Part shown: positions 1 to 64,000 of the stretch, piece by piece
Position numbering within the stretch: the stretch's first letter is position 1
Layout: every line of letters begins with the position of its first letter
Assembly (NCBI GenBank): GCA_004764695.1
Contig: SMSO01000005.1
Coordinates: 496,001-560,000 of the forward strand
DNA length: 64,000 nucleotides
Direction: 5' to 3'
Origin: Schizochytrium sp. TIO01
Lineage: Eukaryota; Protista; Bigyra: Labyrinthulomycetes
The notes under the pieces: generated by a model
Told to the model about the DNA's origin: nothing
Database searches by the model: none
Seen by the model: the letters and a program-made list of their open reading frames with translations, nothing else
Translations under genes and position numbers: made by a program

Positions 1-1
1 T

Positions 2-2200
2 AATGCTGGTGAGATCATGACGAATAGACTCCTGAATAGTGAATCCCTTAACAGCTTTTTGCAAACGATCTCGCATCTTATAATTGGATATAATTCGCTC
101 AATAGGGTTTCGTACAAGATAGATGAACTTGATGCGCGGGTTTACACCACATGCTGCGGCAATCTGTGCAGGGAGTTGGCATGCAGGGCCGTATGCTACG
201 GTGCTCTCACCGGTTCGTGCAGCACCGCGGATAATGTCGTCCATCCAATTTGAATCATCCCCCTCCTGAGAGCCAAAGCTCACCTGTAACTCTTCTGCAA
301 AACGGTGATTATACTTCTTGCGAAACGTTTTAGAAGACATGGTGCGTTTCAAATCAAGAAGGTGTGCGTAAAGTAGTTCGCCACTTTGCGATTTTTTATC
401 GAGAAGGACTCCGTAGAATCGAGGATGGGCACTGATGTATTCGTAAAGCGAAGTTGTACCACCTTTCCTTGCGCCTAAAATGAAAACAGAGGGAAGACAG
501 GTTTCTAGACTTTGAAGCGCAGTTCGAACTTTGAATGGTAACTTCAATTTGGTTGCCAGAGAAGCGCCTTTCATATTATTTTGGGCCTTGGTTTCGACCT
601 CTGTTTCATTCTTTTGAAAGGGGGCCCTGACATCAGTACGCCAGCAACCTTGCTTTGGGGAACAAAGTTGCATCTCTTTTGCTTCGCCTTCAGATTTGAA
701 ATGAGCCAAAGGATCATTTGTGAGCGGCCACGCTTTTTCAGTAGAGTTTTTATTCCAGCAAATCTTCTCTTCATCACAAACAAAGGAGAACGGCTTATAA
801 AAGGGGTCGCGCTGGTTCAATCTCATTTTAGCGACACGCGATCTGAAAAGTTCCTCGGCATACTTGTATAATTCAATATCTAAGTTGTTGTGCTTCTCAA
901 GTACTGCTTTTGCGTGCGGACTAAGGTTCTTATCATATTCATTCAAATTGAATGTCGGAACGTAATGTACAAGATCTGTTCCAAGAACATAGCTGAAAAG
1001 CTGTAACGACTCTGTCCATTGCTCAAGAATACCAAACCATGCCATATCCTCAAGGCGCTTTTTCGCCAGAGCCAACTGTTCTCGCGAACTGTTTTTAGTC
1101 GTGGGTGCCAGGTATTTAGTCATGATGTTGAAAGCTAAGTCACAGTTCTGGCGCTCGTCATCAGGCAAACGCGCCCAGTCTTCAATCGTAAAGTCAACCT
1201 GTTGCATCGCCTGCGATGCTGCCGAACCTGGTCGGCAGAAGAAATGCGAATCCCCTTGAGCCCCCGTTCCCCCAAGGATAGCAGAACGCTTCTGAACAGG
1301 ACGCCGACCAGACACGGTGTTGCCTTTTCGGCCAGTCATAGTGTAAAATGCCGATAATACTCGACTAATTGGTTCACGAAGAGTATAGATCCAACGTACA
1401 CAGAGTTCTGGGGTGGTTTTTTCACAGGAGCGTGCCAGGCCTTGGGGAACCGGCAGACAGTGTTTTGCTCTGGCGAGGGCCGGGTAGGTGCGGTGGTAGC
1501 TGTACATGGAAAACTTATGTGTCTTGGACCTCGGCTCCGCCGACACGTGTCTGTACCTCGGGTCTTTCCCAATATCGTCGAGGTCAAAGAACGTCGCATC
1601 TACTGTACGCCCTCCCCCTTTATTTAGATGCGGGTAGTACAATTCTACCTTTGAACCTGCCGGGCATCTCCTTCGAATGTCCTCAGGGTCCTGAGTTATT
1701 TCCAAATTCTCGCTTGCGTCATTAGATTCTACATCCTCAAAAGTCTTCGCAGCATCGCCATTCTCGTTTTGAAATTCAAACGAGTTCACCGCATTCGTCT
1801 CCTCTTTGTCCTCTATACTCTTTAAGGTATTTTCAGTATCAGATCCTGGTCTGCCAAGGCCACCATTTGGCACAGACTCCATGGAATCCAAGATGCTCAT
1901 AATTGGAGTCTCCCTCTGTACGCCGTGGTTTACGATGAGCATAAGGATTACACCAGCAATTACCATGGCCGCCCAGAAGAAGATCTTTCGCTTGGCAACG
2001 CCTGAGCCTGGATGATTTCTGCCTGACATTCGTCGATTGCGAGAGAGCACCCCGGACATGAGACTACTGGCATTCATAAGAGGTGCACTCTCACTTGGTT
2101 CTTGTGGCGTCGTCGATGCTGAAATGCTGTCCATGACAACCACATCACCGGCATCGTCTCCATTGTTGGCGTCGAGGTCGCCGTGACGTCGTCGTTGCAT
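2..2200 (-). CDS. Type II membrane protein with two sulfotransferase domains (HS6ST/Sulfotransfer_2-like followed by HS3ST/Sulfotransfer_1-like); 3' end runs off the window
   Basis: Manual translation from ATG at 2200 is open to the window edge, so it is absent from the ORF track. TM anchor KIFFWAAMVIAGVILMLIV. Domain 1 motifs: YYPHLNKGGGRTV, WIYTLREPISRVLSAFY, LAKKRLEDMAWFGILEQW, HNNLDIELYKYAEELF. Domain 2 motifs: CLPSVFILGARKGGTTSLYEYISAHP (5'-PSB), GESTVAY, FIYLVRNPIERIISNY (3'-PB). Confidence 0.88.
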   Translation of the reverse strand, partial: MQRRRHGDLDANNGDDAGDVVVMDSISASTTPQEPSESAPLMNASSLMSGVLSRNRRMSGRNHPGSGVAKRKIFFWAAMVIAGVILMLIVNHGVQRETPIMSILDSMESVPNGGLGRPGSDTENTLKSIEDKEETNAVNSFEFQNENGDAAKTFEDVESNDASENLEITQDPEDIRRRCPAGSKVELYYPHLNKGGGRTVDATFFDLDDIGKDPRYRHVSAEPRSKTHKFSMYSYHRTYPALARAKHCLPVPQGLARSCEKTTPELCVRWIYTLREPISRVLSAFYTMTGRKGNTVSGRRPVQKRSAILGGTGAQGDSHFFCRPGSAASQAMQQVDFTIEDWARLPDDERQNCDLAFNIMTKYLAPTTKNSSREQLALAKKRLEDMAWFGILEQWTESLQLFSYVLGTDLVHYVPTFNLNEYDKNLSPHAKAVLEKHNNLDIELYKYAEELFRSRVAKMRLNQRDPFYKPFSFVCDEEKICWNKNSTEKAWPLTNDPLAHFKSEGEAKEMQLCSPKQGCWRTDVRAPFQKNETEVETKAQNNMKGASLATKLKLPFKVRTALQSLETCLPSVFILGARKGGTTSLYEYISAHPRFYGVLLDKKSQSGELLYAHLLDLKRTMSSKTFRKKYNHRFAEELQVSFGSQEGDDSNWMDDIIRGAARTGESTVAYGPACQLPAQIAAACGVNPRIKFIYLVRNPIERIISNYKMRDRLQKAVKGFTIQESIRHDLTSI

Positions 2201-2926
2201 CGCAAAGGCCACTCCTAAGGGAAACGCAGTGATTTATGGTGTAGGAATAGAGGTTGCACGCCACGCAGACGGGCGCGAGGTCGGTTTGGGGCTTAATGGT
2301 ATGTTGTCTTGTTCAGTTCTTCTGCTCAAGTACTACCGTTTATTCAAGGTTCGTGATACGATGATTCCAATTTACCATTTATTATTATTATTATCTTACT
2401 TTATTTTTATAAAGTTTATCATGTCTATCATTCTCAACAACTTTAGCATCGTGAAAGCAACAAGGACAATGGATTCAACGCAAATATAAGAGAAGTTATA
2501 ATGGCTCAAGGCCTAAAGCCAACTTAATCCTCTCTGCGTCTTTTCGTGCTAGATGGGAGAAAGTGAATGCCCTGGGCCAATCTATTAATATATTGCCTGT
2601 TTCTAGTACTTATTAATTTCAATAGTAGTAACTTGCAAAACACAAAATGGTCTAGAAATGAGTTGCCCAAATCAATGTTTGCTATGCTTTCAGAGCAAAT
2701 TGAGTAGGTGCTCCACTACCAACGACTTGGAGTTTACGTTTACTAATTCAGTAGCTTCGAGGTCCTCACGAACTGCGATAGCCTCAGTGTTGAATAAACG
2801 TCTCTGGTCGATACTTGAGTTGGGCTCGGACTTGGGCTGTAACATGTTTTGAAGGAGTGAGGATCAAACTAAAGTTTGTTTCCCAGTTGCAAGAGTCAAG
2901 AAACCTACAAATATAAACTGTACGCA

Positions 2927-3964
2927 ATGACAGAGCTGATAAGTTCGGAAAATATCCCGTTTCGAGACATGGTCGTCGAAGACGTGACGGCGAGAATTCA
3001 GGATCTTCCTGGTTGGACCCCCGAGCTGGCCATCAAATTAGAAAAGCGGTGGAAGGAACTGCTTGCAGCAACCCCTAGATTTGTTGGTGGGTCAGCTGCG
3101 ATACCTATCCATGAAGGACATTGTGTTTCGCCAAACAGCTCACTAGCTATAACTTCACAAAGTAAACCCGCGCGTACTTGGCCTGGGCCATTTTCCGATC
3201 ATTTCGGGGTTTCTGGAAATCACTTCTTTGGACTTGATGCTGACATGGTAGCGGCTTATGCAAATGGCTCAGTGGATGACCTTGTGCGGAACGGACCAGC
3301 GTCATATCGAGGACCTAATTGCAAGTCCACCTCCCTACAAATCCAGCAAAAAGAGAGTGGCGGACTTCAGCAAGAAACCCTTGTTACATTAGCATCACAC
3401 AATATTGAGGAAACACCTCCAAACCCACCTATTGAAGTGTCCCTGAATAGGGAGGATACCTCAACCGAAAGGGATTTGACTGTCAAATCAGACTCCCGAG
3501 AAGATCTGAGTGTTCTTCATGAATATTTGTCTTTAATATCCTCTTCGAAAAAACGGAAAAAAATAAAAACTCAAGATGGTGTAGTTGAAATATCAGACAG
3601 CACACGCCCTGTCGAAAATGGTGGCAACTCGGATTCTGATTCTGACTATGGAGAAGATGAGCAGCGGCGGCGCAAATCAATACGTCGTGTATATAAGCTA
3701 GAGAACTCAGAGGCGTATCAACGGGAAACAGAGGCACTAGAGCGAGACCCGGAGATTTTTGCTATGCTTCAACCTCTCAATGTTGAGGAGAAGATTTATA
3801 GCACTGATGCGCAAATCATAAGCGGATGGGTTAAATCAATCAAGTCATCCTCGAACCACAAAGATGATGCAACTTGGAGAGTTAAACTACAAGGTGTCTT
3901 TGCTCGTGTGAATAAATGCGAAGTCTTTTTGCCAAGTTGCAACTGCGAATTATCATTCAACTAA
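2927..3964 (+). CDS. Divergent transcription factor IIA large subunit (TOA1/GTF2A1-like)
   Basis: The N-terminal FRDMVVEDVTARIQDL...LAIKLEKRWKELL resembles the TFIIA-alpha helices. A low-complexity/acidic middle follows. The C-terminal IISGWVKSIKS...TWRVKLQGVFARVNKCEVFLPSCNCELSF resembles the TFIIA-beta barrel strands. First ATG at 2927. Confidence 0.55.
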   Translation: MTELISSENIPFRDMVVEDVTARIQDLPGWTPELAIKLEKRWKELLAATPRFVGGSAAIPIHEGHCVSPNSSLAITSQSKPARTWPGPFSDHFGVSGNHFFGLDADMVAAYANGSVDDLVRNGPASYRGPNCKSTSLQIQQKESGGLQQETLVTLASHNIEETPPNPPIEVSLNREDTSTERDLTVKSDSREDLSVLHEYLSLISSSKKRKKIKTQDGVVEISDSTRPVENGGNSDSDSDYGEDEQRRRKSIRRVYKLENSEAYQRETEALERDPEIFAMLQPLNVEEKIYSTDAQIISGWVKSIKSSSNHKDDATWRVKLQGVFARVNKCEVFLPSCNCELSFN

Positions 3965-4107
3965 GCAATAAGGTAAAGTGGTGACGACTTAGCTGCCAAG
4001 ACGATGAAACTAGAGACATTATTGTTAGAGGCATACTATAATGAGTCGACCAATATTTATAGATTTATTTATTGTTCAACAACAACAACAGATTAACACG
4101 CTGGGCA

Positions 4108-7100
4108 TCATCGCATTCGCAATGAACAGAAAGCTTCGTATGTAGAAGTTCCTTTCTTTTCTGCATACGTTTCCAGCTTATTAAAGAATTCACGCATCTC
4201 GCTTACAGCAGTACGAGCTTGGTCAAGATCCGCATCATCAGCAATCTTCACGCGAACCAATGAACGCAACGAATTTGCGCTTGCTACCATTTGCCGTCTT
4301 GTCTCAAAATCCATTACAGAGTCTAACGGCGAATCTCCTGTTACTGGAGTGTTTGCGCGTTGTTCTGCAGCGGCTGTATCTTCACTATACGGAAGTAGCA
4401 TACGAGATAAAGTTCCTCGCAAAACATTTAGCTCTGAAGCCTTTCGATCTAATTGGTCTAAAAACCTCAAGCTACGCAGCGCGGTTTCTCGAATATTGCA
4501 AAAGTCCTTCTCAGAATCGATAGGCTTACGCAAAACAAAGATCAATTCCGACCAGCGTTTTTCTAGCTTTTTTCGTTCTTTTTTCTCTGCTCGGCGTGCC
4601 TCACGAGCAGATAAAGATTCTTCGTATTCGATGCTACCTTCAGCTATCTCATCGCCATCGTTCTGTGGTTGAACATCAGAATTTTGGGGACCAGAAGATG
4701 ACGATGGATATTCTGCGAGGGACATTCCATTTGCAATCTTTGAGTTAAGCCGGCTTAACGCATTCTTTGGGTTTGACGAGCGATCCGAAGGACCGTCACT
4801 GCCAGAAGGCATTGAAGGAGGTGCTGGCGCAACTACTGCAGACCTGCCTTCAAAATCACTTTCTCGATACGAACCGGGGCTCCGCAGTGAGGCGGTGGCA
4901 GATGCAGTACTCATACTTTGGGATAGTTTGATAGGAGGAAGTGACAGGAGTCCCGTCGTACTGGGCAATGGGCTGCTTGGCGGGCGTTCAGTCTTTTTCT
5001 CCTCGTAGAAATCTGCACTATTATTCAGATCCTGCGAAGATTGGAACAAAGTTCGATGCCGCCTTCCATTGCGAACATGGTGTTTCTCAGAAGGCATATC
5101 CAACGAATAAGCAGGAACTTGGGACATTGATTGCTGATGGAGTGAATCTTCAAGATTGTTGTTGCTTCGTGTCATCACTGACGATGACGGCATACTCGGT
5201 GAATGGGGAGGGGCACTTCTACCCCCTTGGGTATCTCCATTACTGCTACTTGCACCTCCTCCACTATAGGAACTGTTGTTGATGCTACCCACGGGCAAAA
5301 CACCATTTGTGCCACTGCCATTGTTATTCAGTGCATTGCTTCCCTCTTGTGTTGAGAAATTCGCAGCATATTGTCGGCTTAGCCAGGTATTTGTTTTCTT
5401 TAGGCGGGCTCGAGCCTGCTGTTGGCTTCGCGAGACATTAGATGCACGAAGACGTTGCTTAGCTGGGATTCCGACGGCCGTGCTTGACCCTCCCGAGGAG
5501 CTAAGTCCTTGATGGCTTGCAGATCCGCCAGGTCCTGCTGGGGGCATACCCATGGATAATGATTTCATGATGTTGTCTTCATAGCACTGTCCTGCGGCAG
5601 GAATTGCAGCGTTGCTTTGCGTGTTTATATTTCCAGAACTTGAGTTGCCTGCATTAACGCTGAGATTCGAGTTAGAAAAACCATTGTTTGCTCCACTACT
5701 GCTATTTACTGGGTTGCTAGGAAGACATGCACCAGGTGTGCTTGCGGTGTTTGAAGAGGCGGTATTGGAATTTGACGAGCTACCTCGCGCCTTGTTTTTC
5801 GAGCGCGATGATTTGTCACCCTTTTTAGGAAGGGCACTGTGCCTCAAATATGGATGTGACTTTTTAACCTGATACGGGCCAGTCTGATGGCTCAATAAGA
5901 CCCTGCGGCTCATTTGCTTTCGCCGATCGCGATCAAAATTACCATTTCCAAGGCCTACGCTTACTTTGGTTCGCCCTGGGCGTCTTATTCCGTTAGGAGC
6001 ATTCGAAACCGGATTTGAATCAGAGCTGTCATTATTGCCTTTTGTTTTTGAGCGCGAGGACAAGTTTCCATCGCTGTATCGGCTGCTCTGATGACTCCTT
6101 GCACTACTCAAAGTTGAATCAGTACCTCCTAAGCGTGGGATGGAGCCCGCAGCACTGACTACGGTCTGACGAGCCCGAGGTGCTCCTGCAGATCCAGGTG
6201 TGTATGGATTACTTAGCTCGATGCGACGAAGCTCTTCTTCAAGTCGATGTAAAGGAAACATCTGCCGTCCTGTGACTGGGGAGGGTAAACCATAAATTGA
6301 ACTGCGCGCGTATAGTTCTTGTTGCTGGTAATTTGGGTGTTGCTGTTGTTGTTGGTTCTGCTGATGGTTTTGTTCAAACATACCGAGCTCTTTGCCCGCA
6401 ATTCCATAAAAGGTGGGCTGTTGAATTCGCTGAGGCATGTTGTTTACTCCACTGACAGGTCTTAGAATGTTTCGTGGTGTCGGTGTCCCAGGGGCAGTGG
6501 GAGCTCCTGTGGGTAGGGACTGTAGCATATGCAAAGACTCAAGGTCTGAGAAGTGCATTTCCAATGCACCATCGACAGTAGATTCGCCAACGCCGTTGTC
6601 CTCCAGGAGCTTCCGTTGCTCCTCAATAATATCATCTCGAACTTGAAGCTGGTCTAAAAGACGCTGGATTAACATGTCTTTGTACTGCACAGAGCACCGA
6701 TGTAGCATCCTACTTCGTTCCAGCTCCATATTTTCCAGCTCCAGCATTCCAATTCGGTACTCAAGCTCCATCAGCTCACGGCGTTCCTCAGTTGTGATGC
6801 GAGTTTCCATTTGCGTTCGTAAGGCAGCAGATGCTTTTTCATTTTCTGCTAGGCGTCTTTCGATGTCGATCTTCAGTTGACTATTCTTCTGGTTTGCGCG
6901 CTGCAGCTGCTGCATTTCAATGCGTGCGCTCCGCACATTAGGGGGCTCTGTCACAATGGAGAGGTCGTTTAAGGCCTTTTTCTTCGAACGCTTTCGCCGA
7001 CGTTGTTTGCGAGACCCGCCCTTGCTCTCCTCAGGGGTATTATCTTCGTCGTCTGCGTCTGCGTCCTCGGTTCCCTCTAAGATGGGCTCTGGGTCCGATA

Positions 7101-7396
7101 AGAGAGAAGTGGCTTCGTTCTTTTCCTCGCGATAATCAGATCCCTCACGTCGCTCACGGACAGCAACTTTTCTTTGTACACTATCTTCCCATCGTTGCAC
7201 AATAACTCGGTGCAACTCCATCTCAGATTTGTTTGCAATATTTTGCGCCTCGATCTCGATCAACGACCGACAGAGCTGCATTCTTTCTTTGAAATTTAGC
7301 ACGAGTTGCTCACGTAAAAATGTCATCTGCTGTTTTTCAACGGCTTTACGTGTGCCTATATCTTTAGTGGCTGAAGTGTTCGCTTGTTGTTGCTGC

Positions 7397-7431
<35 letters not shown>

Positions 7432-9627
7432 TTGTAGGAGAAGTTGTTGTTGCATTTGATGAGCAGTGAGCGAAGGTTTCTTTAACTGATTTCGTAGTGA
7501 GGCAATCTCGTTCTTCAGACGACTGATCAAGTTGACATACTCAGTGACGTGGTAATCTACATTCAATACATTTCTCTCAGCTTGAGTCTTGATATTTTTG
7601 GCTCGATTCGCATACTTGAGAGTGTTTAAGGTCTCTTCAATCTGATTCTTTGCAGGAGAGACGGCTGCGATCATGACTGTTCGGCAGTTTCCACCGAGAG
7701 AATCTTTCAACAGACGTGTCAGCTTAGAATCACGATAGGGGACAAAAGCACCTTTTCCGCCTTCGCGTAATGCATTAATGCAATTTCCAAGAGCAAGCAA
7801 GGAACGGTTGATATTAGCACCCTCCAGTAATCTAGCACCACGATTCTGGGTTACAGAAGCACGCTCAGATCCTGCAAGGTCAATCAGAGAAAGTTTTCCA
7901 AGTGTTACATTTGACACACTCACTGCATTTGCATTGACACCATTATCCCTTCGCTCCACCATAATCTGCAGAACAGCATGCGAACGGCTTGATGCTTGAT
8001 TTGCAGCGGTGCCTTCTGTAGTACGCCGTGCATTGCCTTTTCGCAGTAGAGCCATAATATCTTCTGCAGAATTAGTTTCTACCTCAGATAGTCCTGTGAC
8101 AGTAGGGCCTTTGACAGGGTCTTCTCGTAGATCCAAATATTCTGAAGATGGAGTTAGAAGGTCGCGGATCATTTCATTATATACCTCAAGGAAAGAGCAT
8201 GTTACTCGATAGGTTCTTCCAACGGTGTTCTCAGCTGCATTTACAGAGCCGCGAGTTTCATTTGTTCCATTCTCGTCTTCCTCATCAAGTCGACTGGAGT
8301 TTAATTCGTGATCATGGTCCTCTGATTCAGGTGCAGTAACCGGTGAAGATGGCTGTGTATCAGAGTTGAGGTTTTTGAGTTGCCCAGCTGCACGTTTGAT
8401 GTTCATCTCAATCTTGTTAAAGAGATCTTGTAAGGTGAGCACCATGATCCCTGGAACATTTGTTCCAGATCCATGTTCCAAATGATCACCTGCAGAGGCT
8501 CCCCCCGATCCTGATGCTGCTCCTCCAAGCATCGTATGGGTCTTTCCCGCACCCGTGGCACCATATGCAAAGACAGTAGCATTGTAGCCAATAACCACAC
8601 CATCAATTAAAAAACGCGTTGTGTGGTTGTAAACGGTCTCTGTAGGAGTTTCGGGGCTAAATGCGTAGTCAAAGGCATATCGCTTCTCCCTCGACCGATG
8701 TTTACGAAGTACATCTTGCCGCTGTCTCTTTTTCCCTGAGTCGCTTCTATCCATGACTACAATCATCCGATCATCAACTACTTTAACAACCTCGCGTGTA
8801 GCGCCACGCTCTTTCTGATTCATAGGGCGCACTCGAACTGCCACAAGAACATTTGATTTCCCGGCCCACATCTCTTCAACTTGTTTTTCAGCAGCATCTA
8901 GATCAAAGTCTGCGACATTGTCTGGACACGGTGTCATCATCGCAGACTGTGGCCGACCTGCAAGACGAGAGTTGTCCTCGAGTTCATCCTCGTCGTCATC
9001 ATCCTCGTCATCGTCATCCTCGTCCTCGTCGTCATCATCCTCATCTTCATCTTCGTCATTGATGAGGTTGTTTGCGGCCGCATCATCGTCGTCATCGTCG
9101 TCATCGTCATCATCTTCATCATCATCTTCGTCATTCTCTTCTTCATCTTCATTCTCGTCATCTTCTTCTCCCTCTGTTGCAGTAAAAACGCCAGGGTCTT
9201 GTGTCGCAGCATACTCCTCACTGATGATTTTCTGCTCGCTCTCTAGAGACCAAGATGTTCCAGTGATGTGGCTTTCGTTTTCATTATTGTCTTTGTCATT
9301 GCTTTCGTTGGATGACCGGGCATCCATGTTTTCGCTGTGTTTGTTTGAGATGTTTGCTGGAGAAGAATCCACATCCGATTGGTCAGACTTTGTCTCCGGT
9401 TGCTTGGTCTCTGAGTCATAAGCCCAAGCCCTGCCTGAAACAGGTCTTAGATTTCTTGAGTTTGGGTGAACTAGTTTTCGCTCTGAGACGTAATCCACGA
9501 AGGATTCAGACTCCTCGTTGCGTTGGTCGCTCTTGCCCTCGGAGTCTTCGTCGTTGCCATGTTTTTCTTCATTTTCAGCAGGTCCATTGGTGCCCTGGAA
9601 GAGCCTTTCGCCAATCCGTGCAAGCAT
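4108..9627 (-). CDS. Kinesin-8 family motor (KIF18/KIF19-like) with acidic N-terminal extension and long coiled-coil/low-complexity tail
   Basis: VLVAVRVRP, P-loop GATGAGKTHTM, SSRSHAV, LIDLAGSER, GANINRSLLALGNCINAL, VPYRDSKLTRLLKDSLGGNCRTVMIA, and a kinesin-8-type neck NVLNVDYHVTEYVNLISRLKNEI. First ATG at 9627. Confidence 0.93.
7384..7434 (-). repeat. CAG/CAA polyglutamine tract (17 Q) in the kinesin stalk
   Basis: (TTG/CTG)n run on the + strand. Confidence 0.95.
8985..9170 (-). repeat. GAT/GAC/GAA poly-Asp/Glu tract in the kinesin N-terminal extension
   Basis: TCA/TCG/TCT trinucleotide runs on the + strand encode EDDENEDEEEND...DDEDE. Confidence 0.9.
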
Positions 9628-10637
9628 TTCCGGTCCCCGCACTTGCTACAAAAAGCGTCGCTGCGGCAAACCCGCGAAGGGAGAGCCCTGGCGACAGCGC
9701 GTTAATGTAGGCTAACTTGCCAGTACCCGTCGTATTACAAAGCCTCCTTTCTGCGCGATGGATTTCTGCAAGAAGGTCTAACTCCGCTAAGATTGTCTGA
9801 AATTGAGAAAGAGCCCTGCGACCCGTTATACTTGTGCGTTCCTGTTCACACCTAAGGCGGCGTAGCCTTAGGTAGTCAGATCTCGCGGGTCTTGTGTGGC
9901 TCGCCAGGCCACGCAAACCCTTGGCCTCAACCCTTGGAGGCCGGTGCCCCTTTCGCGAGTGCCGTCTTCAGTTCTGCGTTGACAAACGCAGTCGTCTTCT
10001 TAATGTTGCGATGATTTGGAGCTCATCGTCTAAAGGGTGCTCAATGAAGAAGAAGGCATCGAAGAAGAAGATGATAACAAAGCAGAACTAAAAGGGGGTA
10101 TGGTACAAGTATAATCTATTATACTTAGAAATTAACCATGCTATATATATAGACTTAATCGCCAGTAGTATCGTAAAGTTGTATTATACCTCTGTGTGCA
10201 CCAGTCTCAACGAACACATTTCTTGCTGTCCCCTTGGCCCGGAGACTCGTTGCTATGCACTTAGTACTATTAGTGAATCGGATAACCCCGATTCTGCAGT
10301 AACACTCTGAAACAACAAAATGTACTGATTACGAAATATTAAGATTTGAGGAAGGAGGCCAATACTTTCTTGAAGAGAAGTGTCTCGAATTCATAGGTGT
10401 GGCCAACTATAATTCATATGAGGCTTTCGTGGCCTGGGAAGATTTTATTGTATGCTAGGTGTGTGCTCGTGTGCTCGTTTATCATATATACATATAATGA
10501 GTAGGTACTCGATAGGTTGCCTTGTTTGCTGTGCGAAAGGCATGGGTATTATATAGATAGGATGGGGCTCAGGAATATTTGTGTTCATTCGCAGAGGCCG
10601 GAGGTGTAATCGCATATCTGTGTTTGTTGATGACCTG

Positions 10638-13600
10638 ATGTATCGCTCGGAAGATTCGCCGAGATCTACACCGTATGCAAGGAAGCGTCAGTATTCCAGT
10701 ACTGCAGCAACCACGCTTCGTCCGAGGAGTGCTTACACAAACTCGCACTACTTAGGAAATGAGCAATCAAAAACACCAATTGCCCGCGCTTCCACGCCAG
10801 CAGGGCGAATTCCACAAAGGCAGAAAGCCTTGCAATGGGGTCAAGGACTCGCTTCAGACGCCACGCCTTTGCGCTCAAGCCTAAGGCCCCGAAGTGCATT
10901 TCCTGGCAAGTCACCTGAACCTTCGCCTAAAGTAGAATCAGAGTCATTTCTTTTTCGACAGAGCATCATTGCACATGCTGCACAGCATACTCGTCCAACA
11001 CGACCAGAAAGTGCTCCTGGGAGAGATCGAAAGAGCACCGCTCAATCTGATGGATGCTATCGCCCACCAAATTCAACAGCATCCAATTCTGCTATTCATC
11101 GAAGCTCGCCGTCAGTAGAAAAAACTTTGGCGAACTACCTGGCAACACTTAACCTACAATCTGGCTCAATGGACATGGCCACCGCTCAGACATCACTGGC
11201 AACATCAGAACGCCCCGTGAAAACTCTCTTGTTTTCCTGGGGTTCAAATTGTCAAGGTCAGTGTGATGGAAAGTCAACTGGCGAAGATATTCGTGACCCG
11301 GTTTCGTGTGATGATCTCATTGTTCAAGCTGAGGTTATATCATCCTCTAGGTATCTATCAGAAAAGACTGTGGAACGTATTGCTTGCGGGCGATATTCTA
11401 CTGTAGTTCTTTGCGAAGGCAGTAAACTTGCGTGTTGGGGGAAAACACTTGGGCGTCAGCAGAGTCTTGTGTCTCAACTAAAGGTTCCATCTGCTCTTGT
11501 GACTGGAAAACTACGAATTTCTTCCTTTTCCTGTGGTGATGAACATGTTGTTGCTCTCCTTGAAGGTGGCCTTGTAGTTGGATGGGGCGCCAATGATGTC
11601 GGGCAGCTTGGTCCAAATCACCCTAGTACAGCACCAAGTGACATGGCTGTGTCACTGCCCTGTTTTATGGAAGCTGCGGAACGCATCGTTGAGGTTGTAT
11701 GTGGTGCACGTTTCACATTAGCCGTGTCTAGCTATGGGGAAATACTTGGGGTAGGAGCCAATGAATCTGGCCAACTTGGTTCCGGAGTCATGCAGGCGGC
11801 ATGTCGTAAAGCTTCTAAGATGAGGCTGCCTTCTGGTTTTAAATTAAAACAGATTGTGTGTGGGTTAAGTCATTCACTGGTGCTTTCTCAGAAAGGAGAG
11901 ATATGGGGGTGTGGTAAAAGTGGATGTCTAACCGCGGCACCAGGTGAAGATACAGCAGACCTGATGACCTTAACTCCCCAAAAGCTTGACCTAAAGCTTG
12001 AACAATCGATTATGAGTGTCAATGCAAATGGATTCTGGAGCTGTATAACACTTGACCAAGGTGGCGTGGCTGCATGGAATTCTCAATCAAGTGAGCTTAC
12101 AATATTGAGTTGTCTTCAACACAAAGGAGCAACTATGCGACAGGCTTGTGTTGCTGCTTGCGGGCGAGTTGTTGCGGTATCCTTTGCATGTAATGTATAT
12201 ACATGGGAAGATCCCTTCACTAAAGAAGAACCAAAGGTATACAACCATTTCGCATCTCAGGGAGCGAAAGTTAATTTTGTTGCAGCTGGAGGTGAGCATT
12301 TTGCTGCTGCTCGGCTCAGGCGACCGTCTCAGCCACTTTTGGAATTCAAAGAAAAACCTAATGTTATAATTCAGCCCCTTGTACCATCTGCAAGTGAGTC
12401 AATTGCTTGGGGTGCTGGTTTAGGGCGAGGAATAGCTTCACGTGAAGCATGTCGAGGAAACGAATTTCAAGTTCAACTGAAAACCGCGAGCAACGGTCTT
12501 TTCAAGCCATCAGCTGAAGATCCTCTTGAATATAAGGTTTCATTAGAATTGTGGAGGGATGCGCTTTGCGAGAGGGAGCCGATTAAGGCCGATGTACGTG
12601 TTCGTCATCTCGGCCAGGGGAGGTATGTCCTTTCGTATGGAGTGGCGAAAGCAGAAGATGTATGGTTGGCGATAAAGTTGGGCAGTGAACATATTGGAAA
12701 GAGCCCAGTCAAGGTCACCATTGAACCCAGTGCGCTGCATTTAGGGTCATGTACTGCTCGATTTTGTCCAGACTCCTGCATGGTTTTGGTCGACGAGCGA
12801 GACGTGTGCGGAAACATTTTACCACCGGGTCAAGCTTCAAGAGCAACTACCTGGAGCGCTAAGTTTTTTGGCATGGATAAACAGGACTTACTCTGGGAAG
12901 GACCTACTGACACCGCTGTCCCTGAGAATTTACGTGGGGTGTCTTCAATTGACGTTGTTCACACCAGTTCACAGTTTGTTCTTAAATGTGCGTGTGACTC
13001 TACTGCGTCAATTTGCAAGAATCCTATATGTCTTTTGAGCGACGAAATTCTCTCTCACTATAAACCATGTTTGTGTGAAGCGGTGATTGTAGAAGGCTCT
13101 CCTATTGTGCTAAAATTTAATGAGGCTTTGAAGCTTGCTGGTGAGCTAAGGTTTTGCTTTGAAGGGTCCGCACTTCCCTCAGCCCGAAAGTCACTTGTGA
13201 AGGGCCTGATGCAACTGGAGATCGACTCTCCGGATATGCTCGGCACATGTGTAGTGCATTGTGAAATGGTTCTGCATAGTGAATTTTCGTCGAGATGGTA
13301 CTCAGCGCAAGAAAGCTTCGCTACTTTTGACCTAAGTTTAATTATTGTATCGAAGTCTACAGCTCAGTTTGCGGCGACATCTCGACTTGAAGCAAGTGCT
13401 CGTATTGACGCGGGCTTTATTTTCAGTACTGAGACAGAAGATTTGAGAACACTTTTATCAAAACCTGAACGCATTTTATTCGATGCTAACACTGATTGGC
13501 TTGTGCAAAAGGCTTCTTGTGAAGCGCGCGATTTATGTGCTTACATTCCGCTGGATGCAGTCATGGTGCGTGCGAAGATTCTTGCAGGTATATCGTGCGA

Positions 13601-13829
13601 GTGGACGAGATCGACTATGGGTATGCTTCGTTCTGTAGAGGTTTCTACAAATTTTGCTAAGGCAGTTATGTCATCATGTGAGAGTCACCATAGGCTTAAA
13701 CTACAGGCAGTGTTGTTTAAGTATTTATGTGATGAGTGTTGGGTTCCATGCGCAGTGCATGCTTGTGGGGATTGTCTAATAGGTATTGAGAAAAGGCCAT
13801 TTTCCTTGTCTCGTCCAGACCAGCGTTGA
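10638..13829 (+). CDS. RCC1-repeat (beta-propeller) protein with a filamin/ABP280 Ig-like repeat
   Basis: RCC1 repeats: LFSWGSNCQGQC, IACGRYSTV, FSCGDEHVVAL..GWGANDVGQLG, VVCGARFTLA..GANESGQLG, IVCGLSHSLVL, VAAGGEHFAA. Filamin-like segment: AWGAGLGRG..NEFQVQLK..VRHLGQGRYVLSY..LAIKLGSEHIGKSPVKVTI. First ATG at 10638. Confidence 0.82.
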   Translation: MYRSEDSPRSTPYARKRQYSSTAATTLRPRSAYTNSHYLGNEQSKTPIARASTPAGRIPQRQKALQWGQGLASDATPLRSSLRPRSAFPGKSPEPSPKVESESFLFRQSIIAHAAQHTRPTRPESAPGRDRKSTAQSDGCYRPPNSTASNSAIHRSSPSVEKTLANYLATLNLQSGSMDMATAQTSLATSERPVKTLLFSWGSNCQGQCDGKSTGEDIRDPVSCDDLIVQAEVISSSRYLSEKTVERIACGRYSTVVLCEGSKLACWGKTLGRQQSLVSQLKVPSALVTGKLRISSFSCGDEHVVALLEGGLVVGWGANDVGQLGPNHPSTAPSDMAVSLPCFMEAAERIVEVVCGARFTLAVSSYGEILGVGANESGQLGSGVMQAACRKASKMRLPSGFKLKQIVCGLSHSLVLSQKGEIWGCGKSGCLTAAPGEDTADLMTLTPQKLDLKLEQSIMSVNANGFWSCITLDQGGVAAWNSQSSELTILSCLQHKGATMRQACVAACGRVVAVSFACNVYTWEDPFTKEEPKVYNHFASQGAKVNFVAAGGEHFAAARLRRPSQPLLEFKEKPNVIIQPLVPSASESIAWGAGLGRGIASREACRGNEFQVQLKTASNGLFKPSAEDPLEYKVSLELWRDALCEREPIKADVRVRHLGQGRYVLSYGVAKAEDVWLAIKLGSEHIGKSPVKVTIEPSALHLGSCTARFCPDSCMVLVDERDVCGNILPPGQASRATTWSAKFFGMDKQDLLWEGPTDTAVPENLRGVSSIDVVHTSSQFVLKCACDSTASICKNPICLLSDEILSHYKPCLCEAVIVEGSPIVLKFNEALKLAGELRFCFEGSALPSARKSLVKGLMQLEIDSPDMLGTCVVHCEMVLHSEFSSRWYSAQESFATFDLSLIIVSKSTAQFAATSRLEASARIDAGFIFSTETEDLRTLLSKPERILFDANTDWLVQKASCEARDLCAYIPLDAVMVRAKILAGISCEWTRSTMGMLRSVEVSTNFAKAVMSSCESHHRLKLQAVLFKYLCDECWVPCAVHACGDCLIGIEKRPFSLSRPDQR

Positions 13830-14407
13830 TGAGCATTTTTGTAAACACGCAAAAAGAAACGTTGTACCTTACTCTGCGACAGTTGAAACAGATTCAATGA
13901 TTTATAGAACCCTTCCCCCTTTTATTTTAGTATTGCTAACATCAATCTTTGTTTTGCAGTTCCTGTTTTATTTGAAACTACGCAATGCTTTGCTCTTTTA
14001 AACTGTGAAAGTTAACAGCAACTATTTGTAAAAAAGACCAGACATGAGCTTGGATTGGTTTGATTTTCTAATTTAAGAAATCTACGTGGGGCAAGTAGAA
14101 CAAGTAGAACAAGTAGAACAAGCAGATTAATGAAGACGAGAAGGGAAGCTGAGCATGTAGAAACAAAATTATGCTACGGCGAAGGACAGGGCACGATTTA
14201 TTTGTGAAAGCACTCTTTTAAGCAACTGAAAAATGTTGACACAAAGACTAAGAAAATGCCAAATTTTGAGGCAGCCTAATTAAGCCAATTGTTTCACATA
14301 TAAAATACGTCCATCTCCATGCCTGATAAGATTCTGCTACGAGTAGCAGTGTAGGTGTGTTTAATGTGAGTAATATTGTTATTGTTTGTTTGGTGTAGTT
14401 GGGGCTT

Positions 14408-15274
14408 TTACTTCTTCTTTGGCTGTGTGACATCCTCTGCACCCTCCTCCTTGGGCACGCCGTCGATGACCGAGGGGTCGTTGTCGAGCTCAAGTCCGAG
14501 CATTTCAAGACGATCCTGACGGCGCTGATCCTTGTTGAGCGCGATGCGCTTTCTCATCTGTCTGATAGCTCCATCCTTGACGGTAAAAGTCGCAAGAGAA
14601 AGGTCCCTGGCGTAGTACAGCTTTGCTCTGCGCACGCGCTTCCTTGCCCTGTGAAGGAAGGCCTTCTGGATCACCTTGATGTCCTGAATCAGTGGCGAGT
14701 AAAGCGGCATGATGAACTCCACGGGGGTGCCTCCAATCGTGCAGATTACCCTGAACGAGGTCGACAGCTGGTTCCTGTGCATGCCCAGCACCATGCCTCG
14801 CACCCGAGTGTACCTATCGCTCTGGGTGCTCACCTTGTATGTCACCTCAATTGCGTCTCCACTCTGAAAGTAGGGAAGGTCGCGAGCACTCTCAACTTTC
14901 ACCATTGCCTCGGTGTTGAGCTGCGAGAGCAGTGATGCGGCGTGCTTGAAAGGGGCCTTCTGCTTAGTCCAGGTGTACTTCTTGGTTGTCGGTGAGGCCG
15001 GGAGGTCACGCTCGTGGGCGAGCTGTGCAGGTGCACCGAGTCCTCCGGCAGGCTGCGGACCATAGCGGTTGAGCACGGGCTTGCGGTTCATCATGGCGCC
15101 GACCTTGGCCTCGAAGGAGGCCTCCAGCTTGCGCTCGCGCTTGAACTCCTTTGTGGCCAGACCGCGCAGGCCCATGAGCCGCGACGCGGAGGTCGCGGGG
15201 GCAGCCGGTGCGGCGTTGGAGAAAGAGAGAGGGCCCATGCCCCAGCGGGCGAGGCCTCCCAGGCGGCCGAGCAT
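14408..15274 (-). CDS. MRPL19: Mitochondrial ribosomal protein bL19m
   Basis: LPYFQSGDAIEVTY, VRGMVLG, SFRV, VEFIMPLYSPLIQDIKV and RVRRAKLYYARD are L19 signatures. Arg/Ala/Leu-rich N-terminal presequence; GC3-rich codon usage. Confidence 0.92.
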   Translation of the reverse strand: MLGRLGGLARWGMGPLSFSNAAPAAPATSASRLMGLRGLATKEFKRERKLEASFEAKVGAMMNRKPVLNRYGPQPAGGLGAPAQLAHERDLPASPTTKKYTWTKQKAPFKHAASLLSQLNTEAMVKVESARDLPYFQSGDAIEVTYKVSTQSDRYTRVRGMVLGMHRNQLSTSFRVICTIGGTPVEFIMPLYSPLIQDIKVIQKAFLHRARKRVRRAKLYYARDLSLATFTVKDGAIRQMRKRIALNKDQRRQDRLEMLGLELDNDPSVIDGVPKEEGAEDVTQPKKK

Positions 15275-17154
15275 GGCGAGAGGAAGGGAAGGCTGCGTGC
15301 TCCGCAAGCGCTGTCTCCTCCGCGCTTTGAGTGAGTCTGCTCTCCTCTTTTCTCTCTCACTCTTCCTCTGTTGGTCGTCAAAGCTCTAGAGAGGCAGGAA
15401 AACGCACAGTGCAACAAAGGCGCACAAAGGGAAAGTAACCCTATAGTTCACTTGTAGCCAAATATATACACAGCCGAGTAAACGAGACAAGTGAAACAAA
15501 AACACGCATATGCTTACTTACATGAGCAGGTCAGTCATAAGTACCTACATTCTTCATACAGACAGACACTGGAAAATGCCGTGAGGTTTCGACTCGCGAG
15601 GGTCGGGTTGGTTGAGTTCATTTCTTGATCGAGCGTTTACAATGATTGCGTCGAGGTCATCCATCGTCTCTCGCGAACTCATTACACGATGGTGTATTTT
15701 AGTCACCATTTTCAACCTGAGCTGTTCTTCCTTTCACTTTATAGACAGACAGCAGCACTTCATGGACCTACCTGTTCTTGTCCTCTTTTCAGGCGCAAAC
15801 TTGGCCGATTGATCGTTTCAATCACACAAAGCAAGAACAAAGCAAACTGCACCAATGCTGCTTCATGCTGCTTCATTCGCAGAGGAAACAGCCGATGCTA
15901 CGAACCCGGGCAGGTAGTGCTAGATGTTTGTTTATTCGTTCGCTTACCAGTCTGCTAGAAGTCCTAACTACGACCATAATTGTGGCAGGCAGCCACATCC
16001 TGTGGGCGTGAGCATAACTCACTTGCAAGGTGGTTTACTATAGGTTATAGGCTATTTTTACTATAGAACAAAGGCCATTAACTGTGATTCATGTGGCCTT
16101 TGCAATCGCAAAGACTGGTAGTGTTTGGGGTAGATAGGGGCTATGAGAGCAGCCGCCAATGAAGGACAGGAAGCTAAGCCTCCTCCGTGCGCGGTGCGAA
16201 TTAGGGTTGTTCAAATTCGAATAGTTTTGGAAAAAGAAGATAGAGTTGGGAGTGATTGTGACTTGAGGAAACATGCAGATTAAGTTTGAATTGCTTCATG
16301 CAGCAGCATCATCTTCTGGTTTTGCTAAAGTGGTAGTACGCAAGGCTGATCATTATTTTCGTGTAGCACGATGTAATACTGGTTGGGCTCTGAAACGGTC
16401 GCACATCAGTCAGAGTCCAAAATTTATACTACCAGCCAGCCATAGCAAAAGAACAATGCATTTCCTGAACTTGCGTTCACACCGCTAGAATAAAAACAAG
16501 AGAGTAATAAATTCGTTCTTTCTATAAAATTTCTATCAAAGGGAGAAACGAGAAATGAAGTGACACGCGCTCAACAACATAGGAGTCGGTCGTGAGCGGG
16601 TTTATCTACGGAACGTCTACAAAAGGGCTGCGTGCTGCTGTTTTATCAATTTTGCAAATGGGGTCGGGTGATGATGGATTGGTTGATTGGATAATTTAAT
16701 GAGCTCTGCGAAATAAGAGACCGCAATAAAACTGAAACGAAGACGAGGTGGCCAGACAATGAAGCTAAATCGGCCGAGGCACGGACTTTCTTCGCGCAGA
16801 GCCAAATTGATAAAAAGTGGGCAACATGCATAGTGAAGCAGGTATGTACTGCTACTCAGAAGTAAATTTGTAGCCGCTGGAATCCGCCAAAAGAACGCGA
16901 ACAAAGAATTGAGAATAGTTTGGTCATGAATAACATCGAATAGAATGTTGATCCCGCTGATACAAAATGCTGCCACAGATGATCTTTTCAGACACAGAAA
17001 AAAGAAAGCAAAGACGGTGTGAAGAAAAAATCAAAGTTGTTCACGGGCATCAAACAAGCATTCACGAGGAAGCGGGACTTTCAGCAACATGGAAAGCATA
17101 AAATCAAGAGGTCAAGAATATCTTGTTCGAAGGAACGGGATATCTTGCTTCTGA

Positions 17155-18736
17155 TTATTCGCTCTCAGCGGTGCTCGGCATCTCACTATGGGCGAGCGCA
17201 TTACCATAACCGTAGCCCTTGGGACCCAACTTTTTCTTATGACAACTGCGTTAAATTCACCCTCCAAAACAGTTGTACGATTAATCCAGAAATATGAACC
17301 AAAATGTGAAAATGTGACGTAAAATAGCACAGGGCACATGTTAGTCGAAACGTTTTCCAATCTCCCTTTCAGTACGACTCTGGCGCATTCGTAACTAGAT
17401 ACTCTTTGATAGTAATCATTAGCGAATAACCGAAGTTAACTCTATCTATTCTACTTTAAATGCGCGTCTACGTGAATAACTGCTTATATTCAACAAAATT
17501 ACCCATATTTGACCTCAAGTAGAACTGATTAGAACATCAAAAGACCACTTACTTTTCACAGTAGGCAACACCACCACTATCCGTGAACTCGCCCTTGTTT
17601 AGACGCTTGTTGCACTCAGCACAACGGAAGCAATCCTTGTGCCAAGTTGCGTCAAGGGCAGTGATGCGCTCGGCAAATCCAACAGACTTGCCACACTTAG
17701 CGCACTGGTTGCCAGAACCTGCCATAAACGAGGGGACAGCTGAGGCAATCGACTTGCCAAGAGACTGGCGCAAAGTCTTGCGTGAGCTGCTCTCCTCAGC
17801 CTCGCGGGCAACGGTAGACTGTGCATAATCTACCTTCTCACCATCGCCACGAAGACCGGTCTCGCTCAGCGTACCAAAGCCGAAGCCCTTGGGACCGCTA
17901 TGTAACCATCAACAAGATAATAATCAGATTGCAGACATGCAGTGAAGGTTGTCATTTATGAATGAAATGTCGGCCATGACTTACTCAAGCCAAAAAAAGT
18001 TAGTTCTTGTTCTTCTCTATCACCTTTTGAAGAAGCAACAATTGCATCGCATGGCCGATCAAGGGGTTCACATCTTTACAAATGGGCGCACGCAACATGA
18101 ATGCAGGACTCCTTTATCATCGTTAAGAGTCAAACTTACAAGAGCTTGCCGTGGCAGGGGCGGCAGTACGGCATACCGTCATGTTCGGCCTGAGCTCCAA
18201 GCTGAAGGGTCTTGTTGCAGTTCGTGCAGGAGAAACATGTCTTGTGCCTACAACTCAAACCATATTAGCACCGGCCATAAGCATTGCATTCCACAAAGAG
18301 ATGTAGTAGGTGTCCGATTATCATTTCAATCCATCATAGTAAGTAAAACGCCAAATAAATAAGAATCCATTGTACAAAGCACGTTTCATACAAGAGTCCA
18401 GTTGTGCTTCAAGTCAGTTTTCCGAGGTCCATTTTGCAGGTCTTACTAATGACCGTGCGCCGCCACTCCAAACTTCGAGCATGAAAGCCCTCTTTCGCAG
18501 GGTCTTGGTCCCGTCGCCCTATGCATGTGCAAGTGAGCGAGTGAGGGAGTGAACAAGTAAAGATGTAGCGCACGAATAAATGATCAAGTAAATTGGCCCG
18601 CCACAATGAGCAATTCGTTCACCCCCAAGTTCTCAAGCCAGACGTACCAGTCCTCGCCCAAAGCGCGGACGCGCTCATTGAAGTAGACAGCCTTACCGCA
18701 CTTCGGGCACTTTGGGGATCCTCCAAACATCGACAT
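17155..18736 (-). CDS. Cysteine-rich two-LIM-domain protein (CRP/CSRP/MLP type), 4 exons
   Basis: Exons 18736-18648, 18247-18140, 17897-17553 and 17245-17155 have GT-AG junctions and total 633 nt, in frame. LIM1 [29 protein letters not shown] is followed by [12 protein letters not shown]2 [25 protein letters not shown] is followed by LGPKGYGYG. Confidence 0.93.
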
Positions 18737-21460
18737 CTTCCCAGCGGCCAAGAAAGTCCAAGCGAGCGAGTGATCGATCCTTCAATTTAGAGTATTAGCG
18801 TTTTGCTTTGCTTTCCTTATTTGGCTCTTTATTTCCATCTTAGTTAACAGTTCTCACCACTCCTATGGTTTATGTTATACACAGGTTATCAATGCTAATG
18901 CACACTCTTTGTTTGCTACAGCCAGCTTGAATTATATTTGTTTATTTATCCTCTTCGCAATTTGGCCTACGTTTTCATTTCAGGTATGCATGCCAGCGTA
19001 AACATGGTCTCATGCTGAGTAGGCATCCAATTCTATCTTTTCAAACAACTGACCTAAGACACCACGCTAGTGTTAGTGTTGACCATCAGAAATTTCACAT
19101 GCTTGACGCACCACCGTTTTGCCATACCGTGGGACCTAGTACCACGATGGTTGTAAAAGTAATTTAAAAATCTATAGATGTACTACTACTAGGTAGGTAC
19201 CTAAATATTCTTAAAGAAAGAAGAATGTTTAACTCTGCGTTTTCTGCTTTTAGTACACATCGAATCCTAATGGTACTTATATACTGCTATAAAAATGGCC
19301 GCCTTGGGGTATGGGTAAAATAAAATACGGCTCGAATATCAAAGTTTTAATCATGGGTCCCACGCTCGTTCGCGCAGGGTTCATTCACGCATTCACGCAT
19401 GGTGTATGGGTGAGGTCTTTTGGAGATGGGTGCAGTAGAAGCATAGTACAATGGGGGGTTTCAACTTTGGCTTGGTGACTCTTATACCTTGAGTTTACTA
19501 GGTGCTTGCTTGCCTGGAAAGAGGGAGCGGATATTCATGTCCAAAACCGTGCGCGTGCGCACCATTTGCTGTTTTCTTTTTGTGAAAACCAAAAGTTCCT
19601 TTTCCTGTTGTAAATGAGAGTGTGTGCGTATTAGGCCTGGTACTAGCATTGGAGCCCTAATCGATTGGTAGAGTGTTAGAAGGACTCACCACCACGACCA
19701 ACCTTTTGTTCTTCAAGTCTGCGAGCAAAGATGAGAAAGTCAAATTGTACAGCACGTGCTGCACACTATTATGTAATGAGACTTTGCATCTTTGAATCGC
19801 TTGCTGATAACTTTCTCTGCATTTGACGACATACTAAATTAAATTTTTTGTTGTTAGTAGATCAACATCGGAGAGAAATGCCAAGCCAACATTTTGCATA
19901 AATGTGGAGGCCCTAAGAACTTGTCTTTCCTCTGATGGCTTCCACCCTTTGCATCTTAGTACTATAAGGAGGGTGCGTAGGAGATTCCTTTTCTAAAAGC
20001 TCGAACCAAAACCACCTTAATGGAGGGATAGCATCAACTTGAATTTTTAAAGCATAATGATTGTCGTGATATACTAAATAACCCTGTTCAAACCAAGCTT
20101 TGGCTTCTGATCACCAAACTGTAGAAATGTCTTACTTTAAAGAAGAGCATCATGGTACTTTGTTAATAGCACTGTGCATTTTATTGCACCGCAAGAAGCT
20201 TATCTCAACAGATACGACCCAATTATTGAATTCCATTACTGATCTGCAAACTCAACACCAGTCCTTTCTTAAATGCCAATAGATAATTCCCCCTTGGTGT
20301 TCCCAACGTCGTTTGCTTGCTTGTGCTGACATCACGATGCTTGTAGTCTGAAAACTGTAATGGTCATCTTCGAAATCACTGAGTTGTCCAGTTCTGCTGC
20401 TACATTTTCGTACTCGTCACTTTTGAGTGCCACTTAATCCCTGCATTTATCACAGCAGCGATAAGCCCACTCCGGATGACCTCCACGCCGCAAGAGCCCA
20501 AAAGCTAGTCAGATGCTGCGTCAACAACTTCTTGAACGAAGCGCTCCACAGGTATTCTATGCTTCCGCATAACTGCTCGCTAGCGATTCCCAGCGCTGCT
20601 GGCGCGTCCAGCCAAGCTATTCAATAAGAACAGCTCTAGGCCTCCCCACCTTTCTCACCATTAGCGAAAAAGAACGCGTTCTATACGCCCTCCAGTGAAT
20701 CGTACCACTACCATCACGCCTATTAATAACACTACTGCTGCTACTGCTACCAGTCCTGCTAATTCTCGCAGAACTGTAGAACCGCCAAGTCCCAGTCATT
20801 CCGCTACGCGATGGTCTTTGACGCGGCTGTCGCTTCAGAGACGAGTTAGGGCTGCCCTCTCAAGGCAGGCTTTGCCCTTCAAACCGCAGGAGCCGCGCCT
20901 TTGCAGAAGCCGTGGGCGTCTCGGTTTGCTGTAGGACCAGTAGTAGACTGTGCAAGAGCCCGGAGAACTGGCGGCGCAGTGCTAAGGTTTAAGTTAAGAG
21001 GGCACTATAGGCCCCTCCGTTGACGCTTCATAGCTGTCAGGGAAGAACTAGAATTGAAAGAAAGGAAAATAACTGGCTATTCGAAAGACAGTGAGCGTTT
21101 ACTTGCGTTACTATAGAGATTAGGAATCCTTTACTATAGACTTTTGAAAGCCCCGGAGTGAGTTATTCTGTCAAAAGTACCTACTAATACCGCCTAGTTA
21201 TTGGCTAGTTTTCAAGAAGTGGGAAAGGAAAGGAACAAGAAGCAAACCTCAAACTGCATTCAAACAACCACCCAGTCTGTCGATCGAACTGTTCGTTGGC
21301 TGGCTGCCGGCGACCGCTCGAGAGACCTGCCCGGCGCGGTTGGCTGTGAGGATCCTCCCGGACCGTCTCCACTCAGCTCCGTGAGCGAGTCTTTGTTTTA
21401 GTCTTCGAACAGACGACAGGTCTTGGCTGAGACCGTAGTTGGTTGGCTGTGGCTGTCACG

Positions 21461-23500
21461 ATGGCGTCTGTTTCCCTTTCTGTGGTTCTGGACGTGCTTC
21501 TGATCGAGGACGATGCCGCTCGCTGCGGTGCTGCCGATTGGTCCCCAGAACCTGTTCTCGTCGCCGCTCCTGCGCCTCCCAGTGGCAAGTTTGTCGAGCA
21601 GGCCGGCCATGCTTTTCATGTGCACTGCCGCCGCGTCTGGGGCCTTACGGCTGGTTCCGAGGCTGAAAGCAGCGATGCGGAAGCCGAAAACAGCGGCAAA
21701 GATGCTCCGGGGAACGGAGACATGGATGAAGACGCAAAGTTGAGGGCTGCCTGGGAGGCTAAACGTGCTGCTCGTGAGCTCGCGGCTAGCAAGGATGATG
21801 AGGACCAGGAGAACCTCTACGAGATCCTCGGAATTGGCCACATTGGCTTCAGCGCAAGCGCGAAACAGCTCAAGAAGGCGTACCAGAAGGCTATTCTTGT
21901 ACACCACCCCGACAAGTTGAGCGAGGCCGAACGTGCCAAGGCTGAGGCGGCACAGCTGGACCGCTCTATGGAGGAGCCTATGTTCCTCAAGGTCCAGCGC
22001 GCCTGGGACATTCTCAGCAACCCGGCCAAGAAGCGCGGCTATGATTCGCAGTTCGCCTTCGACGACTCAATCCCGTCTGCCTTTGCTAAGTTTGAGAGTG
22101 ACGAGGAGTTCTTCGAGACATACGCGCCTGTGTTCGACCGCAACGCGCGATTCTCCAACAAGAAGCCCGTCCCGCCCCTGGGTGACATGAGCACTCCTCA
22201 TGCCAAGGTGCAGCACTTCTACAAGTTCTGGACATTCTTTGACTCATGGCGTGAGTTCACCAAGTTCGATGAGTTCAAGGACGGTGATCTGGAGAGCGCT
22301 GGCTCGAGATACGAGCGTAGATGGATGCAGAGACAGAATGACATCATTCGCGGCAAGAAGAAGAAGGAGGAGATTCAGCGCGTGCGGGACCTCGTCGAGC
22401 GTGCAATGGCTAGTGATCCTCGTATCCAAAGAGCCAAAGAATTGGAGCGCGAAGAGAAGGAGCGCAAGCACAAGGAGCGCAAAGCGGAAAAGGAGGCCGC
22501 AGCGAAGGCCCTTCGAGCCAAGGATGAAGCAGAACGCGAAGCGCGGGAGATCGCTGAACGCGAGGCAAAGGAGAAAGCGGAACGTGAGAGAGTGGAGAAG
22601 CAAGTAACCAAGAAAGCGTTTAAGAAACAGATTCGTATCCTACGCAAATGCTGCGATGCTGCAGCTGATATGCTCGGTATCTCGCCGCAGGAACTTTCGG
22701 ATATTTCCCACGAAATTACACATCTTTCTGAGTGGTACTCAAAGGATACCGATGTCGCCGTGTGTGTAGACGCCTTCAAAGGTGACCTTGACGTCCCCAA
22801 CGGAGAATGGTTTGAGCCCGCCACGGAGGAGACAGCTCGTGCAGGTATTGAGGCAATCCACAATCTGCACAATGCAGGCACGCAAGACAAACAGGCTGAA
22901 GACGCTGACGAGGAAGAGAAACGCAAGCGCCGCGCAGAGGAAGACGAGCGTCAACGCGCAGCACAGAAACTCGAGGCTGAGGGTGCAGCATGGAACGCAG
23001 ATGAGCTCTCTGGACTTGCCAAAGCAATTCGCAAGTTCCCACCCGGAAGTCGCAACCGTTGGGTTATGATTGCCAACTACGTCAACACACTGCCCAACCA
23101 GCCCACAGAACGCACCCCCGAGGAGTGCCTCAAGCAGTCCAAGGCAGCCGACAACGACCTTGTTGGACGCCAGCAGCTTGGAACTGCGGAAGCTGCCTTC
23201 TCTCACTACAAACGCCAGCTTGCCACGAAGACTGCCGGCCCCGCCGAGGCGGCCGACGAGGAGCCTGCAGCTGCCACATCCGCTGAAGGTGAGGACGAAG
23301 TTGAAGGCGAGGAGGATGTGTGGACCCCCGAACAGCAGGCCGCTCTTGAGGCTGCGCTCAAGGAGTTCCCCCCAAGCATGGACAAGAACGAACGCTGGAA
23401 GTCAATCGCCAAGGCTGTGCCTGGTAAAAAGAAGAAGGATTGTGTTGCTCGGTTTAAGGAACTTCGTGCTAAGGTTATGGAAAAGCGTGGAAATGCTTGA
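21461..23500 (+). CDS. DNAJC2: DnaJ homolog subfamily C member 2 / zuotin-MPP11 (ribosome-associated J-protein with two SANT domains)
   Basis: J domain (NLYEILG..HHPDK), zuotin homology region (VFDRNARFS..FYKFWTFFDSWREF..RYERRWM), charged middle region, and two SANT domains (WNADELSGLAKAIRKFPPG..RW; WTPEQQAALEAALKEFP..ERWKSIAKAVPGKKKKDCVARFK). Confidence 0.95.
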   Translation: MASVSLSVVLDVLLIEDDAARCGAADWSPEPVLVAAPAPPSGKFVEQAGHAFHVHCRRVWGLTAGSEAESSDAEAENSGKDAPGNGDMDEDAKLRAAWEAKRAARELAASKDDEDQENLYEILGIGHIGFSASAKQLKKAYQKAILVHHPDKLSEAERAKAEAAQLDRSMEEPMFLKVQRAWDILSNPAKKRGYDSQFAFDDSIPSAFAKFESDEEFFETYAPVFDRNARFSNKKPVPPLGDMSTPHAKVQHFYKFWTFFDSWREFTKFDEFKDGDLESAGSRYERRWMQRQNDIIRGKKKKEEIQRVRDLVERAMASDPRIQRAKELEREEKERKHKERKAEKEAAAKALRAKDEAEREAREIAEREAKEKAERERVEKQVTKKAFKKQIRILRKCCDAAADMLGISPQELSDISHEITHLSEWYSKDTDVAVCVDAFKGDLDVPNGEWFEPATEETARAGIEAIHNLHNAGTQDKQAEDADEEEKRKRRAEEDERQRAAQKLEAEGAAWNADELSGLAKAIRKFPPGSRNRWVMIANYVNTLPNQPTERTPEECLKQSKAADNDLVGRQQLGTAEAAFSHYKRQLATKTAGPAEAADEEPAAATSAEGEDEVEGEEDVWTPEQQAALEAALKEFPPSMDKNERWKSIAKAVPGKKKKDCVARFKELRAKVMEKRGNA

Positions 23501-24135
23501 ATCAGTTCGCAAACCAGCTGTATGGCTCTTGGAAGGTGCTCGCTCGCTGTGATATCGCACTCAACCTAAAAGTGGCCTGCCATTTGCAATTTAACTCCTG
23601 GTGTGTGACTTGCGAAAATCTTCTTTCAAGTCACACCTACTACATTTCTCTGCCCCATTTCATTAGGGTTTCACGGGTTATTTTCCGTCCATCCTTTCTA
23701 TTTTCTGAGCAGTGTTCTTCCTCAATTCCGCAGCGAGGCCCCATCTCTTCTTCCTCAATCAACTCGCTCATTCACTCAGGCCTTCTTCTGTGTTTAGTTG
23801 TCTCCTCTTATCCCTCGTACTCTCTTTCAGGAGGCCATCATCTTTCACTTCCCTCATCTTCAGCAATATGAGCAGTAAGGGTTTTAGTGCGTATGCATGT
23901 ATGTTTAATCGAACATGTAGATCTGATTGACTTGCTCATTCATTGACTTATTTGTTCGTCCAAGCGTGCATACATTCATACATACATACAAGCAAACAAA
24001 CAAACAAACAAACATCATGGCACGTCTTTGTCTTTCTGTGCAAACACCGATCGACCAAATCTCTCTTACTCTTCCTTCTTTTCCTTTTTCCTTATCACTT
24101 TTTTTCCCTGGGCCATTCCTTGCCGCACATTTTCA

Positions 24136-24984
24136 TTAGATCCGCGATCGTTGAGGACCTTTCTTCACGATGCCTGTAAACGTGGCGACAATGCGTTCGT
24201 TCACATGCAACTCACCTGAAATAAACAAAAGGTATTTTGTGCTACGCATCACTTTCCCTCTTGCCTCAACCCATTCACCTAAGCGAACTGTATTCACATA
24301 GTTCATGTTCAAGTTCGCAGTCACTGACAAATTAGGAATGTAGTCTGCCCCAATAGTAAACAGTGAAGCATCTGCCAAAGTGGCCAGACAACCACCATGC
24401 ATGACATGGCCACCGTTCAGATTTTGATCCTTGCAGTACATGCCACAAGTCTTGGTAGTAGAGTTACACCACAACGGGCCAGCTCGGTCCTCAAAGCGAT
24501 CGTGTACAAGTTTCCCATCTTCATCATGGCCTTCATCTGTAGCTCAATCATTTAAACAAAATTTACACACACCAGAGAACCCAACACCAGGGCCAAGTTC
24601 CATGCACGGTCACACGATATTTAGTGATTCCCGATCGTTAGTCTGTTCGTTCTAAGCAACACTACCACCAGAAACCCGAGCTTAATATTGGGTGAGGACG
24701 AGCTCTATCGCATGTTATTTGCTGAGCATACGTTTTTACGATTCCTGCCTTATTATGTCGGTTTTATAAGCAAAGGTCTAGGATAGGGAGATTGAGATCT
24801 CCTACAAAATACTGCGAGCGGACTGAGTTTGCTCATGCTGTTGTACCTTGCCTCGAAGGTTGTCTAAAGGACGTTCTATCTGCGCCCCGAGTAAGCCTCC
24901 TCAATGATGCCAGTCATGCAACGTACCCCAATGCCTGTAACCTGGAGGAGGAAGCAGGGGCACCTGAGTATCGACGATCGTCAT
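24136..24984 (-). CDS. PaaI-family (hotdog-fold) acyl-CoA thioesterase, 2 exons
   Basis: Exon 1 24984-24927 (MTIVDTQVPLLPPPGYRHW, donor GTACGT) and exon 2 24536-24136 total 459 nt, in frame. Motifs DRFEDRAGPLW, NLNGGHVMHGGCLATLAD, SVTANLNMNYV, GEWVEARG; ends -SRI. Confidence 0.85.
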
Positions 24985-25839
24985 CTTGCGTCAGTGTAGG
25001 ATACTGCTATTCCAGATCTGCTTCTGCCCCTCTTTTGCTCTTTCTTCCCCAGATCACTGTAATACATAGTACCTAGATACCCGTAGTAGACCTACTACAA
25101 CCATGTTTTTCCTTAATTCCCTTTCCTTTTCAGATACGGCATTTTATAAAACTCAAACAAAAGTAGAAGGATCGATAAGAGCAGCCTTTGTAGGTAGGTT
25201 CTACTAGCTAGAGTGTTTCCGCGTTTGTCTCGAGGTCTTTTACCTCTAATCCGGAGACATCTACCTACTTAAGTAGTTTGTCCTTTCCAAAGTTAACTTA
25301 GTTGCAAGTATAGCTCCTAATTAGAGAATGCTATAAATATCATATTGCATATTCTGCCTATATGAAGGTGATTGTATGGCAGTAGGACTGATGTTTTGCA
25401 ATTGAAGCTGTAAATGAAAACATAGCCTCGCCTCAATATTAGGTAGGTAGGGTACCTAGGTTTCATTGAAAGCGAATTCGAAGGGGCGCAGCTATTGAGC
25501 GATAGAAATTCGCTTTGTTATACATACGTAGATAGGTATTTTCAGCAACGAAACAAAAATTCGCTTAGGCTTTATCTATAAATTTGGCCGTCATATTGCA
25601 TCCGAAAGATTTGAACTCTGCTAATTTACAAATCAATGTTTGTCTCTGGTACGCCCCATGCCCATACAAATATGAATAGCTCAAAGCCCAAACCATTCAC
25701 TCACCCAGGTCTTTCGATCTCAGCATAATACACACCTTTTTACCTACGAAAATGTAAGAGCTTATATAAGCTCCAAATGGTAGTGTGACTATTCCATATA
25801 AATAAAATAATACATCGTAATTGTTTTGGTCTTTGTTAA

Positions 25840-26600
25840 GAAGTGGAGGCTGAGTAAGAAACTGGAATGGCCAAGGAACCACCGAGCTCCCGACACTACA
25901 ACTGACGCAAACCCTCAATCGAAATAATCAAGAACCTTGTTAAGAGGCTTGGCGCCTCAGCAGGTGCTCGTTGAGTGCCCCTAGAGAGGCAATTGCATAT
26001 ACGCAAGTGACGACGTTGAGGGCGCCTATGAGCGCGGTTTATTCCTGCGGAAGCGAGCTACGCAGCACTGACTGTGCCATTTTCTATACCATAACATCCT
26101 CCGCCAAGCAAAAAGGGAATTTCAAATGCCAGATTGGTATGCCTATCCAGATGCCTCCGCTTGTTTACAAAGGCATCGGCAAAGCAGTCAACTTCAAAGG
26201 GCCAGGCTTCCGTGCCCTACTGGACTACCGAGATTTGCTCTTTGACTTTGTGAAAACAACGGTGTTATCCTTTTGCCTAAACTTGAACACTCAACAAGAT
26301 AACAAACAAGATGGACCAAAATCAAGACTGCTCGAATGATGTCTCGTTCGTTCGTTGGCTTCCGCCAAGAGCTCATAAATAGAGCCGAGCTTTTCCTCTG
26401 CCGGTGGTGTAAACTGGTTGTTTTCCGAGATGATATGATTGATTGCACTTCAAAACCATGCAATGCATGTAACCATCCACGACAAACTCTGAGCATTCAA
26501 GGTTTTCAAATGACTTTAAAATTGCAAACACGTAGCCGATCGTGATGTCCACGCCGCCAGAGGCATCCTTTTGCAGTACCTACCCAAGAACATGATTTAA
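25840..26600 (+). pseudogene. Fanzor2 (eukaryotic TnpB homolog) pseudogene with stops, frameshifts and deletions
   Basis: The frame from 26171 reads RHRQSSQLQRARL..RFAL*LCENNGVILLPKLE..KTARMMSRSFVGFRQELINRAELFLCRWCKLVVF..CTSKPCNACNH. After a frameshift it reads KVFK*L*NCKHVADRDVHAARGILLQYL..* (stop 26598-26600). These match the Fanzor2 RuvC-II region (WLCxNYxVILLPxFE), the zinc finger (TSKxCxxC..CxxC) and RuvC-III (DRDxNAARNIL). Weaker N-terminal remnants lie near 25860-26030. Confidence 0.88.
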
Positions 26601-26730
26601 GAATTGTCTTTGAGAAAAACTCGCGATTGGGCCTTAGTCCCACTTTGTCACCATAGGAAGCGCAAGTTTTGCAAATTTTATTGACGTGTGCGTACTCTTT
26701 CTATAGAAGTACGTCTTCGACGCACTAAGG
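26601..26730 (+). ncRNA. Putative Fanzor omegaRNA scaffold (guide predicted to begin at ~26731)
   Basis: Directly downstream of the Fanzor stop. Hairpin TGGG-CCTTAGT-CCCA (26628-26642). Long stem ATAGGAAG-CGCA...TGCG-(TACT)-CTTTCTAT (26653-26704). Hairpin CGTC-TTC-GACG (26712-26722). The loop CCTTAGT is the exact reverse complement of ACTAAGG (26724-26730), forming a pseudoknot. Confidence 0.65.
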
Positions 26731-26959
26731 TAAGTACCTAAGTAAGTACCTGCCTACTAGTTAGTTAGGTAGGTGTAGCAATACTTGCTTGCACGCGACC
26801 TTCTTTTTATTTATTTTAAAAACAATTGTTTATTTCAATTAAAAGGTTTTATTTCAAAGCTGAGATGAGAACAATTCAAAGCTTACAAGGGCTTTTGGGC
26901 TCGAATGTGCGAGAAAGACCTGTGGAGAGCCTGCGGCAGAACCTGAGCGCCTGGACCAC

Positions 26960-29272
26960 ATGAAGACATGCGGGGGCGGGGCCGGGCGGCAAGGAGAACC
27001 CTCTGCTGCCCTGGAATCTGCCTTTGATGAGGTTTTGCCGCCTGATGACTTGTGCGCTTGGGAGAACCTTGACGCTTGGTCACTGATGCATGGCCTGCAA
27101 GAGCGTCTTCAGCACGGCCGAGCCCAGACGCTCTGGGGCCACTCCACACTACTATGGATGAATTCTGAGGGAGATGGAGATGGACAACACCAGGACAAAC
27201 AACAGAAACTTGATGATTGTCCAAAATCTGCCAAGCCTGACCACATATCTGCAAGGTGGATTCACGAAGCTCTTGAGCACTCAAACACCAATGTACCGTA
27301 TCAATTCGTCTTTGTAGGACTTGATCATACAACAACGACATCAAGGAGGAAACATGTCCTTAACCAAGTTTTGGCGAAGTGTGCGCAAAGCGGGAAGACA
27401 TGTGCTCAGCGCGTAGATAAACTCCGTCAGAACTTCCGTATGGCCGAGATACTAATTCAAGCTCTGCGTCTCCCGGAAGCATCTACAGGCCTCCCATTAG
27501 TGCGAAAGTTACATCTGTATTACAAGAAAACCCTCACGGTACATGCTATGTCTGAAGTCCCAGTTCTGGATCTATCACGAATGTGGGAGTTTGATCTTTT
27601 CGTTCAGCTTGCTGGACCTAAACGTGCCAAAAACACGTACGTGCGCTGTAACTATGATGATACCCAAGACCCAATTGGTGCAGAACTCCGTTTTGCGAAG
27701 AGCTTGGAGGCTTTGCAATATTTTGGACTCAATGAGGAAGAAATTACTTCCTTATTACGTATTTTCCGAGCTGTTCTTGAACTTGGTCATATCGGCTTGC
27801 AAGAATCCCATGAAGAAGCACAAACCCATGTAGAAACTGTAAGTCACCTGTTGGGAACAACCAACCTACTTCAAACCACTCTTTTTCACCCATCTTCTTG
27901 GTCAAAGAATACACATCGCTCATCAGTGGAGCGTGAAACTTTGCTTACCCGACACTCGAGGTTCGCCCGGGACGCATTGGCAGAGTCCCTTTTTGATGCA
28001 GCATTCCGTTGGATTTTAATGCGTGTCAACCGCACTCTGATGCAGGATAGCCGGGAGAGCACTGGTACGCTAGTCCCTTCTAGCACAATGAGCTTTGTTG
28101 AGATGCCAACTCTCGCCTCTATGCAACAATTTGCAACTGGGCTGCAGACTTCAAAAACTCATGCGGTTGAAGATTTGGATAGTCTTTTGCGAAATACCAC
28201 TTGCGAGACTGTACATTTACTATTGCTAAAATCATTGCGCCAAGCAGAGGTTAAAACTCAATGCCTTCTAAATGAAGTTCGAGATACAAACTTCATTCGT
28301 GCACAAGAGGCCGTAGAAAATATCCAGCACATTATTGAAATACTTGAGCACCGAGAGCAAGCACTAAAAATTCGCCATGTCATTTCACAAAGTGTCTCTG
28401 TTGAGCACTTTTGCAATACTGCTGTTTATCATGTCAAGTCAATGGAGCCCATTGATTCTGCCGGTCTTATGCGCGGACTAGCACAAACAAGCCGGAACTT
28501 ATTTCTTTGCCGCATTCTAGATGCCTGGCCTTGCAATGCTCGCTCAAGTACAATTAAAAGACATCGGATGGGTATGGAGAGCTTAATTTCTCCACTAAGA
28601 GAAGGACGTCTTCACTTTGTTGTCTGTCTGTCAAAGACACTACAGGAAAGTCTTACTGCCTTCGGGTGTATACAACTCGCTCAGGTACGCGCAGAGGCAT
28701 GTTTCCCCTTGCGAAAACCTTGGGATCTAATTATAGACATTTTGCCGGATGAAGCTCGAGCTCGATTAGGAGTGTGCGTCGATCGCAACAAAATTCGGGC
28801 AATGCTTGAGGAATACTTGCATGACCTTGATCCTGATCTCCCATTTCATGTTGGCAAACAGTTTGTCTACTTTGTGCATGAGTCATGGAACACCTTCCTC
28901 CGTGCTATTGAATTATCGCTTGCAGACAATAGGTCGCTTCAAAGCGCCGGAGGCAGCGAAATAGGGTTGGGGAACTCGTATTGGAACGAAGATGAGGAGC
29001 CCATTGAGGAGGAGCCGTCACCGCAGGAACGTCACATTGTGCACAAATATGGGCAAAATGCATTTGAAAGAAAGACCTCTTCTCACAAGCAACATTCCTT
29101 AGGCGCGGTTGACTCAGTCGAAGTGGTCGAACTTTCCAACGAACAATTTGGTCAAGTTCGAGACACAGTCAAAATTAAGCATGATAGCCTGAATTCCACT
29201 GTCCAAGAGCAAGACCAGACGCTGAAGAGCACCTTGAGGTTTGATGAATTCTTGAGTGTAACGTGGCTTTGA
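26960..29272 (+). CDS. Highly divergent myosin motor-like domain with degenerate P-loop (5' part of a myosin-IQ-PH gene)
   Basis: Myosin-head landmarks in the expected order: DDLCAWENLD..LMHGLQERL..TLWG..LLWMN; PDHI; ALQYFGLNEEEITSLLRIFRAVLELGHI; ARDALAESLFDAAFRWILMRVNRTL; VEHFCNTAVYHV; LHFVVCL; FPLRKPW; FHVGKQFVYF. The GESGAGKT position reads GLDHTTTT. Confidence 0.78.
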   Translation: MKTCGGGAGRQGEPSAALESAFDEVLPPDDLCAWENLDAWSLMHGLQERLQHGRAQTLWGHSTLLWMNSEGDGDGQHQDKQQKLDDCPKSAKPDHISARWIHEALEHSNTNVPYQFVFVGLDHTTTTSRRKHVLNQVLAKCAQSGKTCAQRVDKLRQNFRMAEILIQALRLPEASTGLPLVRKLHLYYKKTLTVHAMSEVPVLDLSRMWEFDLFVQLAGPKRAKNTYVRCNYDDTQDPIGAELRFAKSLEALQYFGLNEEEITSLLRIFRAVLELGHIGLQESHEEAQTHVETVSHLLGTTNLLQTTLFHPSSWSKNTHRSSVERETLLTRHSRFARDALAESLFDAAFRWILMRVNRTLMQDSRESTGTLVPSSTMSFVEMPTLASMQQFATGLQTSKTHAVEDLDSLLRNTTCETVHLLLLKSLRQAEVKTQCLLNEVRDTNFIRAQEAVENIQHIIEILEHREQALKIRHVISQSVSVEHFCNTAVYHVKSMEPIDSAGLMRGLAQTSRNLFLCRILDAWPCNARSSTIKRHRMGMESLISPLREGRLHFVVCLSKTLQESLTAFGCIQLAQVRAEACFPLRKPWDLIIDILPDEARARLGVCVDRNKIRAMLEEYLHDLDPDLPFHVGKQFVYFVHESWNTFLRAIELSLADNRSLQSAGGSEIGLGNSYWNEDEEPIEEEPSPQERHIVHKYGQNAFERKTSSHKQHSLGAVDSVEVVELSNEQFGQVRDTVKIKHDSLNSTVQEQDQTLKSTLRFDEFLSVTWL

Positions 29273-29313
29273 TGAAAATTTAAAAGGAACAGCATACTCT
29301 CTTTCACCCGCAG

Positions 29314-30584
29314 ATGAGAAATCTGCTAGTCGAAGAATCTCACAGATCTCTCGCCACGCATCATCCCATCAGTCCTCATCTCCAATAGCAAGCGGAAATA
29401 ATCCATTCATAATAACTGGGCGACGCTCGCAACGGCTTGCTGCGTACCGTGAGCAAGCTGTACTTCTGATTCAGCGTACTTGGAGAATGTGGTCATGCAT
29501 ACGGCGATTAACAGGACTTGACGCACGCCGTAGGCGCTGGAGAAAGTTTCTTCGTCCAGATGAAGCGGTGGTAATTACCTCTTTAGTAGTAAAGACAGTT
29601 ACTGTGTGGGGACGCAGGCCGAGACGCAATGTTCAAGCTCAGCATTTAAGTTCTAAAACTTTGCAGGGGAAATCTCCAGACGTATCTTTGGATAGTACAA
29701 GGTCCCCTGGCAGCGGTGATAGACTTGAGAGTAACGTATCTCAGATTAATGGAAGTTCAGGCACTATTTCATCGACTGTGCATGCACAACATGCAAAGCA
29801 CAGTATTAAGAGCCGCAAAATTCGCCAGCTCATATACACTTCTGGACCTCATCCACGTTTGTTCTATATTGACCCTTTTAGTGGCGAATTTAAAGGAGAC
29901 ATTGCCTGGGAAGAAGGCTCGACCTATGCAGTGGCCACATCGAACGCAGACTTTGTCGTATACTCAATTCCTGACCCATTTAAAGCAAAGACAGAGTGGC
30001 ATTTTACTGTCATCCCATCAACAAACGACGCTCTTGCTCAAGATTGGGTCCGGGCTCTGCAGCGTGCTTATACGGTTCCTCAACTCTTTCGCTTTCCGCG
30101 TGGAGTTTTTGAATACACGCCCACACAACGGGCGATGAGCACAGGGCCTTTACTGAAAAGGACATGGTCAGCAACAGGGGCGACGTGGAGGGAGCATTAT
30201 TTTGTACTTCGGGTAAACTCTCTGGAGTGGTTTCGTCGGAAAGGAGATGTTGATTGTCGAGGTTTCATCATAATTGATCATTGCACTGGTGTTTACGCAA
30301 GTAAGGAACAGTTCAGCTTCGAAATTACATCACCATCCTTGGCGAAGCCACTTCGCCTTCGAGCTAACTCGGAGGACGAACTTTTTTATTGGGTCACAGC
30401 CATCACTCGTGCCATTACGACATCGTTCGAAAAAGCTGATTTTTTGCCCAAACCCCTTCCCCAACTTGCGTTAACACCAAAGGACAATGGCACTACTATC
30501 AGCAATTCCCAAAAAGCACAATGTAACAGTTCCTTACACCCAGCGACCAAGTCTTTAAGCATCGTTACAAGCGATCTGGTCTAA
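29314..30584 (+). CDS. IQ motif + PDK1-type PH domain + second PH domain; probable 3' exon (tail) of the myosin-like gene
   Basis: The frame is open from 29262, upstream of the track's ATG, and includes AVLLIQRTWRMWSCIRRL (IQ motif). WRKFLRPDE..RQLIYTSGPHPRLFYIDP..KGDIAW is PDK1/Pkh PH-like. GPLLKR..TWREHYFVLRVNSLEWF..LRLRANSEDELFYWVTAI is a canonical PH. A pyrimidine-rich acceptor ends at 29313. Confidence 0.75.
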
Positions 30585-32242
30585 TTTTATTTACTCTGAT
30601 AATCTTTACTCTTGAATAAGCTCTCGGGTAATCAATAAAACTACTAGCTGGTTATAGGAATAGTAAGCGATTTCCATTTTCAAAACTAGACCCACACGAT
30701 CAAGGCGGGGAAGTAGCCGCCGCTGAACTATGACGATCACTCAGATTCCTCAAACACAGTAACAAATAGAGTCTGCCCTTCTTACGACTACTAGAGCCTT
30801 TGGATACTTTTGATGTCTAAAACTGGCACAACCGATGCTCATCATTTTAGATGTTTTTGTGGGCCAGAATGACTCAAGATCTAGAGATCTCAACAGGTTC
30901 ACCTTTTAAATCTAGACCCTGGTACTTAGTAAAGCCAGGATAAGAGTAACTGGAAGTTTTTCTCGTATCCCTTCCATGCTTTGTAAAACGGAATTGAATT
31001 AAATACAAGAAACGGTCGCACCCCGACAGGAGCCGAATGCCGCTCGAGAGCCGAGTATCGGGCAAACCGAAAGCTTCCTCTGCGCTATTTCTGACAGCAA
31101 ACAGTCGCATACGCCTCAACAGTCTCTCACTTGCCTGACACATTACAAAGATACCAGTACGTAGATCTCATATAAACACAAAGCTACTCAGATCTCCTTT
31201 GTCGCATTAAGTAGCATGAGTACAACCAACCTAAGGCTCCACCGGGCTCACCCATCGCGCATTTTCTTCGCGCAATCGAACTCCAATCCACCGTCATTTC
31301 TGAGCGCCACGTATGTGGTTCTGACACAAAGCGACTTTAAGCACCTCATGTACCACGCGCCTATGACGCAAACTCCAGAACCCACCTTGATTACCCTTTA
31401 TCAACTCCTAGGTTAATCGTACGCCTTAGCCAGAAACGATCCTCTGATGTCATTCTCGCTCTGTCGGTGGCGGCCTCGCAGGCTGGTTTCGTCATCGATC
31501 TAGGAATAGTGACTTCGTTGGCTTAGGTTTGCGTGGAGCCACACCCACACGAAAATTCGCTGCTGCTGTCACTGCTGTTGTCGCAGCTGTAGGTACATAC
31601 CAACTTGCGATTTCTCAATGACATGGTACCTTGTACATAGATTGCTCGCAAAAAGTACTATTAGGGTTAATGTTATATATTGGTACTGTGTTGGGAAAAT
31701 GATGATAATGATGATGTGAGTGTGTACTAGACACTTTTGTTCCGGGCGCAAATGCTTTGCGGCAATATAAGATGGTGATGAGCGAGGCATGATGTCTGCG
31801 GCTGAACTGTGCTTAGCTTGAGACGCTGTGGCGACCGATTTCGTATGGGATGTTCTTTGAATGCACGGAATAGACGGCGTTAGCTTGCTGGAGCTGTGCT
31901 TTTAAACGATGAGCTACTTGAAGATGTACCTAGAGACTTGTTGTACTGTTACTCTTCTGTCGTGCAGTTGAGGCAACAAGGAGGAGGAGGATCCTCAACT
32001 GCTGACTTGAAGCAAAACCGAAACGAGCGGATAGGCCGAAAGCAAACCAAGAACTCAGCGTCGGTATTAAACGCAGAGTAGTACCTAGATCCGAGTGGGG
32101 CTCAAGCAAAAGCTAGAACCCTCTTGGGACGGCAAGTACTAGTTGTTCTGCCAAAACTACAAAGACAACATCAAACAATTACGGAAGGTGGCTCCTGTTG
32201 CTGGTCTCAGACACCAATCCGGGTTTCCTGAACTGGTGAAGA

Positions 32243-34096
32243 ATGTCGCGACTAGAGTTCTTAGATCTGGAGTACTTTGTGAAGCCACAGAATAGCAAGG
32301 AGCAACTTCATGTACTTAAGGGGGTAAGCGGTTCCATTAATGCCGGCAAGCTGGCCGCGATTATGGGCAGCAGTGGTGCGGGAAAGTCTACTCTGCTTGA
32401 CGTGCTTGCAATGCGCAAGACCGTAGGATCTGCTCATGGTTGTATCCTGTTGGATGGAAAACCAATACCCAGCAAAGAAAAGTGGAAGCGCATGGCAGGG
32501 TATGTTATGCAGCAAGACCGGCTTATGTCCACAGCCACGGTCTTTGAAGCACTGATGTTTTCAAAACAGCTGAGGACACCTTACAATACGGTGAGTTACG
32601 CGCAGCAGGAACAACACGTGGAAAGCATTCTTGAAGAAGTTGGTCTTAGCCACCGGCGCGACGCTCGCATTGGTGGAGAGGAGAAAAGGTCCCTTTCTGG
32701 TGGTGAAACCCGGCGTGTAAGTATCGCTCAGGAGCTAGTTGCGGACTGCTCTATTCTCTTCCTTGACGAGCCCACTTCGGGACTCGATTCGTCGAGCGCG
32801 AAAACCATCATGGAACTCCTGCGATCCATTGCAGCTCAAAATCGTATTGTTGCTGCCACTATCCATCAGCCCTCAAGCCAGATCTGTGCTCTTTTTGATG
32901 ACCTTTACCTTCTTGGCCAAGGTCATATGGTTTACGCTGGCCCATGGGGAGCCACGGTTCCTCACTTTGAGGCCCTAGGCTATCCTTGCCCGCAGTATAC
33001 CAACCCTGCTGATTTCTTGCTCGATTTAAGCAGAGACGAGACTGCATTCCCAACGATTACAAAACATGCGTATGACAGTATTCTCTATTCTCTAAATAAT
33101 GAGAGCTACAGTGAATCCACTGAAGAATTCCCGGCACAATCTTTGTCTGGGCCCGCCGTGCATGACTCATGGTTGACGCCGTTCCATTTCCAATTCCGCT
33201 TGTTATGGCGCCGCTCACTCCAACAATGGATCCGTGATCCAATTATTTTGATGAGTGAGCTTGTTCAATATGTACTTTTTGGCCTTCTTATTGGCGTTTT
33301 GTACTACAACGTTTCGGACGGCGCAGTCAATGGGACATTTGATCGTACATCAGCCTTCTTCTTCATTCTGACAACGATTTGCTTTATCCCTTCCTACACG
33401 GTCGTAACCCTGGCTCGTGAAGGTCGTCCTCTTCAAACTCGTGAACTTTCATCTGGAATGTATCGTGTCACGGCAAACTTTTTGGCAAAAATGTGTACTA
33501 CAGTTCCGTTTGAGATTTGTCTCAGTTTGCTTTTTTCAGTGTGCTGCTACTTCTTAATCGGGTTCCAACTCGAAGCGGGCCACTTTTTCATTTTCGTTGT
33601 CATTGTTGTGATTTTCCAGCTTTCAAGCGAAACAATGGGTCTCATTTGCGCCGCCACAACCCCAAACCCAACGATCGGTGTTCTTTTACTTTCTTTCATA
33701 TTGCTTATTGCATTAGCTTTTGGAGGATTTGTAGTAAGCGAGCCGCGATCCTTCTATATCTGGTTCGAAAAAATTAATTTCTTCGTATATGCTTACACAG
33801 CAGCTACACTCAACGAATTCGACGGTCTTACATTATACATAGATGGCGAGCCTGTTAAGGCCATCGACTACCTCCGTGCAGAGGGACGTCTTCGCAATGA
33901 TCTTACCCTTGGAGAAAATATTGCGGTTATGATCGCATTCCTGATTGGTTTTCGTTTATTTGCGTGGGCTTGCTTAGTTTGGAATGCGACTAAATCACAA
34001 TTTACTCTAGAACCAAAGAAGAGTAGAACGTTAGTTTCTACTGTAAAGTCCAAAACTATCGAAAGTGACGACCCTTCGATTGTCTCCCAAGTTTGA
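32243..34096 (+). CDS. ABCG/White-family half ABC transporter (NBD-TMD)
   Basis: Walker A GSSGAGKST, signature LSGGE, Walker B ILFLDEPTSGLD, TIHQP, YTNPADF, and an ABC2-type C-terminal TM domain. Confidence 0.96.
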   Translation: MSRLEFLDLEYFVKPQNSKEQLHVLKGVSGSINAGKLAAIMGSSGAGKSTLLDVLAMRKTVGSAHGCILLDGKPIPSKEKWKRMAGYVMQQDRLMSTATVFEALMFSKQLRTPYNTVSYAQQEQHVESILEEVGLSHRRDARIGGEEKRSLSGGETRRVSIAQELVADCSILFLDEPTSGLDSSSAKTIMELLRSIAAQNRIVAATIHQPSSQICALFDDLYLLGQGHMVYAGPWGATVPHFEALGYPCPQYTNPADFLLDLSRDETAFPTITKHAYDSILYSLNNESYSESTEEFPAQSLSGPAVHDSWLTPFHFQFRLLWRRSLQQWIRDPIILMSELVQYVLFGLLIGVLYYNVSDGAVNGTFDRTSAFFFILTTICFIPSYTVVTLAREGRPLQTRELSSGMYRVTANFLAKMCTTVPFEICLSLLFSVCCYFLIGFQLEAGHFFIFVVIVVIFQLSSETMGLICAATTPNPTIGVLLLSFILLIALAFGGFVVSEPRSFYIWFEKINFFVYAYTAATLNEFDGLTLYIDGEPVKAIDYLRAEGRLRNDLTLGENIAVMIAFLIGFRLFAWACLVWNATKSQFTLEPKKSRTLVSTVKSKTIESDDPSIVSQV

Positions 34097-36260
34097 GAAA
34101 TTGAGTATGGCACCATGACCTAGTTTACTTAGGCTGCAGCTTCGTTTGGTAAAGACTAGCTAGCAAGTTGACAAAGAGGCCCTAATTTGCAGTCGCAATA
34201 TCCTTTATTTTAACAGGTAGCGAAGAGGGTCAGTCCAACGAGATAAATGAAGACGAACCATAACGTTTATAAAAATAAATTAAATACTAGAGAAACAGAA
34301 AGAGTACTAGGCTACTACTATTACAATCCTCAATCCTTCCTTGACCTTTTAGCATTCATTCATTGAGAACCAACCAACTACAACAGAGATTGTGCCAATA
34401 CTGGATCCAAAAATAAAAAGCAGAGGGGAAAATACTCTGTTTTGTTCACTGTCAACTATGAAGTACAATAAGTAACCACTTTTAATACAACATATTTAGT
34501 TTCCTTAGTTCATACTGAAGTTAAATGTTTATCTAAGAACACCTAATGAGTATTGCGTTTCTTTCCACAGATATATTCTGTCATAAATAATCTTGTGCCT
34601 CAGGCCATCAAATTCAACTCGAGGTGGTTGGAAGCTAGCATAACAACCCTCGAAGAATTCTCATTGGTCCGCCTCAAGGTGCGCCACTTACTCCATCCTC
34701 CTCTCAAAACCAACCGCAATGAGTCTTGTGGTCCATTCTATTTAATTCATTCATACACCCAGTCTCTCCACACTGCCCAAGCTTGAACTATCTCACGTTA
34801 CTTGAAATAAAAAAGCAAGGCCCGTAGTCATGATCATGCTGTCAAAGAATCTATCTTAGCCCTTTCCATTTGGTCTGTTTTGATTGACCCGTTGCCCCAC
34901 GCCTATTGGCATATATATAACTCCTATGGTTGCTTTTGACTGGAGCCACGCTTTTTCTGAGACGACTCCGGGCGCACCCGAGGCGGTGCTTATGATAGGC
35001 GTCAAAGACCGATATTGCGCGTTATGAAGTATTATAGTGCGAGCGAGCAAATCTAGGGTTTGACTTGGGGGGAGTCGAAGCTCGCCATGCTCTTCGTTTT
35101 CATAATTTGAAAGCCTCCAGAAGAGAGGCGGATGTGGAGTGAAAGACACGCTTGGGCAATTTTCACAAAGAAAACATGAATAAGCAGTCAGAGAAGGTGG
35201 CACACCAAAGACTTTGCAGTGGTAAACCTAGCTTTTAAAGTTTTCGCAACAGCCAGTAAAACATCTAGGTCTACAATTTTCGCAGACTTCGATAGACTTT
35301 GGGCACGGTCTGCAGCGAGTTGTTATGACAACAACTGATAATCAAAATTGCGAAGAATGTAATGCAATGTTTGGTTGCTCGAGTGTCCTTTTTTAAACAT
35401 AATAAGTAACCTAATTTTAAGTGGACTTGAAATGGCCAGCAGCTGCGAGCCACATCATTTATAGCTACACTGTGAATCGAGCTATTTAATATTGCGAGGA
35501 TTGATGGATTGGTTAATTGATTGACGAAGGCAAAGTTGTCAAACAAAAGAAAGAAAGATGGAAGCTTTCGTTATGGAGCACGAGTATGGGGAATAGTGCG
35601 CTGTGTCGAAAAGGACATAATTTAAAAAAAAAAAAAAATTGGAAAAAATAAAATAAAAATAAAAAAGGTCTACTAGTAGAGAGAAAAGCATTTCCAGCAA
35701 TTCGAAATACATAGTTAAAACATCACGCTCCATCAGCGCCAGTGACCCCACTATCTGATAGCCTTAGCTGCCAGCACGATCCCCTTGACAATTTGCCATC
35801 TTGCCATTACGAGACCCTAAAGAAGCCCCGAATTTAATGTGAAAGACCTCACGACCCCTTGTTCTCACGAGTCAGAGGTAAAGAGGCCCAGGCCAAAGTA
35901 CCTAAAACGGTTCAGGGAGCTGTCGCATTCCAAGGCGGACGAGTGGCGGAACATATAAGCGTCCCATACTAAAAATATTTACTCGAGGGGTAGAGCAACA
36001 AGAGAAACACGAGACAGGCAGTTTAAAAGTCTAGCTGATTGTTGTTTAGACATTGATCAACGACCTCGAGCAGCCATTGTAAGCCGAACAGCTGTTACCA
36101 TATCTGACAGCTAGGCATACAAAGCCAAGAGCAGCTCTTACGGTAACAGTTCTACTTTTCCATAACCTCTTTCTGGAGCAGGGAGGAGTCCCTCTCACCT
36201 CAACCCCAACGAGCATAAGCGCTTGCCCGCTGAGCATCTGCTATTTACATACTAATAGCT

Positions 36261-36350
36261 CGGTACAGCTCAGTGCAGCTCAGTGCAGCTCAGTGCTGCT
36301 CAGTGCTGCTCAGTGCTGCTCAGTGCTGCTCAGTGCTGCTCAGTGCTGCT
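36261..36350. repeat. 10-bp tandem repeat (CAGTGCWGCT)n, ~9 copies, just upstream of the kinase start
   Basis: Directly visible; it generates the spurious repeated N-terminus in the ORF track. Confidence 0.93.
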
Positions 36351-36394
36351 CGCGCTGCTCAGCACAAGCCAAATACATAGTAGACTGTAATGAA

Positions 36395-39148
36395 ATGACT
36401 CTCATTCGAACATCGAGTAGGCATGTCATGCCAGAGCCAATGAGTGCTTCCGTAACGTCCACAGGATCGAGCAAGTCTACTCTCATGCATCTGGGGTATA
36501 ACCGTAACACCATGGACGACGACAGCAATACGGATGACGGATTTCCACAACCACTCGAGGATACTTCAAGGCTTGAGTTTCATGCCCATGTACCATACCA
36601 ACCACAAGAGCGACCAGAAGAATCGCATCAGAATAATTATCAAACATACGAAAAGAACCTTAGTCATAACATGAATGGTGATCTCGGCGCTTCAAATGAT
36701 CTTGAAGCAGGCTACAATGCAGCTACAGCTCTAAGCGAGGTGAACCATGCTCAAATCCACCCGTTCACAAATCACTTCATTGGAGCCAACGACCTTGAAG
36801 TATTGTATCGAAGGAATCGTCTCAAGGAAACGGCGCCTCTACTTCGATGGGCATCAGGGCTGCTCCTGCTATGCCTAATTCTGGATTGTCTAAGCGTCAC
36901 TCTGCTAAGGAACACCGTGCACATTGGTCTCTACATTGCTCTTTGCGTCATTACGTGTTTTCAACTTTGTCTCTTTATATTTCGGAATCGCCTTTATTCG
37001 CATCTCCTTTTGTTCTACTATCAATATACTACGATTGCGCTCAGTGTAAGCGCTTTTGCTTATGTTATTCTTAGCGATACACTTCTGGTATGCGTACTCT
37101 ATGGCAGAACAGAACCACTATGCGATGACAATGGTGAACAGCTTTGGTACATGGAGGATACCACACGCGTAGCATACTGTATGTCGCTTCTTTTTGGTAT
37201 CCTGCCATTTGGTTTCCGTGTGAACTTCCTTGCATGCGTTGTCATTTACACATGCGCTTTAGTTCTACATATTATCTTGCGTGTAGCAGCGTTTGTTACA
37301 TCTGGATTGGAGGGCACGCACGGAACAGTTTTCAACGCACTCTTACTCGATGCATTTTTTCTCCTCATTATTATGGTAATCTTACTTTATGGAGCCTATA
37401 TGTATGAGCGCAATGACCGCGTTGTATTTTTGCGATTGCGAAAATCTCAGCTTGAATCTGATCAACTCCACAACGAACTTGAAATGGTTCGAGAGGAACT
37501 TGGATGGGCTGAAGATGAAGCCAACACCAACGAAATTAAACTCGAAATCGAACGTGCAAAGGCTGATCTTGACCGAATGTATCAACACGCACAGAAACGT
37601 CTTGAAAGCTGGGTCATCCCGATTGATGCACTCGTCCTTGACAAACGAGTTGGTGAGGGTAGTTTTGGTGAGGTTTTTCGTGGTCGTATTAAGGTCCATC
37701 ATCAAAATTATGGCGGTGATATGATGTATGATAGAGTTGGTGATGGTCTTCTCCCCCGAGTTGCAAGCACTTCGATGCGCTCATTTTCCTCTCAACGATC
37801 GACATATTTAGGCAATCTCCAATCTCCACAACATCAAGACCAGGAGTTCGAATCAGCATTTGGTGAAGATAGCTTGGGTACTCTTTATACTCATCGAACC
37901 TCTCCTGTGCGAAAGCACCATCGCAAATATTCAACCATGCCAAACAATTCAGTGGTTGCTATCAAACGTATCCCAAAACACAAAATTAACCGCAAAACAG
38001 TGCTTTCTCTGTTACAAGAGACCTATGCTATGGCTTTGTGCCGCCATCCCAACGTATTGCGTCTCGTCGGTGTGGTTTTTGACCCGTTCGTTTGTGTTGT
38101 ATTTGAATATATGGCCTTAGGGTCACTCAAAGACCTGCTTGACGCTTCGAACCCAAGATTGGCTTTGCAAACCACACAACGTTTTTCCAAGGGCTCAAAC
38201 CCAGCACTATTACCTCTTGATGCCAGTGGGAAAGGTACAAGTATGTGGCATAGTATGCGCGAAAGAGATGAGGATATTTTTCATGATGCAGAACGCAAGT
38301 TACAGCGGGACAGTGTTGTACAAGAACTTCAAGACTATGCATTGCCTGGGCAGTGTGTATGGACTCACACTAAAACACGAATGTGTGTAAACATCGCTGC
38401 TGGAGTTTCTTACTTGCATTCACAAGGGATCATTCACCGTGATCTTAAATCCAGCAATCTCATGGTAGACGCCACGCATGCAGTGAAGGTTGCTGATCTT
38501 GGAACAGCTCGCGACATGGACCCGCGTCGTGCTGCACCCCAGGATGTATCAGATGCAGACTCTACTTCGAACGAGCAACCGGGTCATGAACGGCGCACTA
38601 GGCCTCGACGCATGTCACGAGTTGGCTCTCCCCTTTGGATTGCTCCTGAGGTCATTCGTAGCGAAAATGGCGAGTATAGTTATGAATGTGATGTCTGGTC
38701 ATTTGGGGTGATCCTTTGTGAGATTATGACACATCGTGATCCCTATACTGACGTAGATGGGCGTTCAAATTTCAATCTTCTTCAGGTTGTTGAAGGGCAG
38801 CTTAGTCCCCTTGACTTTATTGACGATGCCTTAGAACATACACCTTCCGGAATTGTGCAATTAGCTCAGGCTTGTTGTGAGTTTGATCCAGCAAAGCGTT
38901 GCTCGATGCGTGAAGCCCTTTTTGAGCTTCTGCGTATTGTCGTTGAGCAGGAAACAAGTAAGGTAGAGGCTGATGCGATTGCTGCTGCAGGACCTTACAT
39001 TCGTTATAGCCAACCTTCACGCGTTAACCTTTTTCGACATCTGAGGCCCTCTTTCGAAAGCGAGCCGCATGGGCAAGATCCACGAAATCACATCGATTCA
39101 ACTCAGATGCCTACGCCATCACCCTTCATTACCTCAAACAAATGCTAA
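36395..39148 (+). CDS. Multi-pass membrane tyrosine-kinase-like (TKL) protein kinase
   Basis: About 6 hydrophobic segments ending in YGAYMYERNDRVVFLRL, then a coiled coil and the kinase domain: VGEGSFGEVFRG, VAIKRI, HPNVLRLVG, IIHRDLKSSN, VADLG, VGSPLWIAPEV, DVWSFGVILCEI. First ATG at 36395. Confidence 0.9.
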   Translation: MTLIRTSSRHVMPEPMSASVTSTGSSKSTLMHLGYNRNTMDDDSNTDDGFPQPLEDTSRLEFHAHVPYQPQERPEESHQNNYQTYEKNLSHNMNGDLGASNDLEAGYNAATALSEVNHAQIHPFTNHFIGANDLEVLYRRNRLKETAPLLRWASGLLLLCLILDCLSVTLLRNTVHIGLYIALCVITCFQLCLFIFRNRLYSHLLLFYYQYTTIALSVSAFAYVILSDTLLVCVLYGRTEPLCDDNGEQLWYMEDTTRVAYCMSLLFGILPFGFRVNFLACVVIYTCALVLHIILRVAAFVTSGLEGTHGTVFNALLLDAFFLLIIMVILLYGAYMYERNDRVVFLRLRKSQLESDQLHNELEMVREELGWAEDEANTNEIKLEIERAKADLDRMYQHAQKRLESWVIPIDALVLDKRVGEGSFGEVFRGRIKVHHQNYGGDMMYDRVGDGLLPRVASTSMRSFSSQRSTYLGNLQSPQHQDQEFESAFGEDSLGTLYTHRTSPVRKHHRKYSTMPNNSVVAIKRIPKHKINRKTVLSLLQETYAMALCRHPNVLRLVGVVFDPFVCVVFEYMALGSLKDLLDASNPRLALQTTQRFSKGSNPALLPLDASGKGTSMWHSMRERDEDIFHDAERKLQRDSVVQELQDYALPGQCVWTHTKTRMCVNIAAGVSYLHSQGIIHRDLKSSNLMVDATHAVKVADLGTARDMDPRRAAPQDVSDADSTSNEQPGHERRTRPRRMSRVGSPLWIAPEVIRSENGEYSYECDVWSFGVILCEIMTHRDPYTDVDGRSNFNLLQVVEGQLSPLDFIDDALEHTPSGIVQLAQACCEFDPAKRCSMREALFELLRIVVEQETSKVEADAIAAAGPYIRYSQPSRVNLFRHLRPSFESEPHGQDPRNHIDSTQMPTPSPFITSNKC

Positions 39149-39160
39149 CTCATGTGCTAG

Positions 39161-40223
39161 AAACTCGACAAATCGCAACGTGCGCTCAAATAACTATTCT
39201 GTGCACACACTGAGCTCGTCAGATGTGATTGCGGAAGCACTCCATGAGAATGACCTTGACCATCTCGTTCATAAAAGGCGGCATCCTCATCACTGCACAA
39301 GTCAATCTGCTGATGACGATGAAAATCTTGACTCGGACTCTGAAGAAGATGAGACAGAGAGTGAAGATGATGATCTGCATGAAGATGAATTTCCTTTGGA
39401 TATGGCTCCTTATGCTCGTGGGTCAAGCCCAGCAAATACAGCATCTACTAATTCAGGTACTCGTCTACTGCCTGGCAGCCAATCTACTTTTGGTGAGAGC
39501 TCTGCCACTGGAGCTTTTACTCGAGTTGGCGTTGCAGATGAAAGCATGGGTAGTGTGGAAGGCTCGTCCCGATTGATGACGACACCTCATCCATTTGGTA
39601 TAAACAATATGAGTCAGCAAAGTCTAGCTACTCAGCATCCAGATGATGATTACGATAACATTGGGAGCAGTCGTAGGAATACGAAGAATAGTCGTCGTCG
39701 ATCCAAGGAAAGGCCGAGGTCATTAGTCACCGTCAAAACAGATACTACCTGTACCACTTTCGCTGGATCATCACGTACTTTAGGCGCACCTCCGTTGATG
39801 ATGGAATACGAAGAGCCCATGCATTATCGGGCTTTACGCCAGAGCTATTCTACCCATAACATGGGCGAAACTCTGATACAAGAAAAAGTTCAGTCATTAT
39901 TATCTTCATTTCCAAGTATGGGATCAATCGTACCGCCCACGTTTGCAGGATTTCGTGACAGAAGCTCTGATTTATCGTCTCGTGAGCCATCTGCGGCATC
40001 TAATCTTCCTGGATCCCGCCTAAGGGAATCAGCTACATCTTCCCATTCCGTCGCTTCTGATCAACAGCAACAAGTAGCACGAAGAAGTGTGAGCATTGGA
40101 AGTGAACGGTCGAGGCGCCAGTCTCAAAGCTGTCGAATCACGAGAGAAAGCTCTGCACCAGCAGTGGGAGAGAAGCAGTCACACTCCATGCGGGGTCCAT
40201 TTCAATGTATTGCTGAATTTTAA
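39161..40223 (+). CDS. Ser/acidic low-complexity ORF, probable C-terminal exon of the upstream TKL kinase
   Basis: Overlaps the kinase stop in the +1 frame. A branch-point-like GCTAAC (39144-39149) and a TAG acceptor at 39160 are present; a GC-AG intron 39073-39160 restores the frame. Confidence 0.55.
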
Positions 40224-40447
40224 AAACTCACAACGTTAATTGCTGTAGCACAAGCTCTGGCAATAGTATAGAGAACCAAAATTTGAATAGCTTGAATCGC
40301 AATACCGTGCTTTAACTATGAAAATGTAGTAGTAAGTCTTTGTAACCTAATTATAAACATTCTTCGTTGTTATATGAGCGACACGCCAAGTCTCCAGCTT
40401 TGGTATGTCTTCTTTTTTTAATGTCTATAAAGAAAAATAAATAGAAC

Positions 40448-42598
40448 TCAGCGCATGGCAGTGGCTAAGCGAACCCCAGTTACAAGCTGGTCATTTATTT
40501 CTTCGAAAGCTTGGCTTAGTTGCTCCTCACTTCTGAAGAGAGCATGATCTTCATTATGAGACCATTCTTCGGTCATGCGTTCTAGACGTGTCTGATACTC
40601 ACTGCGAAGTCTGCTTTCAAGCTGTTTAAGCGCGATTCGACGTGCCTGCTCTGAAATATTTTTCTCCCGGTTCTCCTTGTCAACCCGCTCTTTGAGCATC
40701 TCTTCCTGGTCGAGATAGTAGCGCTCAATAGACTCGTACCGATCAAGGCGTTCCTTGTCCAGTTTGGCTTGTTCATCAGCCTCTTGCTCCTTAACAGCTA
40801 AGAGATATTCCTTCTCAATTTTAAGCGCCTTTGAAAATAGTGTACGTACAAGAACCTCCTCCTTAGTTTGTCGGCGTAAAGAGTGACTTTGTTCAAGGTT
40901 TTCGAAGCTTTCCTGGTAACGTCTTGATCTTGCACGCTCCACTCGTGAGTCTAATTTCTCTGCTCTGCTTGCCATTGTTGCAGCTCTCTTGGCTCGAATT
41001 GTAGACTTTCGGATTTCAGCCTCGTGTGTCTTTATCAAAATTTGGTATGCTTTACGATACCGAGATAAGTCATCCTCAAGACGACGTGTAACGTTGTTCT
41101 TCTTATGTGCATGTTGAGGTGTGCGAGTCTTTTTGGCAGCTGCTGCTTTCTGTTGTGCCCAAACAGATCGATAAATTGAAGGATAGCACTCGGCAAGTAC
41201 CTTCAGACCCTCCACATCTGCCTCACTGCGAACCTGAGCAAAAGAGTTAGGCTCTGAAAATGTTTGTTGCATTTTCTCTGCTGCATCGTGCAAACGGCTT
41301 ACTCCCTTTGTAGCTGGAAGATGACCTTCTTGGCGCTTGCGCGCCCGGATTTTACTCTGCACTTTGCGATTATCTTCTTCATCCAAATATCGAGCTTTTG
41401 CAGCACGCTGAGGGACTCGCGGCTTCCTAGCTACTGTCGAAGACACTGTCTTAGTAACTTCACTTGGCTTTGCGCCCTTCGTAACCAAATCAGATTTTGA
41501 AAGAGTGCTTAGTTTCTTTTTGGATACCGTTGTGGCACGTTTCGGCTTTCTTGCTTTACCCTTTTCGGGTCTAACATTTGCTGGGCGGCCACTACCCGTA
41601 ACTGTATGTGGTGCTTGAGGTTGCGGAGATGACTTTCGGGTATCATCACCCACATCAGAGAGGTCAATGCTCTGCATAGAAATATGGCCAGGGAACGGTG
41701 TGTGAGAACGTGCGTTTCCTCGTGAGGAGGGGGACATATGACGTGGAGAACTTGGGAAACGACCGCCTATAGCTCCCTCTAGGGACCCGCCACTGCTTCC
41801 TGTAGTTGAGCGCGGTGAGTTCGAGGTAACACCTGTGAAAGGTATGTTATTTCCCTTGACTGTACTTGCATCAATATCTCCTCCATGCTGCGCATGGGTT
41901 CCTCCAGCCATTGCAGTTGCGGCTGCAATACTAGGAGCCTCATAGAGCTGGTTCCACAAACTTTCGAAAATACTAAGCATATGGTGAATTTGCATAGGAT
42001 CACCACGGTAGATATCTTCTCCGCTGAGGAATGATAAATCTATCGGGAGAGATTCTGAAAGAGCGGCCATTACAAGCTCCGCATTTGTGATGTAGTCCGT
42101 CACAACTCTTGGTTTGCGAATGACATTTTTCAAGCGCACATTAAAAAGAGTTTCGAAAATAGCAACAAACATTGACGATGCACTCTTTTGTAATTCTTCA
42201 AAGGCTTGGATAGGGCGTGTTGTAATGTTAAGCTTAACAAACAAGTCATTTGTTCGTCGAACGATACTTTCGAAAAATGCTGGATCCTCATGGAAACGAG
42301 TGTGAGCATCATTGGATTCGCCACCTAAAGGTCTGCGCTGGTCGGAGCTCGTTTGCACAGCATGCGCGCCACTACCCTCAACATTTTGTTTCGCAGTGAC
42401 CGCTGCTTGCAAAGTTGGGTGATGTGTACTCGTAATTACACTCACATCCGAATCCAACGTTGTAGAGTCTACACCAAGGTTGGCAACATTCATCTCATCA
42501 TCACTAGTCATCATCGTCCGTTCAATACTTGACGCGTCAAAATCTTCGTTAATGACGCCTATTGTGGCGCTCGCTGTGAAGTTCTGAGCAGAGTCCAT
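40448..42598 (-). CDS. CEP95-like centrosomal protein (DUF5745/CH-like N-domain plus C-terminal coiled coil)
   Basis: SSMFVAIFETLF..NAELVMAALS..IDLSFLSGEDIYRGDPMQIHHMLSIF matches the CEP95 N-terminal domain pattern. The C-terminal RARSRRYQE..LFSKALKIEK..IERYYLDQEEMLKE matches the CEP95 tail. Confidence 0.72.
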   Translation of the reverse strand: MDSAQNFTASATIGVINEDFDASSIERTMMTSDDEMNVANLGVDSTTLDSDVSVITSTHHPTLQAAVTAKQNVEGSGAHAVQTSSDQRRPLGGESNDAHTRFHEDPAFFESIVRRTNDLFVKLNITTRPIQAFEELQKSASSMFVAIFETLFNVRLKNVIRKPRVVTDYITNAELVMAALSESLPIDLSFLSGEDIYRGDPMQIHHMLSIFESLWNQLYEAPSIAAATAMAGGTHAQHGGDIDASTVKGNNIPFTGVTSNSPRSTTGSSGGSLEGAIGGRFPSSPRHMSPSSRGNARSHTPFPGHISMQSIDLSDVGDDTRKSSPQPQAPHTVTGSGRPANVRPEKGKARKPKRATTVSKKKLSTLSKSDLVTKGAKPSEVTKTVSSTVARKPRVPQRAAKARYLDEEDNRKVQSKIRARKRQEGHLPATKGVSRLHDAAEKMQQTFSEPNSFAQVRSEADVEGLKVLAECYPSIYRSVWAQQKAAAAKKTRTPQHAHKKNNVTRRLEDDLSRYRKAYQILIKTHEAEIRKSTIRAKRAATMASRAEKLDSRVERARSRRYQESFENLEQSHSLRRQTKEEVLVRTLFSKALKIEKEYLLAVKEQEADEQAKLDKERLDRYESIERYYLDQEEMLKERVDKENREKNISEQARRIALKQLESRLRSEYQTRLERMTEEWSHNEDHALFRSEEQLSQAFEEINDQLVTGVRLATAMR

Positions 42599-43454
42599 CA
42601 CTTTTGCCTTAGAGAGCACTTATCTCAGAACTTCAGAGTAAATCGCCAAATCTCACCCAATAGCAAGTCTCTGACCTTTTGACTTTGTTCGGTGTCAGCA
42701 CCAGCAAAAATAGATGTTTTAAGCTCTGGATAGATGTTCTAGCCTGGTACTGGTTGGCAGATATAATTTTGGCGTTGACTGTTTAATTTCTTCTGTTCAG
42801 AGAAGTTCTCGTCTCGTCAATGCAGAACAACTTAAGGCCAAGTGCAGAAAGCAAGCACCCAAACACCTGAGACACCCTCAGCCCAAGGCTTTCGTTGCCT
42901 CTACCCTTTTGATTACGTATGTGCCCGTAGCTCAGCTGAGAACTCTACCTGCAGCAAAAGCAGTTCTTGCGTTTTTGCTGTTTCGCTCGTGCAATGGCGG
43001 TTGCATCTTTTTTCCAGGGATTGTTCGACGGCGAACCGAGCTGAGTCCCAAAGTGCCAAACTATGTGCCTACCTATCTCTATCTATCTTCTAAGGCTATT
43101 ACATATATGCTATATCAGTAGGTGAAGGACCTATTACCTGGTTGAGGAATAAAGTACGTTAGAGAATATAATACGCTGTACGAAATATAAGGTTAGGGCA
43201 CTAAGTACTAAAATTGGCAGTATAGCTTACTTATTCTAGCTTCTTTGACCTTCAAACCATCAAGATTTGTAAAGCAAACGCAGCGCTTTGGCATACTATT
43301 TTAAAAATCCCTGCTGCTATCATTGTTTGCATCCACAGAAGGTCTTGGCAGGGCTGACGGAAACTTGAGATAGAGTACATCCATCTCTTTGCAGGTGGGG
43401 TGGATCACTGCTATATAGGTTGACGTCTAAAAGCTGCGGCATGCTCAAGCCACA

Positions 43455-44714
43455 ATGAGCGGGAAAAGAAGCACACCAAGTAGTCAACATGACAAAGGTG
43501 AAATGATAGGGAAAGGCAATAGTGCTGATGATGAATCTGGCTTTAATCATGAAGAAGACGAAACATTTGATATTCGCTCGCCATATTTCGATGCAAAAAA
43601 AGCACTTGCGGAGCCAGGGCGAGTAAAGTTGCCTCAAAAAGTCTTCCCGCTGGAAAATCTCTCCCACGCAAGGCCGTTGCTTCCTCCTTCACATCAAGAT
43701 TATGTAAAAAGAAGAATTGTCAACTCAATACTGCGCGCTCAGGAAAACGACGCTATCAATCGTCGCAAGGCGAACGAAGCTGAACGCAAGGAGCGCAAGG
43801 AAAGGCGTGAACAATCAGAAAATTTCGAAAATCCTCTTCTTGTACTTGCGCAGAGCTTTTCAGAAGGACCGAATTCAGTTCTTAAACAATGCATGGAGAA
43901 AAAGGTCAAAATACGAGTTATCACAGGTACTGCCCAAAATGGAATTCGGGGCTCATGTGTTGGGTACTTGCAAGGGTTTGACAAATATATGAATCTCTTT
44001 CTTTCTGATGTTGAAGAGACTTACTCAACTATTGCTACTGCGGTGGTGTCAATGGATATAAAGAAAATCACACTGGAAGATCAACTCTTTGGATTTTTGA
44101 GAATATACAGTCCCTCCAAAGCTGCAAATGCACCTGTGATTGCTCGAAAATACGCCGGGAAAGAAACTGAGCTCTGGCAATTTTTACATGTAAAATATGG
44201 TCTTGTTGATCGTGTAAGAGATGCCTTGACATCAACCAAAACGTGTTTTGCAGAATGTGCCGCCTCGCCAAGCGGGGAACTCCCTGCTGGATTTCTTGGG
44301 AAACAATTACAAGGAAGCTTGCAAGAGAGATCAGAAGAGTTGCTTCGTCGATACCGCGGGCGAGAGCCAATTCTGATGAGCAAACTTGGAATTGCTGATA
44401 CTCAGGAGCTGCAGGCACAGGAGCGGCAGAGCCTGTTTCATAAAGAGCATACCTGGACAGGTGCGCAGTTTCAATCAGCCAGCTCGGAACTTGATCTGGA
44501 TGCTGAATGGATTCAAAGAGAAAGCCTCAAGTACTCTGGTAGGTTTTTCTACTACAACACTAAAACCAAGCAGTCTGTGTGGGAGAAGCCAGCTGATGTG
44601 AACTTCAGAACAATCGAGTACTCAGTTATTCGCCATCGTAATTTGAGGCAGACCATACTTCGTGGAGATAATGTTGTTATGTGCTCTCCTTACCTGGGTG
44701 CGAGTGTACCATAA
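43455..44714 (+). CDS. LSM11: LSM11-like U7 snRNP Sm protein with a long Sm1-Sm2 insertion containing a WW domain
   Basis: N-terminal FDIRSPYFDAKKAL..FPLENL; Sm1 GPNSVLKQCM..IRGSCVGYLQGFDKYMNLFLSDVEETY; Sm2 RNLRQTILRGDNVVMC; WW domain EWIQRESLKYSGRFFYYNTKTKQSVWEKP. Confidence 0.78.
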   Translation: MSGKRSTPSSQHDKGEMIGKGNSADDESGFNHEEDETFDIRSPYFDAKKALAEPGRVKLPQKVFPLENLSHARPLLPPSHQDYVKRRIVNSILRAQENDAINRRKANEAERKERKERREQSENFENPLLVLAQSFSEGPNSVLKQCMEKKVKIRVITGTAQNGIRGSCVGYLQGFDKYMNLFLSDVEETYSTIATAVVSMDIKKITLEDQLFGFLRIYSPSKAANAPVIARKYAGKETELWQFLHVKYGLVDRVRDALTSTKTCFAECAASPSGELPAGFLGKQLQGSLQERSEELLRRYRGREPILMSKLGIADTQELQAQERQSLFHKEHTWTGAQFQSASSELDLDAEWIQRESLKYSGRFFYYNTKTKQSVWEKPADVNFRTIEYSVIRHRNLRQTILRGDNVVMCSPYLGASVP

Positions 44715-45112
44715 GTTGTGTATCTTTTATTATTAGTGTCTGAGGCCTTGTATTGTCAGTTTGTAATAAGTTCTTCAGTTAAAGCATGCGCCTGCAGACT
44801 CTTTCTAACGTTTCCCGCCTTCACCAAAAAAGATGAGAAGTATTTGTCATCCATTATCTTGCCATTCTCTTGAAGAGACTGGGTGCTTTGTTGTTTAAGA
44901 CAGGTGCTTATAAATATTATTTAATGAATATTGAATCATTTAAAAAACTTACGTTTCGCGCGATTCATAGACGCTCGCTCTCTTTTTATTGAAAACGAGG
45001 TGTAGGGTTTCTAAGTATACGATCAACGTTATCTGTTAAGTAAAGCTGCAGTGGACCCGATTGAATTTTAAAATTACAATCGATTATAAGATTGAGCAGA
45101 GAAATTGATTGT

Positions 45113-45978
45113 TTATTTTGTCTTAGGGAAGTCAGCAGAAAAGTACACACCAGAGGGCGTCGCGACGGCATCGAGTGCAACGTCGTGATCTTCAACTGGC
45201 ACAGAATCCACCATTTGCTCATCAAGAGCAATGCCAATAGTATACGCGGGAGGCATGCCAGCTTCCTTGCGAGACTTTTGAAGCTTCTTCAAAAAGCAAT
45301 CGTAGTAGCCACGGCCATGACCGCAACGAAAGCCATCCTTTGTGAAAGCTACACCAGGGGTAAACACGACATCAATGAGGTCATCCGGAGTAGAGTTGAA
45401 GCCATCTGGGCGATCAACAAGCTGGTCAAGACGAAATTCAGGGATTCCCCACGGCTCCATTCGCTCAAGACTAGCGAGCTCCTCCAAGCTCATGAGCTCC
45501 GGCATGACCATATCCTCAGAACCCATTCCAGTAACCTTGGGTACGAAAACACGCTTCTCAGCACCAAAAGCCCAGTCGAGGATCACATCAGTTTGGGCTT
45601 CATTCTTCATGGCCAAATAAATACACACTCGCTTTGCCTCAAGCGCCTGCGGAATTTTCACTGCATTCTCACCCAGCTGTGTCCCAGACCATTTCTCACA
45701 AGCCATTGCAAGTAAGTCATTCGTCCCCGTTAGTTTCCTATTCTATAATGTTGCGCCTATGGTTCAAAAGAATTCACCTGGCTAAGGTTTGGAGGTGTCT
45801 TTCGACGCTTTAGACCCGTTCAGGATGTGGTGCATCTTTTCCCGCACGCAACTCAACTCACCTGCTTGGACGCTGCATTCAGGTGGTCCCTGGCCATGCC
45901 CTTGAGCACGGCGTTCACCTGGCGACGCAGAGCACGCTTCATGGTCTTGAGGTCGTTGTTCTGATCTGAATTTGCCAT
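45113..45978 (-). CDS. MTHFS: 5-formyltetrahydrofolate cyclo-ligase, 2 exons
   Basis: Exon 1 45978-45862 (KRALRRQV..; donor GTGAGT) and exon 2 45676-45113 are in frame. Motifs VCIYLAMKNE, KRVFVPK, WGIPE, IDVVFTPGVAF, RCGHGRGYYD, VPVEDHDVALD. Confidence 0.94.
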
Positions 45979-47849
45979 GTTACACCAGAGCCCAGTCCGA
46001 GACAGAAGCTTTTCTTTACTAAGTGAAGTCAACCAAAACAACGCATCGCACGAGCGAGAACGAGCAGAGCAGACCTAATAAGGTGAGGCAACTTGGTACC
46101 TAGGAATACCTATATTGAGCAGAAGTTAATAGTGATCAGAAGGTGATGCTGGGGTCCTGAAGTTTCTTCTCGATAGACCAAATTATCAGGTTAGGCCTCT
46201 TTATTCAAGCATTTCAGGGTTAAGTAATTGTAAAGCTGCTCCATAATCGGAACGAAGCCCGAAACTAATAGTAAAACTGTTCTATAAGACGAACTTAGCG
46301 CATAAGTAGCAGTAATGATCTTCTCAAAGTAGAACAGTCCGAACAATGATGAATGTAGTCCGTACTATCAGTAAGTAGTAAACCTTGAACCTGATTGATA
46401 ATAGAGTACTACCAAAGTTGATTTAAAAAAAAAAACTAAGATCATGTCATAGCATTAATTGTGTACTATTGCCTCCAATTCTATTGGCTATTTCTTCGCT
46501 TTGGACCGGTTCTAAAAAAAATTCTGAGTACATTGTTGCTTATGTTACAGTTGGCTTCATTACCTTTTAGAAACAGAGCTTACTGTATCAATTGAAGAGG
46601 GTACGTTGACCAAAATATGCCCTTGCTATTCTTTGTGAAGAAGTGATAGCACCTTCTCAAAGGATATTTCGCGCGTCATTTGAATTGAAACAGCCTCACC
46701 TGACCTATGTCTGAGTTGTATCTCTCATTTCCTCTCCGAGCTTCTAAAGTAACTACATAAGTGGCAAACGAAAGTCTTATAATCCACTGTTGCGATGAAA
46801 AGTTGTTGCTCCATGCACTGATGAGTGCTTGTTTTGGTTCGAGTCTTTTATTAACCAATTCAAAGGTTGATGGGACACTATTCTGTACTGGATGACTTAA
46901 GATTTGTAAATCTAAACTCTGATGTGCAAGGATTCTTAACTGAGGGTCTCAAAGACTTTAAACTTGACTTCTCAATAGTATTATTCTAGGTTTCGTTAGT
47001 TTCGATGAGTTGCCTCATACTAAAATATCCTAAAGGCTTCCCCTTCTACGTTTGCACGAGCAGAAGTTTTACAATACTTCGTTAAATTCATAAGTTGCTG
47101 CAATGAAGTTGCTCTCTCTTCATTATTATCTGGGGTTAAATGCCAAAGCTGAGCAAAGCATTCGTTGTTGATCATGAAGTGCTTGCAATGCAGCATCTTT
47201 TTGTGACATTATTTCTGCATAAAATGCACGTAATTCTACTTCCGTTACTCGTCTTGCTCTTGTTGCTGCCGAAGAATGAATGATTCTCGGCAACGTATTT
47301 GCTCTCTACTGAATCTCTATCGACGTTATATTGTCATGTTTGATTACCAAGTAGTACCATAATCACCACCTTGTTTTTCGCCCGCTCTCACTTGTCAAAG
47401 GTTACTCCCACCAATCCTTTGGCTTAGAAAACAACTCAAGCTCCCCCCCTACATTGCTGCTAAATGTTGCTTTGAGATAAAACCTAATCATTGAAGTACT
47501 AGTAGCCTCTAACTAGTGAGAGTACTCCACGCCGACCCGAAGGTCCCATGATTTCTTCGTCTTTGAATTTTCCAGATTCTCCTCACTCCTTTTCTTCGCA
47601 ATTCGTTCATCTAATTTGTGTGGGCGCAGGGTTTTGTGTGAATGTAACCAAAAGCTTCAAACTAACTCCGAAAGACCATTATGGGACTATCTATATATCA
47701 CTCACTCACAGAAGAGTCCCACAATGACTCCGCCGCAGTCACCCCTTGCTTCGCTAGCGTGGCTCGACTTTCACGCCTGCAGCCTAGCAAAGCGAGCTCC
47801 CCAGGAGCGAGGGCTCACGTGGCACTGTGGCTCTTGCAGCATCAAAATC

Positions 47850-49952
47850 ATGCGGAAGTGGAAGCTGAAAACGACGATGAAGATGATGTTGTCATTGACG
47901 CTGCTTCTGCTGCTGGTCTCGGCCGAGTCTGCAGTCGCTGCTAAGGGCAAGCAAGCCATAGCCTTCGCTGTTCCGCAACACGAAGCTGGCTCTGGTGCTC
48001 TCGTGCACGTTCCGCACCGCGACCTCGTGGGCACGGCTCTCGCGAAGCTCGCGGAAGAGACCTCAAGGCGCAAGAACGGTAATATAGCCAACCAAAACGT
48101 GGATTTCAAGGAAGATGAAAATAGGCAGGTACAAAACCATCTACAAAGGGAAACTAACTTCGATGATTCCACCACGCGTGAGGAATATGCGAATCCCCGG
48201 ATTGATGAAGATGCATTCGAGGAAGACACTGTTTGGCGAAGCGCAAAATGTGCAAAAGAGGAATGTGTCAGCAGGGAAATGAGCAACGAGGATCGAGGAT
48301 CATTTGCTCTTGCTGAGAGGCACGAAAAATTTGAGTACGCGAACCAGATGCCAGCGTCAATGGCTGGCCGTATTGTACATGGCTATGCGTTGGTGAGAAG
48401 GCTTGCAAATTTTGTGCCCACAACGTGGCTTGTGGCGAAGCAACAAGCATCGTTTGAAGTTCGAACACAAGCACCAACAAACATAGGTAGGACTCCGTCA
48501 GTTTCGGAGACTAGCAGCAACGAGGTGCCACGGCTTTTCTTACCTGGTGGATCTGAGCTCGTGCTTCTGAGAAGGAAACGTAGAGTAGAGCAAGATGATT
48601 GGTGTGAGTGGTCGCAACTTGTAACCAGAGGTGAACAAATGGCAAATAGATACCTTAGCCATAGGACAGTAGAAGAAGTTACATTTTCTTCTGGCCAGTT
48701 GCCCTCTTCGCCACCGCGCAACAAGAAGTCTGCTTTCGCAAAAGAAATGAATGATTTCGAGCTCCACGACAAATTTGCAGCGGGATCTCAGGGGGAGGTT
48801 TGGGAAGCTTTTCGAATAAATGCACAGGGCAGAAAGGATCGTTTTGTGCTCAAACGCATTTTTCTAGAGCGAGGTGAGGCCTTCATGCGAGCAGGCCTTC
48901 GAGAGGTAGTATTTGGAAAGCGTTTACAGCCCTATCCAGAGGTTGCTCGCTTTGTAGAAACCTTCAATAAATCTCGCAATACACTTATCCAAACAGAACA
49001 CAGTGGTGGTCCATTTATTGATATGTGGCTCGTTTTTCGCCATGAAGGCGAATCACTGGATGCCTTACTTTACTCTCGGATTAAAGCATCAAAAATGGTG
49101 GTTCTAGAACCGTCGGAGCTATGGCACCGCATGCGCCGCGATGCACTCGGCGCCCAAGTCCGGCGCGAAATCTTAAGGCAAGTTTGTGAAGGCCTTGTGT
49201 TACTTGCACAGAAGAATGTTGCGCATCGCGACATCAAACCATCAAACCTGCTAGTGAGCGAGCTTGCCTCACCACGATCAAGTCGAGCCTGGCCGTTCCA
49301 AGTAAAACTCGCTGACTTTGGGTCTGCACTGGATACTAAAGATGCAGGATTGAACTCTATATTGTACGGGCCTACAGGACCGACCATGCACGAAGAGACG
49401 CGTTGGTATCGCCCCCCTGAAGCATTTCTTGCTGCAGAGTCCTCTCGGCAATTTCCGTACATGGCTAATGATTTAAGCGGCGTGGAAGACACCAATCGAC
49501 CTTTACCATTCCATGCTTTTGACATGTGGTCTGTTGGTGTTGTTGCGTTGGAAATGTTGCTTGGAACAGCTCACATATTTGAGGTCTCTGATCGTGTTCG
49601 GGCTCGCCATCGAGCTAGGTTAGAGCAGATCTCTTACTTATACTCTACTGGTTCCGTTCTCGAGGCAGTTTTGGAAAGCCATTGTGCATTTGAAGCCTTG
49701 CAATCATTCGGTATTGCACCTCCAGGAAAAGGCGCAAACCGCACCAAATTTCGAGAGACTTTAAAACAGCGAGACCCCTTGAAAATAGGTTATTATTTCC
49801 CCCATGCAGCCGAGTTTAATAGCGTTGAGGAGATGGAAATGTATGCTGACAATGAGCTTGACTTCGTCTGGTGGCTCTTGCAGTGGTCACCATTTGACAG
49901 GCCCTTGCCTGAGGAGGCATTGAGCCACCCGTTTTTCACTTATGAAACATAA
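47850..49952 (+). CDS. Ser/Thr protein kinase (similar in motif pattern to the plant At3g63330-type kinase) with N-terminal signal peptide/anchor
   Basis: FAAGSQGEVWEA, FVLKRIFLERG..GLREVVFG, MWLVFRHEG, AHRDIKPSN, LADFGSA, LYGPTGPT..ETRWYRPPE, FDMWSVGVVALEMLLG, ALSHPFF. Hydrophobic MMLSLTLLLLLVSAESAVA at the N-terminus. The start codon is uncertain. Confidence 0.85.
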   Translation: MRKWKLKTTMKMMLSLTLLLLLVSAESAVAAKGKQAIAFAVPQHEAGSGALVHVPHRDLVGTALAKLAEETSRRKNGNIANQNVDFKEDENRQVQNHLQRETNFDDSTTREEYANPRIDEDAFEEDTVWRSAKCAKEECVSREMSNEDRGSFALAERHEKFEYANQMPASMAGRIVHGYALVRRLANFVPTTWLVAKQQASFEVRTQAPTNIGRTPSVSETSSNEVPRLFLPGGSELVLLRRKRRVEQDDWCEWSQLVTRGEQMANRYLSHRTVEEVTFSSGQLPSSPPRNKKSAFAKEMNDFELHDKFAAGSQGEVWEAFRINAQGRKDRFVLKRIFLERGEAFMRAGLREVVFGKRLQPYPEVARFVETFNKSRNTLIQTEHSGGPFIDMWLVFRHEGESLDALLYSRIKASKMVVLEPSELWHRMRRDALGAQVRREILRQVCEGLVLLAQKNVAHRDIKPSNLLVSELASPRSSRAWPFQVKLADFGSALDTKDAGLNSILYGPTGPTMHEETRWYRPPEAFLAAESSRQFPYMANDLSGVEDTNRPLPFHAFDMWSVGVVALEMLLGTAHIFEVSDRVRARHRARLEQISYLYSTGSVLEAVLESHCAFEALQSFGIAPPGKGANRTKFRETLKQRDPLKIGYYFPHAAEFNSVEEMEMYADNELDFVWWLLQWSPFDRPLPEEALSHPFFTYET

Positions 49953-50234
49953 CACAGCTGCCTCGGAAATACCACTCTTCGTCTATCTACATGTCAAGAG
50001 ACATAATTTTATTTATTGTAAACACTCACGCATCAAGTGTAATAATGTAATATCCTTATTTCTTATATTTGAACGTGCTTTTCACATGACCGGACACAAA
50101 GAATAGAAAAAGGAACCTATATAGAAGCTTATAGGATAGGACAACAGCACAAGTCTCAATCTTGGGCTTTATCAAAAGGGTCAGGATAGTAAAACATACC
50201 CTTGCTTGGGAAATGAGAGACAAAGAGAATTCCC

Positions 50235-51011
50235 TTACTTGGTTGACGCAGGAGCTGGAGTCTTCTTAAAGACAATTAAGCGTGCCGCTTGATAAGCGTT
50301 ATCAATGGAACCCGGAACTACAATGTTCTCCTCTACTTCAAGCTTCCATCCATCCGATGCCTTCGCGGCTTCAGCAATGTACTGATCTAGGTGCGTTTCG
50401 TAGTGGAGCTGCCCGAAATCGATCGTGGTGATGTACTTCAAGAGAGGCTTCACGAAACCAATCAATGGAGTCTGCTGGCGTTGAAAGGTTTGAGTCACAT
50501 AAACCTTACCGTCATCTTTAACGAAGCTAGCGGCAATTCGAAGAGCATGCACTGGGCTTGGCATAAGCGTCCAAGATCCACTGAAGTAAGCAGCATCATA
50601 AGGGTCCTCGCTGCGTCCACTCTTGTCTACCTTGCGCAGCGTGGTAGCAAGATCCCCGTCAAAAATTGACTTGCAAACAACCTGGACACGGTTCTCCATG
50701 CCCTTTTGCGCCACCTGCTTGGTTGCTGAGTTCACGTACTTTTGATCGTAGTCTACCCCTACAAAATTGAGATTTTTGGATTCCACAAGGTTCTGATTGC
50801 GGAGCAAGGCACTAGCTGTGCCAATGCCAATATCCAAGACGCGGCTGTTTTTTGAAACCCGATCCAGCACTGCCTTGTACCACGTCTGCGTCATATGGAT
50901 AATCACCAAATCATATACCTGGCTGGAGAACATCCTCATGAGCACCACAAGGCCACTCACGGCCGCCACTGCACCTGCTACCACTTGGAATGAGCTCGAC
51001 TCTTGGCCCAT
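50235..51011 (-). CDS. Class I SAM-dependent methyltransferase with N-terminal membrane anchor
   Basis: Motif I RVLDIGIGTA, FVGVDYD, YDAAYFSGSW, GKVYVTQ; TM segment VVAGAVAAVSGLVVLM. First ATG at 51011. Confidence 0.88.
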   Translation of the reverse strand: MGQESSSFQVVAGAVAAVSGLVVLMRMFSSQVYDLVIIHMTQTWYKAVLDRVSKNSRVLDIGIGTASALLRNQNLVESKNLNFVGVDYDQKYVNSATKQVAQKGMENRVQVVCKSIFDGDLATTLRKVDKSGRSEDPYDAAYFSGSWTLMPSPVHALRIAASFVKDDGKVYVTQTFQRQQTPLIGFVKPLLKYITTIDFGQLHYETHLDQYIAEAAKASDGWKLEVEENIVVPGSIDNAYQAARLIVFKKTPAPASTK

Positions 51012-52163
51012 TTTTTTCTTATTCCAAATTCTGCAATAGCCTTTGATATATTGCGTCTGGCTATGGCAAAGAGCAGCTCCAAGATAAGTCAAACTCCAAC
51101 TGAGCCCTGTTAATGCTAGCTCAGGATACTGGCGCAGCCTGAGACAGGCAAGCTTCCAACCAAGTGAGACCTTCGAGCAAGCTCAGCAAACCCTGAGGGA
51201 AACCGTAATCTTTTCTATCCGTCTCCGTTCCCAGTGCCCCAGCCACTTCAAAGCAAGCTGCCTTGCGCTCGTGCTCTGGTTGTAAGTCTACTGCGCCTTC
51301 TTCAACACCATCATATCATTCACATTCTTGCCACTTCTTCTCTTATCCTTCTCTCAATCCTCTATGTCTGATCTTCTTTAACTTTATCAAGTCCTAGGTC
51401 ATAGATGTGTCAACCCATGGGTGGATAATCTTTATAGTAGGGTTGCTAGGACCAAGATTCTATGTGCCCTCTCTCCTTTTAATATTTTTAAAATTTAGTT
51501 TTTTCATTTGTGGTGATCTCTAGAGGCAGGACATCATTTGGCTGCAAGCAAGCACTGTAATAGGGAAGCAAAGAGAGATTGAGTGTTCTCGTGTGCATTG
51601 CCTGTAATCACTTCAACGTTCCCTAATTTTCATATCTTGCTTGGCTGGTACAAACACCCAAGACATGTTTGTAGAAACTCGGTCTCATCATCGTGGCTAA
51701 AGGCAATTGAAACAAATGCTCTCAAAATAACCAACAGGCTCGCTCGCTTTATACTTTATAGGGAGATGTTGAAATCAGGGGCGATTAAGAAATTTTATAT
51801 CTAGTTTGATGAATGTGGAGATAAAATAACGCATCCAGGATGATGAGTACATATGGATCAAGCAAATACAGCATTTCTTAAGATTTGTAGGGAATTCCAT
51901 TTCCTGCTATTATTTCGATTTATACAAAGCAATTCAAAAAATTGTTATAAATGTTATCTCTAAAGCATTCTGTAAAGGTTGAGATGAGAATCATCCTGCA
52001 CGCTTGGACGCTGTCATCCAGTGCACAGCAAAATTTAGTTTTGAGAATTCAAGCACATTTTTCTGGCACTTTCCTGGATAAACAGTGCTCTCATTTAACT
52101 AGACAAACATCAATAAATGTTCTTGAGTCAGCAGTTCGGTTTTAAATCCAAGAATATGTTTTC

Positions 52164-55100
52164 TCAGTGATATTCGCCCCAGTAAAAACCACTCTTTTCA
52201 TTTTGAGCACTATCTTGCTCCTCCACACGTGAACATTCCTTTTGGGAAGTGTAGTCTTGAGTTTCCGGTGCTGCATCCCCAAAATAATCTTCAAAAGGAT
52301 GTGACCACGAAGAAAACCCATCTGTGACAGGTTGTCTAGTACCGGGAGTTCTCATTTCAGGGTTTAAGCATTTAAGCCCATTCGCTCCCCGAAAATGCTC
52401 ATCCGCCTGATATTCTTTATCTTCATCTTCGTTAGAATCTTCATCAAAGGACTCCTCTGTTGCATAAGGATCTTCCTTCAGGTTAGTTTCCTTGGCTTCG
52501 TCGTTGTCTACTGAGCTATTGTTGTCATGTGCCGCATCCATTAGCTCGTTGGCCTCATCATTGGATGGTTGCCCTTCCGAAGCATCAGCTCCAGTGCGAA
52601 TATAACTTTCATATTGAAGAGCTGCAGCTGCAAGAAGGTTAAGATGTGGAGAGCTAGCGCTTTCGCTAGCGCTTTCGCTACATGATTGGAGTGCAGCTGT
52701 AAGCAGATTGAGATGTGATGGACTGCTGCTTTCGCTAGATATTTGAAGTGAATTTTCATTTGTTTGGGTTTGAAGCATGCCATCGTTAGTTTCCATAGCG
52801 ACGCTTTCACTGATAAAGTGTGACCTGGCGAGTTCTTGTTGGCTACCAGCAGTCTGCATGTTATGATCAGCTTCAACGTGAAGGCGCGCAGGTTCCAAAA
52901 TCATATTTTGAGTGTACTCATCAAAGTACTCAACAGCCTGCTCGTATGAAAATGAGCCTTCCATATCCCCGTTGTCTTGATTGCCTTCATTGACCTTGAG
53001 CTTGGGATTTGAAACTCCGGTAGAAACCTCGGCAAATCCGTTGTCTGCTGCAGGGTAGCCATGCTGAAAATGATGGGGTTGACCCTCTGCATGTTCAATT
53101 GCAGTAAGCTCCTCGCCATTGTATTGAAAATCTGTACCAAAGAAAAATTCAAATCCATTCATCAACTCATCATCGCTGACCCGAATGAAGTTTTTGTCAT
53201 CAAAAGGTTCCTCGCTTGTCGTCTTGTCAAAAGCAGTCTTGCCGTCGATCTCCATACTGATGTCGGTCCGAAAAAGACTTTCATCGAAGGACAGTTCCAT
53301 CTCCATCTCGTCAGTGTTTCGCGCCTCTAGTTCGGTAGGATTATGGCTTTCGACACCATTTTCATCACTAAAGGAATATTCGAAACCCTCGAGAAGGTCG
53401 GCATCGACCATATCGGTATCTACTTGCTCAGGATCATACGTCTCTGCCGGACTTGCACCCATCTGGTGAATAAAGTTCTGATAAGACTCTTCAATATTGC
53501 TGATCATGTTTGATGGAGCTCCATTGGTAGCCGTTGTAGGAATATCCTCTTCGAAGACATCAGTCATGAACAAGTTGTGATCCTGGTGAGGTGCCATATG
53601 TTGATGCCCATCGCCAATGTGATCACCGCACGCCTTGGTCCAGCCTAATTTGTTGTTATGATGAAGCTCGTCTCCCCCGTCAATATGATGATTGCCTGCG
53701 CCATCGACGGTGCTACGAAGGAGATGTGGCTTATCATAAGAGGAGGTATTTTGGGTTTGCGTTTGAAGGTTATTGTAATTCCTCTTCGCAGAGAAGTTGT
53801 CACTTTGATCCACGCGGTTCGCTAAGAGATCCATTCCAGCGAAAGATGAGGATGACGAGAGGGTGTTCTTAGTTTTCTGCGATTCACTTTGGGAGGCCTC
53901 ATTTAATACGGGATGTGAGTCCTCAGAATAGCTCGTGGCATCAGATACAGTCTTGTCTATATCATGCTTCCTGGTATGGTTAAATGACTCATTCGTCGAA
54001 GTTAACTTAAGTTGCTCAAAGGATTCCAGCATGTCATCTAAACTGTGATCTTCAATATCCTGGCGGGATGGAACTTTTGAAATACGCTCCGCGGACCCAC
54101 CATTACAAGGCCATCCTTGACTTGAGGCATTGTTACGAATTACCGCGTCCTGACTCTGATTATCGTCTGTAGCTGGTTGGCATTTGCCATACCCTGGCCA
54201 GTCTTTGCCATAAACCAGCCCTGTCGGGGCGTAAGTAAGATGACTCTCATTACGTCCATGCTGAACACTGTCATGAGGATATTGCTTTGCATGTAAAATC
54301 TGATTATTTCCATGGCATGGATCGTTGTGTGAAGCCCAAGCTTCATCAGAATTTTGCTTGCTAGAAGTGTAGACCCACTGGTCGTTGTCATGTTTGGTTT
54401 GATCGTGCTCGGCAACGAAAACCCATCGTGATTTATCATGACAGTCCTGACTATAGTTACTACTAGAGGACTTGTGGTCCCATCTGGTATTGCGAGACTT
54501 CTCACCTTTTTCGATGTCAGATTTGTGATATTCAACTTCGTAAGGCTTCTGGCTTTCATCGATGTTTGTCTGGTAAACTTGATCAGACTGCTGGTCGTCC
54601 TCAATATCAGATTCGTGATATTCAACCTCGTAAGGCTGCTGCCCTTCATCAATGTTTGTCTGGTAAACTTGATTAGACGGCTGGTCGTCCTCAATATCAG
54701 ATTCATGATATTCAACCTCGTAAGGCTGCTGGACTTCATCAATTTTTGTCTGGTAAACTTGACCAGACTGCTGGTCATCCTCAATATCAGATTCGTGATA
54801 TTCAACCTCGTAAGGCTGCTGCCCTTCATCAATGTTTGTCTGGTAAACTTGATTAGACGGCTGGTCGTCCTCAATATCAGATTCGTGATATTCAACCTCG
54901 TAAGGCTGCTGGACTTCATCAATGTTTGCGGCAGAAATCTCGCATTTATCAGTTTGCTTAATGTAAGCTTGGTTGTCTTCTACAAGGTCAGGTTGATTGG
55001 CTTGAACACCGCCTGGCAGTTCGCTATCGTTATTAAGAGATACATGACAATCTATTTTTTCACGTACTACGCCTTCATCAGCGCTTCCCGTATCAACCTT

Positions 55101-58100
55101 ACTGTTCTTTGATTGGTGACGCGCATCGACGTCAGTTTGATGTGGTTCAAAGTCTTCAGTGAGTTGTACATTATCGGCACCAAATACATGGTGTGTGATT
55201 TCACGACGTTCCTGGGCTTCCTCAGTACCTGCTGGGTGAGCTTTGCTACCAGGTGTTTGGTAGATAGCTGCATCGTTGCTTGCATTTAGGCTTGCCTCGA
55301 AGGAAGTTACAGCCTCTTCTCTGACGTAAGATTGGGGGGGTGGTTGAATATCGTCTTGGCTAGTTTGTAGCTTTTCTGCTACCTTCGCATCGTTGACATT
55401 GGCACATTTGTGGAACGCATCCTCACTTCCCGCTTGACCTTGTACGTATGTTGCATACTCTTCAATATCATGAGATTGAGGGACATCCTGAGCATCATCT
55501 TGATAGACTTCAACATCGTAAGCCTCTTGATGTACTTCGATATGTTTTGGAATATCGTTGCTGTCGTAAGATTTAGGGTCTTGATCAACGTCGCCTTGGG
55601 TAGTTGTTATACTTCCTGACGACTGAATATCGCTAGAATTATCAGATGTACACTGTGCATCCTTACTTTCTTTCTGGCTTCTAAAGATGTATGATGCATG
55701 TTCTTCACAGTCGTGAACTTGAGGTGTACTCTCAATATCAGCATAGTGGGCTTCTATATTGTCTGGCGGCTGGCAGTCGTCAGCGTCGAAATCATTGGGC
55801 TCACCACCATAAACGTGTTCGCCTTTTTCGACGTAGACTGCAACCTCGTCGCTGTTTTGAGATTGATAAGCGTATTCAACTGCATCTTGGGGAGCTCCTA
55901 GAACGTCGGACGGTTGGCTATCGTCAATGTCAGATGTATTGAGCTGATTCTTGTATACTCCTTCCCCTTCTTCAACATGTGCTTCATGCTCTTCGATGTT
56001 AAAAGCTTGGGAGCCTTGCTCATCATCATATTGGTATACTTCTACATCGTCTGACAGCTTGTTATTATCAATTTCAGATGTACTGGACTGACTCTCGTAG
56101 GCTTCTTCGTTTTCTTCGATGCAGCCCACATACACTGCACCATGAGGAAATTGAGAAGCATTCTCGACTGAATCTTGATGAGCTTCTACATTCTTAGACG
56201 GCCGGCTCTCATCCATGTCAGATTCAGTGAGCCCACCCTCGTATGACTCTTGGCTTGCTTTGGAGAGGTTTACACGCTCTTGGAAGTTGTAAAACTGTGG
56301 GCCCTGGTTAACACGGACTTTTTCATCTTGTATGTTTTCAGATACCAGACTGTCATCTGCAAGATTAGATGTATTGTCACCTTCATATGCATCTTCAATC
56401 TGGCCAAAGGGAGCAGCACAAACTTTATCCTCCTGACAGTGAGGATCTCTTGCAAAGATATATTCGCTAGCTTCTACCTTTCTGGGGGGCTGAACATAGT
56501 CATTGCCTGATGCGTTGTATTCATTCTCATCAGACTCTTGATCTTCTGCAAGATGTGCTGAATGACATTCGTCATCGCAAGGCTGGTGGTCTTCGTCGAC
56601 TTCTGCACTTTGCTGGACCTCTGCGCCCTGCCGAACTTCTTCATCATATGAATTTTGCTTTTTATCAATCTCCGGCAGGTTGTGCCCATCCTCGTAAGCA
56701 TCTTGACCTTCTTCTTCAAGATTTGCTGAATGGCGTTCGTCATTGCAAGACTGGTGGTCTTCGTCGACACCATGTTCATCGACTTCTGCATCTTGCTGAG
56801 CTTCTTGGTCGTATGAAGGTTGGTTATCGTCAATGTGCGATACGTTATGCTCATCTTCGTCGACTTCTGCATCTTGCTGGACTTCTTCATCGTAGGAATG
56901 CTGGCCATCGTCATCGCAAGACTGGTGGTTTTGATAGACATCTGCATTTTGCCGGACTTCTTCATTGTAGGAATGCTGGCCATCGCCAATGCCAGATGCG
57001 CTATGCTCATCCTCGTGAGCATCTTGATCTTCTTCTTCAAGAGATGCTGAATGGGATTCGTCATCGCAAGACTGGTGGTCTTCGTCGACGTCTGCATCTT
57101 GCTGGACTTCTTCATCATAGTAATGCTGGCTATCATCAATGCCAGATGTTTGATGCTCATCCTCGTAAGTCTCTTGATCTTCTTCTTCAAGATATGCTGC
57201 ATGGCATTCGTCATCGCAAGACTGGCGGTCTTCGTCGACGTCTGCATCTTCATGGACTTCTTCATCGTAGTAATGTTGGCCATCATCAATGCCAGATGCA
57301 CTATGCTCATCCTCGTGAGCATCTTGATCTTCTTCTTCAAGATATGCTGAATGGCATTCGTCATTGCAAGACTGGTGGTCTTCGTCAACTTCTGCATTTT
57401 GTTGGGCTTCTTCATTGTAGGAATGCTGGCTATCGTCAATGCCAGATGCACTATGGGCATCCTCGTGATCCTCTTGATCTTCTTCTTCAAGAGATGCTGA
57501 ATGGGGTTCGTCATCGCAAGACTGGTGGTCTTCGTCGACGTCTGCATCTTGCTGGACTTCTTCATCGTAGTAATACTGGCTATCATCAATGCCAGATGCT
57601 TGATGCTCATCCTCGTAAGTCTCTTGATCTTCTTCTTCAAGATATGCTGAATGGCATTCGTCATCGCAAGATTGATTGTCTTCGTCGACGTCTGCATCTT
57701 GATGGACTTCTTCATTGTAGGAATGCTGGCCATCGTCAATGCCAGATGCACTATGCTCATCCTCGTGAGCATCTTGATCTTCTTCTTCAAGAGATGCTGC
57801 ATGGCATTCGTCATCGCAAGACTGGTGGTCTTCGTCGACGTCTGCATCTTGCTGGACTTCTTCGTCGTAGTAATGTTGGCCATCGTCAATGCCAGATGCA
57901 CTATGCTTATCCTCGTAAGCCTCTTGATCTTCTTCATCAAGATATGCTGAATGGCATTCGTCATCGCAAGACTGGCGGTCTTCGTCGACTTCTACATCTT
58001 GATGGACTTCTTCATCGTAGGAATGCTGGCCATCGTCAATGCCAGATGCTTGATGCTCATCCTCGTGAGCATCTTGACCTTCTTCTTCAAGATATGCTGA

Positions 58101-61100
58101 ATGGCATTCGTCATCGCAAGACTGGCGGTCTTCGTCGACTTCTGCATCTTGATAGACTTCTTCATCGTAGTAATGTTGGCCATCGTCATTGCCAGATTCA
58201 CTATGGGCATCCTCGTGAGCCTCTTGATCTTCTTCTTCAAGAGATGCTGAATGGCCATCGTTATCACAAGACTCGTCGTCTTCGTCGACTTCTGCATCTT
58301 CATGGACTTCTTCATCGTAGGAATGCTGGCCATCGTCAATGCCAGATGCACTATGCTCATCCTCGTGAGCATCTTGATCTTCTTCTTCAAGATATGCTGA
58401 ATGGCCATCGTTATCACAAGACTCGTCGTCTTCGTCGACTTCTGCATCTCGATGGACTTCTTCATCGTAGGAATGCTGGCTATCGTCAATGTCAGATGCA
58501 CTATACTCATCCTCGTGATCTTCTTGATCTTCTTCTTCAAGAGATGCTGAATGGCATTCGTCATCGCAAGACTGGTGGTCTTCGTCGACGTCTGCATCTT
58601 GATGGACTTCTTCATCGTAGGAATGCTGGCCATCGTCAATGCCAGATTCACTATGGGCATCCTCGTGAGCATCTTGATCTTCTTCTTCAAGAGATGCTGA
58701 ATGGCATTCGTCATCGCAAGACTGGCGGTCTTCGTCGACTTCTGCATCTTGATGGACTTCTTCATCATAGGAATGCTGGCCATCGTCATCGCAAGACTGG
58801 TGGTTTTCATAGACGTCTGCATATTGATGGACTTCTTCATCGTAGGAATGCTGGCCATCGTCAATCCCAGATGCACTATGCTCATCCTCGTAAGCCTCTT
58901 GCTCTTCTTCTTCAAGATATGCTGCATGGCATTCGTCATCGCAAGACTGGTGGTCTTCGTCGACGTCTGCATCTTGATGGACTTCTTCATCGTAGGAATG
59001 CTGGCCATCGTCAATCCCAGATGCACTATGCTCATCCTCGTAAGCCTCTTGCTCTTCTTCTTCAAGATATGCTGCATGGCATTCGTCATCGCAAGACTGG
59101 TGGTCTTCGTCGACGTCTGCATCTTGATGGACTTCTTCATCGTAGGAATGCTGGCCATCGTCAATACCAGATTCACTATGCTTATCCTCGTGAGCATCTT
59201 GATCTTCTTCTTCAAGAGATGCTGAATGGCATTCGTCATCGCAAGACTGGTGGTCTTCGTCGACGTCTGCATCTTGATGGACTTCTTCATCGTAGGAATG
59301 CTGGCCATCGTCAATGCCAGATTCACTATGCTTATCCTCGTGAGCATCTTGATCTTCTTCTTCAAGAGATGCTGAATGGCATTCGTCATCGCAAGACTGG
59401 CGGTCTTCGTCGACGTCTGCATCTTGATAGACTTCTTCATCGTAGGAATGCTGGCCATCGTCAATGCCAGATTCACTATGGGCATCCTCGTGAGCATCTT
59501 GATCTTCTTCTTCAAGATATGCTGAATGGCCATCGTTATCACAAGACTCGTCGTCTTCGTCGACTTCTGCATCTCGATGGACTTCTTCATCGTAGGAATG
59601 CTGGCTATCGTCAATGTCAGATGCACTATACTCATCCTCGTGATCCTCTTGATCTTCTTCATCAAGAGATGCTGAATGGCATTCGTCATCGCAAGACTGG
59701 TGGTCTTCGTCGACGTCTGCATCTTGCTGGACTTCTTCATTGAAGGAATGCTGGCCATCGTCAATGCCAGATTCACTATGGGCATCCTCGTGAGCATCTT
59801 GATCTTCTTCTTCAAGATATGCTGCATGGCCATCGTCATCACAAGACTTGTCGTCTTCGTCGACTTCTGCATCTTGATGGACGTAGTAATGCTGGCCATC
59901 GTCATCGCAAGACTGGTGGTCTTCGTCGACGTCTGCATCTTGATGGACTTCTTCATTGTAGGAATGCTGGCCATCGTCAATGCCAGATTCACTATGCGCA
60001 TCCTCGTGAGCATCTTGATCTTCTTCTTCAAGAGATGCTGAATGGCATTCGTCATCGCAAGACTGGCGGTCTTCGTCGACGTCTGCATCTTGATGGACTT
60101 CTTCATCGTAGGAATGTTGGCCATCGTCAATGCCAGATGCACTATGCTCATCCTCGTGAGCCTCTTGAGCTTCTTCAGCAAGAGATGCTGAATGGCATTC
60201 GTCATCGCAAGACTGATGGTCTTCATCGACTTCTGCGTGCTGCTGGGCTTCTTCGTCACATGAATGCTGGTTATCTTCAACTTCATCAGTCTGAAACCTG
60301 TCACTAAATTTAGCAACCTCATTATTTTGCTCGCCATCATTAAAGTTCGGTTCACTACCAATTCTAGCATGACGAACACAATCAAAGACATTCCCAGGGT
60401 CGCTACCCATCTCGCAATCAACGCCGACGTTATAAACGCTAGTAGATGTGTCAAAGGTCCTGCGAGGTTCTAAAGCTGCGCATTCAAACGAAGAAATCTC
60501 CTCAGAGAGGAGGTCTTTTCCTTCTTCTTGCTGCTCTTCCTCGTCATGGGGTTCCTCCTGAGATTCAAAAACATAGCCGTCATCCTTGCTAATTATGGTT
60601 GCTCTTGCTTCGTCATCCTTAGTCTCTTCGTCAGTATTGCTCTGGTTGGAGCCCTCGCTAGTAACGTCGTACATCACCGTAGCAACGAGAAGTTTGGATG
60701 CAGAATGATCACAAATAAGTCTCTCAGCAATTCGAATAAGATATTTTTGCATAACACGCTCAGTTGCCTTCTCGTCCTGCATTCGCTCAGTAACAGAGTT
60801 CGCAAGACGAATTATGCGATCTTCAGCCTGGTTGACATTATTGAGCGTAGACTGAGCTTCATTTAAAAGCCTCTGGCAGGTTACGACGGCATCCTGACAC
60901 TGAACGAGCATCTCGACGGCAGGAGGTGTCGTCCTGTGGTGATTGAGTGAGCTATTATGCTCATCGAGATCATTACTATTCATATATTCATGACTAACTG
61001 AAACTTCTGGATTTTCAGCTTCCCCTTCCTCTCCTTCGACAAGAGTTGCATTTTCTGAATGATTATCTGTCCCTTCATCGTCTCGGTCTAGCACGTCTAA

Positions 61101-61421
61101 CTCATTCAATTTGGTTACAGCATCCTGCAAAACGCCGACCATAGTGACTGAGTGTGATACACGACGCATACGAGCTTCCATTATTGCTTGTTGCTTGTCA
61201 AGCAGAACTTGCATGCGAGTTGTGCATGCATTCAGTTCATCACAAATTTGTTCATTGCGAGACTCAGAAGACTCCTCACGTGGAAGGGCTACCTGGTGTA
61301 TAACATGATTCAGGAAGCTGCGTGCCTTAGCAATAAAAAATTGGCGGATCGTGAGGCGCTTCACAGGCTTGGCTCGCGCAAGTATTTCGCCATCTTCAGG
61401 CTGCGAATGCCTGAGGCCCAT
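52164..61421 (-). CDS. Giant (~3085 aa) extremely acidic Asp/Glu/His/Cys tandem-repeat protein of unknown function
   Basis: Uninterrupted 9.2-kb ORF. The first ATG gives MGLRHS (MGxxxS). N-terminal coiled coils are followed by 50-aa and 30-aa repeat arrays. Confidence 0.8.
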   Translation of the reverse strand: MGLRHSQPEDGEILARAKPVKRLTIRQFFIAKARSFLNHVIHQVALPREESSESRNEQICDELNACTTRMQVLLDKQQAIMEARMRRVSHSVTMVGVLQDAVTKLNELDVLDRDDEGTDNHSENATLVEGEEGEAENPEVSVSHEYMNSNDLDEHNSSLNHHRTTPPAVEMLVQCQDAVVTCQRLLNEAQSTLNNVNQAEDRIIRLANSVTERMQDEKATERVMQKYLIRIAERLICDHSASKLLVATVMYDVTSEGSNQSNTDEETKDDEARATIISKDDGYVFESQEEPHDEEEQQEEGKDLLSEEISSFECAALEPRRTFDTSTSVYNVGVDCEMGSDPGNVFDCVRHARIGSEPNFNDGEQNNEVAKFSDRFQTDEVEDNQHSCDEEAQQHAEVDEDHQSCDDECHSASLAEEAQEAHEDEHSASGIDDGQHSYDEEVHQDADVDEDRQSCDDECHSASLEEEDQDAHEDAHSESGIDDGQHSYNEEVHQDADVDEDHQSCDDDGQHYYVHQDAEVDEDDKSCDDDGHAAYLEEEDQDAHEDAHSESGIDDGQHSFNEEVQQDADVDEDHQSCDDECHSASLDEEDQEDHEDEYSASDIDDSQHSYDEEVHRDAEVDEDDESCDNDGHSAYLEEEDQDAHEDAHSESGIDDGQHSYDEEVYQDADVDEDRQSCDDECHSASLEEEDQDAHEDKHSESGIDDGQHSYDEEVHQDADVDEDHQSCDDECHSASLEEEDQDAHEDKHSESGIDDGQHSYDEEVHQDADVDEDHQSCDDECHAAYLEEEEQEAYEDEHSASGIDDGQHSYDEEVHQDADVDEDHQSCDDECHAAYLEEEEQEAYEDEHSASGIDDGQHSYDEEVHQYADVYENHQSCDDDGQHSYDEEVHQDAEVDEDRQSCDDECHSASLEEEDQDAHEDAHSESGIDDGQHSYDEEVHQDADVDEDHQSCDDECHSASLEEEDQEDHEDEYSASDIDDSQHSYDEEVHRDAEVDEDDESCDNDGHSAYLEEEDQDAHEDEHSASGIDDGQHSYDEEVHEDAEVDEDDESCDNDGHSASLEEEDQEAHEDAHSESGNDDGQHYYDEEVYQDAEVDEDRQSCDDECHSAYLEEEGQDAHEDEHQASGIDDGQHSYDEEVHQDVEVDEDRQSCDDECHSAYLDEEDQEAYEDKHSASGIDDGQHYYDEEVQQDADVDEDHQSCDDECHAASLEEEDQDAHEDEHSASGIDDGQHSYNEEVHQDADVDEDNQSCDDECHSAYLEEEDQETYEDEHQASGIDDSQYYYDEEVQQDADVDEDHQSCDDEPHSASLEEEDQEDHEDAHSASGIDDSQHSYNEEAQQNAEVDEDHQSCNDECHSAYLEEEDQDAHEDEHSASGIDDGQHYYDEEVHEDADVDEDRQSCDDECHAAYLEEEDQETYEDEHQTSGIDDSQHYYDEEVQQDADVDEDHQSCDDESHSASLEEEDQDAHEDEHSASGIGDGQHSYNEEVRQNADVYQNHQSCDDDGQHSYDEEVQQDAEVDEDEHNVSHIDDNQPSYDQEAQQDAEVDEHGVDEDHQSCNDERHSANLEEEGQDAYEDGHNLPEIDKKQNSYDEEVRQGAEVQQSAEVDEDHQPCDDECHSAHLAEDQESDENEYNASGNDYVQPPRKVEASEYIFARDPHCQEDKVCAAPFGQIEDAYEGDNTSNLADDSLVSENIQDEKVRVNQGPQFYNFQERVNLSKASQESYEGGLTESDMDESRPSKNVEAHQDSVENASQFPHGAVYVGCIEENEEAYESQSSTSEIDNNKLSDDVEVYQYDDEQGSQAFNIEEHEAHVEEGEGVYKNQLNTSDIDDSQPSDVLGAPQDAVEYAYQSQNSDEVAVYVEKGEHVYGGEPNDFDADDCQPPDNIEAHYADIESTPQVHDCEEHASYIFRSQKESKDAQCTSDNSSDIQSSGSITTTQGDVDQDPKSYDSNDIPKHIEVHQEAYDVEVYQDDAQDVPQSHDIEEYATYVQGQAGSEDAFHKCANVNDAKVAEKLQTSQDDIQPPPQSYVREEAVTSFEASLNASNDAAIYQTPGSKAHPAGTEEAQERREITHHVFGADNVQLTEDFEPHQTDVDARHQSKNSKVDTGSADEGVVREKIDCHVSLNNDSELPGGVQANQPDLVEDNQAYIKQTDKCEISAANIDEVQQPYEVEYHESDIEDDQPSNQVYQTNIDEGQQPYEVEYHESDIEDDQQSGQVYQTKIDEVQQPYEVEYHESDIEDDQPSNQVYQTNIDEGQQPYEVEYHESDIEDDQQSDQVYQTNIDESQKPYEVEYHKSDIEKGEKSRNTRWDHKSSSSNYSQDCHDKSRWVFVAEHDQTKHDNDQWVYTSSKQNSDEAWASHNDPCHGNNQILHAKQYPHDSVQHGRNESHLTYAPTGLVYGKDWPGYGKCQPATDDNQSQDAVIRNNASSQGWPCNGGSAERISKVPSRQDIEDHSLDDMLESFEQLKLTSTNESFNHTRKHDIDKTVSDATSYSEDSHPVLNEASQSESQKTKNTLSSSSSFAGMDLLANRVDQSDNFSAKRNYNNLQTQTQNTSSYDKPHLLRSTVDGAGNHHIDGGDELHHNNKLGWTKACGDHIGDGHQHMAPHQDHNLFMTDVFEEDIPTTATNGAPSNMISNIEESYQNFIHQMGASPAETYDPEQVDTDMVDADLLEGFEYSFSDENGVESHNPTELEARNTDEMEMELSFDESLFRTDISMEIDGKTAFDKTTSEEPFDDKNFIRVSDDELMNGFEFFFGTDFQYNGEELTAIEHAEGQPHHFQHGYPAADNGFAEVSTGVSNPKLKVNEGNQDNGDMEGSFSYEQAVEYFDEYTQNMILEPARLHVEADHNMQTAGSQQELARSHFISESVAMETNDGMLQTQTNENSLQISSESSSPSHLNLLTAALQSCSESASESASSPHLNLLAAAALQYESYIRTGADASEGQPSNDEANELMDAAHDNNSSVDNDEAKETNLKEDPYATEESFDEDSNEDEDKEYQADEHFRGANGLKCLNPEMRTPGTRQPVTDGFSSWSHPFEDYFGDAAPETQDYTSQKECSRVEEQDSAQNEKSGFYWGEYH
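54510..54930 (-). repeat. 90-bp (30-aa) coding tandem repeat, ~4.5 copies (QVYQTNIDEGQQPYEVEYHESDIEDDQPSN)
   Basis: TAAGGCT recurs at 54541, 54631, 54721, 54811 and 54901. Confidence 0.93.
56560..60270 (-). repeat. 150-bp (50-aa) coding tandem repeat, >20 copies, built of two related sub-units
   Basis: Unit DDGQHSYDEEVHQDADVDEDHQSC + DDECHSASLEEEDQDAHEDEHSASGI. The 150-nt periodicity is visible in the sequence, with occasional duplicated half-units. Confidence 0.95.
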
Positions 61422-61618
61422 CGTAAGTACCAGCTGGCGTTTCCAGCCAAATGTTACAAAATACCTAGAAGGCCAGGAAAATGAGCGAAATAATTCCAAG
61501 GCAGTTTTGTTTGAAAAATGAAGCCTTGTCAGAACTTGCTCGTATTTCTACTGCAAATAACGCAGTCTCGAGACAAATTGAAGCAAAATTATCTGCCAAT
61601 ATTTTGGTGCTGCCGTTG

Positions 61619-63196
61619 AAAACTTGTCGGTTGTAAGACAAGTCCAAGCGGGCAAGCTTGTATGAACTCGTCTGTAGGCCGCAAATGAGAAAGATTGAAG
61701 CAGAGAGGCTTCTAAGAACTTGTCAATGGTGTGGCTAGAAGCAAACTTGTCGATTACAAGACAAGTTCAGGCGGGCAAGCTTGTATGAACTCGTCTGTAG
61801 GCCGCAAATGAGACGGATTGAAGCAGGAAGGCTTCTAAGAACTTGTCAATGGCGTGGCTAGAAGCAAACTTGTCGGTTGTAAGACAGTCCAAGCGGGCAA
61901 GCTTGTATGAACTCGTCTGTAGGACGCAAATGAGAAAGATTGAAGCAGAGAGGCTTCTAAGAACTTGTCAATGGTGAGGCTAGAAGCAAACTTGTCGGTT
62001 GTAAGACAAATCTAAGCGGGCAAGCTTGTATGAACTCGTCTGTAGGACGCAAATGAGAAAGATTGAAGCAGAGAGGCTTCTAAGAACTTGTCAATGGTGA
62101 GGCTAGAAGCAAACTTGTCGGTTGTAAGACAAATCTAAGCGGGCAAGCTTGTATGAACTCGCCTGTAGGCCGCAAATGAGACGGATTGAAGCAGGAAGGC
62201 TTCTAAGAACTTGTCAATGGTGTGGCTAGAAGCAAACTTGTCGGTTGTAAGACAAGTCCAAGCGGGCAAGCTTGTATGAACTCGTCTGTAGGCGCAAATG
62301 AGAAAGATTGAAGCAGAGAGGCTTCTAAGAACTTGTCAATGGTGAGGCTAGAAGCAAACTTGTCAATTGCAAGACAAGTCCAAGCGGGCAAGCTTGTATG
62401 AACTCGTCTGTAGGCGCAAATGAGACAGATTGAAGCAGAGAGGCTTCTAAGAGCTTGTAGATGGTGTGGCTAGAAGCAAACTTGTCGGTTGTAAGACAGT
62501 CCAAGCGGGCAAGCTTGTATGAATTCGTCTGTAGGACGCAAATGAGACAGATTGAAGCAGAGAGGCTTCTAAGAACTTGTCAATGGTGTGGCTAGAAGCA
62601 AACTTGTCGATTGCAAGACAAGTCCAAGCGGGCAAGCTTGTATGAACTCGTCTGTAGGACGCAAATGAGACAGATTGAAGCAGGAAGGCTTCTCAGAGCT
62701 TGTAGATGGTGTGGCTAGAAGCAAACTTGTCGATCGCAAGACAAATCTAAGCGGGCAAGCTTGTATGAACTCGTCTGTAGGACGCAAATGAGAAAGATTG
62801 AAGCAGAGAGGCTTCTAAGAACTTGTCAATGGTGTGGCTAGAAGCAAACTTGTCGATTGCAAGACAAGTTCAAGCGGGCAAGCTTGTATGAACTCGTCTG
62901 TAGGACGCAAATGAGAAAGATTGAAGCAGAGAGGCTTCTAAGAACTTGTCAATGGTGTGGCTAGAAGCAAACTTGTCAATTGCAAGACAAGTTCAAGCGG
63001 GCAAGCTTGTATGAACTCGCCTGTAGGCGCAAATGAGACAGATTGAAGCAGAGAGGCTTCTAAGAACTTGTAGATGGTGTGGCTAGAAGCAAACTTGTCG
63101 GTTGTAAGACAGTCCAAGCGGGCAAGCTTGTATGAATTCGTCTGTAGGACGCAAATGAGACAGATTGAAGCAGGAAGGCTTCTCGGAACTTGTCTA
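61619..63196. repeat. 122/123-bp non-coding tandem array (~13 copies) rich in inverted repeats
   Basis: The GCAAACTTGTC landmark (position of its C in AAAC) recurs at 61623, 61746, 61869, 61991, 62114, 62237, 62359, 62481, 62603, 62726, 62849, 62972 and 63094. A degenerate copy lies near 61570. Confidence 0.95.
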
Positions 63197-64000
63197 CTGT
63201 CACAAGATAATACTTACTTTGAGCATAGAACAATATTGAAGGACAAAATATTGTTCAGTAATCGCAAAGCCTTGCAAAAGAGGCCGTGGATGGGAAGAGG
63301 AAAGAGAGACAAGTTTGATGAAGATGGAGAACAGAGAGCAGGGAGAATAGCTCGGAGCGTTGTTGAGGCCTGCAAGGAGCAGGGGCGGGACAAGAGGAGG
63401 TTTCTCTTTAGGCTTTGGGCAAACGTTCGGGTTCTGTTTAGATCACCGTTCGCTACAGATGCCAAGATCCAGTGAAGAATCTGAGAGAGTCTGATAGAGT
63501 TTTCGTCTTAAACATTTTCACCTTCGCTAAGTGTTAGTTAGATTTGGCTACAATGCAGGCCTTCATCATACAAAACAAAAAATCAAAAACGTAAACGACA
63601 AGAAAGCTTTCCTGAGAAGTATCTAGGAAAATTCGATAAATTTGCCACCTTAAACATTTCACTCTCGCTAGTCTTTGCACGCTTTCCTATACACTCAAAG
63701 ATATAAAGACAAGGGAGAAATCCTTGATTCTTAAATGATTGAACCCTTGCATTCACTCTGCTCAAAGAAAATCGTTGGTGATACTGAGAGTAAACTCGTC
63801 CAGCAACCCTTCCGCTCATTGGTAATCTCTTTTTCAAATTACAGAATGTTTTAATACTTTTACCTCTATAACCTCAGGACAACCCCGGGTTACGACGTAT
63901 TAAACAAGAAAGACGAACAGAAACATCCAAAGCCCGGCATGGAAAGACATAAGAGGCATTACATATGGAATGGGCAGCTACCTTGATTGCGGAGTACAGC

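Follow-up and report, generated by a model that had tools for sequence, protein, structure and literature searches.

A decayed mini-Fanzor2 relic, rather than an intact guide RNA, in Schizochytrium sp. TIO01

Introduction

A stretch of DNA immediately downstream of a degenerate Fanzor gene in Schizochytrium sp. TIO01 raises the question of whether a guide RNA has stayed intact behind a dead nuclease. The window analyzed here is 64,000 nt of contig SMSO01000005.1, and unprefixed coordinates refer to it. The first-pass annotation proposed that an intact-looking omegaRNA scaffold runs from the Fanzor stop codon to position 26730, where a pseudoknot closes its 3' end, that the adjoining host DNA (26731-26750) serves as guide, and that the RNA might still be made and used in trans by a Fanzor encoded elsewhere. 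A stand-alone guide locus of this kind, had it been intact, would have deserved attention; the evidence, however, speaks against it. The locus is an ordinary decayed relic, not an intact guide RNA.

A pseudoknot between five guide-flanking nucleotides and an apical loop is conserved in the RNAs of TnpB, IS607 TnpB, and Fanzor2 and is lost in Fanzor1 (PMC10711439). In the ApmFz2 structure (PDB 9B0L) the pseudoknot involves positions -4 to 0 (PMC11832414), whereas Fanzor1 RNAs have been reported without one (PMC11832414, PMC10711439).

The locus is an old, internally deleted mini copy

Pieces of a TnpB/Fanzor C terminus lie upstream of the stretch, spread over three reading frames (...ILLPKLEHS... 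and ...ADRDVHAARGILLQYL...), confirming that a degraded Fanzor2-type gene precedes it. Positions 26540-26800, used as a query against the organism's own genome (64 Mb, 37 contigs), recovered at least 147 candidates, and a 20-nt tail motif had 165 matches genome-wide versus 15 for the reversed control. The element tail is present at 142-165 loci, the central ORF segment at only 25-27. Paralogues were alignable without a break over 25741/57-26681 at 66-86% identity, and the alignments placed the left end of the window copy at about 25741-25749 and its right end at 26681-26688. When mapped on a full-length element of the same genome (L061:2161-4359), the window copy consisted of nt 54-511 fused straight to nt 1728-2093. 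Its parts are as follows.

25741-26688, + strand: mini Fanzor2 copy of ~940 bp without an ORF (paralogue alignment; mapping on L061:2161-4359)
26041-26226, + strand: N-terminal coding remnant, residues ~29-93 of the intact 618-aa protein, with an in-frame stop inside (tblastn of the intact protein)
26226-26237, no strand assigned: junction of a ~1.2-kb internal deletion, residues ~94-496 gone, common to other minis (mapping)
26231-26600, + strand: C-terminal RuvC/zinc-ribbon coding remnant, residues 497-618 (tblastn; motif ...ADRDVHAARGILL... as in intact copies)

Across the deletion junction, the window copy can be aligned unbroken with eleven other old copies. Because of these junction alignments and the rarity of the central segment, the window copy is considered a member of an old mini sub-family rather than a full gene that decayed in place. 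In the C-terminal remnant, the frame shifts once, near 26472, and several in-frame stop codons precede the natural one (TAA, 26598-26600); this remnant retains just the part of the protein that carries the E and the last D of the RuvC triad. Thus, the ORF is dead, as had been proposed, but stops and frameshifts are not the main reason; the chief defect is the missing ~1.2 kb. Taken together, the region from ~25741 to 26688 is very probably a dead, ancient, non-autonomous mini-Fanzor2 derivative from which no functional guide RNA is expected.

More than 100 old mini copies of ~940 bp, ~73% identical to one another, were found, indicating that a nuclease-less derivative was once amplified to that number. 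No young minis were found in this genome alongside the ~20 young full-length elements. Bacterial PATE-like miniature elements of the IS200/IS605 type lack an ORF and keep the element ends and the guide RNA region. The thraustochytrid minis resemble them in being short and non-autonomous, with both ends and the omegaRNA region, and in numbering more than 100 copies without a nuclease. They differ in being eukaryotic and derived from Fanzor2; moreover, all are old (~73% mutual identity), and conservation of their RNA module does not exceed that of the remainder.

Full-length Fanzor2 elements in the same genome

The genome carries 18-21 young copies (about 20; loci L031-L047 and L061-L068) that share 89-100% identity in the central ORF segment; for 19 of them the value is at least 92%. 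Their open frames are 661-665 aa long (618 aa from the first Met) and end ...ADRDVHAARGILLRYLSKDMI. Comparison of eight young copies defined the 2.2-kb element L061:2161-4359. In it, 233 nt precede the ATG of the ORF (L061:2394-4247), and a tail of 109 nt follows that closes with ...CTAAGAG; past this point the eight copies have entirely different flanks. The Fanzor ORF is alone in this element: no serine-recombinase TnpA of the kind that marks IS607-type transposons was found inside it, and neither terminal inverted repeats nor a target duplication was evident by eye. Three young copies (L064, L065, and L068) have an extra ~300-nt insert near the 5' end. At another locus, L013 (G000:C4:724462-727615), one strand carries both a young-type tail (L013:2504-2614) and, ~1 kb away, the tail of an old mini copy (L013:1484-1597).

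The intact protein matches PF07282, and its closest solved relative is the mimivirus Fanzor2 ApmFz2 (PDB 9B0L, E = 2e-18). A PDB sequence search with the intact protein returned neither 8GKH nor any other Fanzor1 chain at E <= 0.01. D416, E564, and D601 are invariant in an alignment of 18 sequences (17 relatives). As judged from its sequence, the protein of the parent element is a Fanzor2, with a TnpB-like RuvC D-E-D triad and a zinc ribbon. Metagenomes and giant-virus contigs contain many relatives of the protein, with identities of 25-47%, and a 92% identical MMETSP transcript indicates that an intact Fanzor2 is transcribed in a related strain. A housekeeping protein encoded nearby has 71% identity to its counterpart in the thraustochytrid Hondaea fermentalgiana. 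The young family of ~20 copies is possible material for studying the role of a Fanzor2 in its own host.

The DNA to the left of the element is not random, at the window copy (25738-25749), at L061-L068, and at old copies. Old copies have ..CAGTACCTATG ahead of AAAACGT at the left flank, and five of the eight young copies have CAGT(A/C) 2-4 nt ahead of the first element base. This bias could mean that the element prefers certain targets or a TAM-like motif; alternatively, its tip may be variable.

Intact tails share a pseudoknotted architecture

Young tails begin with a 12-bp hairpin (H1), followed by H2, in which GGAG/CTCC or GGG/CCC encloses the loop UCUUAG, and by H3, GCAA-GUU-UUGC lengthened by A-U pairs. 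They end ...UAGUUUAAAAU-CUAAG-AG, in which CUAAG complements the H2 loop and lies 2 nt before the right end. Young tails fold with z = -3.8 and -5.7 and an old complete tail with z = -3.6; none of 200 shuffles folded as well.

Distant relatives were used to look for covariation, because the decayed copies within the genome cannot give any. A covariance model (R1) was made from 26 within-genome tails and re-trained with five distant hits (R2). R2 matched 14 metagenomic and 8 giant-virus loci; with two exceptions, these matches are on the coding strand, where a Fanzor ORF ends or no more than ~80 nt from that end. Covariance models cannot represent pseudoknots, and therefore the alignment was not fitted to the pseudoknot. 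The within-genome alignment, from which RNAalifold recovered H1 and H3 only, was not used for the pseudoknot statistics because MAFFT set H2 in differing registers between sub-families.

In the 14 metagenomic tails, all nine H1 pairs change on both sides, as do four of the five core pseudoknot pairs. The pseudoknot pairings encountered are CUUAG:CUAAG, CCUAG:CUAGG, CUUGA:UCAAG, CUUGG:CCAAG, CUCGA:UCGAG, CUUAC:GUAAG, and CCUAC:GUAGG. The pseudoknot-inclusive structure left 86% of cells paired versus 61% when shuffled, a level that 0 of 500 shuffles reached, and the pairing signal collapsed when the 3' partners were slid by 1-3 columns. N-G follows the pseudoknot 3' strand in the aligned tails. 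Six distinct giant-virus and metagenomic tails had no aligned partner; in four (L150, L207, L157, and L144) a candidate partner followed by N-G was found by hand farther downstream, and these partners were left out of the statistics. In giant-virus tails the model set the 3' ends wrongly. Between H2 and the pseudoknot 3' strand, distant relatives have 60 to about 200 nt. The layout seen across distant relatives L070-L226 (alignments A5 and A6) is H1, H2, a variable stem, and the pseudoknot strand followed by N-G.

These compensatory changes show that the family pseudoknot, from the H2 loop to the scaffold 3' end, is real in this clade. The pseudoknot proposed in the first-pass annotation therefore stands for the family but not for the window copy, in which the 3' strand is gone. 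Likewise, the compensatory changes that it had anticipated are present in H1 and in the family pseudoknot of distant relatives, but ACTAAGG, the partner that it had proposed for the loop, is present in no paralogue.

As in known right-end RNAs of Fanzor2 (ApmFz2; PMC10711439) and IS607 TnpB (PMC10711439), the region encoding the RNA starts where the nuclease ORF ends and reaches the right end of the element, with stem-loops and an apical loop that forms a pseudoknot with ~5 nt just upstream of the guide. The window copy departs from this scheme: without the H1 5' arm and the pseudoknot 3' strand it is a relic. The post-stop tail of the family is ~110 nt, compared with the 205-nt scaffold of ApmFz2. 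The Fanzor1 omegaRNA (SpuFz1, PDB 8GKH) is similarly a right-end RNA that guides a eukaryotic TnpB-like nuclease; unlike it, the family studied here has a pseudoknot. Neither the window region nor the intact tails match anything relevant in Rfam 15. Thus, H1, H2, H3, and the pseudoknot provide a working omegaRNA template for this clade that is absent from Rfam, and the template tells live from dead tails in thraustochytrids, metagenomes, and giant-virus contigs.

The window tail lacks the H1 5' arm and the terminal module

Compared with this template, the tail of the window copy and its surroundings contain the following features.

26598-26688, + strand: damaged omegaRNA-coding tail (R1 59 bits versus 105-124 bits for intact tails)
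26615-26626, + strand: orphan 3' arm of H1, the ~15-nt 5' arm being deleted (alignments)
26628-26642, + strand: H2, TGGG/CCCA with loop CCTTAGT, the retained pseudoknot 5' strand (letters, alignment)
26662-26672, + strand: H3, GCAA-GTT-TTGC, retained (alignment, fold)
26682-26688, + strand: ambiguous boundary, with a terminal sequence unique in the genome (alignments, model R1)
26689-26845, no strand assigned: single-copy intergenic flank 5' of the next gene, containing CGTC-TTC-GACG (26712-26722), ACTAAGG (26724-26730), and the proposed guide (26731-26750)

The window tail aligns with the paralogue tails between the stop codon and the right end (R1, E = 1e-11). The identification of the stretch as the omegaRNA-coding right end of the element thus holds for 26598-26681/8 but not beyond, where the sequence is non-element flank. 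In the R1 alignment the H1 block is reduced from 25 to 12 nt, and the end at 26688 assumes a 10-nt gap in the terminal module. Intact tails have a 9- to 12-bp H1 right after the stop codon; the window copy does not, and its H1 5'-arm deletion is common to its closest paralogues, L002 (86%) and L003 (84%), on the same contig. The spacer between H2 and H3 is kept. The 5-nt pseudoknot 3' strand that should lie 2 nt before the right end is absent, with homology stopping at 26681-26688. The scaffold cannot be called intact-looking: it has lost the H1 5' arm by deletion and, along with the terminal module, the true CUAAG strand.

The predicted folds agree with this assessment. Compared with dinucleotide shuffles, the window sequence gave z = -0.46 for 26601-26750, +0.29 for 26588-26730, and -0.29 for 26653-26704, with 52-117 of 200 shuffles matching the fold in each case; another version of the window tail gave z = +1.0. 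The window tail thus has z of about 0, versus -3.6 to -5.7 for intact tails. The "long bulged stem" that had been drawn at 26653-26704 is one of these folds, and it runs across the boundary between element and flank.

A cognate nuclease is lacking in cis, where residues ~94-496 are gone. Eighteen to 21 intact ORFs could serve in trans, but their own tails are different: the window tail differs from the young intact tails by ~30% and has another architecture.

Three minis without the H1 5' arm (G000:C4:468797, C4:522540, which is the window copy, and C4:667635) are located within 200 kb on one contig and have different flanks. Because the flanks differ, either a mini without H1 was still copied or the three arose by local events.

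The sequence beyond 26681-26688 is probably host DNA

More than 40 scored paralogues, among the 142-165 tail copies, all end their alignment at window positions 26681-26688. The scaffold end proposed at 26730 lies 42-49 nt past this point, and copies that had been predicted to align up to ...AGG at 26730 all stop before it. Compared with 11 full-length minis, the window copy is 72% identical in its 5' portion, 76% over the ORF remnant, and 81% over the tail; beyond 26682 the figure drops to 24%, the random level. The flank (26682-26960) is single-copy, with only a self-match in the genome. Thus, the CGTC hairpin, ACTAAGG, and the proposed guide are wholly outside the element.

The boundary itself can be read in two ways. 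The flank may start at 26682, or ACGTG (26684-26688) may be the remainder of a right end ...AAGTG after a 10-nt deletion; the canonical CTAAG strand is absent under either reading. After ...AAATTTTAT (ending at 26681) the window has TGACGTGTGCG..., and its nearest relatives have AGGTTA.ATTCTAAGTG. A pattern search for a sub-family sharing the window's ending (...TTTTATTGACGTG) found the window only. One copy from a different sub-lineage, L025, has TTGACGTG at the same place, by homology or by chance.

The letters on which the first-pass annotation was based are correct. The hairpin TGGG (26628-26631)/CCCA (26639-26642) encloses the loop CCTTAGT (26632-26638), CGTC-TTC-GACG is present at 26712-26722, and ACTAAGG (26724-26730) is a perfect 7-nt complement of the loop. 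For a pre-specified 7-mer, a perfect reverse complement is found within +20 to +130 nt at ~1% of window positions, and many loops were open to choice when this pairing was picked out. The core CTAAG occurs ~0.84 times per kb per strand, or about 8% per 100 nt, and ACTAAGG borders a TAAG/TACC simple tract (26731-26750) in which the rate of CTAAG is higher. Furthermore, ACTAAGG is followed by T-A, so that G-T rather than N-G comes after the core CTAAG. The complementarity of ACTAAGG and the loop is a coincidence, helped by the adjoining tract. Nor does the tract look like a host-derived guide: it is common simple sequence, and the proposed guide TAAGTACCTAAGTAAGTACC has 103 genomic matches at three or fewer mismatches, mostly in (TAAG)n-like tracts.

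It is conceivable, though quite unlikely, that the original CTAAG survives at 26725-26729, displaced when a break at the right end, caused by attempted excision or RNA-guided cutting, was sealed by end joining with a 43-nt filler (26682-26723). Nothing else in the genome is homologous to the 43 nt, which can fold into a modest hairpin by themselves (z = -1.97), and CTAAG followed by G/T resembles the terminal CTAAG-TG of the family. However, a single deletion is a more parsimonious history than this one, in which ~10 nt (AGGTTAAATT) must be lost and 43 nt gained. The GT after CTAAG is not the N-G of all relatives, and the expected frequency of CTAAG given above rises further beside a TAAG tract.

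The next gene downstream encodes a 770-aa protein. Its mRNA-like contigs begin at 26846-26900, so that its 5' end lies 60-110 nt ahead of the ATG (26960). These contig starts and the single-copy nature of the region would be consistent with 26682-26850 being a promoter or 5' leader of this gene whose hairpins are regulatory and unrelated to the transposon. However, the region has indels in a second strain (described below), its structure is not significant except for the weak z = -1.97 of 26686-26726, and nothing ties the hairpins to regulation. We consider this reading extremely improbable.

Constraint and transcription

The conclusion that the locus is a relic also fits what is seen in other sequence data. 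Contigs of four public runs were compared over 25000-28000. One of them, run X1, carries another strain label, differs by ~1% substituted letters and a few indels, and covers the whole stretch. Its orthologue has a 5-nt deletion at 26657, beside H3, a 13-nt deletion at 26711 that removes the CGTC hairpin, and a C>T change at 26685. In X1 no indel was found in the adjacent 1 kb of coding DNA.

The claim that the RNA region was better kept than the ORF is not borne out among the other minis, in which conservation is much alike for the tail (76%) and the ORF remnant (74%). This similarity indicates neutral decay.

Runs X4, X8, and X13 are probably RNA, a guess made because their contigs cover genes only. 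No contig of these three runs covered 26616-26817, although ordinary libraries such as these lose small RNAs. Low-depth contigs were present over 26137-26582. The RNA-like runs also contain short, very deep contig pieces that match only 26526-26574 and have loose ends at 26574, among them a 3,062-nt contig in X4 with a depth of 433. Because this deep contig continues from 26526-26574 into other sequence, other Fanzor-related copies appear to be transcribed. The suggestion that the RNA of the window copy is still made and usable in trans is unsupported, with no sign of constraint or transcription.

These results bear on the possibility that the scaffold does reach 26730, with a 43-nt insert between H3 and a displaced ACTAAGG, and functions as a stand-alone guide RNA used in trans. 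The 7-bp complement is perfect and pairs with the correct loop, that of the family's own pseudoknot, and its chance frequency is only ~1% for a pre-specified 7-mer. Distant relatives differ in how far the pseudoknot strand lies from H2, so that geometry alone would allow a displaced partner. Intact Fanzor2 genes are available in the genome and, as the MMETSP transcript (92%) indicates, transcribed in a related strain. Certain omegaRNA stem-loops are reported to tolerate truncation with their activity retained (PMC11832414), and contigs from ordinary RNA-seq could miss a rare small RNA, the RNA status of X4, X8, and X13 itself being guessed. However, 26682-26730 is found in no paralogue, and the H1 5' arm is gone, despite the covariation of H1 throughout the relatives. 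Shuffled sequences fold just as well, and the guide is of low complexity. The orthologue of the other strain has lost 13 nt just before ACTAAGG and 5 nt beside H3, and the region is uncovered by contigs in the three RNA-like runs. The tail is also ~30% removed, with another architecture, from the young copies that must supply the protein. A displaced but working scaffold is therefore very unlikely.

A bolder version of the same idea is that the ~940-bp minis formerly served as eukaryotic loci for guides alone, relying on Fanzor2 in trans, and that the window copy, having lost its own end, rebuilt a 7-bp pseudoknot from its flank and still loads. If this were true, the window copy would load into the nuclease with a new guide. 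We give this proposal similarly little credence.

Proposed history of the window copy

The relic may be explained by the following history. A Fanzor2 derivative would have kept its left end, ~65 codons of the N-terminal region, ~120 codons at the end of the ORF, and the right end that encodes the omegaRNA. A copy of this derivative would have landed at the site already without a working nuclease gene and then decayed neutrally. The H1 5' arm of its omegaRNA module was presumably lost before insertion, because the loss is common to the two closest paralogues. The last ~12-19 nt of the right end, together with the pseudoknot 3' strand, would have been lost as well, probably by a local deletion after insertion. 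Everything from 26682/26689 on would then be unique host intergenic DNA.

Simple-sequence motifs in the window

The motif GTACCTA, which is part of the proposed guide, recurs in the window as had been noted, with 15 occurrences versus 2.8 expected from shuffles. It was considered as a target motif and rejected; it is enriched, but its contexts are heterogeneous and without a longer consensus. Its sites include 19194-19203, 25069, 25452, 26576, and 26734. Tracts of TAGG, TAAG, and TACC are common in the intergenic DNA of this genome.
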